A program made the translations under genes and the position numbers. A model generated the notes under the pieces. That model was not told where the DNA came from. It did no database searches and was given only the letters and a program-made list of their open reading frames with translations. Below are positions 1-64,000 of a stretch of 64,000 bases of DNA, in pieces. Within the stretch, counting starts at the first letter, position 1, and each line of letters opens with the position of its first letter. The stretch spans positions 5,568,001 through 5,632,000 of the forward strand of contig OY762007.1 in NCBI GenBank assembly GCA_963665115.1, in the 5' to 3' direction. The stretch comes from an uncultured Rivularia sp. (GTDB taxonomy: Bacteria; Cyanobacteriota; Cyanobacteriia; Cyanobacteriales; Nostocaceae).

Positions 1-948
1 TTAGCTTCGAGTCAGGAAAAACTAATGTTGCAGGTGTTAGAAAAGTCTCTGGGGATGATGAAAATGCTTGCGATTCAACTAGCTGTTCGAGTTGTGTCAA
101 AACTTCTTTAGTTGTTTGGAATCGTGCTTTAGGGGTATCTGCCAACATTTTATCGAGTATCCCCGCAAAAGCATCGCTAACATTAGCATATATTCGCCAG
201 TTCCAATCGAGTGAATATCTGTCTATCAAGCAAGTTGGGCTTTTAGCAGTAAGCAATACTAAAGCCGTTACTCCTAATGCATAAATATCACTGGAAGGAG
301 AACACAAACCCAAACTAATTTGTTCTCGGGGAGCATATCCTACTTTTCCGACAAGAGACATATTACCAGCAAATTCTGTTTGATTAAGATTGGTCACTTC
401 GTTGAGTTGAGCTATTTGCTTTCCTACACCAAAATCAATCAGCACGGGTAAATCTCCGTTTTCAGGCAACATTATATTATCAGGAGAAATATCTCGATGA
501 ATTACTTGATGTTGATGAACGTATTCCAAGACTGGTAATAAGTTTTTCAACCAAAATATTACTTCATTTTCTGAAAATTTTTTTCCTTGGTGTTGCCGTT
601 CTTGTAATAACCTTGAATAGGTTTTACCATTTACATATTCTTGCACTAGAAATAACCGGCCTTCTCCTTCAAAACAAGCTAAAAAGCGTGGTATTTGAGG
701 ATGTTCTAATTTGTGAAGAATTTTTGCTTCTCTTTTGAACAAATCGCGACATTTTTCTAGTCCATTGCTACCAGTACCGAAGGGAGCAAATTCTTTTAAG
801 ACGCAAGGTTCATTAAAACGACGGGTATCATGTGCCAAGTAAGTCCGTCCAAGTCCCCCTTGTCCCCTAACATCATTTGAATAATATACCGGCTATCAAC
901 TAAAGTCCCAGAAACTATTTCTGGTTTGGTCATAGGGGGCACAGACAT
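1..948 (-). CDS. Hanks-type Ser/Thr protein kinase, runs off the window start; frameshift in the C4 run at 864-867
   Basis: Manual translation gives MSVPPMTKPEIVSGTLVDSRYIIQMMLG, then after a shift QGGLGRTYLAHDTRRFNEPCVLKEFAP, with later HRDISPDN, IDFGVG and GYAPREQ kinase motifs. Missing from the ORF track. Confidence 0.9.
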
Positions 949-1305
949 TTACTTTCCACTCCTAAAAGTTGCTCTATCTATTGATTTATTAGTTATGAAG
1001 TCCGATTTTATGCAGATAAATTCCCCACACCACATTTTTTCATAGAAAAAGGGATTTTGAAGGAAGATTATTTTTCAGCTTCTCATTTTTTCGGTTCCAT
1101 CTCGTAACTTAGGACAAATTTAATTTTTAATTCGCTTCCAATTATTTAATGATTTCAATCAATAATAATTAAGTATAATTGAGAACCTAGAAAACTCAGT
1201 TAAATTCAGGTTTAAATTTTTTGAAGTTTGATTGGATTTGTTGACCATCTCAATTATCTATCACTATAAATTTGAGATGTTTAGCTAAAACTTAATAAAA
1301 GTTAA

Positions 1306-2193
1306 TTAATCAGTTTGGTTTGTGTTCTTAGAGGTCTTTGGCAGTAAAACAGCGGGTGTTTCCTTAACCCGTACCTCTAAAGGTTTAACTTTTTTGATTA
1401 GCTGAATAAATTGCTTGTATTGAGGAACTTTGATACTAGGAATATAACCAGCATCTGCTGTCATATCTGCTGAAGCTTCACTCATAAATTGCCGGATTTG
1501 TTTTTCGCGATTTCGTTCCACAGTCGGTGATAGCAGTACTAATCCTGGCGGAATCCAACGACTGGTATGTATAATTCTGAACTTTGTTCCGCGAAGCTGC
1601 CGCCGATAAACTTCAAAGTTCTTTTCAGATAAAGCACCAGCATCAACGCTACCTTCTTTTAGCCATTGGAGTACTGTTTTAGGAGTGGGAGCAAAACGGA
1701 TTTCACCCAGAGTTAAACCGTAAAGGTCGTACAAAGGAACATAATAGCCAGCAGCAGAACCTATTTGACCTAAAGCAAGAGTTTTATTCGCTAAATCTGG
1801 TATTTTTTTAATTGGACTATCGTCTCGGACTATCAGTAACGATCGCTGTCTGCTACTGACTTCACCCATTGAAAATAAAGGTTCGTAAAGTTGTTTATCA
1901 ATGGCGATCGCCGCTAAACCTGGGGGTGCAAAAACAATATCCCATTGCTTGCGTCGAATTTGGTCGATAGCTTGTAGTTCGTTATAAGCCGGTTCTAATT
2001 CTACAATTGACTTTGTTTGTAATGCTATATAGTTTTTAAAGCGCTCGTATTTATCGAGTGAAATATCTTCTTCTCCATAGCTGACTACACCTATATTCAC
2101 TTTTTCTGGGAGTATATTCGAGGATTCGCATCCTCCATATAAAAGTGTAAATAATATTAAAAATCCAAATCGCACAAAACCACGTGCAAACAT
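1306..2193 (-). CDS. PhnD-like phosphate/phosphonate-type ABC substrate-binding lipoprotein
   Basis: Lipobox LYGGC; motifs LIVRDDSPIKKIPDLANKTLALG and SAAGYYVP typical of PhnD-family binding proteins. Confidence 0.8.
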   Translation of the reverse strand: MFARGFVRFGFLILFTLLYGGCESSNILPEKVNIGVVSYGEEDISLDKYERFKNYIALQTKSIVELEPAYNELQAIDQIRRKQWDIVFAPPGLAAIAIDKQLYEPLFSMGEVSSRQRSLLIVRDDSPIKKIPDLANKTLALGQIGSAAGYYVPLYDLYGLTLGEIRFAPTPKTVLQWLKEGSVDAGALSEKNFEVYRRQLRGTKFRIIHTSRWIPPGLVLLSPTVERNREKQIRQFMSEASADMTADAGYIPSIKVPQYKQFIQLIKKVKPLEVRVKETPAVLLPKTSKNTNQTD

Positions 2194-2594
2194 ACTTTTT
2201 TCTAAATTTGATTAAATAGCTGCATATTTAATTATCGAGATTCACAAATATATTCAGAACTTAATGTTTCATAATATATACGTATTGTTTCAAAATACCT
2301 ATTGACTAATATAGGCGATATCTGCTTTTTTTAAGTAAATAGATATAAATAATTACAAAATTTGTTCAAAATCAGACAATTATAGTCTCGTGCCTCTATG
2401 GAAAAAATTTTTTTGAGATGTAGCTATTTTAGCTATCTTCAAAGAATAAAATTTTGCATCTAAGTCTTATCCCTACTGCCCACTGCCTACTCCCTCGTCA
2501 TAATTACAATTTTCAATGCCGACTTACTTATCTATGAATGTCTAATTTCAACTTAAGTTAATAATTCATCTTTAATCTAAAATCCAAAATCCAA

Positions 2595-5026
2595 ATGACT
2601 CATAGCTTTGACAAACCAACGCTTGTAAGTCCCGAACCTTATTTAGAATTAAATAATCAAGGTCAAATTTTACGGCTTTATCTGAAGGAAGATGAGCATC
2701 GCTTGGGGGACGCGGACGTGAGTGGGCAGATTTAGATGTTCCTATCGGTTGGGAAGTCGTTTCTAGAAAGCAAGCTGTTTTAAAAAAAGAAGGTAGTGTT
2801 TATCGGCTTTTTGATGGCGATCGCACTAAAGCTAGCCGCAACGGTATTTTGATTAATGGCATCCGAATTGATGCAGCAGGCTGCTTGTTAAAGGATGGAT
2901 TGCAACTTCAAATCGGACAATCGGTTCAGAACCAGATTCAGTTAACTTACTGTCACCCAACTGACATTCCGATGGCTATACCCAGCAATCGGCGTTTGGT
3001 TTTCAAAGGTTTGAAGCAATCCCCTATCCAGTTAGGACGTGCTGCTAACAGCAAGGATTACTCGTCAATGCAGTTGGATGCTCCTACTGTATCCCGCATC
3101 CACGCAACTCTTTTACCGGATGGGCAAGGTGGTTATTTTCTTCAAGATTCCAGCAGTAACGGAACTTTTGTTAACGGCGAAAGAATTTCTAAACGTGCCA
3201 AATTAAGCGATGGCAGCAAAATTCAAATCGGTCCGTTTTCTCTACTTTATACAAAAGAATGTTTAGAATTATTAAATAATGGCAGCCAAGTTCGTCTTGA
3301 CGTTCAGCAGTTACGACGAATTGTCAAAGTAAAAGGCGGCGCTCAAAAAGCTATCCTTGATGATGTTTCTTTGGTAATTGAAACTGGGCAGTTAGTGGCT
3401 TTAGTGGGTGGAAGCGGTGCTGGTAAGTCCACTTTGATGAAATCTTTATTGGGAATTGCTCCGGTGACATCGGGTTCGGTATATCTCAACGGAGATAATT
3501 TACGCAAAAATTGGGCTGTTTATCGCTCTCAAATTGGTTACGTACCTCAAGATGACATCGTACATCCAGATTTACGTGTAGAAGAAGTTTTAGCTTATGC
3601 CTGTAAATTAAGACTTCCCCCCGATACAGATGTGCAAGCAGTAGTAGAAAGAACCCTCGACCAAATCAAATTAACTCACGTCAGAACCAATTTTATTAGC
3701 AACCTTAGTGGGGGACAGCGCAAGCGAGTAAGTATTGGTGTCGAATTACTCGCCGACCCCAAATTATTCTTTCTTGACGAACCTACGTCTGGACTCGATC
3801 CCGGCTTGGATAAAGAGATGATGCGGTTATTGCGGGAGTTAGCAGACCAGGGAAGAACGGTAATATTAGTTACTCACGCTACCGCAAATATTGAAGTTTG
3901 CGACAGAATTACCTTTATGGGTAGAGGTGGTAAATTATGTTACTACGGACCTCCAGGTGATGCGCTAAATTACTTTGAAATGCCGTCGAACGAACTAAAA
4001 TACTTTTCCGATATTTACATTAAATTAGACCAGGGTGGAAGTCCTAAAGAAGTAGTAGAAACAGTAGAATATTGGTCGCAAAGATATCAAAATTCATCAT
4101 ACTTTGAAAAATACGTTGGGAATTTGCTCAAACCGGGGAAAGATACCAAAAAGAAACCCGACGATAAAATTCATACCGGCATATCCCCATTCAAACAGTT
4201 AATATTACTGAGCCAGAGATATTTTCAATTAGTGGCTAGGGATAGCGCCAGTTGGATATTTGCCTTGATATCCGGGCCAATTGCGATCGCATTAACGGCT
4301 TGGATATTAAGAAACGAAACTCCTCTAGGTAAGTTAGATCAATTAGAAATCACTCAACCTCCTTTAGCACTCAAAGTATTATTTATCTTTGCCTGTATTG
4401 GTATTTGGGTAGGACTTTCGAGTTCGGTAAGGGAAATTGTCAAGGAATCTGCTATTTATGCCAGAGAAAGGCTGATTAATTTAGGTTTGCTACCTTATTT
4501 AGCTTCAAAAGTGCTGATTCGTTCCGGTTTAACCTTTTTACAAACTTTATTGATTGTAATAACCGTTGTAATTGGTTTTGAATCGCCAGAATATAATCTC
4601 ATGCCTTGGTCTGTAGGCTTAGGAATCACAACTTTTTTAACATTGCTGGCAAGCGTTAGTCTTAGCTTAATGATTTCCGCAGCAGTCAAGAACGAAAACG
4701 AAGCCAACAGCATACTCCCCTTAATCATGATTCCTCAGATAATTCTTTCCGGGGTGCTATTTGAATTGGAAGGATTATCGGGAAAACTCGGCTGGTTAAC
4801 TATTAGCAGATGGTCGATGGGTGCTTACGGTGCCTTAGTTAACGTTAACGAAATGGTTCCAGCAGCCACTCCAGGGGCACCTTCATTAGACGATATTTTC
4901 GCCGCATCTTCAGTGTATGACGCAACTTTAGATAATTTGGGATTGAATTGGGGAATTCTCAGTTTGCATACGTTAGTTTATTTAACTATCGCGTTAGTGT
5001 TACTCAAGCGGAAAGATATTGTATAG
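2595..5026 (+). CDS. Double-FHA-domain ABC transporter (FHA-FHA-ATPase-ABC2 permease); frameshift in the G5 run at 2705-2709
   Basis: ATG at 2595 reads into HRLG|RGREW...VSRKQA...SRNG (FHA1). The track ORF has FHA2 (LGR..VSRIHA..SSNGTFVNG), Walker A GGSGAGKST, LSGGQ, LDEPT and C-terminal TM helices. Confidence 0.9.
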
Positions 5027-5076
5027 AAAATTGGGAATGGGTAATTAGGGATTGGGGATTGGGAATAGTTAGGAGT

Positions 5077-5345
5077 AGGGAGTAGGGAGTTAGGAGTAGC
5101 AAGTAGCAAGTAGCAAGTAGCAAGTAGCAAGTAGCAAGTAAATCACTTTTTTATTATTGTCATAAATGTAGGTACTTCTGCCCGTCTATTTTTACTCGCG
5201 ACTCCTAACTCCCTACTTGTTACTCACTACTCACTACTCACTACTCACTACTCACTACTCACTACTCACTACTCACTACTCACTACTCACTACTCACTAC
5301 TCACTACTCACTACTCACTACTCACTACTTTAATAATGTCCCCTT
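5077..5345 (+). repeat. Composite dispersed repeat, copy 1: (GGAGTAG)/(AGTAGCA)n, conserved core, (CACTACT)n, TTTAATAATGTC
   Basis: Core AAATCACTTTTT..GTCATAAATGT..GTCTATTTTTACTC recurs at ~37290 (+) and ~41630 (-). Confidence 0.85.
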
Positions 5346-5479
5346 GTCCGCGCATCTCCACATCACTATATAACTAGAGATAAGAGGTGAGCCTACCTTA
5401 AACTAGAGTATGAGAGTGTAATGGTTGACTCTTATACTAAATCATGGTAGAAAATATTCTTTTTTTGGAGTAGATAAAA

Positions 5480-5671
5480 ATGGGTGGAATTATTGGTGGT
5501 TTGCTAATTGTGGCTTACGTAGGCGGAGTTTGGAAGTTTTGGACTGGATTTAGAAGAACTAATTTCAGCAACAGCTTAACAAATCGTCTTGCTTTATCAT
5601 TGTTATGGCCAGCTTGCTTTGTTGGGAGTAAATCCTATCGTAGAAATTTTACAAAAGCCCTCAAAGGTTAG
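5480..5671 (+). CDS. Small conserved cyanobacterial membrane protein (63 aa)
   Basis: GGAG RBS upstream; two hydrophobic segments; motifs WKFWTGFRRTNF and SYRRNFTKALKG. Confidence 0.75.
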   Translation: MGGIIGGLLIVAYVGGVWKFWTGFRRTNFSNSLTNRLALSLLWPACFVGSKSYRRNFTKALKG

Positions 5672-5716
5672 CAATTATTTTGATGTTTCTACAAAATATA
5701 TGAGGAAACAAACAAA

Positions 5717-5752
5717 ATTGTCAGAAGAATAAAATCTCTGGCAATCTTTTTT
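5717..5752 (+). terminator. Putative intrinsic terminator
   Basis: Stem ATTGTCAGA(A)GA...TCTCTGGCAAT followed by CTTTTTT, downstream of the 63-aa gene. Confidence 0.5.
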
Positions 5753-5792
5753 ATCAAAACATATTGTAGTGGGAGCATCTTGCTCCCTATTT

Positions 5793-5940
5793 CCCAATTA
5801 CCAATTCTCAATTACCAACTCTCAATTACCAATTACCAATTACCAATTACCAATTATCAATGCCCAATTATCAATGCCCAATTATCAATGCTCAATTCCC
5901 AATGCCCAATTATCAATGCCCAATTATCAATGCCCAATTT
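5793..5940. repeat. STRR-type tandem heptamer array (CCAATTA / TGCCCAA-TTATCAA)
   Basis: Directly visible tandem heptamers. Confidence 0.9.
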
Positions 5941-7113
5941 TTATTTCTTCCGCCTTCTTTTAATAACTTGCTCGCGTACTTGTTGATTTAATAAGTAACC
6001 AAAACCAGCTTTTTCTAAACGATGAACAAATTCATCATAATTATTTCCTAAAGCTTTCGCAGTCGCATCAATATTCCAATTATATTCGGCCAATTTACTA
6101 AGTAAGTAAACTCGCTTGGTTTGTGCGTTAGATAAACGGAAAGTTTTTAAATATTCTAATTCTCCATTCTCCCTAACAATCGCTTCTCCAATATGATTTT
6201 CTTCTTTAAGCTGTATATCGGTAATAAAACGCTGTAATCTAAATGGCCCGACATTGTAAACAATTTTAGATTGCAATTGACGATTTAGAATTCCTTCAGC
6301 CATGAAACCTTGAAAAGATGCCCAATCCGTTCGCATTTTTTCGATAGCTAATCTTAAATTTGCTAAATTATCAATCTCCGATTCATTTACTGATACATCC
6401 ATAGGAAAAGTTGTATCGTACAGCAAACCGTATTGATAAATTAATTCACCATAAAAATCTTCTAATAAACTCCTATGTAGCAAACGATAATCTTCTGGAG
6501 TGGGAACTACAAAAGCCGATGCTAAAGCTTCCGCGACAAAAATTAAAACTCCAACTTGTTTGGGATAAATTTCAAATACCCTTAAAGCATCTTCCAATCT
6601 AGCAATATAACGTCCTCCTACAGCAGTTTCGTAACGACAACCTAATCCATGTGAAAGAGCATACTTAGAATATTCGCTCCAAGCAATATCGGGGCCAGAA
6701 AAAAACATGGAAAGAAAACCTTCCATTGCCAAATGTAGCGGTAAGAATCTTAATTGATGATTTGACTCTCGTTTTCTCATACGATGCATTAAACGCACGC
6801 TAGCACAACCGGAATCAAGTCTTTTACCGTCAGATTTTGATTTCTGCATTTGTCCCCCGAAAGCAGCTAACGGGCTACCATCATCAGTCCAAGACATCAC
6901 TAACCCGTGGGGAACGTAGGAATAAGAATTAATATCTTTTTCTAAAGAAACAACAGTTAAATCTTCATCATAAGAACGTTTCATTAAACGTAAATCGCTG
7001 CGTACATTACGTCTGAGCAACGGCACAATTCGCACTGCACCGCGCACTTGAGAAGGAGCGATTTCTAATCCTTTTAAAGATATATCTGTTAGTAAATTCT
7101 TTTTTTGTGCCAC
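5941..7113 (-). CDS. ARPP-2-like domain protein with C-terminal Fis-like HTH
   Basis: N-terminus APSQVRGAVRIVPL and QVGVLIFVAEALASAF resemble the ARPP family as I recall it; C-terminal YNWNIDATAKALG is HTH-like. Family call not verified by search. Confidence 0.6.
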   Translation of the reverse strand: MAQKKNLLTDISLKGLEIAPSQVRGAVRIVPLLRRNVRSDLRLMKRSYDEDLTVVSLEKDINSYSYVPHGLVMSWTDDGSPLAAFGGQMQKSKSDGKRLDSGCASVRLMHRMRKRESNHQLRFLPLHLAMEGFLSMFFSGPDIAWSEYSKYALSHGLGCRYETAVGGRYIARLEDALRVFEIYPKQVGVLIFVAEALASAFVVPTPEDYRLLHRSLLEDFYGELIYQYGLLYDTTFPMDVSVNESEIDNLANLRLAIEKMRTDWASFQGFMAEGILNRQLQSKIVYNVGPFRLQRFITDIQLKEENHIGEAIVRENGELEYLKTFRLSNAQTKRVYLLSKLAEYNWNIDATAKALGNNYDEFVHRLEKAGFGYLLNQQVREQVIKRRRKK

Positions 7114-7147
7114 TTTTAATCAATTATCAATGAACAATTATCAATTA

Positions 7148-7525
7148 TCAGTTGTTGTGGTTTATTCTTGTCTTTTTTAGAATTGAAAAAAGTAATCTTG
7201 CAATTTCGTCTGCATCTTTATAAATACTTTGAAAAGCTTTGTCAGTAATATAATCTGTATCTTTGAGAAGACAAAGCCAATACTTGGTTTCGAGACACTC
7301 TTTATACGCTATGGATAATTTAGCGGAAAAATCGGCTGTATAAATAGCTCCGTTTGCTTCTGAAACATTAGCTCCAATAGATGTTCCGCTCCTCATCAGT
7401 TGTTTTGATAAAATATATTCTTTCTTTTTTTCGGTGAGATATTTATAAGCATTAACGGTTCTAATAGCGAACTTATAAGACTTATCATAAAGAACATTAT
7501 TACTAAAATAATATTGCTGACTCAT
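7148..7525 (-). CDS. Four-helix-bundle protein (23S rRNA IVS / Avd-like family)
   Basis: Signature KQLMRSGTSIGANVSEA...ADFSAKLSIAYKECLETKYWL. Confidence 0.9.
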   Translation of the reverse strand: MSQQYYFSNNVLYDKSYKFAIRTVNAYKYLTEKKKEYILSKQLMRSGTSIGANVSEANGAIYTADFSAKLSIAYKECLETKYWLCLLKDTDYITDKAFQSIYKDADEIARLLFSILKKTRINHNN

Positions 7526-7640
7526 ATATATATATATTAAAAATTACACAGTATTCCTTACTCCTTAATAACCTAAAACTATTAATATTTTATCGACCAC
7601 CATTAAACATTCACCGACAATTGATAATAGCTGATTTATG

Positions 7641-9092
7641 TTAACTACTTCTTGATAATTGATAATTGTTAATTGATAATTGATAACTGACTCTATTTGA
7701 TAAATATTCTTCCAACTCCGATAAAGAAGCAGAGCCATTTGCAAACTGAGCAAAACCCAACATTGTTGGTAAATCTTCAGCATCTCGCAATCCGACGGTG
7801 GGAATGTCGGGACATAATGAGCGCACGGAAAAGTCGTCGGAGTTGAAAACTGGATTGCAGTGAACTATTGAGGTACGGTTATTTATATCTAAACGCTTCC
7901 TAAAAATGCTTAATACCTGCGCTGCTCCGCAAGGTGGGTCATTTTCGCAACCATCGGATACAATCACTACTAAGTCTGCGCCCCATTCTAATGCATCTAA
8001 TAAAGGTGTTGCTAAGTCGGATTGTCCGCGAGGACTTACTTGCAATGGATCTGCTGGAGGTAGCGTCCAAAAATCTTGATATTCTTTAGCTGCGGTTTTT
8101 AACAAATAGTGAGTAGCTAAAGCGACACCCAATGGACGACGGCGCTTTTCGGAAGAACCATAACTGGAGTAGCTGCAATCTAAAACTGCTGCGACTCGCT
8201 GTAATTTCATTGGTGCTTTTCTCAATATTTTTTGAGCAGATTTTTCTAGAGCTTGATTGAGAATATCCCGTTTTTGTTTTCGAGTGTTCGCGGGTAAGGA
8301 AAGTATATATAGTGCTAATTTAGTTAAAGGTAGTCGAGCTAAATCTAAATCAATGTTGATTTTGGCGCTACAAGCCGCATTTTGAAACCGTAATTTTTCG
8401 TTCAAAGTCATCCTTTCTTGGATGCGGGTTAAGAAAACTTCGCGTTTAATTTTATGCTTTGCTGCTAAACCTTCAGCAACGGTAAATGGCAATTGATATA
8501 CAGCTTCAGCGCTAAAATGAGCTTGACGAAAGTTTTCAAATAATTCTGTTTGATATGCTTTTTGTTTCCAGTTCCGAAACAGAAAATTACTTAATTCTCC
8601 TTGAAGTTTCAAGTGTGCGTGAGTAACTATTGCCCGTACTTTAGAACGATATTTCACCGCATCAAAATCAATATTGCGGCGATAATTCAGATAATCGCGG
8701 GCGATCGCCCGACTGCGACGGTTGTTGATTTTTCGTTGTCTCAACTGCTGCAATACTCCCCAAGCCCGCTGGGTTGGTAGTTGTTGCAATGCCGAAGCAA
8801 TCAACGCGCCTTCTTCTTGCCGATGTTGTGCAGATGTATTTTTTCCCGTAGCCAATAAGTTTAAAATTATCTGTACTTGATTAAAATGATTAATTCCTGC
8901 TGCCAAAGTCCGAGCATAGAGCAAGCGGTAATTACCTAAAATATATTCATGCAGAAAATTAATTGAAACCTTCTGTCCGTAAGCATCATCATAAAATTCC
9001 CTCTGCCCCGTACAGGACAAACAAGCATTAATAAACATAACCAAATCTTCCCGCGCAACAACTTCGGCACGGTTATTTAACGCAGTATTCAT
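7641..9092 (-). CDS. TROVE/Ro60-like protein: basic helical N-terminal region plus C-terminal vWA domain
   Basis: vWA MIDAS elements VAAVLDCSYSS (DxSxS), GQSDLATPL and VVIVSDGCEND; Arg/Lys-rich helical N-terminal ~290 aa starting TGQREFY. This is the Ro60/Rsr architecture; the TROVE call is inferred. Confidence 0.65.
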   Translation of the reverse strand: MNTALNNRAEVVAREDLVMFINACLSCTGQREFYDDAYGQKVSINFLHEYILGNYRLLYARTLAAGINHFNQVQIILNLLATGKNTSAQHRQEEGALIASALQQLPTQRAWGVLQQLRQRKINNRRSRAIARDYLNYRRNIDFDAVKYRSKVRAIVTHAHLKLQGELSNFLFRNWKQKAYQTELFENFRQAHFSAEAVYQLPFTVAEGLAAKHKIKREVFLTRIQERMTLNEKLRFQNAACSAKINIDLDLARLPLTKLALYILSLPANTRKQKRDILNQALEKSAQKILRKAPMKLQRVAAVLDCSYSSYGSSEKRRRPLGVALATHYLLKTAAKEYQDFWTLPPADPLQVSPRGQSDLATPLLDALEWGADLVVIVSDGCENDPPCGAAQVLSIFRKRLDINNRTSIVHCNPVFNSDDFSVRSLCPDIPTVGLRDAEDLPTMLGFAQFANGSASLSELEEYLSNRVSYQLSINNYQLSRSS

Positions 9093-9292
9093 AGGGAGTA
9101 GAAAGTAGGGAGTTAGGAGTAGGGAGTTAGGAGTTGGGAGTAGTGAGTAGAAAGTAGTGAGTTGGGAGTAGTGAGTTAGGAGTTGGGAGTAATAAGTAGT
9201 GAGTTAGGAGTAGGGAGTTAGGAGTAGGGAGTAATAAGTAGGGAGTAGAAAGTAGGGAGTTAGGAGTAGGGAGTAGAAAGTAGTGAGTAGAA
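9093..9292. repeat. STRR heptamer array (GGAGTAG / GGAGTTA / AGTAGTG variants)
   Basis: Tandem degenerate heptamers filling the gap between the RNA hairpin and the TROVE-like start codon. Confidence 0.9.
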
Positions 9293-9332
9293 ACTACATA
9301 ATTAATCCAAAATCTAAAATTGAAGAGGGGGA

Positions 9333-9419
9333 TGCTGTTCGGGGAAAGGCGGCACGACTGGCTATGACCATTTGTAAGTGGGATTCGGAAGTCGCACCAT
9401 AGTCCCCCCGCGAACAGCA
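9333..9419 (-). ncRNA. Candidate structured ncRNA (Y-RNA-like) upstream of the TROVE-like gene
   Basis: GC-rich island. Minus-strand fold: UGCUGUUCG/CGAACAGCA (9 bp), bulged C, GGGGGG/UUUCCC, internal loop, GGUGCGACU/AGUCGUGCC (9 bp), 30-nt apical region. The G-U pairs only form on the minus strand. Confidence 0.6.
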
Positions 9420-9468
9420 AGACTGATAATAATTTGTAATTATTTGTAATGATTAATTATTAAGTTTA

Positions 9469-9831
9469 TTAAGCGTGGCAGAATTCACAATTAAACAGTT
9501 TCTGCAATAAATATTCAGTATATTCCTCAAGCTCAGTTACGAATACACCCGTTTCGCTTTCCGCTTCTGATGTTACCCAAATACCTTTTAAAACAACTTC
9601 AACCGACTCGGCATCACAACGGCAGAACTCTACTATATTTTCGCTGTTGATTTTATTTAGTTCACTAATGAAAAACGATGCTGGTACTAAAATAGAGGCC
9701 GTACTAGATTCAATATTAATACTGACAGTACTCCGTATACTTATAAGTACTCTGGTATTTATCCAGTCTTCTAAGGATTGTTTTAAGCAATCTAAGCTTA
9801 TCTTATCGTCGGTATAAGTAAGTTTTAACAT
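9469..9831 (-). CDS. alr0857-family cyanobacterial protein
   Basis: MLKLTYT...LEDWINTRV...STAS...VEVVLKGIWV...GVFV pattern recalled for this family. Confidence 0.7.
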   Translation of the reverse strand: MLKLTYTDDKISLDCLKQSLEDWINTRVLISIRSTVSINIESSTASILVPASFFISELNKINSENIVEFCRCDAESVEVVLKGIWVTSEAESETGVFVTELEEYTEYLLQKLFNCEFCHA

Positions 9832-10578
9832 GGAAAATTTTCTACATCATCGGTGAAATCATTAAAAAAACAGAAAGTAATCAAATATTGATTTGTTTAT
9901 CTGTTAAATACACTATATGCCGTGGTAATTCCCTCAAGCTAATAAAAATTAAAATATTCGGGAAGCTAGTAGCATAGCTAGCTGTAGACCTGGGGGAAGC
10001 TGTTTAACCTGGGGGAATCCCTTAAGTTTCGATAAAATGTACCTCTCGATGATGTATTATTAATAATCTGGAAAAGTAAATCAAAAAAATATTAAGTTTC
10101 AATTCATCTTATGCTTAAAACATTAAATCTATTACTAAGGATAGATAGATTCATTTTTCTTTTTTGAGGAAAATAAGTTTATGTTTGCTTCGAGTCAATG
10201 CTTGTATTACAGGTGTATCTCGTTGATAGCAGCAAAAAGATTTATCAGACGGAATATTTATGCTAAAAATATCAACTGCTTAATAGGGTGATATTTCGGA
10301 TACTATTTTTATAATTTCCAAGCTAGACTCGGATAGAAATTAATACTTGGGTTGAACCAACAGTACTGTTGGTTATAGATATTTTTTAACTAGTACCCTT
10401 GTCCAAAAATGGGTTGACAGTTGTTTCTTCTACTTTTCCTTTTGTGGAAAGGTAATACAATCAACCCGTTATGTTAATTAGTTCCCATTTGTAACCATTT
10501 CTTGAAACAAGCTACAAGCGCTTCAGATAGCATTTTTGAAGCGTATTTGAACATCAATTAAATTTCTTCGGAGGAAAA

Positions 10579-10833
10579 ATGCTTCAGGGTAATAATGGTG
10601 AAACTCTTTCTATTTACGAATGGTTATCTAGAGCAGGATTTAAAAATTCCGATGTCTTTAGAATGGAGCCGGAATTAATTCGCCATCTTCACAGACAGTG
10701 GTTTGTATATCGCGAAATTGTGCAAACTTTTATGTCAGAAAATGACTGTTCCGATCCCAGCGAAATTGAAATTAACCATCCCTATCGCACACCTCAAGTA
10801 CCTCAAGCTGCTTCTTACTCTCAGATGGCTTAA
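10579..10833 (+). CDS. Hypothetical protein (84 aa)
   Basis: Strong GGAGG RBS just before the ATG; inverted repeat downstream. Confidence 0.7.
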   Translation: MLQGNNGETLSIYEWLSRAGFKNSDVFRMEPELIRHLHRQWFVYREIVQTFMSENDCSDPSEIEINHPYRTPQVPQAASYSQMA

Positions 10834-10857
10834 ATTGATCCCCATTGCACCTCGATG

Positions 10858-10900
10858 AGAAACCGGATTTCTGCAAATGGCTAAACGAAATCCGGTTTCT
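10858..10900. repeat. Short dispersed palindrome (AGAAACCGGATTTC...GAAATCCGGTTTCT), possible terminator
   Basis: Inverted repeat; related sequences at ~36060-36125 and ~42208-42236. Confidence 0.65.
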
Positions 10901-10980
10901 TTATGCTTATTGAGAATGATGCAAGGTGTGGTACTACAAACAATTGTTTAAGAGGATGTTTTTAAAGTATAATTATATAC

Positions 10981-11323
10981 CTACTGATTTTTTTGCCAAA
11001 GTTGCTGAATAAACTGATGAAGTTGCTGCTTGGCTGCTTGAAATAATTCTGGTTTTGGTTTCTTTAACTAAAATCTGTGTGTATAGCTCAATTACTTCTG
11101 TATCTAAAGCCGGTTGAAACAAGTTTATTGCCCAGAGTAAATCGGAAGTAGAGCGCAAATCGCTTACTTGCCGCGCTTCACTTTCTTGAATAACAAGTAG
11201 TAAAGGACGCACCCAGCATAAATTACGTTCGACTACTACCTGAATCACTTCTGCATATAGTCTGCTGTCGCCATATTCGAGAAAGACTATTTGTCCGGCT
11301 TGAAAATTTAATTTGATCTCCAT
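10981..11323 (-). CDS. Conserved cyanobacterial hypothetical protein; probable +1 frameshift at 11059-11061
   Basis: Motif LYAEVIQVVVERNLCWVRPLLL. Removing one base gives a helical end EPKPELFQAAKQQLHQFIQQLWQKNQ* stopping at 10981. Confidence 0.7.
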
Positions 11324-11597
11324 GTTTCGGGGGTTATGTGGCGACAATAATTATTTACTGTACTTCGATCCATTTTCATCTATTTTCACAGCCTTAGTCC
11401 AGTTGGTTGAGAAAAAATAGTAATTTGTGCAACTGAAACTAAACTCAAAAAGTATGCTAGTAGTCTCATCATGATTACTAATCAATTGAGCGGATAAAAC
11501 TTTAGTCAAATTCGAGCATCGCAATTAGATGCGATACAATATTTTAAATAAGTGTTAAGTAAAGTGTAGTAAACAAAAGAGAAGAAGCGTACTAACC

Positions 11598-11879
11598 GTG
11601 TCAGTCGAAACCATACAGAAACCCTCAACAATCCGTAAGCACGCGCCTCGGTACCGTGTTTTGCTCCATAATGATGATAATAACCCGATGGAGTATGTGG
11701 TGCAGACACTGATCGCCACAGTGCCGAGCCTCAGCCAACCCCAGGCTGTCAGCATCATGATGGAAGCCCATACGAATGGATTAGCTTTAGTTATTACTTG
11801 CGCTCAAGAACACGCGGAGTTTTATAGCGAGACTCTAAAAGATCGTGGGTTAAGCAGCACAATTGAGCCGGAAGACTAA
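11598..11879 (+). CDS. clpS: ATP-dependent Clp protease adaptor ClpS
   Basis: PRYRVLLHNDDNNPMEYVV...IMMEAHTNGLALV. Confidence 0.95.
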   Translation: MSVETIQKPSTIRKHAPRYRVLLHNDDNNPMEYVVQTLIATVPSLSQPQAVSIMMEAHTNGLALVITCAQEHAEFYSETLKDRGLSSTIEPED

Positions 11880-12000
11880 CGTTAAACAAAAAAGAAACTG
11901 TTTATACTTAGTTGTCGTCCGTTTTCAAAGCATGGTAAAGAAACAGCAGATAATATAAGTTTATTTACTGCTGTCCAATTGCCAATACAAACGACTTGGT

Positions 12001-12837
12001 ATGAAAATTAATTTATTTCGTTTATCTCAGCGCCCTGCCCCTATAAGGTTGGGCTGCTTTATTTTAAGTTTGTTGTTGCCGTGGTTGCCTTATGCTGCGG
12101 CGATTTACATTATGGTTAAGGATGAAAATACCCGCACTATTTTAACGATGGGTATTTTAGCAGTTGAGTTTTTATTTTTACTACCTTGGTGGAGTAAATA
12201 TATTCATCAGCAAACTCCAGCATTCCGCCATTATGGTTTAGAGTTTACCCGGAAAAACGGAGTCGAGTTGCTGCGAGGTGTGGCAATTGGGCTAATTAGT
12301 GTTTTATTATTATTCGCCGTGCAAGGAATATTGGGTTGGTTGGTTTGGCAGCAACCCACTTTTTCGATGTTGCAATTGGTTTTGGAAGGTTTGCTTACTG
12401 GTTTGGGTGTAGCTTTCGCTGAAGAATTATTCTTTCGGGGGTTTATATATGATGAATTGCAGCGAGATTATAATTCTAAAGCAGTAGTTTGGGCAACTGC
12501 GATTATTTTTGCCGTACTGCACTTTATTAAGCCGCTGCCAGTAATTATAAGTACGTCGCCGCAATTTTTAGGGTTGTTACTTTTAGGTTTGGCTTGCGTC
12601 TGGGCTAAACGTAGTTGCAGGGGGCGCTTAGGCTTATCCATCGGACTTCATGGGGGTTTAGTCTGGGGTAATTACATTATTGAAGTAGGAAAATTAATTA
12701 AATATTCTGGCACGGTTCCCCAATGGGTTACTGGTGTAAATAATAATCCTTTAGCTGGGGTAATGGGTTTATTAAGTTTACTATTGTTAGCTTTGTGGAT
12801 GCGTCAAAAGCAGTTAACAGTTAGCAGTAAACAGTAA
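12001..12837 (+). CDS. CPBP (CAAX/Abi) intramembrane glutamic endopeptidase
   Basis: EELFFRG, FAVLH and IGLHGG motifs; multiple TM helices. Confidence 0.9.
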   Translation: MKINLFRLSQRPAPIRLGCFILSLLLPWLPYAAAIYIMVKDENTRTILTMGILAVEFLFLLPWWSKYIHQQTPAFRHYGLEFTRKNGVELLRGVAIGLISVLLLFAVQGILGWLVWQQPTFSMLQLVLEGLLTGLGVAFAEELFFRGFIYDELQRDYNSKAVVWATAIIFAVLHFIKPLPVIISTSPQFLGLLLLGLACVWAKRSCRGRLGLSIGLHGGLVWGNYIIEVGKLIKYSGTVPQWVTGVNNNPLAGVMGLLSLLLLALWMRQKQLTVSSKQ

Positions 12838-12880
12838 CCAATTATCAATTATCAATTATCAATTATCAGTTAGCTTGGAA

Positions 12881-14039
12881 TTATTCATTCAAAGGTAGGC
12901 TAATATAACCCCATTTTTCGCCAACTTTAACCCAGGCTTTTCCTATTTTTGGATAAGTGGTATTTGTTTGGTATGACAATATTTCACCGGCATGATCGAA
13001 TCGTGGCGAGATTACCATTTGACCTTTTTTATTGATATAGCCCCATTTATCCTCAATATTTACTTTTGCTAACCCTTGAGAAAATTTACCCACGTCTCCA
13101 AATTGTGGCTTGATAACAAGCTTACCTTTCTTATTGATATAGCCATATTTTCCATTTATCCATACTGGTGCAAGCCCGTTAGAAAAATTACTGGCTTCTA
13201 AAAAAGATGGCTCGATCTCAAATTTACCTTTGCTATTTATATATCCCCATTTGCTATCCTGACTTGCTAATGCCAATCCTTCAGAAAAATTCCACGCTCG
13301 CTCAAATTGTGGTGCGATCGCCAGTTTACCTTTGCTATTTATATAACCCCATTTCCCAGCAATTCTAACTGGGGGCCATATTTTCATTAAAGGAGGCAGC
13401 TTTGTCAAATTGAGGTTTTATGACTAAATTTCCACTTGTATCGATATAGCCCCATTTTTCGCCTACTTTCACGGGTGCAAGCATTACTTTATTCGCAACT
13501 TTGCTTTGCTTATCTGTTGTAAAAGACATGGCATCATCAAATTGAGGTTGGATAACAAATTTACCAGTTTTGTTTATGTAACCCCATTTATCACCTGATT
13601 TAACAAGTGCAATTCCTTGAGTAAATTCCCGCGCTGAATCAAACTTTGCTTGAATGGCTAACGAACCATTTTTATTGATATATCCCCATTTATCACCTAT
13701 ATCTACCCATGCTAATCCTTCGGAAAATTCTCCAGCACCATCAAATACTGGCGGGATAACTACTTTTCCAGCATTGTTAATATATCCCTTACGATAACCA
13801 ATATATACTGAAGCAAATCCTTCAGAAAACTCGCTTACTGATGTAAATTTTGGCTGAATTGTAAAAGTATAATTGTTATTTTTACTACTTCTTAAACGCT
13901 TTGAAATTGAACTGCTATCCTTAGAATTAGAAAAAGCTGGTGCTGAGGATATCAAGCAGGGAAGAGTAACAAGTAAAGCAGAAATCACTGCCAATCGCTT
14001 GCAAGCAAATGAGAAAGCGGCTTTGGATGATATATCCAT
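12881..14039 (-). CDS. Secreted WG-repeat (KWG) protein, split into two ORFs by a frameshift in the G5 run at 13371-13375
   Basis: Repeated FSEGLA.V....KWGYINK.G..VI.PQF units in both ORFs; one-base correction joins ENMAP to VRIAGKWGY. Confidence 0.9.
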
Positions 14040-14214
14040 ATAATTGTGTCGATTTTTATAGATTTTAATACTGGTACGAACCAGTTAGTTAAAGGTTAAT
14101 AAATTTTTATACTTTAAAATAAAATTACTTACCCTGGTTTGATCACGTTTAAGTTTGGTTAAATGTTCCTTCTTCAGTTACCAAGTACCAGTCATCAATA
14201 CTTGTAATACAAAG

Positions 14215-14292
14215 TTCGTAGTAGTGCTTTAGCACCTCCGATAAGAGGCGCTGTTAGCGGAGCGTGCCCGGAGGGCATAGCGCTACTACGAA
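14215..14292. repeat. Short dispersed inverted-repeat element (GTTCGTAGTAG...CTACTACGAAC)
   Basis: 11-bp terminal inverted repeat with a GC-rich internal hairpin; partial related copy at ~19635. Confidence 0.7.
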
Positions 14293-14335
14293 CCTTAATT
14301 GTATGTAGTATTAGACACAACTATTTATTTTGGAT

Positions 14336-14977
14336 TTATTTAACAACCTTTTGAACTATAGTTCCGACTAAACAAGCTTTATCGAAATTTACGCCGTCTA
14401 AATTCGCATCTTGTAATTCCGCGCACAATAAATTTGCACCTGTAAAATTCGCACCTGCTAAATTAGCTTTGCGTAAGTCGGCTTCTTCTAAGTTGGCTTC
14501 GCTTAATAATGCACCTTGTAAATCTGCACGACTCAAGTCTGCACCTTTAAGGTTTGCACCTGTAAAATTGGCACCGCGTAAATCGGCACCGCGTAAGTCA
14601 ACCCCTTGCAAATCAACGTTAATTAAGTTACTACCACTTAAGAAAGCACCTGCGAAAGAAACTTCGCTAAGTATGGCACCCATAAAGTTAGCGCCGCGTA
14701 AATTGCTACCTCGTACATCCGCGCCGGTTAAATCTGCTTGCATCAAGTTAGCTCCCATCAAGTTGGCTCGCAAGTCAGTTTGTTGGAGGTTTGCGCCCAT
14801 AAAATTCGCTCCTTCTAAATGAGCGCCTTCAAATTTGGAATGAGCAAAATTTGTACCTACCAGAGTTGCACCAGCTAAATTTGCTCTACTTAAGTCAACT
14901 TTAGATAATTCTTCGTCTTCTAAATTAGCTCCGGCTAGCTGCTTCAATTCACCGGATTTAATGGCTTCAATATTCAT
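14336..14977 (-). CDS. Pentapeptide repeat protein
   Basis: Continuous A(N/D)LxG pentapeptides. Confidence 0.95.
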   Translation of the reverse strand: MNIEAIKSGELKQLAGANLEDEELSKVDLSRANLAGATLVGTNFAHSKFEGAHLEGANFMGANLQQTDLRANLMGANLMQADLTGADVRGSNLRGANFMGAILSEVSFAGAFLSGSNLINVDLQGVDLRGADLRGANFTGANLKGADLSRADLQGALLSEANLEEADLRKANLAGANFTGANLLCAELQDANLDGVNFDKACLVGTIVQKVVK

Positions 14978-15101
14978 ATATATCTTTATTACATTAATAA
15001 TAATTTATAAATTTAAAACAACTAGACGCAAAGAGACAACTCTATTATCGCTCCTTACGTCCATGCTTCAAATTATCCATTGAGAATCCAAGCAAAACAA
15101 A

Positions 15102-16496
15102 TTATTTAAAGTAACTTCTTATTACACTTGGCTCGCTTATTCCTCCTTGATTGCTATCAACCAACCACACTCCAGCGCTCAACTTAGGTGAAATTACGGG
15201 TAATTCAAGCCCTTGATGAAAACCCATAACTAATAAAGTCAAGGTTTCTATTAGTTTAGGATCGAAACGACTTGATTGTTGTTGAGTGCATTCTTCTAAA
15301 GCTTGAGTAAATGTTTCTTCCTTAGTTAATCCCGAAGAGAACTTTTGACTTACTCTGAATTGGAAATCTGCCACTAAAGCCAAAATTCTGGACTCTAAAG
15401 GAATGTCGTCTCCTCCTAATCCTGTTGGCTCCCCAGTACCATCCCACCATTCCGATTGATGGGTAATAATTTGTGCTACAGCTCGCAATCTTGGCATAGT
15501 ACGTAACACCTGCGTGCCCGGTACTAAGGCACAAGTCAAAGCACAACTGGGTGCGTCTTCTTTGTAAGTTGTAGATGTTCCAGGAGTCAAAACGCTTTCG
15601 GCATTTTGCAGGGGATGTATGCGATGTAGAAAACCCGCAAGCCGCAATCGTTTCATTTGCCACGCAGGCAAATCTAAAAGCTGCCCCATTGTTTCGGATA
15701 ATGCTACAACTTCTGTTGCTGCCATTGGGTTGGTAACATCGGCAGCATCAAGAAGTTGTGCCATCCGTAAAAATGCTTGAATTTCATTAGAAAATAAGTT
15801 TCTATCTAAAATTCTCTGACGATTACCAGCAGGAACAGAAATATTAGTTTGTTCGGTTTGCAAATAGTCTACAACTTTGGAAACTACAGTTGCTAATTCT
15901 TCTGATGTGGCAACAGTTGGGTTAATTTCCCGTTCGTATTCCTGTAGCTTCTTCGCAAGTTCGGGATTATAACTTTCAATATGATTAATCGCTATTCTTG
16001 CGGTTTCCTTAACTAAATCCGGCTCAAACGTCCACAAACCATAAAATTTGCGCTCTAAATCCGATTGTGGCTGTCCCGATGAACCATAATCTTCTTCAGA
16101 TAGCTCTTGACAAATCACCATTGCCGTGTAGTTAGGCGATAAAATAATTAAATGCCATTCTTCAGCAACAGCATCTTCTGGTTCTATAGACACCAAGTCT
16201 ACATTAGGTAGGTTGCTGGTAGGATGTTCGAGCCATGCACTATCGGCAGCTGCCATAATCGAAATTAGAGAAGAACACTTCGCAATATCTGCATAACGAT
16301 TAGCTTCTTCTAAATACCACTTTCCTTGCTGAAAAGCAGTGATAACTAAAGGTTTACTGTCGTCGTCTAATATATGGTCTTCTAAAGCGTGGCAAAGAGC
16401 CACCAAAGTATTTTTATAGTAAACGCCGTATCTGATCGGTCTTTTACTATCTTGATGGGCTTCTTGCAGCTTTTGGAGTATTGAGCCTTCTAACAT
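15102..16496 (-). CDS. DICT sensory domain plus degenerate HD-GYP-like domain protein
   Basis: YYKNTLVALCHALED...AFQQGKWY...EWHLII (DICT); HQSEWWDGTGEP..IPLESRILA (HD-GYP-like). Confidence 0.85.
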   Translation of the reverse strand: MLEGSILQKLQEAHQDSKRPIRYGVYYKNTLVALCHALEDHILDDDSKPLVITAFQQGKWYLEEANRYADIAKCSSLISIMAAADSAWLEHPTSNLPNVDLVSIEPEDAVAEEWHLIILSPNYTAMVICQELSEEDYGSSGQPQSDLERKFYGLWTFEPDLVKETARIAINHIESYNPELAKKLQEYEREINPTVATSEELATVVSKVVDYLQTEQTNISVPAGNRQRILDRNLFSNEIQAFLRMAQLLDAADVTNPMAATEVVALSETMGQLLDLPAWQMKRLRLAGFLHRIHPLQNAESVLTPGTSTTYKEDAPSCALTCALVPGTQVLRTMPRLRAVAQIITHQSEWWDGTGEPTGLGGDDIPLESRILALVADFQFRVSQKFSSGLTKEETFTQALEECTQQQSSRFDPKLIETLTLLVMGFHQGLELPVISPKLSAGVWLVDSNQGGISEPSVIRSYFK

Positions 16497-16747
16497 TGGG
16501 TTTTATTAATTTTATTAAACTAATCTCAAATGCATTGCGAGCAATTCTAACACCGCTACAGGTATAAAGGGATTTATCTATGGTAATAATTAATTATTCT
16601 CGAAAACTCCCGAAAATATACTGTTAGGGCTAAGTAATTACTTTGAGTCCGAATCTTTCCTAGTGTTTTTCTCCTTTAACTCATTGACTTGTTGCTGCTC
16701 CCCTAATTTATTTATAGTAGGGTGAACTCTGCCACCCTACTGATAAC

Positions 16748-18320
16748 TTATGATACACCAGCAAGTTGCTTTGGTTTTGTTTGAATTGGTGCGGAAAGTG
16801 CTTCTTCTAATGGGGCACAGCCAAGTTTTTCTTCTAGGATTTTCATGACTTCGCGTCCGAAATCATTGGGGTTTTGTCGTGTGGCTTGCAAACAGACTTC
16901 ACCAAAAAATGAACCCAAAGGTTCGGGATTCCATAATAATTTTCTAGCATTCCACGGAGCTAAAAGCATCGGATTGTAACCTTTGTTGAGAATACCTTCT
17001 TTAAAAGCGTATTCTTCTAAATGGGTGTGGGGTTGCAATCCAATAAAGAAAATTGCTGGTTCAACTTTATCTACGCCGAAAATTCGTTCTAATTCGCGAT
17101 GGTAAGCGATTGTTTGGCGAATTGTCTCGGTACGTTCGTCTATTACATTAAAAGAATAGTTAACCGAAACTAAATCGTTGAATCCAGCAGCTTTTAAATC
17201 GCGGCAGTTTTCTAAAACGGTTCGCAGATTGTAACCCATCCGCATTTTACGCACTAATTCCTGAGAGCCACTGGTAATACCGATTTCAAAATAATTCATT
17301 CCGGTTTTTACCATCAAATCGCATAGCTTCGGAGTCAGGTTATCGGCGCGGATATATGCCGCCCAATTAATATCCGTCATTCCCGAATCAACGATTTTTT
17401 CCAATAATTCCACAGCATCATCCATGAATTTTCGTGCTGGGATAAATTGAGCATCGGTAAACCAAAATTTACGAATTCCTCTATCGTAAAGTTGTCGCAT
17501 TTCCGCAACTACTTCATCAGCCGGATTAATCCGTACCTGCTTACCTTCCACCACCGTGTAAACGCAGTAGCAGCAATTGTGAGGACAACCGCGCTTAGTT
17601 TGTACGCCAATATAAAAATCTTGTTCTTGAAGATAATAGTTAAACTCAGACCAAATACTTTGTATATAGTCGTAATTACAAGCGCTTTTCTCAATGGGAG
17701 TAGGTTGTTCGTGAATCAGGCGATCGCGCGGTTGAGTTTCTCCTACCACATAACAGCGTTCGTCCCTAAATTCTTTGCCGCTTAACAGCTTTTCTAATAA
17801 GCTTTCCCCTTCACCAACGGAAACAATCGAACCTTTGGGTAAGCTGTTGTTCAACTGCTCGTAATAAACGCTAACCGCACCACCACCAACAATAACCCGG
17901 ACATCTTTATTGTATTTACGAGCGCGGTTTAATCCACGTTTAATCAATGCCGAATTTCGCCAAAGTTCTGTATAAAAGCCTTTGAGCATTTGCACGCCAC
18001 CTAAAGCTCCGTGCATTTTCACAAAAGGATTTTTGGCGTAGAAAATTTCAAAAGAATACTGTAAAGGATTCCCACCTCTTCCGCCAACTGGAGCAAAAAT
18101 ATGAATATCGCGCCAAGAATAAATTAATAGCGTCGGCTTAAATTCATCAATACAGGCATCCAGAGCAGATTTATAGTCTAAAGGTGGTACCGTTTCCCAA
18201 ATCAAAAATCCGCTGTTCGACATTCTCGAACAATTTATGGACGTGATCTGCAAGGTATACTACCCCAATGGGAAAAATCGGATTACAAGGAAGGCGAACG
18301 TAGAGAATTTTGTTTTCCAT
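16748..18320 (-). CDS. B12-binding-like radical SAM protein (PSII high-light acclimation, Slr0320-like); frameshift at 18193-18195
   Basis: CxxxCxxC motif RGCPHNCCYC. True N-terminus MENKILYVRLPCNPIFPIGVVYLADH from the ATG at 18320 joins IFDLG|TVPPLDY after removing one base. Confidence 0.88.
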
Positions 18321-18978
18321 AGTTAACTGTTTCAACTTCTATATTGCGGCTATCAAAAAAACAGAGCTAATATTTGCTTTAAAACTAGATATTTAGATTA
18401 ATTTTCGTCCTTAATGACAATCGTACCTGAGTTTTCACTCAATTTTGAATAAATGAGATTGTCGCTTAAAACGCTTTTTGACAGGTAAAAACTCCTATAA
18501 GAGCCAGATTAAACAATTATCTTCATCGAAAAGTTTTATGAAAATCAACTTCATATACCTTTACGATAACATCCACTTCCTTTCTCAAACCCATTTGTTT
18601 TGCGATCGGGAGCAGAGGAAGCTGGGGAGGCTGGGGAGGCTGGGGAGGTAATTAATTTTATTTCTTATATTTCTTATATATATTATTCTTCCCCTGTTCC
18701 CTCCGCTCTCTTCAACTGCCAATTGTTATCTAGTTACTATTTGTTGAGAACTAAAGTCTGATATTATGGGAAACTAAATTATTACCAGTATAAAAATGCA
18801 GCAAGATTCAGTAAATATTCTAGAGTTTTGTTAGCAGGTTAATTGAAAAATATTGTTCGGGCAGTAAAACTTATTTCCTATTGTCTTTTTGCTAAAAAAT
18901 ATCGTTGGCATTAAGTTTACTGATACCAAGGGTGCAGTGTAGAAGTTAAATTACGTACATAACCTTTGGCTGATTGTT

Positions 18979-19602
18979 ATGCAGAAGCGTTTGACAACAA
19001 AACAAGTTTCCCAAATTGTCGCAGAAGTTGAACGTTTGTCTCAACGACGACAATCTGAAATTGAAGTGGAAGAGTTACAGCAGATTTTACAGGAGTTGAA
19101 TTTACCTGAAGATTTGCTCGATGAAGCGGTAATGCAGGTTTATCGCAAGCAAGCTGTAGATAAGCAGAAGAAGCGCAATCGTTTGATAATTGGCGGTGTA
19201 ATGGCTGTGGTGGTAAGTGCGATCGCGGCGGCATTTTTTATGCAACAGCAGCAGCAGCAAGCACTTGAACGTATTAATGTTTACGATAGTCGAGTTGGTT
19301 TTAGACGTAATGATTCTGGGAGCGTAGAAGAAATCAACCGTCAAAATACTCCGGAAATATTTTACAATGTTACTCTTCAAGATGTTCCGATCGGAGAACA
19401 GGTAAAATTAGGCTGTAATTGGGTAGATCCTAACCGTGAAATAGCTCATCAAAATAATTGGAAAACTAAAACTGTTAGTAAGGAAGTTTGGAATACCCAT
19501 TGCCGCTACAAATTCAAGAAGAATGTTGCTACTGGTAATTGGATTGTACAAATGACTTTGGATGATGAAGTTATTAGTAGCAATAAGTTTGTTGTTAAGT
19601 AA
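18979..19602 (+). CDS. Single-pass membrane protein with C-terminal Ig-like beta domain (DUF3859-like)
   Basis: Helical N-terminus, one TM helix, beta-rich C-terminus with CNWVDP..THC..GNWIVQM. Confidence 0.65.
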   Translation: MQKRLTTKQVSQIVAEVERLSQRRQSEIEVEELQQILQELNLPEDLLDEAVMQVYRKQAVDKQKKRNRLIIGGVMAVVVSAIAAAFFMQQQQQQALERINVYDSRVGFRRNDSGSVEEINRQNTPEIFYNVTLQDVPIGEQVKLGCNWVDPNREIAHQNNWKTKTVSKEVWNTHCRYKFKKNVATGNWIVQMTLDDEVISSNKFVVK

Positions 19603-19680
19603 TTTGGGAATGGGTAATTGGTAAAATAATTTTAGTTCGTAGTAAGGGCTTTAGCCCTCTAAAATACTGATAATTGATAA

Positions 19681-21420
19681 TTGAAAGAAATAGTAGGTTA
19701 TTGGGGTTGCGGTAATTTATCTGAATCGGAAGCTCTTTTGAATAGGGTATTTAGTAAAGCATCTGATAAGAAAGGGTTGCAAAAGATTAACTATGAAAAT
19801 GACGATTGCTTTGGAGTTTTAGCTGGATGGATTGCAAAGAAAACTTCTATCAATGGCGAAGGAATTGTTAAAAATAAAAATTTTTGTCAGGTTTCGCTTT
19901 CTGCTGCTGGAATTCCAGAGTTGGCAGATGCCACAATTAAGTTTGAAAATAAGCGTTTAATTTTAAGTCGAGATAGAATAGGGCGCGTACCTTTATATTG
20001 GTTTCGGCAAGAGCAGATAATTTGGTTTGCAACGCGAATTCAGTTGTTATTACCTGTTTTAGATTCTCCACAAGTCAGTATTTCAGGTTTTTACGGCTAT
20101 AACTGTTTTTCTTACGTACCTACTCCTTTAACTCCCATCGAAAATGTTTTCACTGTACCCGCAGGATGTGAAATCGTTTGGGAAATTAATAAAAGTCATA
20201 AAATCCAAAACGATCAAATTCAAAATCATCAGTGGAAAGAAGCTAATAATTTAATTCGAGATGAAAAAACGGCGATATCGCAACTACAAGGTTTATTAAA
20301 AGATGCAATCCACCATCAACTTAGTAATTTACCTTCTGCGGAAGTAGGAGTATTTCTTTCTGGAGGGTTAGATTCTTCTGTCGTTGCGGCTTTGTTGGTG
20401 CAAGCTGGAATAAAAGTAAGAGCCTACGCTTTAGATTTTGGCGAATATGGAATTTCTGAATTACCTTTCGCTGAAACTGTCGCCGCACATTTGCAGATTC
20501 CTTTGGTAAAAGTTGACGCAACACCGAAACGCATTAAATCAGCAATTCGCGCTACCGTCAAAGCTTTAGATTTACCTTTTGGAGATGGCGTGACGGTACC
20601 TATATATTTACTGTGCGAAGCTGCATCAAAAGAAACTTCAGTAATTTTCAACGGTGAAGGGGGAGATCAATTATTTGCTGGATGGACAAATAAACCTTTA
20701 ATTGCTGCTGGTATTTATAATTCCGATGATTTTAATCAACAATACTTGAGAACCTTTCATCGACTTTATGGTTACGAAGCACAATCTTTGCAATCAAAAG
20801 TATTTAGTCAAATTGAAAACATTAATCCAGAAGATTGGATTGCATCGGCATTAAATCCAGAATTTACCGACAATATTTTAGCGAGATTGCGGCGTGCAAG
20901 CTTGATGCTCAAAGGCGCACAAAACATTCATCCCAGAGCTACTAATTTAGGAAAAGCCTTTAATTTGAGAGTGCGATCGCCTTTTTGCGATTTAGCATTA
21001 GCCGAATGGAGTTTGGCACTTTCGGGAGAACTTTGTTTGCAGGGAAATACTGAAAAATATATCCTCAAACGTGCGGTTGAATCATGGCTACCTTCGGAAA
21101 TTGTGTGGCGAGAAAAACGCGGTATGGGAGTACCTTTAAATAATTGGTGTTTGGGTGAATTATGGGGAGAAGTTAGCAAAAGATTGAATACAGGTATTTT
21201 GAAATCTGAAGGGTTTTATCAAGAAGATATTATTCGGAAAATTCTCGCGGGTGAAATCGGCGGGCAAATTCGTCAGCGTCGCATCGGTGAAGTTTTGTGG
21301 TTGCTATTGATGTGGGAAGTGTGGAGAGTTGAAGTTTTAGGGGAGAAAGCTGAGGGGAAAGTTTTTGATTATCAGTTGTTGGGATTGAGGGTTTTGCAGA
21401 AGTTTGGGCATAGGGGATAG
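19681..21420 (+). CDS. Asparagine synthetase B-like ATP-dependent amide ligase lacking the N-terminal Cys
   Basis: RDRIGRVPLY, FLSGGLDSS, NGEGGDQLFAG, RSPFCD, EKYILK, REKRGM. Confidence 0.88.
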   Translation: MKEIVGYWGCGNLSESEALLNRVFSKASDKKGLQKINYENDDCFGVLAGWIAKKTSINGEGIVKNKNFCQVSLSAAGIPELADATIKFENKRLILSRDRIGRVPLYWFRQEQIIWFATRIQLLLPVLDSPQVSISGFYGYNCFSYVPTPLTPIENVFTVPAGCEIVWEINKSHKIQNDQIQNHQWKEANNLIRDEKTAISQLQGLLKDAIHHQLSNLPSAEVGVFLSGGLDSSVVAALLVQAGIKVRAYALDFGEYGISELPFAETVAAHLQIPLVKVDATPKRIKSAIRATVKALDLPFGDGVTVPIYLLCEAASKETSVIFNGEGGDQLFAGWTNKPLIAAGIYNSDDFNQQYLRTFHRLYGYEAQSLQSKVFSQIENINPEDWIASALNPEFTDNILARLRRASLMLKGAQNIHPRATNLGKAFNLRVRSPFCDLALAEWSLALSGELCLQGNTEKYILKRAVESWLPSEIVWREKRGMGVPLNNWCLGELWGEVSKRLNTGILKSEGFYQEDIIRKILAGEIGGQIRQRRIGEVLWLLLMWEVWRVEVLGEKAEGKVFDYQLLGLRVLQKFGHRG

Positions 21421-21685
21421 GGGATGGGGGATTGGGAATAGAATAGGAATTTCTCTAATAATTATTTGGCACTTGCAAAAATCTCTCAACTCTTGCGAAA
21501 TAGGTTTCCCTGCCTTAATTTCAAATACTATGGTGCGTTACGGCTTCGGATACATATTGGTTTTTCTTTTATAAATTTAGTGCCGTAACACACCCTACAA
21601 ATTAATTAATAAAAGTAAAATTTGACACCTTGTTAGGATAAAATTTCCTCGTGAATAACTAACTTCATCGCGAGGTTAAATTTCA

Positions 21686-22930
21686 ATGCCCAATGCCCAA
21701 TGCCCAATTCCCCATAGCCTAGCAACAGAAATCCTCTCAATTTATGATTCCCCTTTATACGTTTATCAAGGCGATATCTTACGTCAGACAATTGCTCGCA
21801 TAACTAAATCAATTCCTTATCCCCATACAAAATTTCACTTTGCTAACGTTACTAATGGCAATATTTCATTGCTGCAAATCTTCAAAAATTGCGGTTGGGG
21901 AATTCATGCGAATACACCAGGTGATGTTTATTTAGCGTTAAAAGCTGGTTTTGCTGCTGAAAATATTATTTATAGCGGTAGCAATCTGAATGCTGAGGAA
22001 ATGACTCAGCTATTAAATTGGGGAATTACAGCTTTTAATTTAGATAGCGTTGCTCAATTGCAGGTATTTTGCGACGTTTATCAATCGGAAAATAATGATA
22101 TTAGTAGTGCGAGCATCTTGCTCGCTAGAGATTTGATTGCTCGCACTACGAAAAAAATAAAATTAGGATTGCGTTTAAATCTACCTGAAATCACCGGAAA
22201 TAGTCGTATTGGTGTACGCCCAAATGAATTTATAGAAGCTGTAGAAGTTGCGAAAAAGGCAAAATTAGAAATTAGCGGTTTACATTTTTATCGAGGTACG
22301 GGTACTAATGCCACAAAAGCTTTTACACAAGTAATTCATCAAGTTATCGAAACTGCGAAATTATTACCAGATTGGCAATATTTAGATTTTGGTGGTGGTT
22401 TTGGATATCCCTATCATCATGATGGAGTTGCTTTTAATTGGGAAAGTTTTGGTATAGAAATAACGAATTTATTATTAAAACTGGATAAAAAAATTGATTT
22501 AATTATCGAACCTGGAAGGGCTGCAATTGCTGGTTGTGCGGCTCTTCTGGCTCAAGTTGTTTCTATTAAATGGCAGCAAGATAAACAAATTATCGGCGTT
22601 AATACTACCGTTGCTAATTTATCAGTACCATCTGTACATGGAGGCTACCGCGAAATTATCAGTTGGAAAACGGGAAAATCATATCTTACAGATGTTTGTG
22701 GCAACACTACTTATTCCCGCGATTATTTAGGAAAAAACTGTCAGCTTCCGAAGTTAGAAATTGGAGATATCATAGCTATTTTAGATGTTGGTGCTTATGG
22801 CTATGCGATGTCTTCCCATTTTTTACATCGCCCCCGCCCTGCGGAAGTTTTATTAGAAAATAATAACCATAACTTAATCCGCCGCAGAGAAGATTATGAT
22901 ATTTTATTACACAATCAAATAATTATTTAA
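21686..22930 (+). CDS. Diaminopimelate-decarboxylase-like fold-III enzyme with atypical active site
   Basis: SPLYVY, LDFGGGFG, EPGR, GAYGYAMSS and RPRPAEV present; the YAxKAN lysine motif reads FANVTN. Confidence 0.85.
   Translation: MPNAQCPIPHSLATEILSIYDSPLYVYQGDILRQTIARITKSIPYPHTKFHFANVTNGNISLLQIFKNCGWGIHANTPGDVYLALKAGFAAENIIYSGSNLNAEEMTQLLNWGITAFNLDSVAQLQVFCDVYQSENNDISSASILLARDLIARTTKKIKLGLRLNLPEITGNSRIGVRPNEFIEAVEVAKKAKLEISGLHFYRGTGTNATKAFTQVIHQVIETAKLLPDWQYLDFGGGFGYPYHHDGVAFNWESFGIEITNLLLKLDKKIDLIIEPGRAAIAGCAALLAQVVSIKWQQDKQIIGVNTTVANLSVPSVHGGYREIISWKTGKSYLTDVCGNTTYSRDYLGKNCQLPKLEIGDIIAILDVGAYGYAMSSHFLHRPRPAEVLLENNNHNLIRRREDYDILLHNQIII
22104..22149. repeat. REP-like palindromic element inside the decarboxylase CDS
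   Basis: GTAGTGCGAGCA...TGCTCGCACTAC 12-bp inverted repeat; related GTAGTGGGAGCATCTTGCTCCCT copies at ~5766, ~24417 and ~52228. Confidence 0.8.
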
Positions 22931-22953
22931 ATATTAAGTATAAGGAGAAATTA

Positions 22954-24258
22954 ATGAAATGCGTTAATTGTGGAGTTGAGAATAATTTAAAAGAAAGAAC
23001 TGCTAACCAAGGAAGGTGTAAAAATTGCAATCACACTTTTGCTTTTGAACCAACAAGCATCGATATTAAATATAAATTTACCGATCCGTTTTTTCAAAAA
23101 ATAATTTCAGATATTTCTGCTAATAATACCTTATATTTTACTCCTAAACAGTTTTTTTACGCTCTAGAAAGACGTATAAGTAAGAAAAATAATCAAATGA
23201 ATGGGTGGAAAGGATGTGGATTCTTTCTTATTTTTCCTGTAACTGTAATATTTACTGCTGGTATTTCATTGATTGTGGGATTAGTCATAATATTTATTAA
23301 TTCATATTCACAGAGTAAATCTCAAGAAAATAAACGAAATGTACGTAAAGGCAACGCTAAGTTTCTTCAAATCGGTGGCATTATAATTTTAATAGTAGGT
23401 ATTTTATGTTCGCTTTCAATTAGTTCATTCCCTTTGTTTCTCATCAGCGTTATTTTCGGTATGACATCTATTTATTTAGGTACTATACAGATAAAGCGTT
23501 TAGCAGATGCGGCAGAAACTTTTATAATTAATCAAGATTTATTTCAAAATTGGATAAATCGCTGGCAACAAATTAACGGCACAATTACAAGTATGTTGCC
23601 TTCACCGCGTCAACGAATTACACCAGCTAACATCAATCCCGATATTACTGCATATAGTTTCGATCGAGTTGTTGTTTGCGACAGTGCGGAAGTAGCTCAA
23701 CTATTAATAGCCAATAATTTCCACTTTGAAAATAACTGTGCTGTTTTAAGTATTACCGGATATCCAGAAGATATTTTTAGTACGGTTATGGAAATGTTAA
23801 GACGCAATGCCGATTTAAAAGTCTACGCTTTACATGATGCTTCTCCACGAGGTGTAAATTTAGTAAGTCACCTCCGCACCAGCCCCAATTGGTTTTTAAA
23901 TACCGACGTTACTATTTACGATTTAGGATTATTACCGCGTCAATTTATCAAAAAATACAAGGCATTTGTACAACAAAAAGAAGAATATGCCGCAGATGCG
24001 AGAAATTTATCAATTGATGTCAAACGAGATTTAACCGCAGCAGAAATCGAGTGGTTAGAGTCAGGTAAATTTATAGAATTAGAATCTTACACCCCCAAAA
24101 GATTATTAAGAGTAGTAACTCAAGGTATTGGTAAAAGTCGCCAACCGGATAGTCTTCAACCAGATATTGGTGGTACTACTTTTATTGGTGGTTACGATGA
24201 TTATGACAATGATAGCGATAGCGGTATTACAATTTTTGCTGTTGATAGCTTCGGGTGA
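22954..24258 (+). CDS. Membrane protein: Zn ribbon, TM helices, degenerate Spo11/TopoVI-A-type TOPRIM domain
   Basis: CVNC...CKNC; about four TM helices; VVVCD, ITGYP, VYALHDASPRG, DLGLLP, LTAAE and KFIELES in TOPRIM order. Confidence 0.6.
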   Translation: MKCVNCGVENNLKERTANQGRCKNCNHTFAFEPTSIDIKYKFTDPFFQKIISDISANNTLYFTPKQFFYALERRISKKNNQMNGWKGCGFFLIFPVTVIFTAGISLIVGLVIIFINSYSQSKSQENKRNVRKGNAKFLQIGGIIILIVGILCSLSISSFPLFLISVIFGMTSIYLGTIQIKRLADAAETFIINQDLFQNWINRWQQINGTITSMLPSPRQRITPANINPDITAYSFDRVVVCDSAEVAQLLIANNFHFENNCAVLSITGYPEDIFSTVMEMLRRNADLKVYALHDASPRGVNLVSHLRTSPNWFLNTDVTIYDLGLLPRQFIKKYKAFVQQKEEYAADARNLSIDVKRDLTAAEIEWLESGKFIELESYTPKRLLRVVTQGIGKSRQPDSLQPDIGGTTFIGGYDDYDNDSDSGITIFAVDSFG

Positions 24259-24309
24259 ATCAGTGAGCAGTGAGCAGTTATCAGTTAAATAACACTATAA
24301 ATATTATTC

Positions 24310-24393
24310 GTGAAGTGTATAAAATGCGGTACTCAAAATAATTATATTGTTTTGGGTAAATCAGTTTTAGATTTTGGATTAAGAATTAGTTAA
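24310..24393 (+). pseudogene. 5' remnant of a tandem paralog of the upstream Zn-ribbon/TOPRIM gene
   Basis: GTG start reads MKCIKCGTQNN versus MKCVNCGVENN, then similarity stops. Confidence 0.6.
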
Positions 24394-24491
24394 GAGTTAT
24401 GAGTTAAAAAATATTTGTAGTGGGAGCATCTTGCTCCCTGCTAATTCACAATATTTTCTCTCCTCTCTCCCCCCTCTTCCCCCTCTCCCCC

Positions 24492-26219
24492 TCACTTCTT
24501 CTGCACCTGCAACCAAATTTCCAAACTCACTAACAGCCACAACTTAACCCCATAACGTTGCCACGCATCGCCGCGATAATTCAACCACTGTTTAATCAAA
24601 TCTTGATTTAAGAATGGTGCTATTTGTGCATTTTTATTCAATAACAAACTTTTAGCTCGACGCTGCCAAAGCTGTTTAAACCAATACTGTACAGGTACCA
24701 TCATTCCACTTTTTGGACGTTCAATTATTTCTCTTGGTAATACATTCAAAACAGCTTGTTTTAATACCGCTTTTTCTTGCGCCCCTGCTAATTTATACTG
24801 CGGTGGTATCTGCATCGCCATCTCTACTACTCTTCTATCAAATAATGGCGATCGCCCTTCCAAATCATTCGCAGTTGTCATGTTGTTAACTTTTGTTAAA
24901 ATATGGTCTGCTCCTTTAAATTTGATGTTGATTGTCATTAACCGATTCAGATAGTTTTCTTCTCGATACAAATAATCGGCGAATACAAAGTCTTTTTCTT
25001 TTACTTTTGTCAAAACATCTTGTTTAAGAAGTTGGGGTAAATAAGAAGAACATTTTTTAAATGAGTTGATGTAATTTGTTACTATATTTTCTTCAGTATT
25101 TTTAATCCCGCTGTAAAGCCTATTTAATAACATAGGCTGATTTTTTGGTCCGCCGAAACATGGGTCCCCTCCTTCTCCATTCAGGATTACACCTGCATTT
25201 TCTCGCGCTATCTTTCCTAATAAATAATTGGGCACTGTCAAAGGATCGCCGATGGGGTCGTCTAAATAGGACATTGTTAGCGGTAGCTTATCCCACATAT
25301 CATCGGGGGTAATTTCTAGGACATGATGTTGAGTTTTACAGTGCTGCGCTACTAAACCAGAAAACTCCAACTCATTCGGACAGTTTTCACCAAAATGAAT
25401 TGAGTAAGTGTGTACCGGGTGACTATGAAACTTCGCAGCAAGCGCCGTTATACAGCTTGAATCCAAACCTCCAGATAAATAAACACCCACGGGTTCATCC
25501 ACTGGTAAATATTCTTGTACAACTCGATCTAAAAGCTGTCTTAACTGCTTTCCATGCCAAATTAAGCTTTCCTCTGCATTCTGAATATTTTCTCGTGCTT
25601 CCCAAAACAGTTTTTTGTTAATGCAATTTATTTCTCCAGATGATTCCATTTGCAAAACCATCCCCACAGATAATTCACGCACATTTTCCCACAGCGTTTG
25701 CTCTCCGGGTACGAAAGCACAACAAAGATAATCTCGTAATGCGACTAAATTTAACTGTTGGGAATGAAAAGGTAAAAGCGTCGCTAAACGAGGCGCAACA
25801 ACGCAAAATTTGCCGGAATTAGTGTAATAAAGAGTACGACAGCCAACGCCATCTCGAACTAAATATAACTGCTTTTCTTTGTTATCCCAAACACATAGCG
25901 AGAACATTCCTTCTAACAAATTGAGACATTCTTCGCCTTTAATTTCCCAAAGATGCGCTACTATTTCAATATCCGTATATTTTTTATTTAACTGTAATAA
26001 TTGCAGCAAATGAAAGCGGTTGCTTAACCAGATATCTCCAATTACAATAAAACGACTATTATGACTTTTCGCAGGTTGAGTTTTGACTACAAAAAAGTCT
26101 TCACTTTTGTAAGTAACATCGTAATTGCTAGCATCTACCCGTCCTAAAACTACATACCAATTCGGTACAACGTTGATATCGGGGATTTGTCTTTTATTCC
26201 ATGAAGTGGGTAGTTTCAT
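24492..26219 (-). CDS. Second asparagine synthetase B-like amide ligase lacking the N-terminal Cys
   Basis: LEGMFSL, RDGVGCRTLYY, YLSGGLDSS, NGEGGDPCFGG, RSPLFD, EKAVLK, RPKSGM. Confidence 0.9.
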   Translation of the reverse strand: MKLPTSWNKRQIPDINVVPNWYVVLGRVDASNYDVTYKSEDFFVVKTQPAKSHNSRFIVIGDIWLSNRFHLLQLLQLNKKYTDIEIVAHLWEIKGEECLNLLEGMFSLCVWDNKEKQLYLVRDGVGCRTLYYTNSGKFCVVAPRLATLLPFHSQQLNLVALRDYLCCAFVPGEQTLWENVRELSVGMVLQMESSGEINCINKKLFWEARENIQNAEESLIWHGKQLRQLLDRVVQEYLPVDEPVGVYLSGGLDSSCITALAAKFHSHPVHTYSIHFGENCPNELEFSGLVAQHCKTQHHVLEITPDDMWDKLPLTMSYLDDPIGDPLTVPNYLLGKIARENAGVILNGEGGDPCFGGPKNQPMLLNRLYSGIKNTEENIVTNYINSFKKCSSYLPQLLKQDVLTKVKEKDFVFADYLYREENYLNRLMTINIKFKGADHILTKVNNMTTANDLEGRSPLFDRRVVEMAMQIPPQYKLAGAQEKAVLKQAVLNVLPREIIERPKSGMMVPVQYWFKQLWQRRAKSLLLNKNAQIAPFLNQDLIKQWLNYRGDAWQRYGVKLWLLVSLEIWLQVQKK

Positions 26220-26301
26220 AAAGATTTAAAACCATTGATTAAGAATTGAAAATAAAGCATCTAATAAGTTGCACTTGATGAATAGATCGGTTTAATCTAA
26301 A

Positions 26302-26417
26302 GTCCAAAATCCGTCTTGGAAAGTTTTGGGGACGGAAACCGACACCAGAAGTTTGCTCAACGGGGGAAACCCCCGCACGCAACTTCTCTTACCAAACTTT
26401 CCGCGAAATCCAAAATC
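26302..26417. repeat. Nested cyanobacterial short dispersed repeats
   Basis: GGAAAGTTT..AAACTTTCC outer arms enclosing AGAAGTT..CGGGGGAAACCCCCG..AACTTCT, flanked by TCCAAAAT units. Confidence 0.6.
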
Positions 26418-26586
26418 GTTTGACATCGGCTATGGATGGAAATAGTATATTTTGATGCGAATTCAGGGATAATAGATAAATAAATTACATTTTGAATATT
26501 ACAGTCGAATCTGTAATTTTAAACACATTATCTTAGAGATAGAAATACTTCAATATAATTACTGAACTTTAAAATGACTAAGTATA

Positions 26587-27147
26587 ATGATTGCGATTTA
26601 TCCTGGAAGTTTTGACCCCATCACCCTGGGACATCTTGATATTATTGAACGTGGTAGTCAATTATTTTCACAAGTTATTGTTGCTGTATTACGTAATCCC
26701 AACAAGACTCCATTGTTCACGGTGCAACAACGTTTAGAACAAATACGTCAATCTACCACACATCTAGATAATGTAGAAATAGATGCCTTTGAGGGTTTAA
26801 CCGTCGAATATGCCGTCCAAAGCAAAGCGAAAGTTTTGCTAAGGGGTTTAAGGGCAATTTCGGACTTTGAAGTTGAACTGCAAATGGCACACACCAATAA
26901 AACTCTTTCCACCGAAATAGAAACTGTTTTTTTAGCAACGTCAAACGAATATAGTTTTTTAAGTAGTAGTGTGGTAAAAGAGATTGCAAGGTTTGGTGGT
27001 TCTATTAATCATCTTGTTCCCCCTCACGTTGCTTTGGATACATATAAATGCTTCACCCACAACCAAACGGTATCGAACCCAATCAAAACGGACAAAACGG
27101 AAGTCATCCACCCTCTCAACCGTTTCCCCAACAGTCGGGAAGCGTAG
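26587..27147 (+). CDS. coaD: Pantetheine-phosphate adenylyltransferase
   Basis: [37 protein letters not shown]. Confidence 0.97.
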
Positions 27148-27735
27148 ATATTCAGCAGGAGCTTAACCGTTTAGAAGAAATAATTCTTACCAGTTTTCGC
27201 ATCCCTTTGACGCGAAAGACTTTGGTAGATGAAGAAAAATTACTCGAACAGCTTGATTTTATCCGCTTATCTCTACCTGAAGCTTTCCAAGAAGCAATCA
27301 TAACTATTCAGCAAAAGGAAGAAATTCTTTTAGAAGCCGAAACTTACGGGCAGCAAATGGTAGAAGCAGCACAAGCGAAGAGAGCGCAAGTGTTGAACGA
27401 AAGCGATATTATCAGACAAGCCGAGCAACAAACCGAACAATTGAGCCGACAAGTACAGCAAGAGTGCGAGCAAATGATGCAAGAAACTCTTGATGAAATC
27501 GAGCGTAAACGACGTGCTTGTCAGCAAGAAATTGAAGAAATGCGCCGTCTGGCGATGGAAGAAGCCGAACAAATTGCTCAAGGTGCAGATCAATATGCCG
27601 ATAATGTTTTAGAACATATGGAGCAAGAAACTGAACGAATCTTTAAAGATTATTCGCAACGGTAGACAGCAGCTTTATGGAGAGCCGCAGCCACCCCAGC
27701 GCGTTTATCCTGGCAAAATGGTTAAAAAGAAGTAA
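27048..27735 (+). CDS. DivIVA-like coiled-coil cell division protein (Cdv3-like); +1 frameshift at 27628-27630
   Basis: [39 protein letters not shown]. Removing one A restores [15 protein letters not shown]...KKK* ending at 27735. Confidence 0.85.
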
Positions 27736-27775
27736 AACAAGTAGAGGTGTTTCGATCGAAATACAATATTTACGA

Positions 27776-28102
27776 ATGTTTTATGTAGCGCAAGTAAATT
27801 TTGGGATAGATATTGCTGCATTAATAGGATTATTTCAGATAATTTTAGGCTTAGTTTATTTAATATATACAATAGTCAAATTGTTGCGGACGCGAAACAT
27901 TTGGAGTAATTTAATTACAGCTTTTTATATTATTCAATTGCTTATTGTACCAACTTTTTTATTTTTTTCTGGTTGCGTTTTAATACTTCAAGGTTGGCGA
28001 TTAGACCCTATTCTACAGTTTCAGCAGTTTATATTGTTTCTTTTAATTGTTTTCTTGATAATTAAAGAAATGGTAATTAATACAGTTGGGAGAAATAGAT
28101 AG
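27776..28102 (+). CDS. Ycf66-family membrane protein (N-terminal domain only)
   Basis: AQVNFG...ILQGWRLDPILQFQQF motif; start moved to ATG 27776. Confidence 0.8.
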   Translation: MFYVAQVNFGIDIAALIGLFQIILGLVYLIYTIVKLLRTRNIWSNLITAFYIIQLLIVPTFLFFSGCVLILQGWRLDPILQFQQFILFLLIVFLIIKEMVINTVGRNR

Positions 28103-28163
28103 TTTTAAACTAATTACCTGTAAAACTTGAGCCTGGGATTGCATAAATAAATAGATTTATCTT

Positions 28164-28498
28164 TTATAAAAATTCTACGTGTCCTATCATTTCTTCGGGT
28201 ATAAGCACCTCATAAATCAATCTTAAAGAATCAATAATTTCTCCAATTGAACGAGTGCCTTTTTTGCAAAAAGCGATACCGGGATGATTATTGTCAGCAT
28301 TAGATATTATCAGAAAATCAGTATCTTGAGTAAAAATTACCCTTTGTGTTTTCCGAACAAATTCGAGCTGAGCTTCATCTGATTTTCCTTGTAACCCTAC
28401 TTCTTTGTTATAGTTACATCAATTCCGTAACGTCGTAAACCAAGTGCAACTGCCGGATCTACATTTTCATCTAAGTGTAAGTGGATTCGCTCATTCAC
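28164..28498 (-). pseudogene. DUF5615/Mut7-C PIN-like toxin, frameshifted near 28404-28406
   Basis: Manual translation: MNERIHLHLDENVDPAVALGLRRYGIDVT..|EVGLQGKSDEAQLEFVRKTQRVIFTQDTDFL..HPGI..IGEII..EEMIGHVEFL*. Confidence 0.8.
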
Positions 28499-28604
28499 TT
28501 CTCCTAGACCTCAATTTTTCTTGAAGTTTTGACGGATAATTCCGCTTTAATTCTTCAATATACTCCAATTCTTGCATCATTAAACTATCAATTTCTTCTA
28601 TATT
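28491..28604 (-). pseudogene. 3' remnant of a DUF433-type antitoxin
   Basis: NIEEIDSLMMQELEYIEELKRNYPSKLQEKLRSRRSE* overlaps the PIN start; an in-frame stop lies immediately upstream, so the N-terminal domain is missing. Confidence 0.55.
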
Positions 28605-28791
28605 TTAAAATGAATCTACTTAAAAGCATTATTGTCCAAGTTTTGAGGGTTTGCGCGAATCTCCGTTTAACAAACAAAACTAAAAATTTATAAGAAAGTA
28701 CTTACAAATTAAACTTTTTAGCCCACGCAGGTGGGCTTTGTAAATGTAGCGATACCCTTCGAGGGTATTGCTATTAATTGACGAAATTTTC

Positions 28792-30138
28792 CTAAAGCGT
28801 ATAGGTGAAATCTTCCACTAACATACCTGGAACCTTACTACCGCCAAGCTGACGATTTTCATAAGTTCCGACTTCGGGAATAAATTCATGTTTATCAGTA
28901 AAATCTATTAAATTATCACCCCAAAAGCTGTATAAACTATCATCAAAACGCAAGTCTTCTATCGGTGCTACAATTTCACCATCAGCAACCCAGAAGCAAG
29001 CATAACGAGTCATTCCCGTGATTCTTCCAGAAGGGCGATCGCTCCAATTTAAATAATGCAAATTTGATACATATAGCCCTGTTCCTAAAGTTGATAAAAT
29101 TGAATCAGATGCCAAGCTTCCTCGACTGACTTCTGGGGAACGTAAAGACTCATCACTACCTGCACCATTTGCAAATTTGTCATATTCTTTAGCGCTACGG
29201 GAATTAATTAAAGTATTTAATAAAGCACCTTTTTCGATGATTTTTAACTGCAAAGGTGCAATTTCTCCCCAATCATTAAAACGCGGTACCGAACCAGCGT
29301 AAAAATTTTCTTGCAAGCTAAACTTTGGAGAAAGTTTCTTTTCTTTATTAGCTAGCATTACTAAAGCACTGTTTCCTTGTTGGATATCAGCTTCGCTCAA
29401 ACCCCCCCAAGAAAGCATTGTTAATAATTCTGCAACAGCAGCAGGAGCAAAATAAGTTCTGTAATGTCCTCGCGGTATTTGTTTAGAAGGACGAGAAAGT
29501 AACTCTAATTGCTGTTTAGCGCTCGCAATTTTATCTATATAAGTTTGATTATTCCAATCATTTCCAGCAAAAAAGCCTTTCACAGCTTGTCCAGAATCGG
29601 TAAAAATTGAATAGTCCAGGGCAAAAGTATCGCTACTAAACCAATGTTTATTACCACTCGAATCAGCATAACCCTGACTGATAATACCCCCGGCATAAAA
29701 TCCGGTAAAATCTAATTCTGTAACAGCTTCTAAAATAGTTTTAGCAACATCTTCATCAGCCAACAATTTACCCGAATGAACTTCCCGAGTAATTTCATCT
29801 CCTGATGGTAAAACAAGATATGTATCTTCGGGCAATGATGGCAATTCTGCTCGTAACTCCTGCAAAGAATTATAGGCTTGCTGGCAATCAACTTCCCAAT
29901 TACCGCTAACAGGAAAAACGCGAAAACCATCACGTTGATTTTCCATCAAAGTCAATTCAAGCCAGCCATCTGCAACAATACCAGTTTGTCGTACCTTGGC
30001 GCGATTAAACCGAGTAAACTGACTGCGTTCTCGATTAAGTTTAAAACTAAATTCTTCCCCCGGTTTCTTTTGATCTAACAAATACTCAAGCAATCGGTTA
30101 AAGCTGACTTCAAAAGCAGATATATCTTCGTTTTTCAT
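28792..30138 (-). CDS. TldE/PmbA-family protein (non-catalytic partner)
   Basis: TRFNRAKVRQ, FAPAAV, TGMTRYACFWV; lacks HExxxH. Confidence 0.9.
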   Translation of the reverse strand: MKNEDISAFEVSFNRLLEYLLDQKKPGEEFSFKLNRERSQFTRFNRAKVRQTGIVADGWLELTLMENQRDGFRVFPVSGNWEVDCQQAYNSLQELRAELPSLPEDTYLVLPSGDEITREVHSGKLLADEDVAKTILEAVTELDFTGFYAGGIISQGYADSSGNKHWFSSDTFALDYSIFTDSGQAVKGFFAGNDWNNQTYIDKIASAKQQLELLSRPSKQIPRGHYRTYFAPAAVAELLTMLSWGGLSEADIQQGNSALVMLANKEKKLSPKFSLQENFYAGSVPRFNDWGEIAPLQLKIIEKGALLNTLINSRSAKEYDKFANGAGSDESLRSPEVSRGSLASDSILSTLGTGLYVSNLHYLNWSDRPSGRITGMTRYACFWVADGEIVAPIEDLRFDDSLYSFWGDNLIDFTDKHEFIPEVGTYENRQLGGSKVPGMLVEDFTYTL

Positions 30139-30163
30139 AAACGTATGTCAATTGAATTTTAGA

Positions 30164-30331
30164 TTGGTAATTGGTAATTGGTAATTGGTAATTGGGGATT
30201 GGGCATTGGAGATTGGGAGTAGGAGTAAGTAGTGAGTAGTGAGTAGTAAGTTAAATACTTTTATTGGATTATTTTCACAGGGCAGCTTAACTATTTCTTA
30301 CTCTTTACTCGCGACTCTTTACTCACTACTT
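30164..30331. repeat. Heptamer arrays (TTGGTAA, AGTAGTG / CACTACT-like) around an AT-rich core
   Basis: Visible tandem units; shares TTTACTCGCGACTC with the composite element at 5.1 kb. Confidence 0.7.
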
Positions 30332-30348
30332 TAAGAATCTCCCTCTTC

Positions 30349-31785
30349 TCATCCTCCTCCGAAGACTTCCACATTTGTAAATAAACAAACGGGGGAGCCA
30401 TGTCCGACAGAAATTGCTTGGTTAGGTTCTCCTTTACCGCAGTAAGCAGTACCGTACATTTGCCAAGTGGATTTATTGCCTACTTCGGTCAAACTTTGCC
30501 AAAATTCTGGGGTAGTAGCTCGATAATTTGGGTTACGCAGAGTTTTTGTGAGCTTACCATCTTCAATCAATTTTGCGTACTCGCAACCAAATTGAAATTT
30601 ATATCGACGGTCATCTATTGACCAAGAACAGTTGGATTCCATGTAAACGCCGTGTTGTATACCAGCGATAATTTCTTCAAAACTGGCTTCACCAGGTTCC
30701 AAATTCAAGTTTGCCATGCGATCGATTGGCGGTCGATTCCAAGAGCAAGCGCGAGCGCAAGCAACACCATCAACGCCGCTTCTAGCTTGACTTTCCAGAC
30801 TTCCCAAACCTCGCTGCAATACACCTTCTTTAATTACATATTCTCGCGTTGCCACAGCACCAGTGTCATCAAAGCCATAGCTAGCAAATTCACCTTTGAC
30901 AGTGGGATCGAAAGTAATATTCATTTTCTCAGAGCCGTACCCCAAACTGCCAAAATCATCCGTCTTGACAAAACTACCGCCAGCATAGTTTCGTTCATCG
31001 CCCAAAATTCGGTCAATTTCCAAAGGATGTCCGACACTTTCATGAATTTGTAGCATCATTTGATCTGGTGCTAAAACCAAATTAGTGCGAGTGTTTGGGC
31101 ATTCTTGGGCAGTCAAAAGTTCTATAGCTTGCTCGCCAATTTGTCGCACGCGATGCCACAAACCCTCTTCCTTAAAATCCAAAACCCCTTGATAGCAATG
31201 TGCCGACCAACCATTATTAGTGCGTTGCTGGACAATTAAACCATCTTGTGCAGTAGCTCCGAAATGAGTGCTAAATAACAAGAATTTTTGATAAATTTCC
31301 GAACCATTACTGCTAACAAACCAAGTATTCTTATCAGTAGTCGTAGCGCTAGCTGTAGTCTGAACAATTTTGTCATCAACTTTTAACGTTTTACAGACGC
31401 GCACAAGCAAATCGTTAATTTCTCGCGAATTCAAACCATCCAGATTTTCCACCGACGGCGAAATAAATTCACCCACAACTTTCGGACGTTCGCTCCGAAT
31501 CTGAAATGGATGTATCCACCATTCGCTAGCAGCAACTGCCTGTTTATACGCAACTTCCGCAGCAGCCTGTAGAGAATCCAATTCCAGAGAATTAGTCGCT
31601 CCATAGCCAAGACAGCCATTAACCAGAACCTCTACCATTGCTCCCACAGTAGAAGACTTACCATTGCTTTGGGGTAAACCATCCCGGAAAAAACGATTTG
31701 ACGAAGTTTCTTCTACCGCCCTAATACCAATCCAGTCAGCAGAAACATCTATACTATCGATCGCTTTTTTTAGTTCAGACCACAT
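30349..31785 (-). CDS. tldD: TldD metalloprotease
   Basis: HESVGHPLEIDR (HExxxH), DRMANL, CGKGEPNQ. Confidence 0.92.
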   Translation of the reverse strand: MWSELKKAIDSIDVSADWIGIRAVEETSSNRFFRDGLPQSNGKSSTVGAMVEVLVNGCLGYGATNSLELDSLQAAAEVAYKQAVAASEWWIHPFQIRSERPKVVGEFISPSVENLDGLNSREINDLLVRVCKTLKVDDKIVQTTASATTTDKNTWFVSSNGSEIYQKFLLFSTHFGATAQDGLIVQQRTNNGWSAHCYQGVLDFKEEGLWHRVRQIGEQAIELLTAQECPNTRTNLVLAPDQMMLQIHESVGHPLEIDRILGDERNYAGGSFVKTDDFGSLGYGSEKMNITFDPTVKGEFASYGFDDTGAVATREYVIKEGVLQRGLGSLESQARSGVDGVACARACSWNRPPIDRMANLNLEPGEASFEEIIAGIQHGVYMESNCSWSIDDRRYKFQFGCEYAKLIEDGKLTKTLRNPNYRATTPEFWQSLTEVGNKSTWQMYGTAYCGKGEPNQAISVGHGSPVCLFTNVEVFGGG

Positions 31786-32022
31786 AAAACAAAAGTTAAG
31801 TGTAAGGAATAGGGGAGACTATATTATTTACTACAAAACGTCAATTTTTGCAGCTATGATTTATTAAGTTTTTTCTTTATTTAAAAAAAATGGGGATTGG
31901 GGATTGGGGATTGGGCATTGGGGATTGGGCATTGGGAGTAGAAATAACTTTTAACTCCTGCCTTCTAATTCTTAACCTTTAAGCTTTAACCTTTAACCTT
32001 TGACCTTTAACCTTAAGAACTC

Positions 32023-33105
32023 CTAACTATTGCCTGTTCCCCCCAACCCTATTCCCTCTTCTTTTAGCAATTTTGGACGAAGATACAGATTTTCCAAAAC
32101 TACTGTGATACCTGCTACCCAAGGGGGGACAATCACGGCTCCGATAATTCCTAAAACTTGGGTTCCTCCTAATACTGCTAATAGCTGATAAAAAGGGTGA
32201 ACTCTTACGGTGTTACCAACTAATAAAGGATCTAATACATAAGATTCAAGATTTTGAATAATTACAAACAATAGAAGTACCCATAGAACAGTCAATCCTC
32301 CTTGGGGGATGGCGACAATCAAAGCCGGAACCGCTCCCAATACTGGCCCCACAAACGGTATGACGTTGGTAAATGCTGCAATCGTGCCTAATGCCAAAGC
32401 AAACTCTGAAAGCCCTAAAACTCGTAAAGCAAGGGTAATAACAATACCTAAAATCAAAGAAACTAAAACTCTTCCTTGAACGTATCCCCCCATGCGGCGA
32501 GAAATTGGTAAGACTTGTGCTTCAAGACGTTGATCCCAAGGTTGTGGAAAAAAGCTTACCAAACCTCGAATTAAACTTTTACTTCCAGCAGCCATATAGC
32601 CAGAAATCACCACAGCCAAAATTAGATTGATCGCAGCACCAAGAATACCAAAAGTCACTCCGAAAGAACGTAAAACTAGCTTCTGACTCGAACGAAACAA
32701 CCCATTAGTAAGCGCTTGAAGATCGAAGAATTGTTCTATAGTTTCTAATTGAGTGATTCCTACTCGTGCAGCTAAATTTTCCACAGCTACACCCAAATTT
32801 TCCAAATAAATCGGAAATCTGCGGGCTAAACGTTGGATTTGTTCGGAAACAGAAGGGCCAATTAACAACCCGACTACAATAAGTACCGCAATCAAACCCA
32901 GATAAAACAGAATAACCCCCAACCAACGGGGAAAACGAAATCTTTCGAGCGCATCAACAAAAGGCGTAATAGTCGCAGCCAACACCGTAGCAATCATCAA
33001 AGTTAAAACTAAACTTCTTAATTGCCACAATAAAATTACTAGAAAAAATCCAGCAATTATTAGTAGAACATCGTACAGAGTGAAAGATTTACGTTTTTCT
33101 GACAT
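32023..33105 (-). CDS. AI-2E family transporter
   Basis: IPFVGPVLG, QNLESYVLDP, VHPF motifs. Start moved to MSEKRK at 33105 because the upstream codons are repeat-derived. Confidence 0.9.
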   Translation of the reverse strand: MSEKRKSFTLYDVLLIIAGFFLVILLWQLRSLVLTLMIATVLAATITPFVDALERFRFPRWLGVILFYLGLIAVLIVVGLLIGPSVSEQIQRLARRFPIYLENLGVAVENLAARVGITQLETIEQFFDLQALTNGLFRSSQKLVLRSFGVTFGILGAAINLILAVVISGYMAAGSKSLIRGLVSFFPQPWDQRLEAQVLPISRRMGGYVQGRVLVSLILGIVITLALRVLGLSEFALALGTIAAFTNVIPFVGPVLGAVPALIVAIPQGGLTVLWVLLLFVIIQNLESYVLDPLLVGNTVRVHPFYQLLAVLGGTQVLGIIGAVIVPPWVAGITVVLENLYLRPKLLKEEGIGLGGTGNS

Positions 33106-33246
33106 AGGGATGGGGGATGGGGAGATAGGGAAGAGGGGGAAGAGGGGGAAGAGGGGGGAGAGGGGGAGACAAGGGGACAAGGAGATCAAAATAATTTTAA
33201 CTTTGACCTTTGACCTTTGACCTTTAACCTTTAACCTTTGACCTTT

Positions 33247-34707
33247 CTAATTCCTGTGCCATTTTGTGCCTTCTTTACTGTCAATTAAGGCAATTCCTTG
33301 TGCTTGTAATTCGTCGCGAATGCGGTCGGATTCGGCGAAGTTTTTGGATTTTCTGGCTTCTTTTCTTTGTTGAATTAGTGCTTCAATTTCTCGAACGCTC
33401 AAACTGTCATTCGTTGCTGTTGCCGCTTCCAATTCTATTTGAGCTTCTAATCCGAGTACATCAGCTAATGTAACTAATGTTTGCCACATTTTTTGTAATT
33501 CTTCTGGTGCGGTTTCGGTTTTACCTTGATGCACTAAGATATTTCCTTCCTTACCAAGTTCTTTCGCCAATTCAAACAATACGCTTAAACCGCTAGAAAA
33601 ATTAAAGTCATTATTTACAGCTTCTCGAAAACGTTGAGTGTAAGAATTTTCTCCTTGTCCGCTTGTCTCCTTGTCCCAACCAAGTTTCTCTCCATATTTG
33701 TGACCAAAAACCAACCCTTCTTTAAGAGTATTCCAGCCATTTGTGGCTGCTTGGATGGCTTCGTCGGTAAAGTCAATTGGTTTGCGGTATTGGGCTGTAA
33801 GTACAAATAACCTTACAGCCATAGGTTCAACACCTTTATCAAGTAGTTGGCGAATGGTGATGAAGTTACCTAATGATTTAGACATTTTCTCACCTTCAAC
33901 TTTCACCATGCCGTTGTGCAGCCAGTAATTAGCTAAAGGTTTACCTGTGACGGCTTCGGATTGAGCGATTTCGTTTTCGTGATGGGGGAAAATTAAATCG
34001 GCTCCACCTGCGTGAATATCAATGGTTTCTCCCAAACGCTCTCTAACCATTGCAGAGCATTCAATATGCCACCCCGGACGACCTTTTCCCCAAGGTGAAT
34101 CCCAAGCGGGTTCTTCTGGCTTTGCTGCTTTCCACAATGCAAAATCAAACTGATATCTTTTCTTTTGATATTCTGAATCTTCTACATTTACTCTTTCGCT
34201 AGCTCCAGCCTGCATATCCTCTAATTTACGTCCGGAAAGCTTGCCGTATTGATCAAATTTCTGTACGGCATAATAAACATCACCTTGCGACGGATAAGCA
34301 TATTCTTTGTTTTCCAACTCGTGAATTAACCGCTTAATTCCATCCATAGTTTGAGTAGCGCGGGGATATTCGTCGGCTTCTTTGACGTTCAAACGCGCCA
34401 TGTCGTCAAAATAGGCTTTGATATATTTCTCGGCTACAGCTTCCATCGATGAGCCTTCTTCCCTGGCTCGCTTCAAAATTTTATCGTCAACATCGGTAAA
34501 ATTCTGCACGTAACGGACTTGATAACCGCTAAATTGTAAATAGCGCCGTACCACGTCCCATACAATGCAAGCTCTAGCATGACCCAAATGGCAGTAATCA
34601 TAAACCGTCACTCCGCAGTAATACATCTTAACTTTTGTTGGTTCTACTGTTTTGAAGGGTTCTTGGCGACGGGTAAGACTGTTGTAAACTGTTAGGGTCA
34701 TGACCAA
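33247..34707 (-). CDS. cysS: Cysteine--tRNA ligase
   Basis: CGVTVYDYCHLGHAR, GRPGWHIECS, KMSKS. Confidence 0.98.
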   Translation of the reverse strand: MVMTLTVYNSLTRRQEPFKTVEPTKVKMYYCGVTVYDYCHLGHARACIVWDVVRRYLQFSGYQVRYVQNFTDVDDKILKRAREEGSSMEAVAEKYIKAYFDDMARLNVKEADEYPRATQTMDGIKRLIHELENKEYAYPSQGDVYYAVQKFDQYGKLSGRKLEDMQAGASERVNVEDSEYQKKRYQFDFALWKAAKPEEPAWDSPWGKGRPGWHIECSAMVRERLGETIDIHAGGADLIFPHHENEIAQSEAVTGKPLANYWLHNGMVKVEGEKMSKSLGNFITIRQLLDKGVEPMAVRLFVLTAQYRKPIDFTDEAIQAATNGWNTLKEGLVFGHKYGEKLGWDKETSGQGENSYTQRFREAVNNDFNFSSGLSVLFELAKELGKEGNILVHQGKTETAPEELQKMWQTLVTLADVLGLEAQIELEAATATNDSLSVREIEALIQQRKEARKSKNFAESDRIRDELQAQGIALIDSKEGTKWHRN

Positions 34708-34823
34708 TTAATTTTTAAATAAGCTGCTACGCAATAATAAGGTAAAGCAGTTTTGCGTTACTACCTACGCTACATTATTATTTTTAATTCTTTTCCAATT
34801 TTAGTTAATTTACTGTTCTCGCC

Positions 34824-35957
34824 ATGCAATCAACAGCAACTTCAGATCGAGCAATGGAAGAAACGAAAAAAGGATTGCCAGTCACAATTATTACTGGATT
34901 CCTCGGTAGCGGTAAGACAACTTTACTTAATCATATCTTGACCAATCAGCAGGGTTTGAAAACTGCTGTGTTAGTAAATGAATTTGGCGAAATTGGTATT
35001 GATAACGAGTTGGTAGTCTCCACCGACGATAACATGGTGGAGTTAAACAACGGCTGTATCTGCTGCACCATCAATAGCGATTTGGTGGATGCGGTTTACA
35101 AGGTAATGGAACGCCAAGACAATATCGATTATCTGGTTGTGGAAACTACTGGTTTGGCAGATCCCTTACCCGTGGCATTAACCTTTTTGGGAACCGAATT
35201 AAGAGATTTAACTCGTTTGGATTCCATCGTGACTATGGTAGACGCAGCAAATTACAGCATGGATTTATTCAACTCCGAAGCTGCTTTTAGTCAAATCGCT
35301 TACGGTGATGTAATTGTTCTCAACAAAACCGATTTAGTTGATGAAGCCGATTTAGATTCTTTAGAAGTTAAAATTCGGGACATCAAGGAAGGAGCAAGAA
35401 TTCTCCGCACCACAAAATCGCAAGTACCTTTACCTTTAGTTCTTAGCGTCGGTTTGTTCGAGTCAGATAAGTATTTTGACGCTGCCGAAGAACACAACCA
35501 CGACCATCACGACCATAATCATGACCACCACGAACACGACCACCACGAACACAAACACGACCAACACGACCATTCAGAATGCGGTCACGAACATCACGAC
35601 CACCATCACGACCACGACCATCATTCACACCACTTAGAAAATGACGGTTTTACATCGGTGTCATTTGTATCAGAGGAACCGCTATCTATCCGTAAATTTC
35701 AGTATTTTCTAGATAATCAGCTTCCCGACAACATTTTCCGTGGGAAGGGGATATTGTGGTTTGACGAAAGTCCTAAAAGACATATTTTCCACCTTTGCGG
35801 TAAACGCTTTACCCTTGATGATGACGAGTGGAAAGGCGAAAAGAAAAATCAATTAGTGTTGATTGGTCAAAACTTGGACGAAGAAGGTTTATTAAAGCAG
35901 ATAGAAAACTGCGTATGTATACCTTCTGCTAATAAAGGTAAAGGTTTTGGGAAATGA
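34824..35957 (+). CDS. COG0523/CobW-family metallochaperone GTPase with long His-rich linker
   Basis: GFLGSGKTT, GCICC, ETTGLADP, NKTD; His-rich segment ~35490-35636. Confidence 0.93.
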   Translation: MQSTATSDRAMEETKKGLPVTIITGFLGSGKTTLLNHILTNQQGLKTAVLVNEFGEIGIDNELVVSTDDNMVELNNGCICCTINSDLVDAVYKVMERQDNIDYLVVETTGLADPLPVALTFLGTELRDLTRLDSIVTMVDAANYSMDLFNSEAAFSQIAYGDVIVLNKTDLVDEADLDSLEVKIRDIKEGARILRTTKSQVPLPLVLSVGLFESDKYFDAAEEHNHDHHDHNHDHHEHDHHEHKHDQHDHSECGHEHHDHHHDHDHHSHHLENDGFTSVSFVSEEPLSIRKFQYFLDNQLPDNIFRGKGILWFDESPKRHIFHLCGKRFTLDDDEWKGEKKNQLVLIGQNLDEEGLLKQIENCVCIPSANKGKGFGK

Positions 35958-36207
35958 TCGAGGATAAATAAAATAAAGGTTTGTAGTGAGGACTTCAGTC
36001 CTTAAATAAAAACTAAATCCCTTACTACTGATATCTTGCACCATTCTCAACGAGCCTTCAGAAACCCGGTTTCTTTTTGTGAAAACATGAACATTCCGTT
36101 GTGCAATCAACAAGAAACCGGGTTTATGACACTGATAGAAGTGAGTTGCTACGGACTTTTATTGCTGATAACTGATAATTGATAATTGATAATTGATAAT
36201 TGAATTC

Positions 36208-36660
36208 ATGCGCGTAATCATCCAGCGAGTTACATCATCTCAAGTTGCCGTTGATGGTGAAATTATCGGCAAAATAGGCATGGGACTTAATTTACTGGTA
36301 GCAATCGCCAATACCGATACTGAAGCAGAATTAGATTGGATGGCGCGTAAATGTTTGGATTTACGGTTGTTTCCAGATTTAGCTGAAAATAAACCTTGGC
36401 AAAAATCGATATTAGAAATCGGTGGCGAGTTATTAGTTGTTAGCCAGTTTACCCTTTATGGAGACTGCCGCAAAGGTCGTCGTCCTTCCATGAGTCGTTC
36501 GGCATCTCCAGAAATTGCCGAAAATCTATACAATTGTTTCGCAGAAAAGTTGCGTAGTAGCGGTTTACGGGTTGAGATGGGTAAATTTGGCGCTATGATG
36601 CAAGTCTCAATTGAAAACGACGGTCCCGTAACTTTAATACTCGAACGCGAAGCAGACTAA
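36208..36660 (+). CDS. dtd: D-aminoacyl-tRNA deacylase
   Basis: [19 protein letters not shown]; start moved to ATG 36208. Confidence 0.97.
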
Positions 36661-36857
36661 GGATTTATACGTAAATCTAACTATTCTAAAAGTAATAGTT
36701 GATAGATCCTTTATTGTTAATTAACAATATTCAAAACTTCCTATATCCTTTCTGAACTTATAATCACAAGCTTTTTTTAAACTTAATATTACAATTTGGT
36801 TCTAAATGATGAGACAATCATAGTTTAACCATCATCGAATTTTAAATTACACGTATT

Positions 36858-37193
36858 ATGGCAAAAATACAGTTTTCAAGAGGTGTCAACGAACAAGTAA
36901 TTCCAGAAGTACGCTTAACACGTTCGCGTAGTGGAGACAGCGGTACCGCGACGTTTATCTTTAACAATCCGAAAGCTTTGGATGAAGGAAGCACCGATGA
37001 AATTACTGGAATGTACATGGTTGACGAAGAAGGAGAAATCGTTACTCGCGAAGTTAAAGGTAAATTTATTAACGGCAAAGCAGAAGCTTTAGAAGCAATT
37101 TATTTAATGAAATCTGCCGAGGAATGGGAGCGTTTTATGCGCTTTATGGAACGCTACGCCTCGGAGAACGAATTAGGATTAGACAAGAGTTAA
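36858..37193 (+). CDS. psb28: Photosystem II assembly protein Psb28
   Basis: [29 protein letters not shown]. Confidence 0.97.
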
Positions 37194-37202
37194 AAGAGTT
37201 AA

Positions 37203-37400
37203 GAGTAGGGAGTAGGGAGTAGAAAGTAGGGAGTAGGGAGTAGGGAGTAGGGAGTAGAGAGTAGGGAGTAGCAAGTAGGGAGTAGGGAGTAAATCACTTT
37301 TTTTGTTGTCATAAATGTCGCTGCTAATTACGTCTATTTTTACTCATTACTCATTACTCACTACTCACTACTCACTACTCACTACTTTAATAATGTCTCC
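37203..37400 (+). repeat. Composite dispersed repeat, copy 2
   Basis: (GGAGTAG)n, AAATCACTTTT..GTCATAAATGT..GTCTATTTTTACTC, (CACTACT)n, TTTAATAATGTC. Confidence 0.85.
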
Positions 37401-37490
37401 CAATTCCCAATTCCTAAAATCATTAAAAAACAACCCTCACATACAGTAAGGATTGTTTAAATATCATTTATTTGATTGTTTGAAAGAAAC

Positions 37491-38594
37491 CTACATCTGA
37501 GTAATTGCGAAAGCCACAGAAGCTAGTATTGCAGCGATAATGTAAAATACACTAACTACTAGTAGTTCTGACCAGCCAGAAAGTTCTAAATGATGGTGTA
37601 AAGGTGCCATTTTGAACAAGCGCTTACCTTTACCATCGGGACCTTTTGTAGCTTTGTAGTAACTTACCTGTGCCATTACTGAAAGCGTTTCTACAAAGAA
37701 GATACCGCTAATTAGAAACAGCGCGACTAAAGTATTAGATAACAGTCCAACTGCTGCTAAACCTCCTCCCAACGCTAGGGAACCTGTATCTCCCATGAAA
37801 ACGCGAGCAGGATTGCGGTTGTGCGCTAGAAATCCCAGACAAGCACCGCTGAAAGATGCACAGAAAATCATCAATCCGGGTGAAGTAGGAGCAACAATAA
37901 CAGCTAATGCTAATAGTGCGATCGCCGCAGTACCAGCAGCTAATCCATCAACACCGTCAGTCAAGTTAGTGGCATTACTTTCTGCCACCATTACAAAACA
38001 AGATAAAGGTAAAAATAGTAACCACCCTAAAGGCAAAGAAAAGCCCAAGGGAAAAGAAATACTCGTAATAGTAGAAGGCTGACTAATAAATAACCATCCG
38101 CAAAAAGCGACTGCGAAACCAACTTGTAAAGCAAGCTTCATTTTAGGTGAAATACCCTTATTTGACTTGCGGCGAAGAATCTGCCAATCGTCAATCCAGC
38201 CGACAAAACCGTAGCTTAATGTCAAAGCGGATACGGCAATAGTCTCAATCGTAAAATTAGATAAAACACAAGCAACTAATATTGCTACGGGAACAAAGAA
38301 TATGCCTCCCATCGTTGGGGTACCGGCTTTCTTTAAATGAGCTTGGGGGCCATCCTCGCGGATAATTTGCCCAGCCTTAAGCGCTTGCAGCCAAGGAACA
38401 GCCCAAAAGCCTAATCCGGCAGCAATCAAAGCCGATACTAAAAATGGTAGGGTTAAAGAAGTTCCTTGCCAGGGGGAGCGAGAAGCTGCTCCATCTAAAA
38501 CTAGTGCTGTTGCACCCAGCCCTATGCCTAACAAAGAAACCAAACGGATACCATTGAGGTTCAAACCTTGGTTTGGAGATAGTTTTGCGTCCAC
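37491..38594 (-). CDS. mraY: Phospho-N-acetylmuramoyl-pentapeptide transferase
   Basis: KAGTPTMGG, NLTDGVDGL, FMGDTGSL, MAPLHHH. Confidence 0.97.
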   Translation of the reverse strand: MDAKLSPNQGLNLNGIRLVSLLGIGLGATALVLDGAASRSPWQGTSLTLPFLVSALIAAGLGFWAVPWLQALKAGQIIREDGPQAHLKKAGTPTMGGIFFVPVAILVACVLSNFTIETIAVSALTLSYGFVGWIDDWQILRRKSNKGISPKMKLALQVGFAVAFCGWLFISQPSTITSISFPLGFSLPLGWLLFLPLSCFVMVAESNATNLTDGVDGLAAGTAAIALLALAVIVAPTSPGLMIFCASFSGACLGFLAHNRNPARVFMGDTGSLALGGGLAAVGLLSNTLVALFLISGIFFVETLSVMAQVSYYKATKGPDGKGKRLFKMAPLHHHLELSGWSELLVVSVFYIIAAILASVAFAITQM

Positions 38595-38671
38595 GGAAAT
38601 TTCCCTTCACTCCACACTATTAAAAAATCACACTCAGCACACTTCACGCGCAGTCTTCTGTCCTTAACAAG

Positions 38672-38926
38672 CTATTCCGGACTAGGACTTGCATCGTCGT
38701 CATCATCATCATCATCGTCATCGTCTTCATCAAATTCATAATCCCCTTCAATACCCATCAAGGAATTTATGTCTTGTCGTTTCTCTTCCGGTTGTGGTTC
38801 AACTGGATCGCGAGATATTAAGCGTCCGTTTTCCTGCAACCAGTCTAATAAGGAAGATTCTTGTTTTAATGGAATTACAGAGGCTCTCCGGCTACGGGGA
38901 ACTTCATATAAAGGAGAATTTATCAT
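38672..38926 (-). CDS. DUF3134-like protein with acidic tail
   Basis: NSPLYEVPR..ASVIPLKQESSLLDWLQENGRLISR; poly-Asp tail. Confidence 0.8.
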   Translation of the reverse strand: MINSPLYEVPRSRRASVIPLKQESSLLDWLQENGRLISRDPVEPQPEEKRQDINSLMGIEGDYEFDEDDDDDDDDDDDASPSPE

Positions 38927-39160
38927 AAATGCTTCGGATACGAAGAGTAAGGAACTGACTTGACATTAAGAGTCTATCACTTGATACAGAATATTTTAGT
39001 TATTCATTCAACTCTTTTGATTATAAATCCGACAAAAAACTCCTTCTTTAATATTGCTGCATAGTCATAACTACAGATTTCTTTGAATTTGTAGGATGCT
39101 ATACACATTCACTCTAATATCTCGTTTTAATTATCAATCCGAATTGAGGTCATAGCACGG

Positions 39161-39742
39161 ATGAGAAAAACTACTTTATTAGAAGTAATCGCGGGAAAAA
39201 ATCTAGGTAGTAACGCTACCGACGCTGATAAACAAAATATCTTATCGGCGATCGCCAATTTAGAAGATTTCAACCCAACACCGCGCCCGCTAGAAGCCAC
39301 CGATTTGTTAGATGGCAACTGGCGATTACTATATACAACCAGTTCCGAACTATTAAATCTTAACCGCATACCGCTAACAAATCTAACTAAAATTTATCAG
39401 TGTATTCGCGTAAAAGACAGATCGGTATATAACATTGCCGAGATTAGTGGTTTACCATTTCTTGAAGGTTTAGTTAGTGTCGCGGCAAAATTTGAACCAG
39501 TTTCCTCAAAGCGAGTTCAAGTTAAATTTGAACGTTCAATTATCGGTTTGCAACGTTTAATCGATTACAAATATCCAGGAAACTTTATTGAAGAAATTGA
39601 ATCAGGTAAGAAATTTCTTGCAATTGATTTTCCGATTAAAAGCAACGAACAACAAGGATGGTTGGACATTACTTACTTAGATAACGACTTACGTATTGGT
39701 AGAGGAAACCAGGGAAGTGTCTTTGTATTAACTAAGTCATAA
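39161..39742 (+). CDS. PAP/fibrillin family protein
   Basis: LEDFNPTPRP, GNWRLLYTT, GWLDITYLDNDLRIGRGNQGSVFVL. Confidence 0.93.
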   Translation: MRKTTLLEVIAGKNLGSNATDADKQNILSAIANLEDFNPTPRPLEATDLLDGNWRLLYTTSSELLNLNRIPLTNLTKIYQCIRVKDRSVYNIAEISGLPFLEGLVSVAAKFEPVSSKRVQVKFERSIIGLQRLIDYKYPGNFIEEIESGKKFLAIDFPIKSNEQQGWLDITYLDNDLRIGRGNQGSVFVLTKS

Positions 39743-40233
39743 AATATTTTCTAATAACTGTTTGCGAACAAGAACGTATTTCATAAACAATACTTTGTCA
39801 AGGGGGTGAGGCACCGTATTTTGGGAATTGGGCACCGGGGATGGGTAATAGGGAATGGGATTTTGGATTTGAAAAGTTAGGAGTTATGAGTGAGTAGCAA
39901 GTGAAGAGTAGCGAGTAGCGAGTAAAAAAATAGGTTTCGGGTGAGATGCTTCCGATTATTTCAGTAAGAATTATCGCACTGCGCCTATGGCAGACCTTTT
40001 ATTTGCTACTTATACTTGCTACTTGCTACTCGCTACTTACCACTTACTACTCGCTACTTGCTACTTACTACTTGCTCCTCGCTACTCGCTCCTTTTCACC
40101 CCATCCCCATTCCCAATTCCGCATCATCTAGACAAATAACTTAACAAACCCTATATGGTAGTCCTTCAAGTTGTAAAGTGAAATCAATCAGCCCTGCATA
40201 AAAGGCAATAAATAATTAAAGAGGCAAAAACTT

Positions 40234-40608
40234 ATGGTTCAACGTGGTTCTAAAGTGCGCGTTCTTCGCCCCGAATCTTATTGGTATCAGGATGTAGGTA
40301 CCGTAGCTACTGTTGATAAAACCGGCATTATATATCCGGTAATTGTCCGCTTTGATAAAGTTAACTACTCTGGTATCAATACTAATAACTTTGCAGAAGA
40401 TGAAGTTATTGAAATTGAAGCACCCAAAGCTAAGGGTAAAAAATCCACGCCTACAGCTTCCGGTGGCAAACAAACTCCCGTAGATCCAAAACAACGTGCA
40501 ACCGGACAAGGTACTAAACCTACTGGTAAAACAGGCGCTCAAGCCGAGTCTGCTGAAGCTAACGTTCAGAAAGAAGGTACTCCAGATCAAGGAACCGAAT
40601 CTCGTTAA
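40234..40608 (+). CDS. psaE: Photosystem I subunit IV with C-terminal extension
   Basis: [43 protein letters not shown]. Confidence 0.95.
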
Positions 40609-40611
40609 GTT

Positions 40612-41541
40612 GTGCCAGAATTACCAGAAGTTGAAACAGTTAGAAGGGGTTTAAATCAATTAACCCGCTTGAGAAAAATCACGGGAGGAGATGTATTGCT
40701 TAACCGCACCATCGCCTACCCGTTTTCTGCTGAAGATTTTTTAAATGGTCTTAAAGAAAGAGAAATAATCTCTTGGCATCGTCGCGGTAAGTATCTGATC
40801 GCAGAACTGAGTTTATTAGAAGAGGACAAGGAGACAAGGAGACAAGGAGATCAAGCACAAAAGAATTCTACCCCCTCTACCCCCTCTACCCCCTCTCCCC
40901 CTCTCCCCATCCCTTCCGCCCTCGGCGTTCATCTGCGAATGACTGGCCAACTACTGTGGTTGCCTCAAAATGAACCTTTGCACAAACATACGCGGGTAAG
41001 ATTGTTCTTTGGTGAGGAATGGGAATTGCGCTTCGTGGATCAGCGTACTTTTGGTCAGATGTGGTGGGTTCCTCCCAAGGTTGAAACACAAAGTATTATT
41101 ACTGGTTTAGCAAAGCTTGCAGCAGATCCTTTTTCAACAGAATTTACTGTAGAGTATCTTGCTGATAAACTCAAAAATCGTCGCCGCGCCATCAAGACTG
41201 CGCTACTAGATCAATCTGTGGTGGCGGGGATAGGTAATATTTATGCTGATGAAGCGTTGTTTCTCAGTGGGATACAGCCAGAAACTTTATGTCTAAATTT
41301 GCGAGTAGAACAGATAGAGAGTCTGCACTCTAGCATTATTAAAGTCTTAAAAACTAGCATTGAAGCTGGAGGCACCACTTTCAGTAATTTCCTCAACGTG
41401 CAGGGAGTTAATGGAAACTACGCCCATGTGGCATGGGTTTATAACCGCACCGGGGAACCTTGTCGAAATTGCAGTCATCCAATTGAGCGAATTAAATTAG
41501 CTGGAAGATCCAGTCATTTTTGCCCCCAGTGTCAGGAGTGA
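40612..41541 (+). CDS. mutM: Formamidopyrimidine-DNA glycosylase with repeat-derived insertion
   Basis: PELPEVE, RRGKY, HLRMTG, GIGNIYADE and a C-terminal Zn finger. Confidence 0.97.
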   Translation: MPELPEVETVRRGLNQLTRLRKITGGDVLLNRTIAYPFSAEDFLNGLKEREIISWHRRGKYLIAELSLLEEDKETRRQGDQAQKNSTPSTPSTPSPPLPIPSALGVHLRMTGQLLWLPQNEPLHKHTRVRLFFGEEWELRFVDQRTFGQMWWVPPKVETQSIITGLAKLAADPFSTEFTVEYLADKLKNRRRAIKTALLDQSVVAGIGNIYADEALFLSGIQPETLCLNLRVEQIESLHSSIIKVLKTSIEAGGTTFSNFLNVQGVNGNYAHVAWVYNRTGEPCRNCSHPIERIKLAGRSSHFCPQCQE

Positions 41542-41560
41542 TGGGGAGACGGGGAGACAA

Positions 41561-41735
41561 GGGGACATTATTAAAGTAGTGAGTAGTGAGTAATGAGTAA
41601 TAAGTAATGAGTAATGAGTAACAAGTCGCGAGTAAAAATAGACGGGCAGAAGTACCGACATTTATGACAATAATAAAAAAGTGATTTACTTGCTACTTTC
41701 TACTCCCTACTCCCTACTCAATACTCCTAACTATT
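41561..41735 (-). repeat. Composite dispersed repeat, copy 3 (inverted)
   Basis: Reverse complement of the 5.1 kb core: GAGTAAAAATAGACGGGCAGAAGTAC..ACATTTATGACAATAATAAAAAAGTGATTT. Confidence 0.88.
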
Positions 41736-41816
41736 CTCCCAATCCCCATTGCCCAATTCAGCGTTCAAGCTACAATTCTGAGTAAAAATAATCGTATTTA
41801 TTAGAGAGGAAAATTT

Positions 41817-42032
41817 ATGGCTGTCAAAAAAGGAACGATGGTTCGTGCTATTCGGGAAAAGCTAGAAAACAGCTTGGAGGCTAAAGCTAGCGATTCTCGT
41901 CTTCCTTCTTATTTGTTTGAAACTGAAGGGGAAATTCTAGATACCAAAGGTGATTATGCTTTGGTGAAGTTTGGAAAGGTGCCTACGCCGAATATTTGGT
42001 TGCGTATGGATCAGCTTGAAGAGTTTAAATAA
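41817..42032 (+). CDS. ndhO: NDH-1 complex subunit O
   Basis: [46 protein letters not shown]. Confidence 0.95.
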
Positions 42033-42323
42033 ATTTCAGCTTACCCTGGAGGATGTTTTGAAAGGTGGCGATTGAAACGGCTGCTAAACAAGCGAAATTT
42101 TGCTGTCTAGGTTGCCGGATTTTTCTATGTAATAGTACTGAGTAACTGATACTTTTAGAACATCCTTCCAGGAGGAGTGTAACATCGATCTTTTGTGAAA
42201 ATTGATCAACCCGGTTTTTTGAAAAAATCGGGTTTCTTCATATCTTACAAATCGAATAAAAATGCTATATTTTGCTAGCTACAGAAGCTTGGGAGCATAT
42301 CCTCTAAGGATTTCAATATATAT

Positions 42324-42361
42324 AAAAGGCAGAACTTTATTATGAAGTTTTGCCTTTTTTT
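42324..42361. terminator. Bidirectional intrinsic terminator-like hairpin
   Basis: AAAAGGCAGAACTT-loop-AAGTTTTGCCTTTTTTT. Confidence 0.6.
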
Positions 42362-42492
42362 GTAGATAAAAATACTATTTGAAAAAAATTGATAGAAAAT
42401 TTCTTAGAAAATACCCTGATGTTTTTTATCATACCCTGAAAACACTTAGTACTAGATTATTCTAGAAAGTGAACTAACATTATTAACCTTCA

Positions 42493-43473
42493 ATGGCACT
42501 TAGAAAAAGACGTTTGCAAAGTCAGAAAAATCAGTCTAAAAGTTCCACTGCTAAGGCTAAAGCTCAAACTAGTGCTGCAAAAGCAAAAGTTAAAAGTAGC
42601 ACAAAAAAAGTAAAGCCTGAAGCTTTATCTGTAGAAGCAAAAGTTTCAAGTAATACTCCAGAAATTGAAGTGAAAAATACAACCAAAAAAGTATCCAGCA
42701 AAACAAAATCCGCTAGCACCACTTTAGGAAAAGTTAAAACCACAAGAAAGAAAGTATCTAGTAGACGATTAGCTGCTACTACCAAGGTAGAAGAGGTGAA
42801 TTCCACTAAAAAAGTAGAAAAGGTAAAGCCTTTCAGCAAGAAAGTAGAAAAACCCGTTGCTGCTACCAAGGTAGAAAAGGTGAATTCTACTAAGAAAGTA
42901 GCTAGTAAGACTAAACCAGCTAGCACTACCAAGAAAGTAAAAGCACAACCTGCATCAACTACCGTTGAGAAGTCTAAAACCACCGAGAAGAAAGCAGCAA
43001 GCAATAAAGCTACTGCTAAGAAAGCTACCAAAGCAACTAAAACTAGCACCAAGAAACTTACTGGCAAAACCAAAGTTGCTACAAAGAAAGTTCAAGATCA
43101 AACTCGCTTGCTCCTGGCTTTGTGGGATTTAGGAGGAACAAAGAATCAAGTTAGAACAACAGAAGTAACTGGTAGCGTACAACGCAAAAATGAGAAAGCA
43201 GGAGATTATACTTCTATTCTCAAAAAGTTAGAAAAAGCTGGTGCTATTAACAGTACCCGTAAGAGTAAAGTTGAGAGCATTAAGCTCACCGATAAAGGTT
43301 TGGAAATGCTTAATGAAGGGCTTAAAACCCTTGATTTCAAATTTTATGGAAAGCAGGTTGGAAGTATAGTTGCAAGTAAATTTGTTGGTGGGTTGCTCAA
43401 ATGGATACGAGAAATGGATGGAGCAACAATTTCTTCAACATCAGAAACAGAGCAATCCGAAATCGCATCTTAA
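42493..43473 (+). CDS. Lys/Ala/Thr-rich (histone H1-like) region fused to a putative winged-helix domain
   Basis: ~195 aa of K/T/A/S/V low complexity, then QTRLLLALWDLGG...KLTDKGLEML, paralogous to the 44085 gene. Confidence 0.75.
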   Translation: MALRKRRLQSQKNQSKSSTAKAKAQTSAAKAKVKSSTKKVKPEALSVEAKVSSNTPEIEVKNTTKKVSSKTKSASTTLGKVKTTRKKVSSRRLAATTKVEEVNSTKKVEKVKPFSKKVEKPVAATKVEKVNSTKKVASKTKPASTTKKVKAQPASTTVEKSKTTEKKAASNKATAKKATKATKTSTKKLTGKTKVATKKVQDQTRLLLALWDLGGTKNQVRTTEVTGSVQRKNEKAGDYTSILKKLEKAGAINSTRKSKVESIKLTDKGLEMLNEGLKTLDFKFYGKQVGSIVASKFVGGLLKWIREMDGATISSTSETEQSEIAS

Positions 43474-44084
43474 TATTTGAATGGCGGGTAATGTTGTCAG
43501 GGTGTTATCTACTAACTGTGACATCCATTCGGTAAGTTTTAGAGTTGAAAGCGAGCGTTGTACATTTCTATTGAGGCGACAATATAGCAGACTGTAGAAA
43601 CGATTAAGGCTAGATAGATATCGCAGTTTGCTTCTCACAAACACAATGACTCGGCAAATTATTAGCTAGCTATTGCAAATTAGTGGTTTATGCAATTGGT
43701 ATTGAGTGCATCTAAACCTAAGAAAGAAGATTATCTACTATGCTCCTTAGTAAAAATTGATAAACGCAGATTGCAGAGTTTATTGCTTGGTACAAATTCT
43801 GCAATTTTAGCGTGCAAATTATCAATTAAACCGGTGGTTGAAACCGCACGCCACTTGCTACAACGGAGGGAAACCTTCTGCTACGCAAGCAAAACCCACC
43901 TGCGTGGGTTACGAATACCGTAGCATCTGCTTCAGATATTATTTATGAATAATTACGATTCTGCTAAATATACCTACACATCAAAAATTTTCAATGAATT
44001 CCGTTGAAATATTTCAGTAATTTTCCAAAAGCTAAATCTGTTTCATCAAAACTATACTGGGGAACGGTAAGTATAAATATTGAT

Positions 44085-44786
44085 ATGGCACCACAAAATA
44101 CTATTTTGAAAACCTCTGAAACACAGGCTAGAATGCGCTTACTTCTGGCTTTATGGGATTTGGGAGGAGTTAAGCAGGAAGTTAAAAAAGGCGATCTGAC
44201 GAAAAGGATTGTATCCAAAGGTAAGAAAATCGCCGATTATCAAAGCGTTTTTGAAGAATTAGAAAACGAACAAGCTATCTCTAAATCTAAAACAGGCTAT
44301 TCTCTGGAATTGCCTAAAGGTTTAGAGGTATTAGATGAAAATTTGAAAAGTGATGATTTCGCATTTGAAGGCACAATTGTAGGTACTTGGGCTGCTAATG
44401 CTTTGCTCAAGTGGATTAATGAAATGAACTGTGGACTAGCTAATACATCGAATAACGATTGTGCTACAGCTTCAGAAAATATCGTTAGCGAAACCGATTC
44501 AAAAAACAATATTACATCTTACGAAGAATTTAAGAAAGTAGCTCTGCAAGTTTACGAACAACTCAACAGCGACTACAACCTAGATAACTTAGTACCAATT
44601 TATAGAATTAGAAGAAAAATTGGCGATCGCACTTCTCGGAAGCAGTTTAGTGAATGGCTTTTAGAGATGCAAGCGGATGATATTTTTCAACTTGAAGGTG
44701 GAAGCGTAGAAGACAGCGCTCCTGACAAAATAGAAGATTCCATATTAAAAAGCCAGAAATTCAAGCTTATGCTCAATGCGAATTAA
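44085..44786 (+). CDS. Putative winged-helix protein with second C-terminal domain; last residues may be replaced by a fusion junction
   Basis: RMRLLLALWDLGG; ITSYEEFK..NLVPIYRIRR..FSEWLLEMQ..IEDSI. Start moved to ATG 44085. Confidence 0.7.
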   Translation: MAPQNTILKTSETQARMRLLLALWDLGGVKQEVKKGDLTKRIVSKGKKIADYQSVFEELENEQAISKSKTGYSLELPKGLEVLDENLKSDDFAFEGTIVGTWAANALLKWINEMNCGLANTSNNDCATASENIVSETDSKNNITSYEEFKKVALQVYEQLNSDYNLDNLVPIYRIRRKIGDRTSRKQFSEWLLEMQADDIFQLEGGSVEDSAPDKIEDSILKSQKFKLMLNAN

Positions 44787-45991
44787 GTCAAATTATTGAC
44801 GATAATCAATCTTTAGAAACATTATCTCGGTTGAGTATATGGACTCAAGAAGCATTAGATAAAATATTGCATCAACAACAGCATATTTTTTTGAGCTATT
44901 TACGTGTTTATAAATTATCTCAGCCTTATGAAATATCGCTGGAAATAGAATCTAATAAGTTAGGAAAATATATCGGATTACCTAAACCCTTAACTGCTTC
45001 CAACACCAACCCAGTATTACCCGATAACATCTTTAATACTCGCAAGCGTCAGTTAGAAAAACTCGAATCACCACCGCATCTAGAATTGGAAAATTTACTA
45101 GATGTTCTATCACCTTTAGCTATCAAAAATCCAGCCGCGAAACAATTTCAAGAAAATATCCATCTATTTCTTGGTTGGAGCAATCAGAAACTAGCAAAAC
45201 ATTTTGATTCAGACTTAGTTTGGATTAATAAAATTGCTGAAGTGGGAAATTCTAGCGATGGAAATGAATTCGAGAGACTAACACGCAAAAGTTTTATTAA
45301 ACTCGGATTTTCTTGTTCCAATACCAATTTTAGAGCCAATCTTGACCCAGAAAAAGTAGGAGGTGCTGGAGGAGTTGATTTTTATTGCGAATATCCTTAT
45401 CCTGTTGTCGGGGAATGCAAAGCTACTAAAAGTGAAAGAGTACCAAGTAGTACACCGGGACAATTAATCCAACTTGGTAAAAACCATCTTCAAGAAAAAT
45501 ACGACCTTTGCGTCAAAATAATTCTAGCCGGTGGTGAACTTACAAAAGATGCAATTTTAACCGTACAAAATAATCATATGAACGTAATTACCCCAGAAAC
45601 TCTAGAAAAACTTGTTGAACTACAATCTAATTATCAAGGTTGCGTCAATTTATTAGAATTAAAAGATTGTTTGCAGCAGGAACCCTTCGGTTTAGCAGAT
45701 GATAAAGTTAATAGTTATATCAATAAAATCGAGCAAGATATACAATTGCGATCGCACTTAGTTCAATTAGTAAAAGATTTTCTGCAAAATACCAAGATGG
45801 ATTCTATGGGAGTGGAAGCTTTACATGGTGCTTATTATTCTGTTCCTCAACCGCCGCAACCACTGCAAACTAAGAAAATGTACGAAATATTAATCGAACT
45901 TTCTTCACCTTTAACGGGCTACTTGGGAAGAATCAAAGGTGCTGATTGGAAAAGCGATAAATTCTGTTTTCTCCGCGATTTACCGAGTTAG
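44726..45991 (+). pseudogene. 5'-truncated DUF1802-like plus PD-(D/E)xK (restriction-endonuclease-like) protein
   Basis: Frame is open from 44726 (PEIQAYAQCELSQII..LSIWT..YLRVY) with no ATG. Nuclease motif FERL..GF..GGVDF..GECK..QL. Confidence 0.6.
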
Positions 45992-46001
45992 TTAGTAATT
46001 A

Positions 46002-46194
46002 GTAGGTTGGGTTAGACACGAGCAGGCAATTTGAATTATTAAAGAAAATCTAAATATCGTGTCGTAACCCAACATCGGTATTTTGGGGTCAATTGAGATG
46101 TTGCCTTCATATTAATTTATAAAATGTTGGGTTACGGCGCAACATTAATTCCTAGTTAAAACCATTATTTTACAATGCGCCTAACCCAACCTAC
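46002..46194 (+). mobile_element. MITE-like palindromic element, copy A
   Basis: Terminal inverted repeat GTAGGTTGGGTTAG / CTAACCCAACCTAC; internal GTAACCCAACAT / ATGTTGGGTTAC. Confidence 0.8.
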
Positions 46195-46329
46195 CAATTA
46201 CAAAATTAAAAACTTGTTTCTTTTAGCATTAAATTTGTGAGTGCGTTGCGCGGAGCGACAATACACCCTACTATTTTATTAACACTTCCGCTTTTATTAT
46301 TCTGTTTCAATATTAACTCGGATTCAACC

Positions 46330-46827
46330 TTGAATAAAAAGACACTATTAAATAATTTAAAAATAGTAATTCTAATTCCTCTTACTATTTACACTTTCGG
46401 TTGTTCGTCTAATATGGTTGAAGATAATAATTCAGTTCAGAATTCGACAACTAATATATCTTCATCACAAATATCAAATAAAGACATCGAACAACTTGTA
46501 AAAAGACAGGCTAAAGCTTGGGAAAATGCAGATTCTGAAGCAATCATTGCTGACTTTGCGGAAAACGGTGAATTTATCGCTCCGGGTACTTCCTTAAAAG
46601 GTAAGACAGATATTAAAAAAGCTGCGGAAGATTATTTTAAAGAATTTACAGATACTAAAGTTAAAATTACAAGAGTTTTTAGCGATGGGAAAGAGGGTGC
46701 GGTGGAATGGACTTGGAGCGATAAAAATAAAAAAACTGGTAACAAATCACTGATTGATGATGCAATAATTTTTGAACTTAAAGATGGAAAAATAATTTAT
46801 TGGCGAGAATATTTTGATAAACCTTAA
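46330..46827 (+). CDS. SnoaL/NTF2-like lipoprotein
   Basis: Lipobox TFGC; AWENAD..FAENG..AVEWTW..KDGKIIYWREYFD. Start probably TTG 46330. Confidence 0.85.
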   Translation: MNKKTLLNNLKIVILIPLTIYTFGCSSNMVEDNNSVQNSTTNISSSQISNKDIEQLVKRQAKAWENADSEAIIADFAENGEFIAPGTSLKGKTDIKKAAEDYFKEFTDTKVKITRVFSDGKEGAVEWTWSDKNKKTGNKSLIDDAIIFELKDGKIIYWREYFDKP

Positions 46828-46855
46828 TCAGTTAACGGTTAACTGCTAGCTATTA

Positions 46856-47872
46856 TTAATTATATTTTACAGTTAATGCAGCCCAAGAGAATCCAGCGGC
46901 GCTACTAGCTAAAACAACTAAATTTCCAGGTTTTATTTTATTTGAATCTAAGGTTTTACCCAAACAAAAAATAGTATCGACAGCCCCTAAATGACCATTC
47001 TCAGGTAAAGAAATGAATGTCTGCTCGTTGCTTAATCCTAATGATTCAAGAATCCTTTGTAATAAACTTTTCTTGACTTGATTGGTAAATAAAAAATTTA
47101 CATTATCAATTGAGTAACCACTTTTAGCTAGTGACTTGTGAATAACTTTTTGATAATTTTCTAAATAAACATCTGATAATATATTGTCTAATTCCTTCGG
47201 ATTAGCAACTTTCAAATAACTTAATTCTGTATCTATTTCTGTGTTCTCAAGGGGAAACTTTGTTCCTGCCAAAGGCACTTTGAGATAATCAGCCATTTTC
47301 CCGTTAGTCATCGCATGATAAGCAAGAATTTGATTGCTTGGTTCTCCTTTTTTCAAAATTGCTGCTGCCGAACCATCTGCAAAAATAAATGTTGATAAAC
47401 AATCTAAATCTGTATAATCAAGCAGCACGGATAGTTTATCGCTACAAATAATTAATGCATAAGTTAACTCATCATCTGCCAGCAACATATTCCGACATAG
47501 ATGGATGCCCAAATTCCCAGCATTACAAAAGTTTCTGACTTCAAAAGCAAAAGCGTTTTCAGCACCAATTTCACCTTGAATTTTAGCCGCAGGGGACCAA
47601 AATCTGTAATCATAATCTCCCGCACCACAATAAGCAATCAAATTAATTTCTTTGGCTGTAATTTCTGCGTTATCGATCGCTTTTAATGCTGCTTTAATCC
47701 CCATATCGCTGGGATGCTCATCTTTTGCAGCAATTGGTTTTTTATTTATGCCAATTTTTTCGGTAAAAACCATCTCAGGTAGATTGCTGAGTTTTGCCAT
47801 TTCTTCAGAAGTTAATACTCCTGAAGGCAGATAGTAACCAACTGATGCGATACCTACAGTTTCTGCTTTCAT
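46856..47872 (-). CDS. FabH/KAS III-like condensing enzyme with non-canonical triad
   Basis: GYYLP, NFCNAG (catalytic Cys), FADGSAA, TNQV, GHLGAVD, AAGFSW. Confidence 0.88.
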   Translation of the reverse strand: MKAETVGIASVGYYLPSGVLTSEEMAKLSNLPEMVFTEKIGINKKPIAAKDEHPSDMGIKAALKAIDNAEITAKEINLIAYCGAGDYDYRFWSPAAKIQGEIGAENAFAFEVRNFCNAGNLGIHLCRNMLLADDELTYALIICSDKLSVLLDYTDLDCLSTFIFADGSAAAILKKGEPSNQILAYHAMTNGKMADYLKVPLAGTKFPLENTEIDTELSYLKVANPKELDNILSDVYLENYQKVIHKSLAKSGYSIDNVNFLFTNQVKKSLLQRILESLGLSNEQTFISLPENGHLGAVDTIFCLGKTLDSNKIKPGNLVVLASSAAGFSWAALTVKYN

Positions 47873-48081
47873 AAATACTGAAATTAAAATTTAAGTTTGT
47901 TTTTTACTTATGCAGACAACGATTTAGAAATAATTCTTGTTTAAGCCATCTCTATAGGGTTCTGATATATTCAAATCAATTTAAGTAATCAAGGTTACAA
48001 GGATAACAAACTATAATATAGCTTTTTGTTACATCAACTACCAAAAATTATCCGGTTATTTGTATCGCGTAGTTTAAAAAA

Positions 48082-49236
48082 TTATTTTACGTTACTTGCC
48101 AAAGTTAACTTCTTAACTAATTCATCTTTGAGTTGTTGAAAATAATTTGCAGCATCTTCCAAACCAGATGCTTTCGCATAACGAATTAAAGGTTCTATTA
48201 ACCAAGATTCTGTAGGAGTCATTTGAGGTTGCAAAGTTCCATTTCGCAAGTTCATATCTATCCATTGCAGACTCGAAGGAATATGATCTGCGTGTTTTTG
48301 AGCGCTTGTTATCGCTAGATCGTAAATTACTTCTACATCTTCTTGTAAATCGTAAACTTTGACCATTTGTCCTACCTGAAATACTCGATCAACTAATTCA
48401 CGAATCCGAGATTGATAAGCTGAATCAAGAATTTCCCTAACTGTCAAAATTTGAAAATGTCCTTGAGAATCGATTGCTAATAATTGTCCGAGTAAATTAA
48501 CCATAAGATTCACCAGCGCTTTATCAAATTCCAAGCGAGTGGCTGAACTATTTGCGGCTTCTTCAAACCAAGCTCCTCTTTCTGTCAAAATAGTAGTGCA
48601 ACGCTCCCTGGTAGCAGGATTTCCTCCAGCAATCTGAGTTCGCCCTTTGGGGCCAGGTTGATAAATTGTTTTACCTCCGCTTCCGATTCGCAATCCGGTT
48701 TGAATGGTGACACCGCGCAGCAATCGGCAGACAATCTGCGGTATAAGATCGGGCCATAAGTCAGGTAAACGCGCAAACAGTGTCGCTTCTTCAATTTTTT
48801 CAATAAATATTTGTCGAAATCTTTGAAAATAGATGCCGTTTGAAGCAAGAACAAACAACGGTAAAGATTCATTTGGTGAAGATAACTGTCCTTGCTCGTA
48901 CACAAGAATTAATAATTCGACAATGGTTGTAATCGTACTTAAGAGTTGGTCGGGATTGGGACAGATAAGCACCACTTCTGGTAAAAAACCAGATTTAAAG
49001 CAAGTAAGTAAATCTGGTTTGAGAATCTCTTCTGTAGATAAAGACTTAATTCCTTCTGGCGTGTCAATATTTATTTTGCCATCTTTGCGTAAAGCTTTGG
49101 CACTCTTAGATCCTTGCCTTTCTAATAAGTAAACACCATCTAATTGCTTTAACTTTCCACTTAAATGATAAAAAAAACCAACTCCAAGCGCTCCAGCTGG
49201 CAAAATGCCAATATTGCCTTTATTTAAGCAAGCCAC
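48082..49236 (-). CDS. Ketopantoate-reductase-like NAD(P)-dependent oxidoreductase
   Basis: IGILPAGALG Rossmann motif, ASNGI, DKALVN, SSL..D, TE. Confidence 0.65.
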   Translation of the reverse strand: MACLNKGNIGILPAGALGVGFFYHLSGKLKQLDGVYLLERQGSKSAKALRKDGKINIDTPEGIKSLSTEEILKPDLLTCFKSGFLPEVVLICPNPDQLLSTITTIVELLILVYEQGQLSSPNESLPLFVLASNGIYFQRFRQIFIEKIEEATLFARLPDLWPDLIPQIVCRLLRGVTIQTGLRIGSGGKTIYQPGPKGRTQIAGGNPATRERCTTILTERGAWFEEAANSSATRLEFDKALVNLMVNLLGQLLAIDSQGHFQILTVREILDSAYQSRIRELVDRVFQVGQMVKVYDLQEDVEVIYDLAITSAQKHADHIPSSLQWIDMNLRNGTLQPQMTPTESWLIEPLIRYAKASGLEDAANYFQQLKDELVKKLTLASNVK

Positions 49237-49249
49237 AAGTTATTTCTCC

Positions 49250-49651
49250 TTACAAATCTGTGAGGATTTGACAAGCCTTTTTCAAATCGGAAACTTTCAA
49301 TATTAAACGCATTTTGTCATCAGGGCGAACGGTGCTACCGTAAGTATATTCAATATTAATTTGGGCGCTACCTAAAGCCTTTGTTAGCCTAGCTAATTGT
49401 CCCGGACTATCTGTAAGTTCAATCGCTAAAACATCTGCTTCAATTACGTACAATCCTTCTTTCACCAAAAGACTTTTGCAAATAGCCGGTTCGCTACTTA
49501 CCAAACGAATTACACCTTGTTCAATACTGTCAACAAGAGAAATTGCCATAATATTGATATCTTGTTGAGAAATAATACTGGTAACAGTAGCTAAGCGACC
49601 TGGATAATTTTCTAATGCAACTGTCAATTGACGTTGGGTTGTAAAGTTCAT
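49250..49651 (-). CDS. Tandem ACT-domain protein
   Basis: QLTVALENYPGRLA; DSPGQLA..INIEYTYG. Confidence 0.9.
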   Translation of the reverse strand: MNFTTQRQLTVALENYPGRLATVTSIISQQDINIMAISLVDSIEQGVIRLVSSEPAICKSLLVKEGLYVIEADVLAIELTDSPGQLARLTKALGSAQINIEYTYGSTVRPDDKMRLILKVSDLKKACQILTDL

Positions 49652-49678
49652 AATTAATTGCGTTGTTTCCGGTTTTTT

Positions 49679-49869
49679 GTAGGTTGGGTTAGACAGAAAA
49701 CCAAATTAAACTTTTACCGAAAATCTATATGTTCTGTCGTAACCCAACATCCGTATTGTAGATAAATTGAGATATTACCTTAATACAGATAATTAAATGT
49801 TGGGTTACAGCGCAATCATAATTCCTAGTTAAAAACGATTGTCTTTTTTTTGCGCCCAACTCAACCTAC
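49679..49869 (+). mobile_element. MITE-like palindromic element, copy B (same orientation as copy A)
   Basis: Same termini and internal TCGTAACCCAACATC, ATTGAGAT, ATGTTGGGTTAC and ATTCCTAGTTAAAA blocks. Confidence 0.8.
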
Positions 49870-50026
49870 TGACTAATAATTGGTCGGTTTGGGATTTGTG
49901 TACGAATAAATCTTCTACTGTATTGCCTGGAATCTGTACCAATATTGTTTCGTCGCTGGTTTGAGGAGTGAAGAAGCAAGTCATTCCCTCCAAGTAGCGG
50001 ATTTCGATTCCCCTAATATTACTCAT
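49870..50026 (-). pseudogene. Truncated cupin (RmlC-like epimerase family) gene cut at MITE copy B
   Basis: FFTPQTSDET..DLFVHKSQTDQLLV (first cupin motif) then reads directly into the element end. Confidence 0.7.
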
Positions 50027-50159
50027 AAATGATGTTGCTAAAAAAGCATCCTAAAAATTGAATAGTTAGTTCAATCTAAGATGCTCTTAAATAAAAAAAT
50101 GTTGCGGATGCAACATAAGTTACCAAAACATGGTATTAGATTATATTCTTTTAGCCAAT

Positions 50160-51749
50160 TTATCTGCCAATAGAGAATTTTAAACTGCTGGGTTGTCCAA
50201 AATTACCGTCTATTACTACACCGCGTCCGTTGGCATGAAGATGACGCAATATGATGTAAATTGACTCTATTTGCTCGGATGCACCTGCTTTTTGAGCTAT
50301 TTCTTCTAAGGAAAGTGGATTTTCTTCTGCTTGCAGAATAGATACTACTTTTTGCTGCACTTCCAAAATAGCTGCTGCTGCTTTTTTACCTGCTTCTACA
50401 CCCGGTTGATGATAAGCGTTGACGTTCACCAAACTAGCGTAGAAGCCTACAGCACGTTCGTACAGAGCGATTAATGCACCTACAGTTCGGGGATTAACTT
50501 GGGGAATGGTAAGTGTAATCGAATCGCGTTGGTTGTCGTAAAGGGCTTTTTTGGTACCTTGGAGAAAACCGGAAAGATAATCGCCGGATGTGGTTCCCGG
50601 CTCGATTTCTAAAGAGGAACCTTTTCTATCTTCTAAAACTTCAATGAAGGTTAGGAAGAAGTTTGCCACCCCATCCCGCAACTGCTGGACGTATGCGTGT
50701 TGGTCGGTTGAGCCTTTATTGCCGTAAACTGCAATACCTTGGTGGACGGTTTTACCATCCAAGTCTTTTTCTTTACCCAACGATTCCATTACCAACTGTT
50801 GCAGATAGCGGCTGAATAAAAGTAGGCTGTCTTTATAAGGAAGAACAACCATGTCCTTTTCACCCTTTCCGTTGCCAGCATGGTACCAAGACAAAGCTAA
50901 CAGTGCTGCCGGGTTATTTTTGAGTTCTGGGACGCGAGTTGCGTCATCCATCTCTTTAGCACCATCCAACATTTGACCGATGTCAATTCCTTGTAGTGCC
51001 GCTGGAACTAACCCTACAGCCGACATTTCGGAAGTACGACCACCTACCCAATCGTACATGGCAAAATGTGCCAGCCAGCCTTCAGATTCTCCAATCTTGC
51101 TCAGCTTACTACCGGGCATGGTAATAGCTATAGCATATTGTGCGAAGTCCAAGTTTTGCCCAGCATAGGCTTTCTTGACTTCCATCATTCCGTTACGAGG
51201 TTCGGGAGTTCCTCCAGATTTGGAAATCACCAATACCAAAGTACTAGAAAGACGGTTTCGCACGGTAGTTAATACGCGATCAATACCTGCTGGATCGCTA
51301 TTATCAATAAAGTGAATTGCCAGAGGTGGATAATCTGTAGCCAAAGCTTGAGCCACAAATTGAGGTCCAAGTGCCGAACCACCAATCCCAATCGAGATAA
51401 TATCGGTGAAGCGAGGAGCTTTGGGAGGATGAATCGCACCAGTGTGGATTTTCTCGGCAAATACTTCGATTTTCTCAATATTACTAACAATTTCTTGAGT
51501 TAACTCCGGTGTCGGAGCCAAATCGGGATTTCGCAGCCAATAATGTCCAACCATCCGTTGTTCATCTGGATTTGCGATCGCACCTTTTTCCAATTCGGTC
51601 ATATCCGCGAAAGCCTTCTTAAATGAAGGCTCTAACTTCGTAACAAAATCATCATCAAAGCCCATCCGGCTAACGTCTAGGTAAAAACCCAGTCCTTCAT
51701 GGAAATATAGCCATTTCTGGTATCGTTGCCAAAGTGCCGTAGCATCCAT
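50160..51749 (-). CDS. pgi: Glucose-6-phosphate isomerase
   Basis: [40 protein letters not shown]; start likely MDATAL at 51749. Confidence 0.97.
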
Positions 51750-51854
51750 AAGGGGAAATCTCAAGTCACGTTATTTCACAAACAAGTTTAAGCTAAGGTT
51801 CGAGGAATACCTTGTCAACTTATACAGTTTTAACTGTTTAGACAACTGCTCTCC

Positions 51855-52112
51855 CTAAACATCTGGCATAGGTATGACTCGCAGAAATTTCACAATTTCG
51901 CCTTTCACCTCAATTCCAACCAAATAATTATCCAAGGTAAAGCGGTGAAAGATGCCCGACTCATCAATTTGACGCAATTGAGGCAGCGAGTGCAAGTTCT
52001 CAGAAAACACAAACTCTACAAACACAAAATCCAACACCCGCTTTTTAGCAGTTAAATCTAATTCCTTTACATCTTTTAAAAATGACCGTGCGTATCTCAG
52101 TTCTAACTTCAC
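51855..52112 (-). CDS. RelE/ParE-like toxin
   Basis: 85 aa; LRYARSFLKDVKEL..HRFTLDNYLVG RelE-fold pattern. Confidence 0.7.
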   Translation of the reverse strand: MKLELRYARSFLKDVKELDLTAKKRVLDFVFVEFVFSENLHSLPQLRQIDESGIFHRFTLDNYLVGIEVKGEIVKFLRVIPMPDV

Positions 52113-52124
52113 GCTTAATATTGG

Positions 52125-52357
52125 TTGGTTGTTAGTTGTTAGTTGTTAGTTGTTGGTTGTTAGTTGTTAGTTGTTGGGCATTGGGCATTGGGCATTGGGC
52201 ATGGTAGGTAGTTAGCAGTTAGGAATTAGTAGTGGGAGCATCTTGCTCCCTAAATATTTCCTTGTCACCTTATCCCCTTGTCTCCCCCTCTCCCCCTCTC
52301 CCCCTCTCCCCCTCTCCCCCTCTCCCCTCTTCCCCCTCTCCCCCCTCTCCCCCATCC
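52125..52357. repeat. STRR arrays (TTGTTAG, TTGGGCA, CCCCTCTC) with an embedded REP-like palindrome
   Basis: Directly visible tandem units. Confidence 0.85.
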
Positions 52358-52358
52358 C

Positions 52359-52553
52359 TCATTCCTCTAAATACCGCATCGCTTCGTCATAAGTTAAGAA
52401 ATCCCACGGTTGCTGGGAATTCTTGCTTTCCTGTATTGCTTTTTTCATCTCAAAATCACAATGTAAACTGTAGACTGTCTCCCAAGTCGTTTTTAATTCA
52501 TTTTCGTTCAATTGCTCGATTAATCTATGAATTTTGTTTCGCAGATTTTCCAT
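52359..52553 (-). CDS. Small putative antitoxin
   Basis: MENLRNKIHRLIEQL..LTYDEA, upstream of and co-oriented with the RelE-like gene. Confidence 0.6.
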   Translation of the reverse strand: MENLRNKIHRLIEQLNENELKTTWETVYSLHCDFEMKKAIQESKNSQQPWDFLTYDEAMRYLEE

Positions 52554-53006
52554 GATGCTTGTCTTGAGATAAAAAATTGGCAAGAAATAAAATCATTAAG
52601 AAAAATCAACAATTATTATTCTTCGTTTCTTTTAGCTTTCCCATTCAAGAAATGAGAGTTAACACTTATACCGTCATATTTTTTAGATACGGGTAATATA
52701 TTGATGATTTTATCAATCTAATCCTGGCTCCGATGAAACTTAGGAGGGGGAGTTAGGATACAGCTGTTCTTCAAGCAAGAGAGAGGTAATGGTTTGTATT
52801 TTACAAAAGTCAAAACCGTTGTATTGCTTTTAATATTGCATATCGTGGCGGATTCAAAACCTATAAAAAATCTCAACGCCGGAAAATACTGGCTTAATAG
52901 ATGATATTTGTATAAGTTCTAATCTTGTAGGAAACATATTCCTTAAGGTAGTATCCCTGAATAACAAAGTGTACTCAAAAAAATAGTTAATGGAGAATGA
53001 GATTAA

Positions 53007-54531
53007 ATGCGGAAGTCATTGTTAAAGCGTCGTTGGTTATTAACTTTATTATTATGTTTGATTCCTACCGCAGCTTTGGCTGCTGATGAAGCCGCTGGGG
53101 AACCTTTGATCAATTCGCTAGATGCTGCTTTTGCTGGATTTGCTAAAGGAGTATCTGATGTTCTCTTTTTCAGCATTGGCGGTTTTCCCCTCATTGTTTT
53201 ATGGTTAATTTTCGGGGCCGTTTTCTTTACCATCCGCATGTGGTTTGTCAATTTCCGGCTGTTTGGACACGCTATTGAAATTGTTCGCGGACAACATGAC
53301 GATCCGAATGCTCCAGGAGAAGTTTCTCATTTCCAAGCTTTGGCTACTGCTTTGTCTGCAACTGTCGGACTTGGTAATATTGCTGGGGTGGCGATCGCTA
53401 TTAGCGTAGGTGGCCCCCGGTGCAACTTTGTGGATGACTCTTGGTGGTTTACTGGGTATGTCCAGTAAGTTTGTTGAATGTACCCTGGGTCAAAAATATC
53501 GCATCATTAAGCCCGATGGTAGAGTTGCGGGCGGCCCAATGTATTATCTTTCTAGAGGATTGGCAGAAATTAATTTTTTAGGACAAATTAATTTAGCACC
53601 ATTTGGTAAAGTTTTAGCAATTCTCTTTTCTATTTGCACCGTCTTCGCTGCTTTTGGTGCTGCAAACATGATTCAAGTCAACCAATCCTATGGTGCAGTT
53701 AAAGAAATATTTCCAATATATCCTTGGGTTTACGGTTTAATTCTGGCTACTTTGGTAGGTTTGGTAATTATTGGCGGTATCCACCGTATCGGTCAAGTTG
53801 CAGGCACCATAGTACCAGTAATGTGCGTGCTTTATGTAGTTGCTGCATTATGGATTCTCTTAGTTAACTTTACTGCGATTCCCAGCGCTATTGGGACTAT
53901 TTTCCAACAAGCCTTTTCCCCTGAAGCTGTGGAAGGAGGAATTATCGGTGTAATTGTTCAAGGTTTTAGACGTTCCACCTTTTCCAACGAAGCCGGAGTT
54001 GGTTCGGCTGCCATTGCTCACTCCGCAGCAAGAACAGATCGCCCAATCAAAGAAGGCTTAGTCGGACTTTTGGAACCATTCATCGATACAGTAGTTATTT
54101 GTAATATGACTGCTTTGGTAATCGTAATTACTGGCGTTTATAATAATCCCGAATTTGAAGCAATAAGAAAAGCTGGCGAAGGTGCAACCTTAACTTCCAA
54201 AGCATTTGGTACCGTAATCGGATGGTTTCCCGTATTACTTTCAATCTCCGTATTTTTATTTGCTTTCTCCACCATGATTTCCTGGAGTTACTATGCAGAG
54301 AGAGCTTGGGAATATCTCTTCAGCGAGCGTAGTGTGATTGTATACAGAATATTATTTGTGCTTGCTACATTCATCGGTGCGATCGCCAAGCCACAATCGG
54401 TAATTGATTTCGGTGACGCTACCTTCTTTGCAATGGCTTTCTTCAACCTGTTAGGAATGTATTTCCTCAGCAACAAGGTGGCAAAAGATTTGAACGATTA
54501 CCAACGCTATCTCAAGCAACCAAAATTATAA
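53007..54531 (+). CDS. Alanine/glycine:cation symporter (AGCS family); frameshift in the C5 run at 53414-53418
   Basis: SHFQALATALSATVGLGNIAGVA..GG|PGATLWM, GGPMYY, FSNEAGVGSA. Confidence 0.93.
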
Positions 54532-54633
54532 AACAACGACTTGCATTTATAACAAAAAACCTTGTAGAGACGTAGCACTGCTACGTCTCTCTTATTTAAT
54601 TGTTTAGTTTTTTCCGATCCCCATTCCCCATTA

Positions 54634-54996
54634 TCAACGTCTGCCAAGATCAACAAACGGCATATTATTTACATTCTCATATCTCAATTCTTCAATTTGA
54701 GCATCTTTATCGGATATTGCTTTTTTAATAGATGATAATTTCTTCTCTAACAACTCTACTTTACTTGCAGATTTGCTATATCCAATTACTGCAATACTTG
54801 CCACACCAAGAGTTAAACCTAATGCTACCCCCATTCGGGGAGAAACAATATCTCTAATTTCCCCGTAAAACAAGTTTTGATTATCTACTTGTACTTCTAT
54901 GCGTTCGGAACCGTATTCAGCTAAAAACGTGGCAAAGCCAACAAAAATCATCCCTGAAATTGCAACGGTTGGTAGTACTATTTTCTTAAACATCAT
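54634..54996 (-). CDS. Hypothetical membrane protein with C-terminal coiled coil
   Basis: Two TM segments followed by a heptad-like tail. Confidence 0.65.
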   Translation of the reverse strand: MMFKKIVLPTVAISGMIFVGFATFLAEYGSERIEVQVDNQNLFYGEIRDIVSPRMGVALGLTLGVASIAVIGYSKSASKVELLEKKLSSIKKAISDKDAQIEELRYENVNNMPFVDLGRR

Positions 54997-55531
54997 CTTT
55001 ACCTGTAACTTAAATCGCTTATTAATAACAACTTAATAAGTATATGAATATATTTTCATGTAATTTTGATGAAATCCTCACTTGTATTTATATCGCTTTT
55101 ATAAAATCATCATTCCTTGACGATACAAATACCTAACCTTCACAAGTACTTGAGATTAATGCCGTAATAATTTTTATACAAACTTATACAAACTTAATAC
55201 AATAATTTATTGCTTTAGTTTAACAAGCGTCTAACTAGCTTCATCAAAACCAGGATTACTTTGGCGCTTGTTAATAACTAGTAGTCCATAAATATGGATG
55301 AAACCGCTCAGAAGTGATGAGCCAATATAAAATTATAAATCTTTTCCCAAATTTCTACTCCCAACTCCCACTAATTTTAGTTGTTCAAGTACAAAACTGA
55401 CTTATAAAGAAACGATTAAATAATTGAGAGAATGGGAGTCAGTAGTTAATGTACTTTGTCCCTTGTCTCCTAGCTATTTTAAAGTCTCCTTACAATGCAA
55501 GCCTGCATCAACTAAAGTGTATTTGCAAGAT

Positions 55532-56113
55532 TCAGCTTCTCCAATACATTCCATTCTCTTCCTGCATCAACCGACTATCTATCAATGCTTTTCGCAGAGT
55601 CTCAGAATCTGGATAATAACCTTTAAGAATTTCATCGAGCTTATCCTGCGGATATTCTGCTCCTAATTCAAATTTTTCGATTACCCACTTAAGAATCGTT
55701 AAGCGTTTCTTACTACTATTAGGAATTTCTCTAAGGTATTGCCCGGATTTAGAATTACGAAAATCTCCTTCTATGTAAGTATTCAATACTTTCGTTTCCC
55801 AAGATTGAAGATTAACATCATCAGCTAAAGAAGCGATTTTTTCTGGATAGAATGCTTCCTTACTCACATTTTGCAAAACACTTTTGTCTAATTGATAAAA
55901 ATGAGTATTGCCTTCAGGACGCATTCTTACCAACTCAAGCTGCTTTAACTTCGTTAAGTGATGAGATATTGTCGGTTCCTTTAATTCCAATAACACTGCT
56001 AATTCTTCTACACTGCACTCCTGATTCGCTAGAATACCAATTATTTTTAGCCTACTTTCATCTGCTAACGCTTTAAAAAAACGCAGCAGATTTTGCAATT
56101 TCTCATTTTTCAT
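55532..56113 (-). CDS. ArsR/SmtB regulator fused to DUF2087-like domain
   Basis: FKALADESRLKI..EPTISHHL; IP....KRL.IL..F..G..Y....D..TLR..L. Confidence 0.9.
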   Translation of the reverse strand: MKNEKLQNLLRFFKALADESRLKIIGILANQECSVEELAVLLELKEPTISHHLTKLKQLELVRMRPEGNTHFYQLDKSVLQNVSKEAFYPEKIASLADDVNLQSWETKVLNTYIEGDFRNSKSGQYLREIPNSSKKRLTILKWVIEKFELGAEYPQDKLDEILKGYYPDSETLRKALIDSRLMQEENGMYWRS

Positions 56114-56130
56114 TTTGTGGGATAATTTTT

Positions 56131-56146
56131 TTAGACACCTATCTAA
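56131..56146. promoter_or_regulatory. Candidate ArsR autoregulatory operator
   Basis: TTAGA-N6-TCTAA inverted repeat about 18 bp upstream of the start codon. Confidence 0.5.
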
Positions 56147-57102
56147 TTAGAGGCAAATAGAATTGAACTGCTGCTTAAAAGAAAGTAGCAAAAACAATGT
56201 TGTTAATTTACTTTTAACACAAAACAATTTTAGATTTGTTTGTGTAAAAAAAAAAGAAATTTCTCTGATTTTTTTACATTTAGCTGATTTTGATGAGAAA
56301 AAGCATTGTATAAAGAATATTCATAGAAAGCTGATTATAGTCAAGCCAATAATTCTAATAAGAGCAGAAAATCTGTTTTCTATACTTGAGAAAACTTGCT
56401 CTCTATAACATCGGTCAAATTAGAAGTTTGCCTTGATTGAAAGTCACTTCCTAAGATGTCGCGCAATTAATTATCCAATGACGATTAAATCGGCAACCTT
56501 AATAAGTACCTTAGCTATAAGAAATTTTAAATTTAGTTAGAAGTAATTAAAAAATACGTATTTAAAATCGGTTGGTAAGACCAAATATTATCGAGCAGCC
56601 CTACACGGTGAATTTTTAGCGGAACGCACAAATTGATTAAACATTGTTAACAATTTTGACATCTTTACTCTCACTTAGATATCCCTCTAAAAGGGTATTA
56701 AGTACTTTATAACTACTCCTTTAGGAATAAATTTTTCAAATTTGGTACTTATGTATATTAAACGGAAAAAGGTCATTTATGGCGTTTTAATATTTACAAG
56801 TACTTTTATTAAGATAACTATGCATTAATTAAGATTGTTTAACATTTATTAATAGTCTTAAAACGCTTATACAAAGCATATTTTCAGGTCTGAAACATAT
56901 TTTTATATCTAAAGTGTTAGGCTTTGTTGACAAATTTCTGTTTAACTTGTCATGAAAATAATATGTTATGGAAAATTAGAAACCAATTAACTAATCTATA
57001 AGAATATGCGAGCATACACTCTCGCTTCAATTGCACAGGAATTAGGGCACAAAAAAATATCCGCAGCTATAGAAGCTACGGCTTACCAAGCCCTTCGGGC
57101 TA

Positions 57103-57265
57103 AAGTAATGAGTAATAAGTAATGAGTAAAAGCCCTGATTGAAGTATAAAGCCTCTCCAATGCCGGTCTAAAGTGTAAAAACCTTGGACAATATTTGAAT
57201 CCTCTGACTTAGCCTTACTAGGTATTACTCATTACTCACTACTCACTACTCACTACTCATTACTC
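57103..57265. repeat. (AGTAATG)n, unique core, (CACTACT)n element
   Basis: Complementary heptamer arrays flanking a non-repetitive spacer. Confidence 0.7.
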
Positions 57266-57350
57266 GTGAAGTGTAGAGATTAAGCTATTTCTACGTAAGT
57301 CCGGTAACGTTCATATATGCGTCATAAATGGATCTGAAAATAGATCGAAC

Positions 57351-60345
57351 TTATTCAGGTACGGGTAGTTGCGGTTGTACTTCCGGAGTAAATACGGGGG
57401 TTGTAATTTCATCTGCATCGAAAATTTCCTCTAGAGCATCTTCTAAAGTGTTTCTCATGACAATTTCGTTATCGTAAGCAACAATCACCCTAACTAAAGT
57501 CGGTAAACTGTTTTCTTCTGCTTCTAGATATATGGGTTCGACATAAAGAAGCGATTGTTCGATAGGTATTACCAATAAATTTCCTTGAACTACTCTAGAA
57601 CCTTCACGATTCCATAAGGTGATTTGTTCGGAAATCTCTGGCTTTTGGTTAATCAAAGCTTCTATTTGTTGAATACCGTAAACCAATTCCTGTTTGGGGA
57701 ATTCGTAAAGCACTAATTTTCCATATTGTTGCCCATCTGAACGAGCTGCTAACCAAGCGATTAAGTTTCTTCGCTGGGTAGGAGTAAAAGGACGTAATAA
57801 AATAAATTCTTCTGATTGAGCAGTAGGCAATTTTGTAATTAGGTAGTAAGGATCTACCTGTTGCTGTTCGGTACCGTAAATTTCCGTAGGAATCTGCCAC
57901 AAATCTTCTCGGTTGTAGAACACCTGGGGATCTGTCATATGATAAGCCAGCAAGCGTTCCGACTGAACGCCGAAATAGTCTAATGGGTAGCGGATATGAC
58001 TGCGAAGAGTTACGGGTAAATCCGATAGAGGTTTGAACATGGATGGGAAAATTTTCCCTAATGTATCAATGATCGGATCTGTTGGATCGGCGATATAAAA
58101 GCTCACGTCACCGTTATAAGCATCAACAACAATTTTGACTGAGTTGCGAATGTAATTAAATTTATTTTCACCTGGATCGGAATAAGGATAGCGGTTGCTA
58201 GTTGTATAAGCGTCAATTATCCAATACAAATATGTTGGTTTATCGTCGATAGTTGTTCCTTTTCCATCGGCTGCAACTAAATAAGGATCGCGATCGAAAC
58301 GTAAAAAAGGAGCGATTGTTTTTATCCTTTCTTTTATATTGCGGCGGAAAATTACTTTAGTATCTGGGGTAAAGTTGCGGGTTAGCAACATCTGCCAATC
58401 TTTAAGATACTCGGCAAACATTAAGCGTCTAAAAGGTGAGCCGATGGGAATTCCACCTTGTCCATCGTAAACGTTAAATTCGTTTTCATTTCCGCTGGGA
58501 TAATCGAATTCTTGAGTTCTTGTCCCCGTCATTACATAGGTATTCGCGATTTCTCCAAAATAAATTCGCGGATTTGCAACGGGAATACTTGCTCGAATTT
58601 CTGGATTCGATATTGATAAAGAACCTTGATCTCCGGAATTTTCTACGCCAATATCTTTAATATAGTAATAAGGTAGTCCGCCAGGGGCAACTTGGTTTAC
58701 GGGGCTGAGGGTAAAACCATAGCCATGCGTATAAACTAAATGTTTGTTTACCCAAGTTTTTGCTGCATCGGGAACATCATTATAGTCAAGCTCTCTAGCT
58801 GCGATGATAGTTTGCTGTTTAAAAGAAGCATTCGATTTGAGACTGCGTTTGAGAGTATAACGGTCAATATCTGCATCTGGAAACTTATAATAGGGTCGAA
58901 TTTGCTGTAATTGACGGTTACTTTGTAAAAGCGGGACGTACATCCCACAAACGAATATTTCCCACAGTTAGGTCATTTTCTCGTAAGTCAGAAGCCGTAA
59001 GATTATTTTGAGGATTAAAAGTACTTGCATCGATACTGTCTAAATTAAATGCTTTGCGGGTAAGCTCGATTGTACGCTCTATATAAGGTCTTTCGCGGGT
59101 GATTTCATTGGGCTGTACGACTAATTTTTGCACCACTGTAGGTAGAAAACCTACAGCAACAGTTGCCATTACCAGGAAGAATGCCGATACATAAACTAAT
59201 TGACGCGGATAAGGAGAGCGTTTTATGCTTTCGTTTTTTCTTTTGTATAAATCTAAAGTTCGCACTAGTAAATAAGCTGCAATACCTATAGCTAAAAAAC
59301 TTAAGCTGGTATAAATAGGTAGCAATACTTTTACATCTGTATAGCTAGCACCGTAGTTTACTCCTAATACCGAATACAAAAGCTGATACCGTAACAGCCA
59401 ATAACGTAAAGCGATAGCCAACATTGTCAAGCAACCTAAAGCATCGAGATGAAGTCGCTGCTTTACGGTAAAACCGGGAAACTTTCCTTCACTCAAACTG
59501 TTAGCCGAACGTAAATAAGTCAACGCTACCGCAGCTATACCCAACCCAAATAATCCTAACAGCCAAAATTGTAATAGTTCCCAAATCGGTAACGAAAAAA
59601 CGTAAAAGCTAATATCGCGATTAAATAAAGGTTCCTTATTATCAAAGCTAGTAGCGCGGAAATATTCTAAGACATTTATCCAGCGTGCCGATATCAAGAA
59701 ACCTAAAAGCAAGCTTACAAATACTGCGATCGCCTTTAACCAAAATTCGTAGCTAACAAAAATTGCCGCAGTCACAGCCGTGAGTACAATTAGTTGCAAA
59801 ATCGAAACAACAAATTGCCGCAACCCGATTACATTCAAGATTAACTGCAACCAAAATGGAAATGGCAGCGCTTCGGAGGGTAATTTTATGTCGGGATACC
59901 AGACATTTAAAGTTTGCTGACTGTAAAAAAGTACTATGGTAGCTACTAAAACAGTCAATCCTAAAATCGTCGGTAAAAGCCAGCGCAACCTAAATCCATA
60001 ACGGTACCCAGGAGTTACTGGTTTATCGATAAAAGTAGGAGAAGGGAAAAAACTTCTTGCTTTTCCGCTTACCTGTTGATTTATGTAACCTGCTTTCGGG
60101 TGCTGAAACTTAAGCGCTATAGTCAAATTACCAAGCAAAAAACAGATGGAAGTAAAAAAGGCGATCGCCCACAACCCAAACTGTGTCACCAAGCGCAATA
60201 TAAACTCTGATAAATAGCCAACTTTATCAAACCAAAGAAATTCTGCTCCCAAACGAGAGACTAAATCAAAAATTAACCATAAACCCAACAAAATGGGAAT
60301 TATTCGATAATTTTTTTTAGAAAAAACATTAACTATTTGCATCAC
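57351..60345 (-). CDS. UPF0182 membrane protein, split by a frameshift at 58933-58935
   Basis: [60 protein letters not shown]. Confidence 0.93.
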
Positions 60346-60587
60346 TCAAGGTTAATTTATTATTAATCACTATTGATCGGAATTTGTGGCTCATCGCTCT
60401 TGAGAATTACCACTTTTAACGGTTAAAACGATGAAAAGTTTCTTCATTAATTTCAAATAGTAATTAGACTCTATATTTTTGGAATTTTACACCATTTTTA
60501 TGAGTTTAATTACTCAAATTGAGTCAGGAATCAAGAAACTAGATACCGAAAATTTGTGTGGTTAGTAATTTGATGAGGAGTGAAAAA

Positions 60588-60794
60588 ATGCGTTCTAAAA
60601 TGGTTGCTTTGTTTTTAGTTCTGGGTTTAGCTGTAAGCGTTACTGCTTGTGGTGGTTCCGAGACAGAAACTGGTGAAGATTCCACACCATTAACCGAGGA
60701 AACTGTAGATACAGAAGCTGCTGAAACCGAATCAGGTCAAGATATCCCAGAAGAAATTCAAGAAACCGAAGCAACAGAAGAAAAAGCTAATTAA
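60588..60794 (+). CDS. Small Glu/Thr-rich lipoprotein
   Basis: GAGGAG RBS; MRSKMVALFLVLGLAVSVTAC lipobox. Confidence 0.8.
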   Translation: MRSKMVALFLVLGLAVSVTACGGSETETGEDSTPLTEETVDTEAAETESGQDIPEEIQETEATEEKAN

Positions 60795-61211
60795 CAATAA
60801 TTTAATTTCTTCTCATGCATGAGAATTTAGGTTAAATATCTGTGGAAGGCTTATACATTATTTATCTCATAGCTACAATATCCGGGCAAGAGAAACGATT
60901 GGCTGCTTAATCGTCTATTTTTTCTTACCTGGATTATTTCTATTCTGACTTTTTATTAATTACTGGAAAAGCAACTATATAAAAATTAATAACTATACAT
61001 TCTCCTCAATATATCAATTAACAATCAACAACGATTCGATATCATATATCATTAACCTGCGCCGTAAGAATATTACCGATTTAAGAGAATAGGGAGTAGT
61101 GAGTGCAAAATATAGATAAATATTCCCTATGGAAATTATCAATTAAAGCTTTGTATATAATAATCTTTCCTATTAAAACAAGTAGCTTAATTGAAATTCA
61201 ATAAATGTTTA

Positions 61212-61226
61212 TATGAATAATTCTCA
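61212..61226. promoter_or_regulatory. Possible Fur box
   Basis: TATGAAT-A-ATTCTCA, an imperfect 7-1-7 match, upstream of the lipoprotein/piuC genes; AT-rich background weakens it. Confidence 0.4.
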
Positions 61227-61552
61227 ATAAACTTCTACTTCTACTTAAAAATCATCCGCTCCATTGCACTATCTTAAAAGCGCTATCGAACAATAAAAAA
61301 CTCTTAATATAATATCATACAAACGTTTGAGCCAATATAGAAAGTAAAAATTTTTAACTATGCCAAAATATATTGTAGTTTAAACTTCTTGTTGCGATTA
61401 CCAATACAAGCTACAATTATTTGCAATTAGCTTCCGACTAAAGAAGCGTTACTTCTCGACTTCTCAATTCATATTGAGTAACCGTCGAGAAATGGGGTGC
61501 AAATTAGAAACAAGCAACCATTAAAGATTAATAAAGAGTGAGGAGTGTGAAA

Positions 61553-61775
61553 ATGCGTTCAAAAACAATTGCTTTATTTCTTGCATTAGGTATGGCAACC
61601 AGCATCACCGCTTGTGCCCAAGGTGAAGTCCCCCGAAGGTGGAGAAGAAGGTGGAGAAGGTAATCCCGACGTTGAAGAAATTACCCCTGCTGCACCTGGA
61701 GCTGAAGGTGGTGAAGGTGGAGAAGGTGGAGAAGGTGGAGAAGGTGGAGAAGGTGGTGAAGGTGGCGAAGGCTAA
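61553..61775 (+). CDS. Small lipoprotein with (GGE)n tail; +1 frameshift in the C5 run at 61630-61634
   Basis: GAGGAG RBS; MRSKTIALFLALGMATSITAC-AQGEVP|EGGEEGGEGNPDVEEITPAAPGAEGGEGGE...GGEG*. Absent from the ORF track. Confidence 0.8.
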
Positions 61776-61814
61776 ACTTCTATAACATCTACTTTTTTAT
61801 AGATTAACTTGCAA

Positions 61815-61860
61815 AGGGCAAGGTTAAGGTGAGAAAACCACCTGTATCTTGCCCTATTTT
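61815..61860 (+). terminator. Putative terminator or stabilising hairpin after the GGE lipoprotein
   Basis: AGGGCAAG..AGGTG..CACCT..CTTGCCCT followed by ATTTT. Confidence 0.55.
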
Positions 61861-62018
61861 AATGGGGAGATGGTGAATCCACCCCCGTGCGGAGGTTCCC
61901 TCCGTTGAGGGGAGTGGTAAACCCGAAGGGGGGAGATGGGGAGACAAGGAGACAAGGGGAATTTGAACCTTTAACCTTTAACCTTTAACCTTTAACCTTT
62001 AACCTTTAACCTTAAAAT

Positions 62019-62690
62019 ATGATTCTTACTATAGAAAATGTCCTAACTGCTGAAGAATTAGATGTAATTAGTTCAAAGCTTAAAGATGCAGAGTTTGTAG
62101 ACGGTAAGCTGACGGCGGGATGGTTTGCTAAAGAAGTTAAGAATAATACTCAACTATCTGGAAATGCTGAAGCTAGTCAGGAGTTGAGAACTATTGTAAT
62201 TAAAGCACTCAAACGTAATAGACTATTCCAAGCAGCAGTCAAACCAAAAATTATTCGTCCGATTCTTTTCAGTTGTTATCAAGCCGGTATGTACTACGGC
62301 TCTCATACTGATAACGCCATAATGGGTGGTGAAAAACCGATACGCTCTGATATTTCGTTCACCTTATTCCTTAATTCTCCTTCAAGTTACAAAGGAGGGG
62401 AATTAGTGATTGATACAAGTTTAGGAGAACAAGCTTTCAAATTAGAAGCAGGCTCAGCGATTGTATATCCTTCAACAAGCCTACATCGAGTTGAAACAGT
62501 AGAGACAGGTAAACGTTTAGCAGCAGTGAGTTGGGTACAAAGTTTCGTTCGCGAAGCATCCGAACGCGAAATTTTATTTGACTTAGATACAGCCAAGCAG
62601 ATGGTGTTTCAACAATATGGCAAAACGCCAGAATTTGACTTAATTAGCAAAACCTACGCTAATCTGCTGCGGAAATGGGCGGAAGTTTAG
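62019..62690 (+). CDS. piuC: PKHD-type Fe(II)/2-oxoglutarate dioxygenase (PiuC/YbiX)
   Basis: FVDGKLTAG..KNN.Q, YGSHTDNA, YKGGEL, YPSTSLHRV, WVQS, NLLRKWAE. Confidence 0.92.
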   Translation: MILTIENVLTAEELDVISSKLKDAEFVDGKLTAGWFAKEVKNNTQLSGNAEASQELRTIVIKALKRNRLFQAAVKPKIIRPILFSCYQAGMYYGSHTDNAIMGGEKPIRSDISFTLFLNSPSSYKGGELVIDTSLGEQAFKLEAGSAIVYPSTSLHRVETVETGKRLAAVSWVQSFVREASEREILFDLDTAKQMVFQQYGKTPEFDLISKTYANLLRKWAEV

Positions 62691-62829
62691 ACAATTATCA
62701 ATTATCAATTATCAATTATCAGTAAACATATAATTTTTAACAGTGATTGAGCTTTTATTCTAGAAACTAAATAAAAATGCTCACTGTTAACTGTTCACTG
62801 TTGACTGCTCACTGTTAATTGTTAATTGA

Positions 62830-64000
62830 TTAACTGAATTGTTCTTCTGCATCTAAATTGAATAGTTTATGTAGAGTTTGCATACAGTGTCGTCTGGCTT
62901 CGACATCTTGCTGCGCTCTCAACTGCACCATTGGATCGTGTAATATTTTGTTTACAATTCCTCGCGTTAGGGCTTCAATTACTTCTTGATGTTTTTCGCC
63001 AAATTCGGAACCCAATCTGGATAACGCTTTCTCTAATTCTTGCTCGCGGATGGTTTCAATTTTGTTTCGCAAAGAACTAATAGTAGAAACTGTTTCCAGA
63101 CTGCGCCACCAAATATCAAAAGATTCTACTTCTTGTTCTAAAATCCCTTCTGCTTCTAGCGCCATTTGACGACGACTTTCTTGGTTTTGCGCGACTACTG
63201 CTTTCAAATCGTCTACATTAAATGCTTGTACGTTGTCTAGTTCGTTGACATCTGAATGAACGTTACGCGGTACGGAAATATCAAATAACATTAAAGCACG
63301 ACTAGGTTCTAGAACCATTTCTAATTTGCTGCGATCGAGTATTGGCTCTGTTGCAGAAGTACTTGTAAAGACTAAATCGCTTTCGTTAATTACTGGCATC
63401 ATTTCTGATAGCGGTTGAGTGCGGATAGTACAAGCACTAAATTTATTCGCTAATTCCTCAGCTCTTTTAACCGAACGATTTAAAATACAAATTTCCCCGG
63501 CACCTTTAGATATTAGATGCTTTACCAGCAAACGCGACATTTTCCCTGCGCCAACAACGGTAACTCGAACTGCGGCTAAATTTTGTACTTTAATCTGAGC
63601 TAATTCCACCGCAGCTGAACTGATGGAAACCGCACCAGTTCCAATACTGGTTTCGCTACGCACGCGCTTTCCGGCAGTGATTGCTTGTTTAAATAATTTA
63701 TTTAAAACCGTTTTAATACCTTTATATTGTTGACCGATTTTATGAGTATTCTTGATCTGAGCCAGAATTTGTCCTTCTCCAAGTACCAAGCTATCTAAAC
63801 CACTACTAACTCGCATTAAATGCATTACCGCATCTTGATGGAGCAGCATAAACAAGTGAGGTCTTAAAGAGGTTACAGGTAATTTACTGTGTTCCGAGAG
63901 AAACTGAATTACTTCTCGGATGCCTTGCTCGCTTTCTTGAGTCAGGATATAAATTTCCAACCGGTTACAAGTGCTAAGAATTGTAACTTCTTCAATACTG
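62830..64000 (-). CDS. hemA: Glutamyl-tRNA reductase, 5' end outside the window
   Basis: STCNRLEIY at the window edge, [28 protein letters not shown]. Confidence 0.97.

Follow-up and report, generated by a model that had tools for sequence, protein, structure and literature searches.

The best-described relatives of the locus studied here are the Ro60/Rsr proteins with their Y RNAs (YrlA/YrlB and Yrn1; in phage phiLo, Ro60 with Yrl1/Yrl2), in which a helical ring is closed by a vWA domain with a MIDAS. In Rea1, whose MIDAS binds Rsa4 and Ytm1, and in integrin I domains, a ligand docks by an acidic residue that completes the metal site. The role of the MIDAS in Ro60 is stated as unclear (PMC12135203). 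A GNCGAA motif was proposed for Rsr binding (PMC4201824), and known Y RNAs are located 5' of rsr, singly or in pairs (PMC4201824, PMC12135203). For ARPP proteins a catalytic role of their conserved Cys and Gln was proposed (PMC9503650). The ARPP contexts that this source lists are ARG systems, HIRAN, WYL and deacetylase; neither TROVE nor RNA is among them. Literature searches turned up no account of a module that joins ARPP, TROVE and RNA; Burroughs and Aravind 2016/2023, Sim 2020 and Boccitto 2019 may cover part of it.

The window, a stretch of 64,000 nucleotides from an uncultured Rivularia sp., had been described in a first-pass annotation as carrying four co-oriented elements on the minus strand. 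Strands and positions of all four were reconfirmed by checks of the sequence and its open reading frames. They are given here with a predicted promoter element:

9426..9431, minus strand: predicted -10 hexamer TATTAT, read from the sequence and from a motif peak in upstream regions
9333..9419, minus strand: conserved structured RNA of 87 nt (fold, covariation, upstream recurrence)
7641..9092, minus strand: divergent Ro60-fold protein of 483 aa, helical ring 1-292 and vWA 297-451 with intact MIDAS (predicted model)
7148..7525, minus strand: four-helix-bundle gene, 23S_rRNA_IVP / TIGR02436 (profile matches)
5941..7113, minus strand: protein of 390 aa, ARPP-2 domain 11-289 and predicted Fis/NtrC-type HTH at about 326-372 (PF22549; structure comparison)

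The RNA, the ring protein and ARPP-2 held up as members of one module, and their order was conserved. The fourth element was correctly recognized as a four-helix-bundle gene. Yet it is a sporadic insertion outside the conserved module: 6 of 36 genome loci have it, in one case inverted, and tblastn found seven further matches elsewhere in the genome. No further gene was broadly conserved around the module, nor was an RNA-repair gene found in linkage with the clade of the window. Since the loci are interrelated and some are duplicated, counts across loci in this study are not independent.

The GC-rich hairpin at 9333-9419 proved to be a real conserved RNA. Its folding energy was -36.3 kcal/mol (z -3.5), which none of 200 shuffled sequences equalled. 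It consists of a closing stem P1 with a bulged C/U, the strand GGRACU, stem P2, a loop strand with UUCCG, an apical hairpin P3 and CCC, around the conserved core G-Y-GGRACU ... UUCCG ... CCC. In the alignment 91% of the cells were paired and 20 of 24 pairs showed double-sided changes, including 7 of 7 pairs of P1; slid controls reached 38-46%. The RNA occurred on the same strand within 4 kb of the ring gene in 75 of 80 metagenomic and 33 of 36 genome loci, with one to three copies in tandem. The metagenomic matches were full-length, located upstream and spanned a GC content of 35-74%; homologous operons thus do carry the upstream hairpin. Rfam 15 contained no matching family for the 87-nt RNA, and YrlA gave no match even at E ≤ 10. 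Apparently, the 87 bases represent a conserved, uncatalogued structured RNA family. Among the sequencing runs listed as containing it, none was an RNA run.

An open reading frame at 9127-9420 overlaps the RNA and extends into short tandem repeats. The run of six G near 9404-9409 probably results from an assembly error that makes it three bases too long. The contigs of three of four sequencing runs omit three bases at 9404, the contig of the fourth run starts at this point, and close relatives have three G here.

The first-pass annotation had further described the 483-aa protein as basic and helical, ending in a vWA domain with an intact MIDAS, and had expected it to model as a TROVE toroid. 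The N-terminal 295 residues are indeed basic with a pI of 10.2 (46 K+R versus 24 D+E), and a conserved basic patch comprises N123-N124-R125-R126-x-R128, K147-Y148-R149 and H158. The MIDAS residues D305-x-S307-x-S309 and D380 were present in 67 of 67 homologues, as was S/T at 358. The predicted model (pLDDT 95.4, pTM 0.92) matched Ro60 over its whole length: a VIA structure comparison with 1yvp gave Z 18.1 and an rmsd of 4.6 for 414 aligned residues, while the next neighbour other than Ro60 was aligned in the vWA only (Z 12.0). The 12 Foldseek matches shown of 13 at E ≤ 1e-3 were each Ro60/Rsr/TROVE, with a TM of about 0.60 to Ro60. The protein is thus predicted to form a Ro60-type helical ring, with the vWA domain closing it. 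Pfam TROVE (PF05731) and vWA_Ro60 (PF25045) did not match the window protein at E ≤ 1; among 79 homologues vWA_Ro60 matched one (E 0.043) and TROVE none of those listed. Identity to solved Ro60s was 12-15%, and the profile-profile probability to canonical Rsr was only 56%. Searches of PDB sequences with the ring protein and with its profile were empty, and the protein was placed by fold comparison only.

The ARPP-like character of the 390-aa protein was established by its match to PF22549 (ARPP-2; E 2.9e-114, 381 bits with a cut-off of 27). Q22, F180 and E181 are invariant. The protein is homologous to ARPP-1-type proteins (HHalign 96.9%), but the catalytic-type Cys and Gln are replaced in ARPP-2 and kept in a distant clade, as seen in multiple and profile-profile alignments at an inter-clade identity of only 15-17%. 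A PDB fold search gave no match for the ARPP-2 body, which does not establish a new fold. For the proposed C-terminal HTH the evidence was divided. The top five structural matches were all Fis/NtrC DNA-binding domains, and the first of them (Fis, NtrC1 and NtrX; Z 5.0) superimposed with an rmsd of 1.2-1.9 over 45-46 residues, which is consistent with a Fis/NtrC-type domain. On the other hand, Z values of 4.5-5.0 are low, and no more than 7 of the 67 members had an HTH_8 match with E ≤ 0.1.

Complex prediction of the ring vWA with ARPP-2 yielded a score of 0.68, while the best of three controls scored 0.00. Among solved complexes 116 of 157 attain the mark for this score, and mismatched pairs do so in 2 of 215 cases. 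Runs agreed in at least 89% of the contacts with a partner pLDDT of at least 71. Because no solved ARPP-like structure was found in the PDB, this pass is unlikely to be a memory of a similar complex. The vWA side of the predicted interface includes S307, S309 and residues 357-358, and the ARPP-2 side residues 19-23, 181 and 183; the best-defined contacts are those of helix 247-264 with vWA helices 361-369 and 386-401. All 67 ring-linked ARPPs have E181, which is absent from each of three ARPP-1 proteins without a ring gene within 1.5 kb. No pair of E181 with a metal or a serine was among the contacts in the prediction output. ARPP-2 is thus predicted to dock on the vWA metal site of the ring, with the invariant Glu in an interface that also holds the MIDAS serines. 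The idea that the ARPP-like protein stands in for the usual RtcB-type neighbour was not supported, as the conserved Cys and Gln are absent and the protein is a predicted physical partner of the vWA.

ARPP-2 was found in 16 of 151 genomes of the cyanobacterial phylum. The RNA was detected in 13 of 150 genomes, all among these 16, and the remaining three were positive by local search. Four Nostoc plasmids carry the module. The genome of the window also has a paralogous ring-ARPP pair directly after an RNA ligase gene and a separate canonical rsr that matches both TROVE and vWA_Ro60. Next to canonical rsr loci, the Rfam YrlA model does pick up YrlA-like RNAs. The ring-ARPP gene pair is retained in distant viral loci. 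Six of them carry rods with tRNA-like inserts, and one has a third RNA copy downstream of the ARPP gene. The distant clade combines the ARPP Cys and Gln with tRNA-like RNAs. Covariance model R1 detected no viral rod significantly (best E 0.019 with filters off, 8 loci), and a rigid rod-finding script missed them, with matches near the shuffled rate. A motif shared by 7 of 10 distant loci occurred at 2.8 versus 0.11 per kb, a partly circular comparison as the motif was built from both sets. Together with a hand-picked alignment of 15 elements, this suggests that viral rods and bacterial RNA are related. The 53 matches of a strict RNA pattern in viral contigs were rejected as chance, since the model confirmed none of them.

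In our estimate the chances are evenly balanced that the products of the three-part module form one particle, in which the ring binds its own 87-nt RNA and carries ARPP-2-HTH on the metal site of its vWA; RNA occupancy of the ring would thereby control a DNA-binding regulator. This proposal builds on the observed gene order, the conservation and covariation of the RNA, the intact MIDAS and the loss of the ARPP Cys and Gln. It further draws on the predicted ring fold, vWA-ARPP-2 complex and Fis-type HTH and on a predicted promoter from which transcription would begin at the RNA. Whether freed from the operon transcript or kept as its 5' end, the RNA would gate the ring as Y RNAs do. Glu181 of ARPP-2 might supply the missing metal ligand of the MIDAS. 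The signal would be damaged or misfolded RNA entering the ring, and the output would be transcriptional, not tethering of a nuclease. Against this proposal, a column-consensus check of upstream regions revealed no conserved operator, and the RNA lacks the GNCGAA motif proposed for Rsr binding (PMC4201824). If the RNA were instead a cis-acting 5' leader, the ring would bind it, perhaps as a rod/pseudoknot switch, and autoregulate the operon, while ring-ARPP-2 acts on other RNAs. We consider this main rival rather unlikely, though several features of the upstream region agree with it. The position of the TATTAT hexamer predicts a transcription start close to the first base of the RNA stem. In 108 distinct upstream regions TAnnnT peaked between -21 and -18 relative to the core G, with 64 matches over these four positions, and the extended TGnTAnnnT matched 38 times in this interval and no more than twice at any single offset elsewhere. 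A sigma-70 scan of the region did no better than chance (21 versus 17.2). In 63 of 91 loci the conserved CCC of the RNA ends 15-75 nt ahead of the start codon, and only 38 of 108 have a U-tract behind the RNA, with no consistent terminator; on both counts a cis leader fits equally well. Tandem copies could be multiple operators. In addition, the conserved YGGGA has two possible partners, the 3' CCC strand and UUCCG; pairing with the latter (97% of cells paired) would have the geometry of an H-type pseudoknot. Yet this alternative helix showed no double-sided change and is not kept in viral cores, and the pseudoknot is a lead only. Furthermore, the distance to the start codon reaches 1256 nt and another gene intervenes in two loci, and the start codon lies outside the rod in most loci. 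The viral copy downstream of the ARPP gene and the six tRNA-like inserts also speak against a leader, and a 5' position with one or two copies is typical of known Y RNAs as well (PMC4201824, PMC12135203).

Characterised Ro60/Y RNA particles act in RNA processing or repair (PMC4201824, PMC12135203), and the module might do so too, with the RNA as a tether between the ring and a nuclease or ligase, on the pattern of RYPER, and with the HTH only aiding nucleic-acid binding. The paralogous pair behind the RNA ligase gene and the distant clade with Cys, Gln and tRNA-like RNAs point this way. Such a machine is improbable here, given the loss of Cys and Gln in the clade of the window, the lack of a conserved repair neighbour and the separate canonical rsr. 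Very improbable in our view is an anti-phage or toxin-antitoxin-like system, in which tandem RNA would neutralise the protein pair until infection by a type III-like logic. The patchy presence in 16 of 151 genomes, the plasmids, the one to three RNA copies and the conflict-associated neighbourhoods described for ARPP (PMC9503650) would suit it. Against it, PADLOC 2.0 profiles did not match the three window proteins at E ≤ 0.01, no effector domain was recognised, conservation is high (mean column identity of 43-44% across the protein alignments of the module) and viruses carry the related pair.

The data add a conserved RNA family that is not in Rfam 15 and a Ro60 branch missed by Pfam TROVE; Y RNA surveys built on annotated TROVE genes (PMC4201824) would therefore overlook the module. 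The role of the Ro60 MIDAS becomes testable with a co-encoded protein whose invariant Glu is predicted at the site (cf. PMC12135203). If the HTH is functional, it would provide a route from a Ro60 ring to transcription distinct from RtcR. A wider reading is tenable though somewhat doubtful as a whole: the loci may represent a second, independent Ro60-particle lineage that spans bacteria and large viruses. It would have an RNA class of its own, and its obligate ARPP subunit would complete the MIDAS via the invariant Glu. The RNA class would share the core RRACU-N10-UxCxG on a rod capped by a hairpin in the bacterial members and by a tRNA-like cloverleaf in the viral ones. The bacterial branch, with its HTH regulator, would be an RNA-gated sensor of RNA damage, and its Glu the first natural MIDAS ligand of a Ro60.

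Compared with the known systems, the predicted ring closed by a MIDAS-bearing vWA resembles Ro60/Rsr. The RNA resembles Y RNA in being small and just 5' on the same strand in one to three copies, and its 87 nt with a long bulged 5'-3' stem fit the size class of Y RNA and YrlA (about 80-130 nt). Its UCCGAA recalls the GGUCCGA contact motif of vertebrate Y RNA (PMC4201824), here in an internal loop. Unlike Y RNA/YrlA, it lacks a 5' GNCGAAN0-1G; its 5' core is G-Y-GGRACU, with UUCCG(A) further in. Unlike YrlA, it lacks a tRNA-like domain with T and D arms, and ARAGORN found no tRNA-like match in it. It has no Rfam match either, and by these tests it is not a member of the YrlA/Y RNA family, contrary to what had been supposed. 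The expected stem with a bulged C is present in part, in that the stem is bulged but its single bulged base is C or U (50 of 53) and the invariant core differs. The ring protein departs from canonical Rsr by the lack of Pfam TROVE and vWA_Ro60 matches and by an ARPP partner in place of RtcB/RtcA/RtcR. ARPP-2 is homologous to ARPP-1 (PF20208) without its Cys and Gln and with an added, predicted Fis-type HTH. Like RtcR, which is described as activated by damaged RNA (PMC7790460), it is a putative HTH regulator tied to a Ro60/Y RNA-type locus. RtcR is a CARF-AAA+-HTH protein that itself senses tRNA halves, whereas for ARPP-2, which has neither CARF nor AAA+, docking on the ring is predicted. The vWA domains of Rea1 and integrins are the next structural neighbours of the ring vWA, which, unlike these, closes a predicted RNA-binding ring.

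The three-part locus of structured RNA, ring gene and ARPP-2 gene is a real feature of the window, whose source genome is a single contig of 8.7 Mb. The minus-strand order is as follows:

9469-9831, minus: alr0857-family gene
9333-9419, minus: hairpin RNA, between the alr0857-family gene and the repeat tract
9095-9300: short tandem repeat tract
7641-9092, minus: 483-aa ORF, the ring protein
7148-7525, minus: 125-aa ORF, the four-helix-bundle gene
5941-7113, minus: 390-aa ORF, ARPP-2

The hairpin had a folding stability of z -3.5. Its suspected conservation was borne out. Of 36 genome loci, 33 have the RNA upstream in the same orientation, and the three without it have just 3 to 386 nt of upstream sequence. 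R1, a covariance model built from 29 cyanobacterial copies, was run on the best 80 of 184 metagenomic loci (GC 35 to 74%) and found a full match at E<=3e-8 in 75 of them. These counts overstate independence because kin and duplicate genomes are included. The other five metagenomic loci comprised one without upstream DNA, two cut by contig ends, one with a weak match (E 0.07) and one with none. When 53 copies, all but one of them non-seed, were aligned without regard to structure, 91% of cells were paired compared with 38-46% in slid controls, and double-sided changes were present in 20 of 24 pairs; 0 of 500 shuffles reached the score of the alignment. The motifs G-x-GGRACU, UUCCG and CCC were invariant or nearly so. 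Most of the 91 loci scored carried one copy (81), while 7 had two and 3 had three. In a phylum-wide cyanobacterial sample R1 matched 13 of 150 genomes. All 13 belong to the 16 (of 151) that carry ARPP-2, and local search found the RNA in the remaining three. A -10-like hexamer peaked sharply 18-21 nt upstream of the core G (108 distinct upstream regions), so that the predicted transcription start is the first base of the RNA stem. The six-G run at 9404-9409 is probably three bases too long by homopolymer error, and contigs of three of four runs omit three bases there. Frameshifts in module genes were seen in two close long assemblies, L001 and L008.

The 483-aa protein has its nearest homologues in Rivularia and Calothrix; some homologues bear the automatic name 'TROVE domain-containing'. 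Pfam and NCBIfam profiles gave no match to it at E<=1, nor did a PDB sequence search with the protein and its profile. Structure prediction from a 79-sequence alignment yielded a confident model (pLDDT 95.4, pTM 0.92). Foldseek returned 13 matches at E<=1e-3, and the 12 listed were all Ro60, Rsr or TROVE at 12-15% identity. A wide structural search was led by Xenopus Ro60 (Z 18.1, rmsd 4.6, 414 aligned) and included phage phiLo Ro60 (Z 16.8) and Deinococcus Rsr (Z 13.0); vWA-only structures ranked lower (Z 12.0 and below). The predicted model supports the TROVE plus vWA fold proposed by the first-pass annotation. The MIDAS, which that annotation had read as intact, is conserved at D305, S307, S309, T/S358 and D380 in 67/67 aligned homologues. 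Because the profile-profile probability against seven canonical Rsr proteins was just 56%, we regard the family as a distant Ro60 branch. It comprises 584 representatives at 50% identity and outside cyanobacteria includes Actinomycetota-dominated clusters, a Deltaproteobacteria MAG and Stackebrandtia. One homologue, P0141 (828 aa), has about 370 additional residues and is possibly a fusion.

The 390-aa protein, suspected to be ARPP-like, was identified as ARPP-2 by profile match. According to PMC9503650, one Cys and one Gln are absolutely conserved in ARPPs, which are proposed to act on ribose moieties. In our alignments ring-linked ARPPs keep this motif in viruses and at a paralogous locus, and ARPP-2 has lost it. 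The C-terminal part of ARPP-2 (326-372) best matched Fis/NtrC DNA-binding domains, at low Z; distant-clade ARPPs have no such C-terminal part. Prediction of the ring-ARPP-2 complex scored 0.68 with a best control of 0.00. Among solved complexes 116 of 157 reach this mark, as do 2 of 215 mismatched pairs, rates that are only rough for the alignments used here. At least 89% of contacts were shared between runs, with partner pLDDT of at least 71. The predicted interface joins S307, S309 and 357-358 at the vWA MIDAS to ARPP-2 residues 19-23, 181 and 183. Q22, F180 and E181 are invariant in 67/67 ring-linked ARPPs, and Glu at the E181 position is absent from three ARPP-1 proteins that have no ring gene within 1.5 kb. 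We infer that E181 may ligate the MIDAS metal, a pair absent from the complex output itself. ARPP-2 had been assigned the place of an RtcB-type neighbour; the loss of Cys/Gln and its predicted role as physical partner of the vWA speak against this. No RtcB was linked to module loci.

Ring and ARPP-2 genes overlapped or lay <=10 nt apart in 57 of 105 pairs. In genome G116 one contig has the RNA and ring gene at its end, and ARPP-2 is on a second one (C41 and C47; L208, L146), either an assembly break or a split locus. The four-helix-bundle gene, earlier counted as a module part, is outside the conserved module: only six of the 36 genome loci have it, one of them in inverted orientation, and there are seven other matches across the genome. 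The alr0857 gene lies upstream of the module in many closer cyanobacterial loci (23 of 36) and does not precede it in distant ones. Both ring-ARPP loci of the window's genome are preceded by such genes (9469-9831; G000 C1:4,077,976-4,078,368), which are possibly linked to ring-ARPP loci. Clustering of neighbour ORFs found no gene broadly common to high-GC loci, the largest cluster covering 7 loci. Short tandem heptamer-type repeats, typical of heterocyst-forming cyanobacteria, also lie between genes at 5770-5940, 7110-7145 and 7650-7690; spurious low-complexity ORFs arise from them.

The conserved ring-ARPP order extends to a distant clade, made up of nine viral contigs and a plasmid of Alkaliphilus, with homologous rings (profile-profile 100%), where the ARPP gene follows the ring gene in 10/10 loci. 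In six of the nine viral loci (L048-L050, L053-L055) the ring gene is preceded by rods in which G-x-A-C-U and U-x-C-x-G are invariant and spaced by about 10 nt, roughly as in the bacterial RNA, and each of the six has a tRNA-like cloverleaf at the apex of a rod. tRNA finders report these cloverleaves as odd tRNAs, in two cases with an undetermined or stop anticodon. In one viral locus a further rod, its third, follows the ARPP gene (L054:7510-7651), with four small hairpins in place of the cloverleaf. The rods are likely homologous to the bacterial RNA, and just likely because R1 gave no significant match to them. Some jumbo phages carry ROT/TROVE proteins (PMC7824862, the accessible part of which leaves ARPP unmentioned).

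The window's genome also carries a canonical rsr and a second, paralogous ring-ARPP pair directly 3' of an RNA ligase gene, at which no RNA was detected. The cluster around this pair resembles an operon for the repair of RNA or ribosomes:

L037:4275-12922 (G000 C1:4,070,274-4,078,921): HNH, alr0857-family gene, RNA ligase (PF09414), divergent Ro60-fold gene, ARPP-1 with Cys/Gln, AAA ATPase

Two further ORFs in it we take to be L7/L12-like and EF-Ts-like. Upstream of the canonical rsr are four tandem tRNA-like elements (L227:6310-6970; G000 C1, ~3,062,300-3,062,970), with the D arm first, the T arm last and a long stem with GACGAA/GACGCA replacing the anticodon loop. ARAGORN and Rfam YrlA both miss them; they are likely Y RNAs in an arrangement unlike YrlA.

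Our literature search found no account of an ARPP-TROVE-RNA module; its coverage of directly relevant papers was incomplete, so that the gene pair may have been mentioned before. The reading we favor, at an even chance, is that the ring binds its cognate RNA, the partner docks at the vWA and the output is transcription. By analogy with Ro60 and Y RNA (PMC4201824, PMC12135203), the ring would bind the RNA via the conserved core, and the bound RNA would gate the access of other RNAs to the ring. ARPP-2 is predicted to bind directly at the vWA, and a transcriptional output is likely because it lost the proposed catalytic motif and gained a putative HTH.

The main rival, a cis-acting autoregulatory leader, is rather unlikely in our judgement. 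It would agree with a predicted transcript that starts with the RNA and with inconsistent terminators, and an alternative YGGGA-UUCCG pairing is possible, yet this pairing is without double-sided changes. That the ring particle is a repair or decay machine seems quite improbable. Still more doubtful is a defence module, for which PADLOC gave no match to any of the three window proteins.

Compared with known systems, the 483-aa protein agrees with Ro60 by predicted fold and fails the Pfam family test. The hairpin, which the first-pass annotation took for a Y-RNA-type molecule, resembles Y RNAs in where it lies and in its overall shape but failed the YrlA-motif, tRNA-domain and Rfam tests (none at gathering score, no meaningful match at E<=10), so that its membership of that family is not upheld. 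In contrast to RYPER, the RNA-tethered ring-nuclease machine, contact between ring and partner is predicted to be direct, at the vWA. The putative transcriptional output of ARPP-2 parallels RtcR in logic (PMC7790460).
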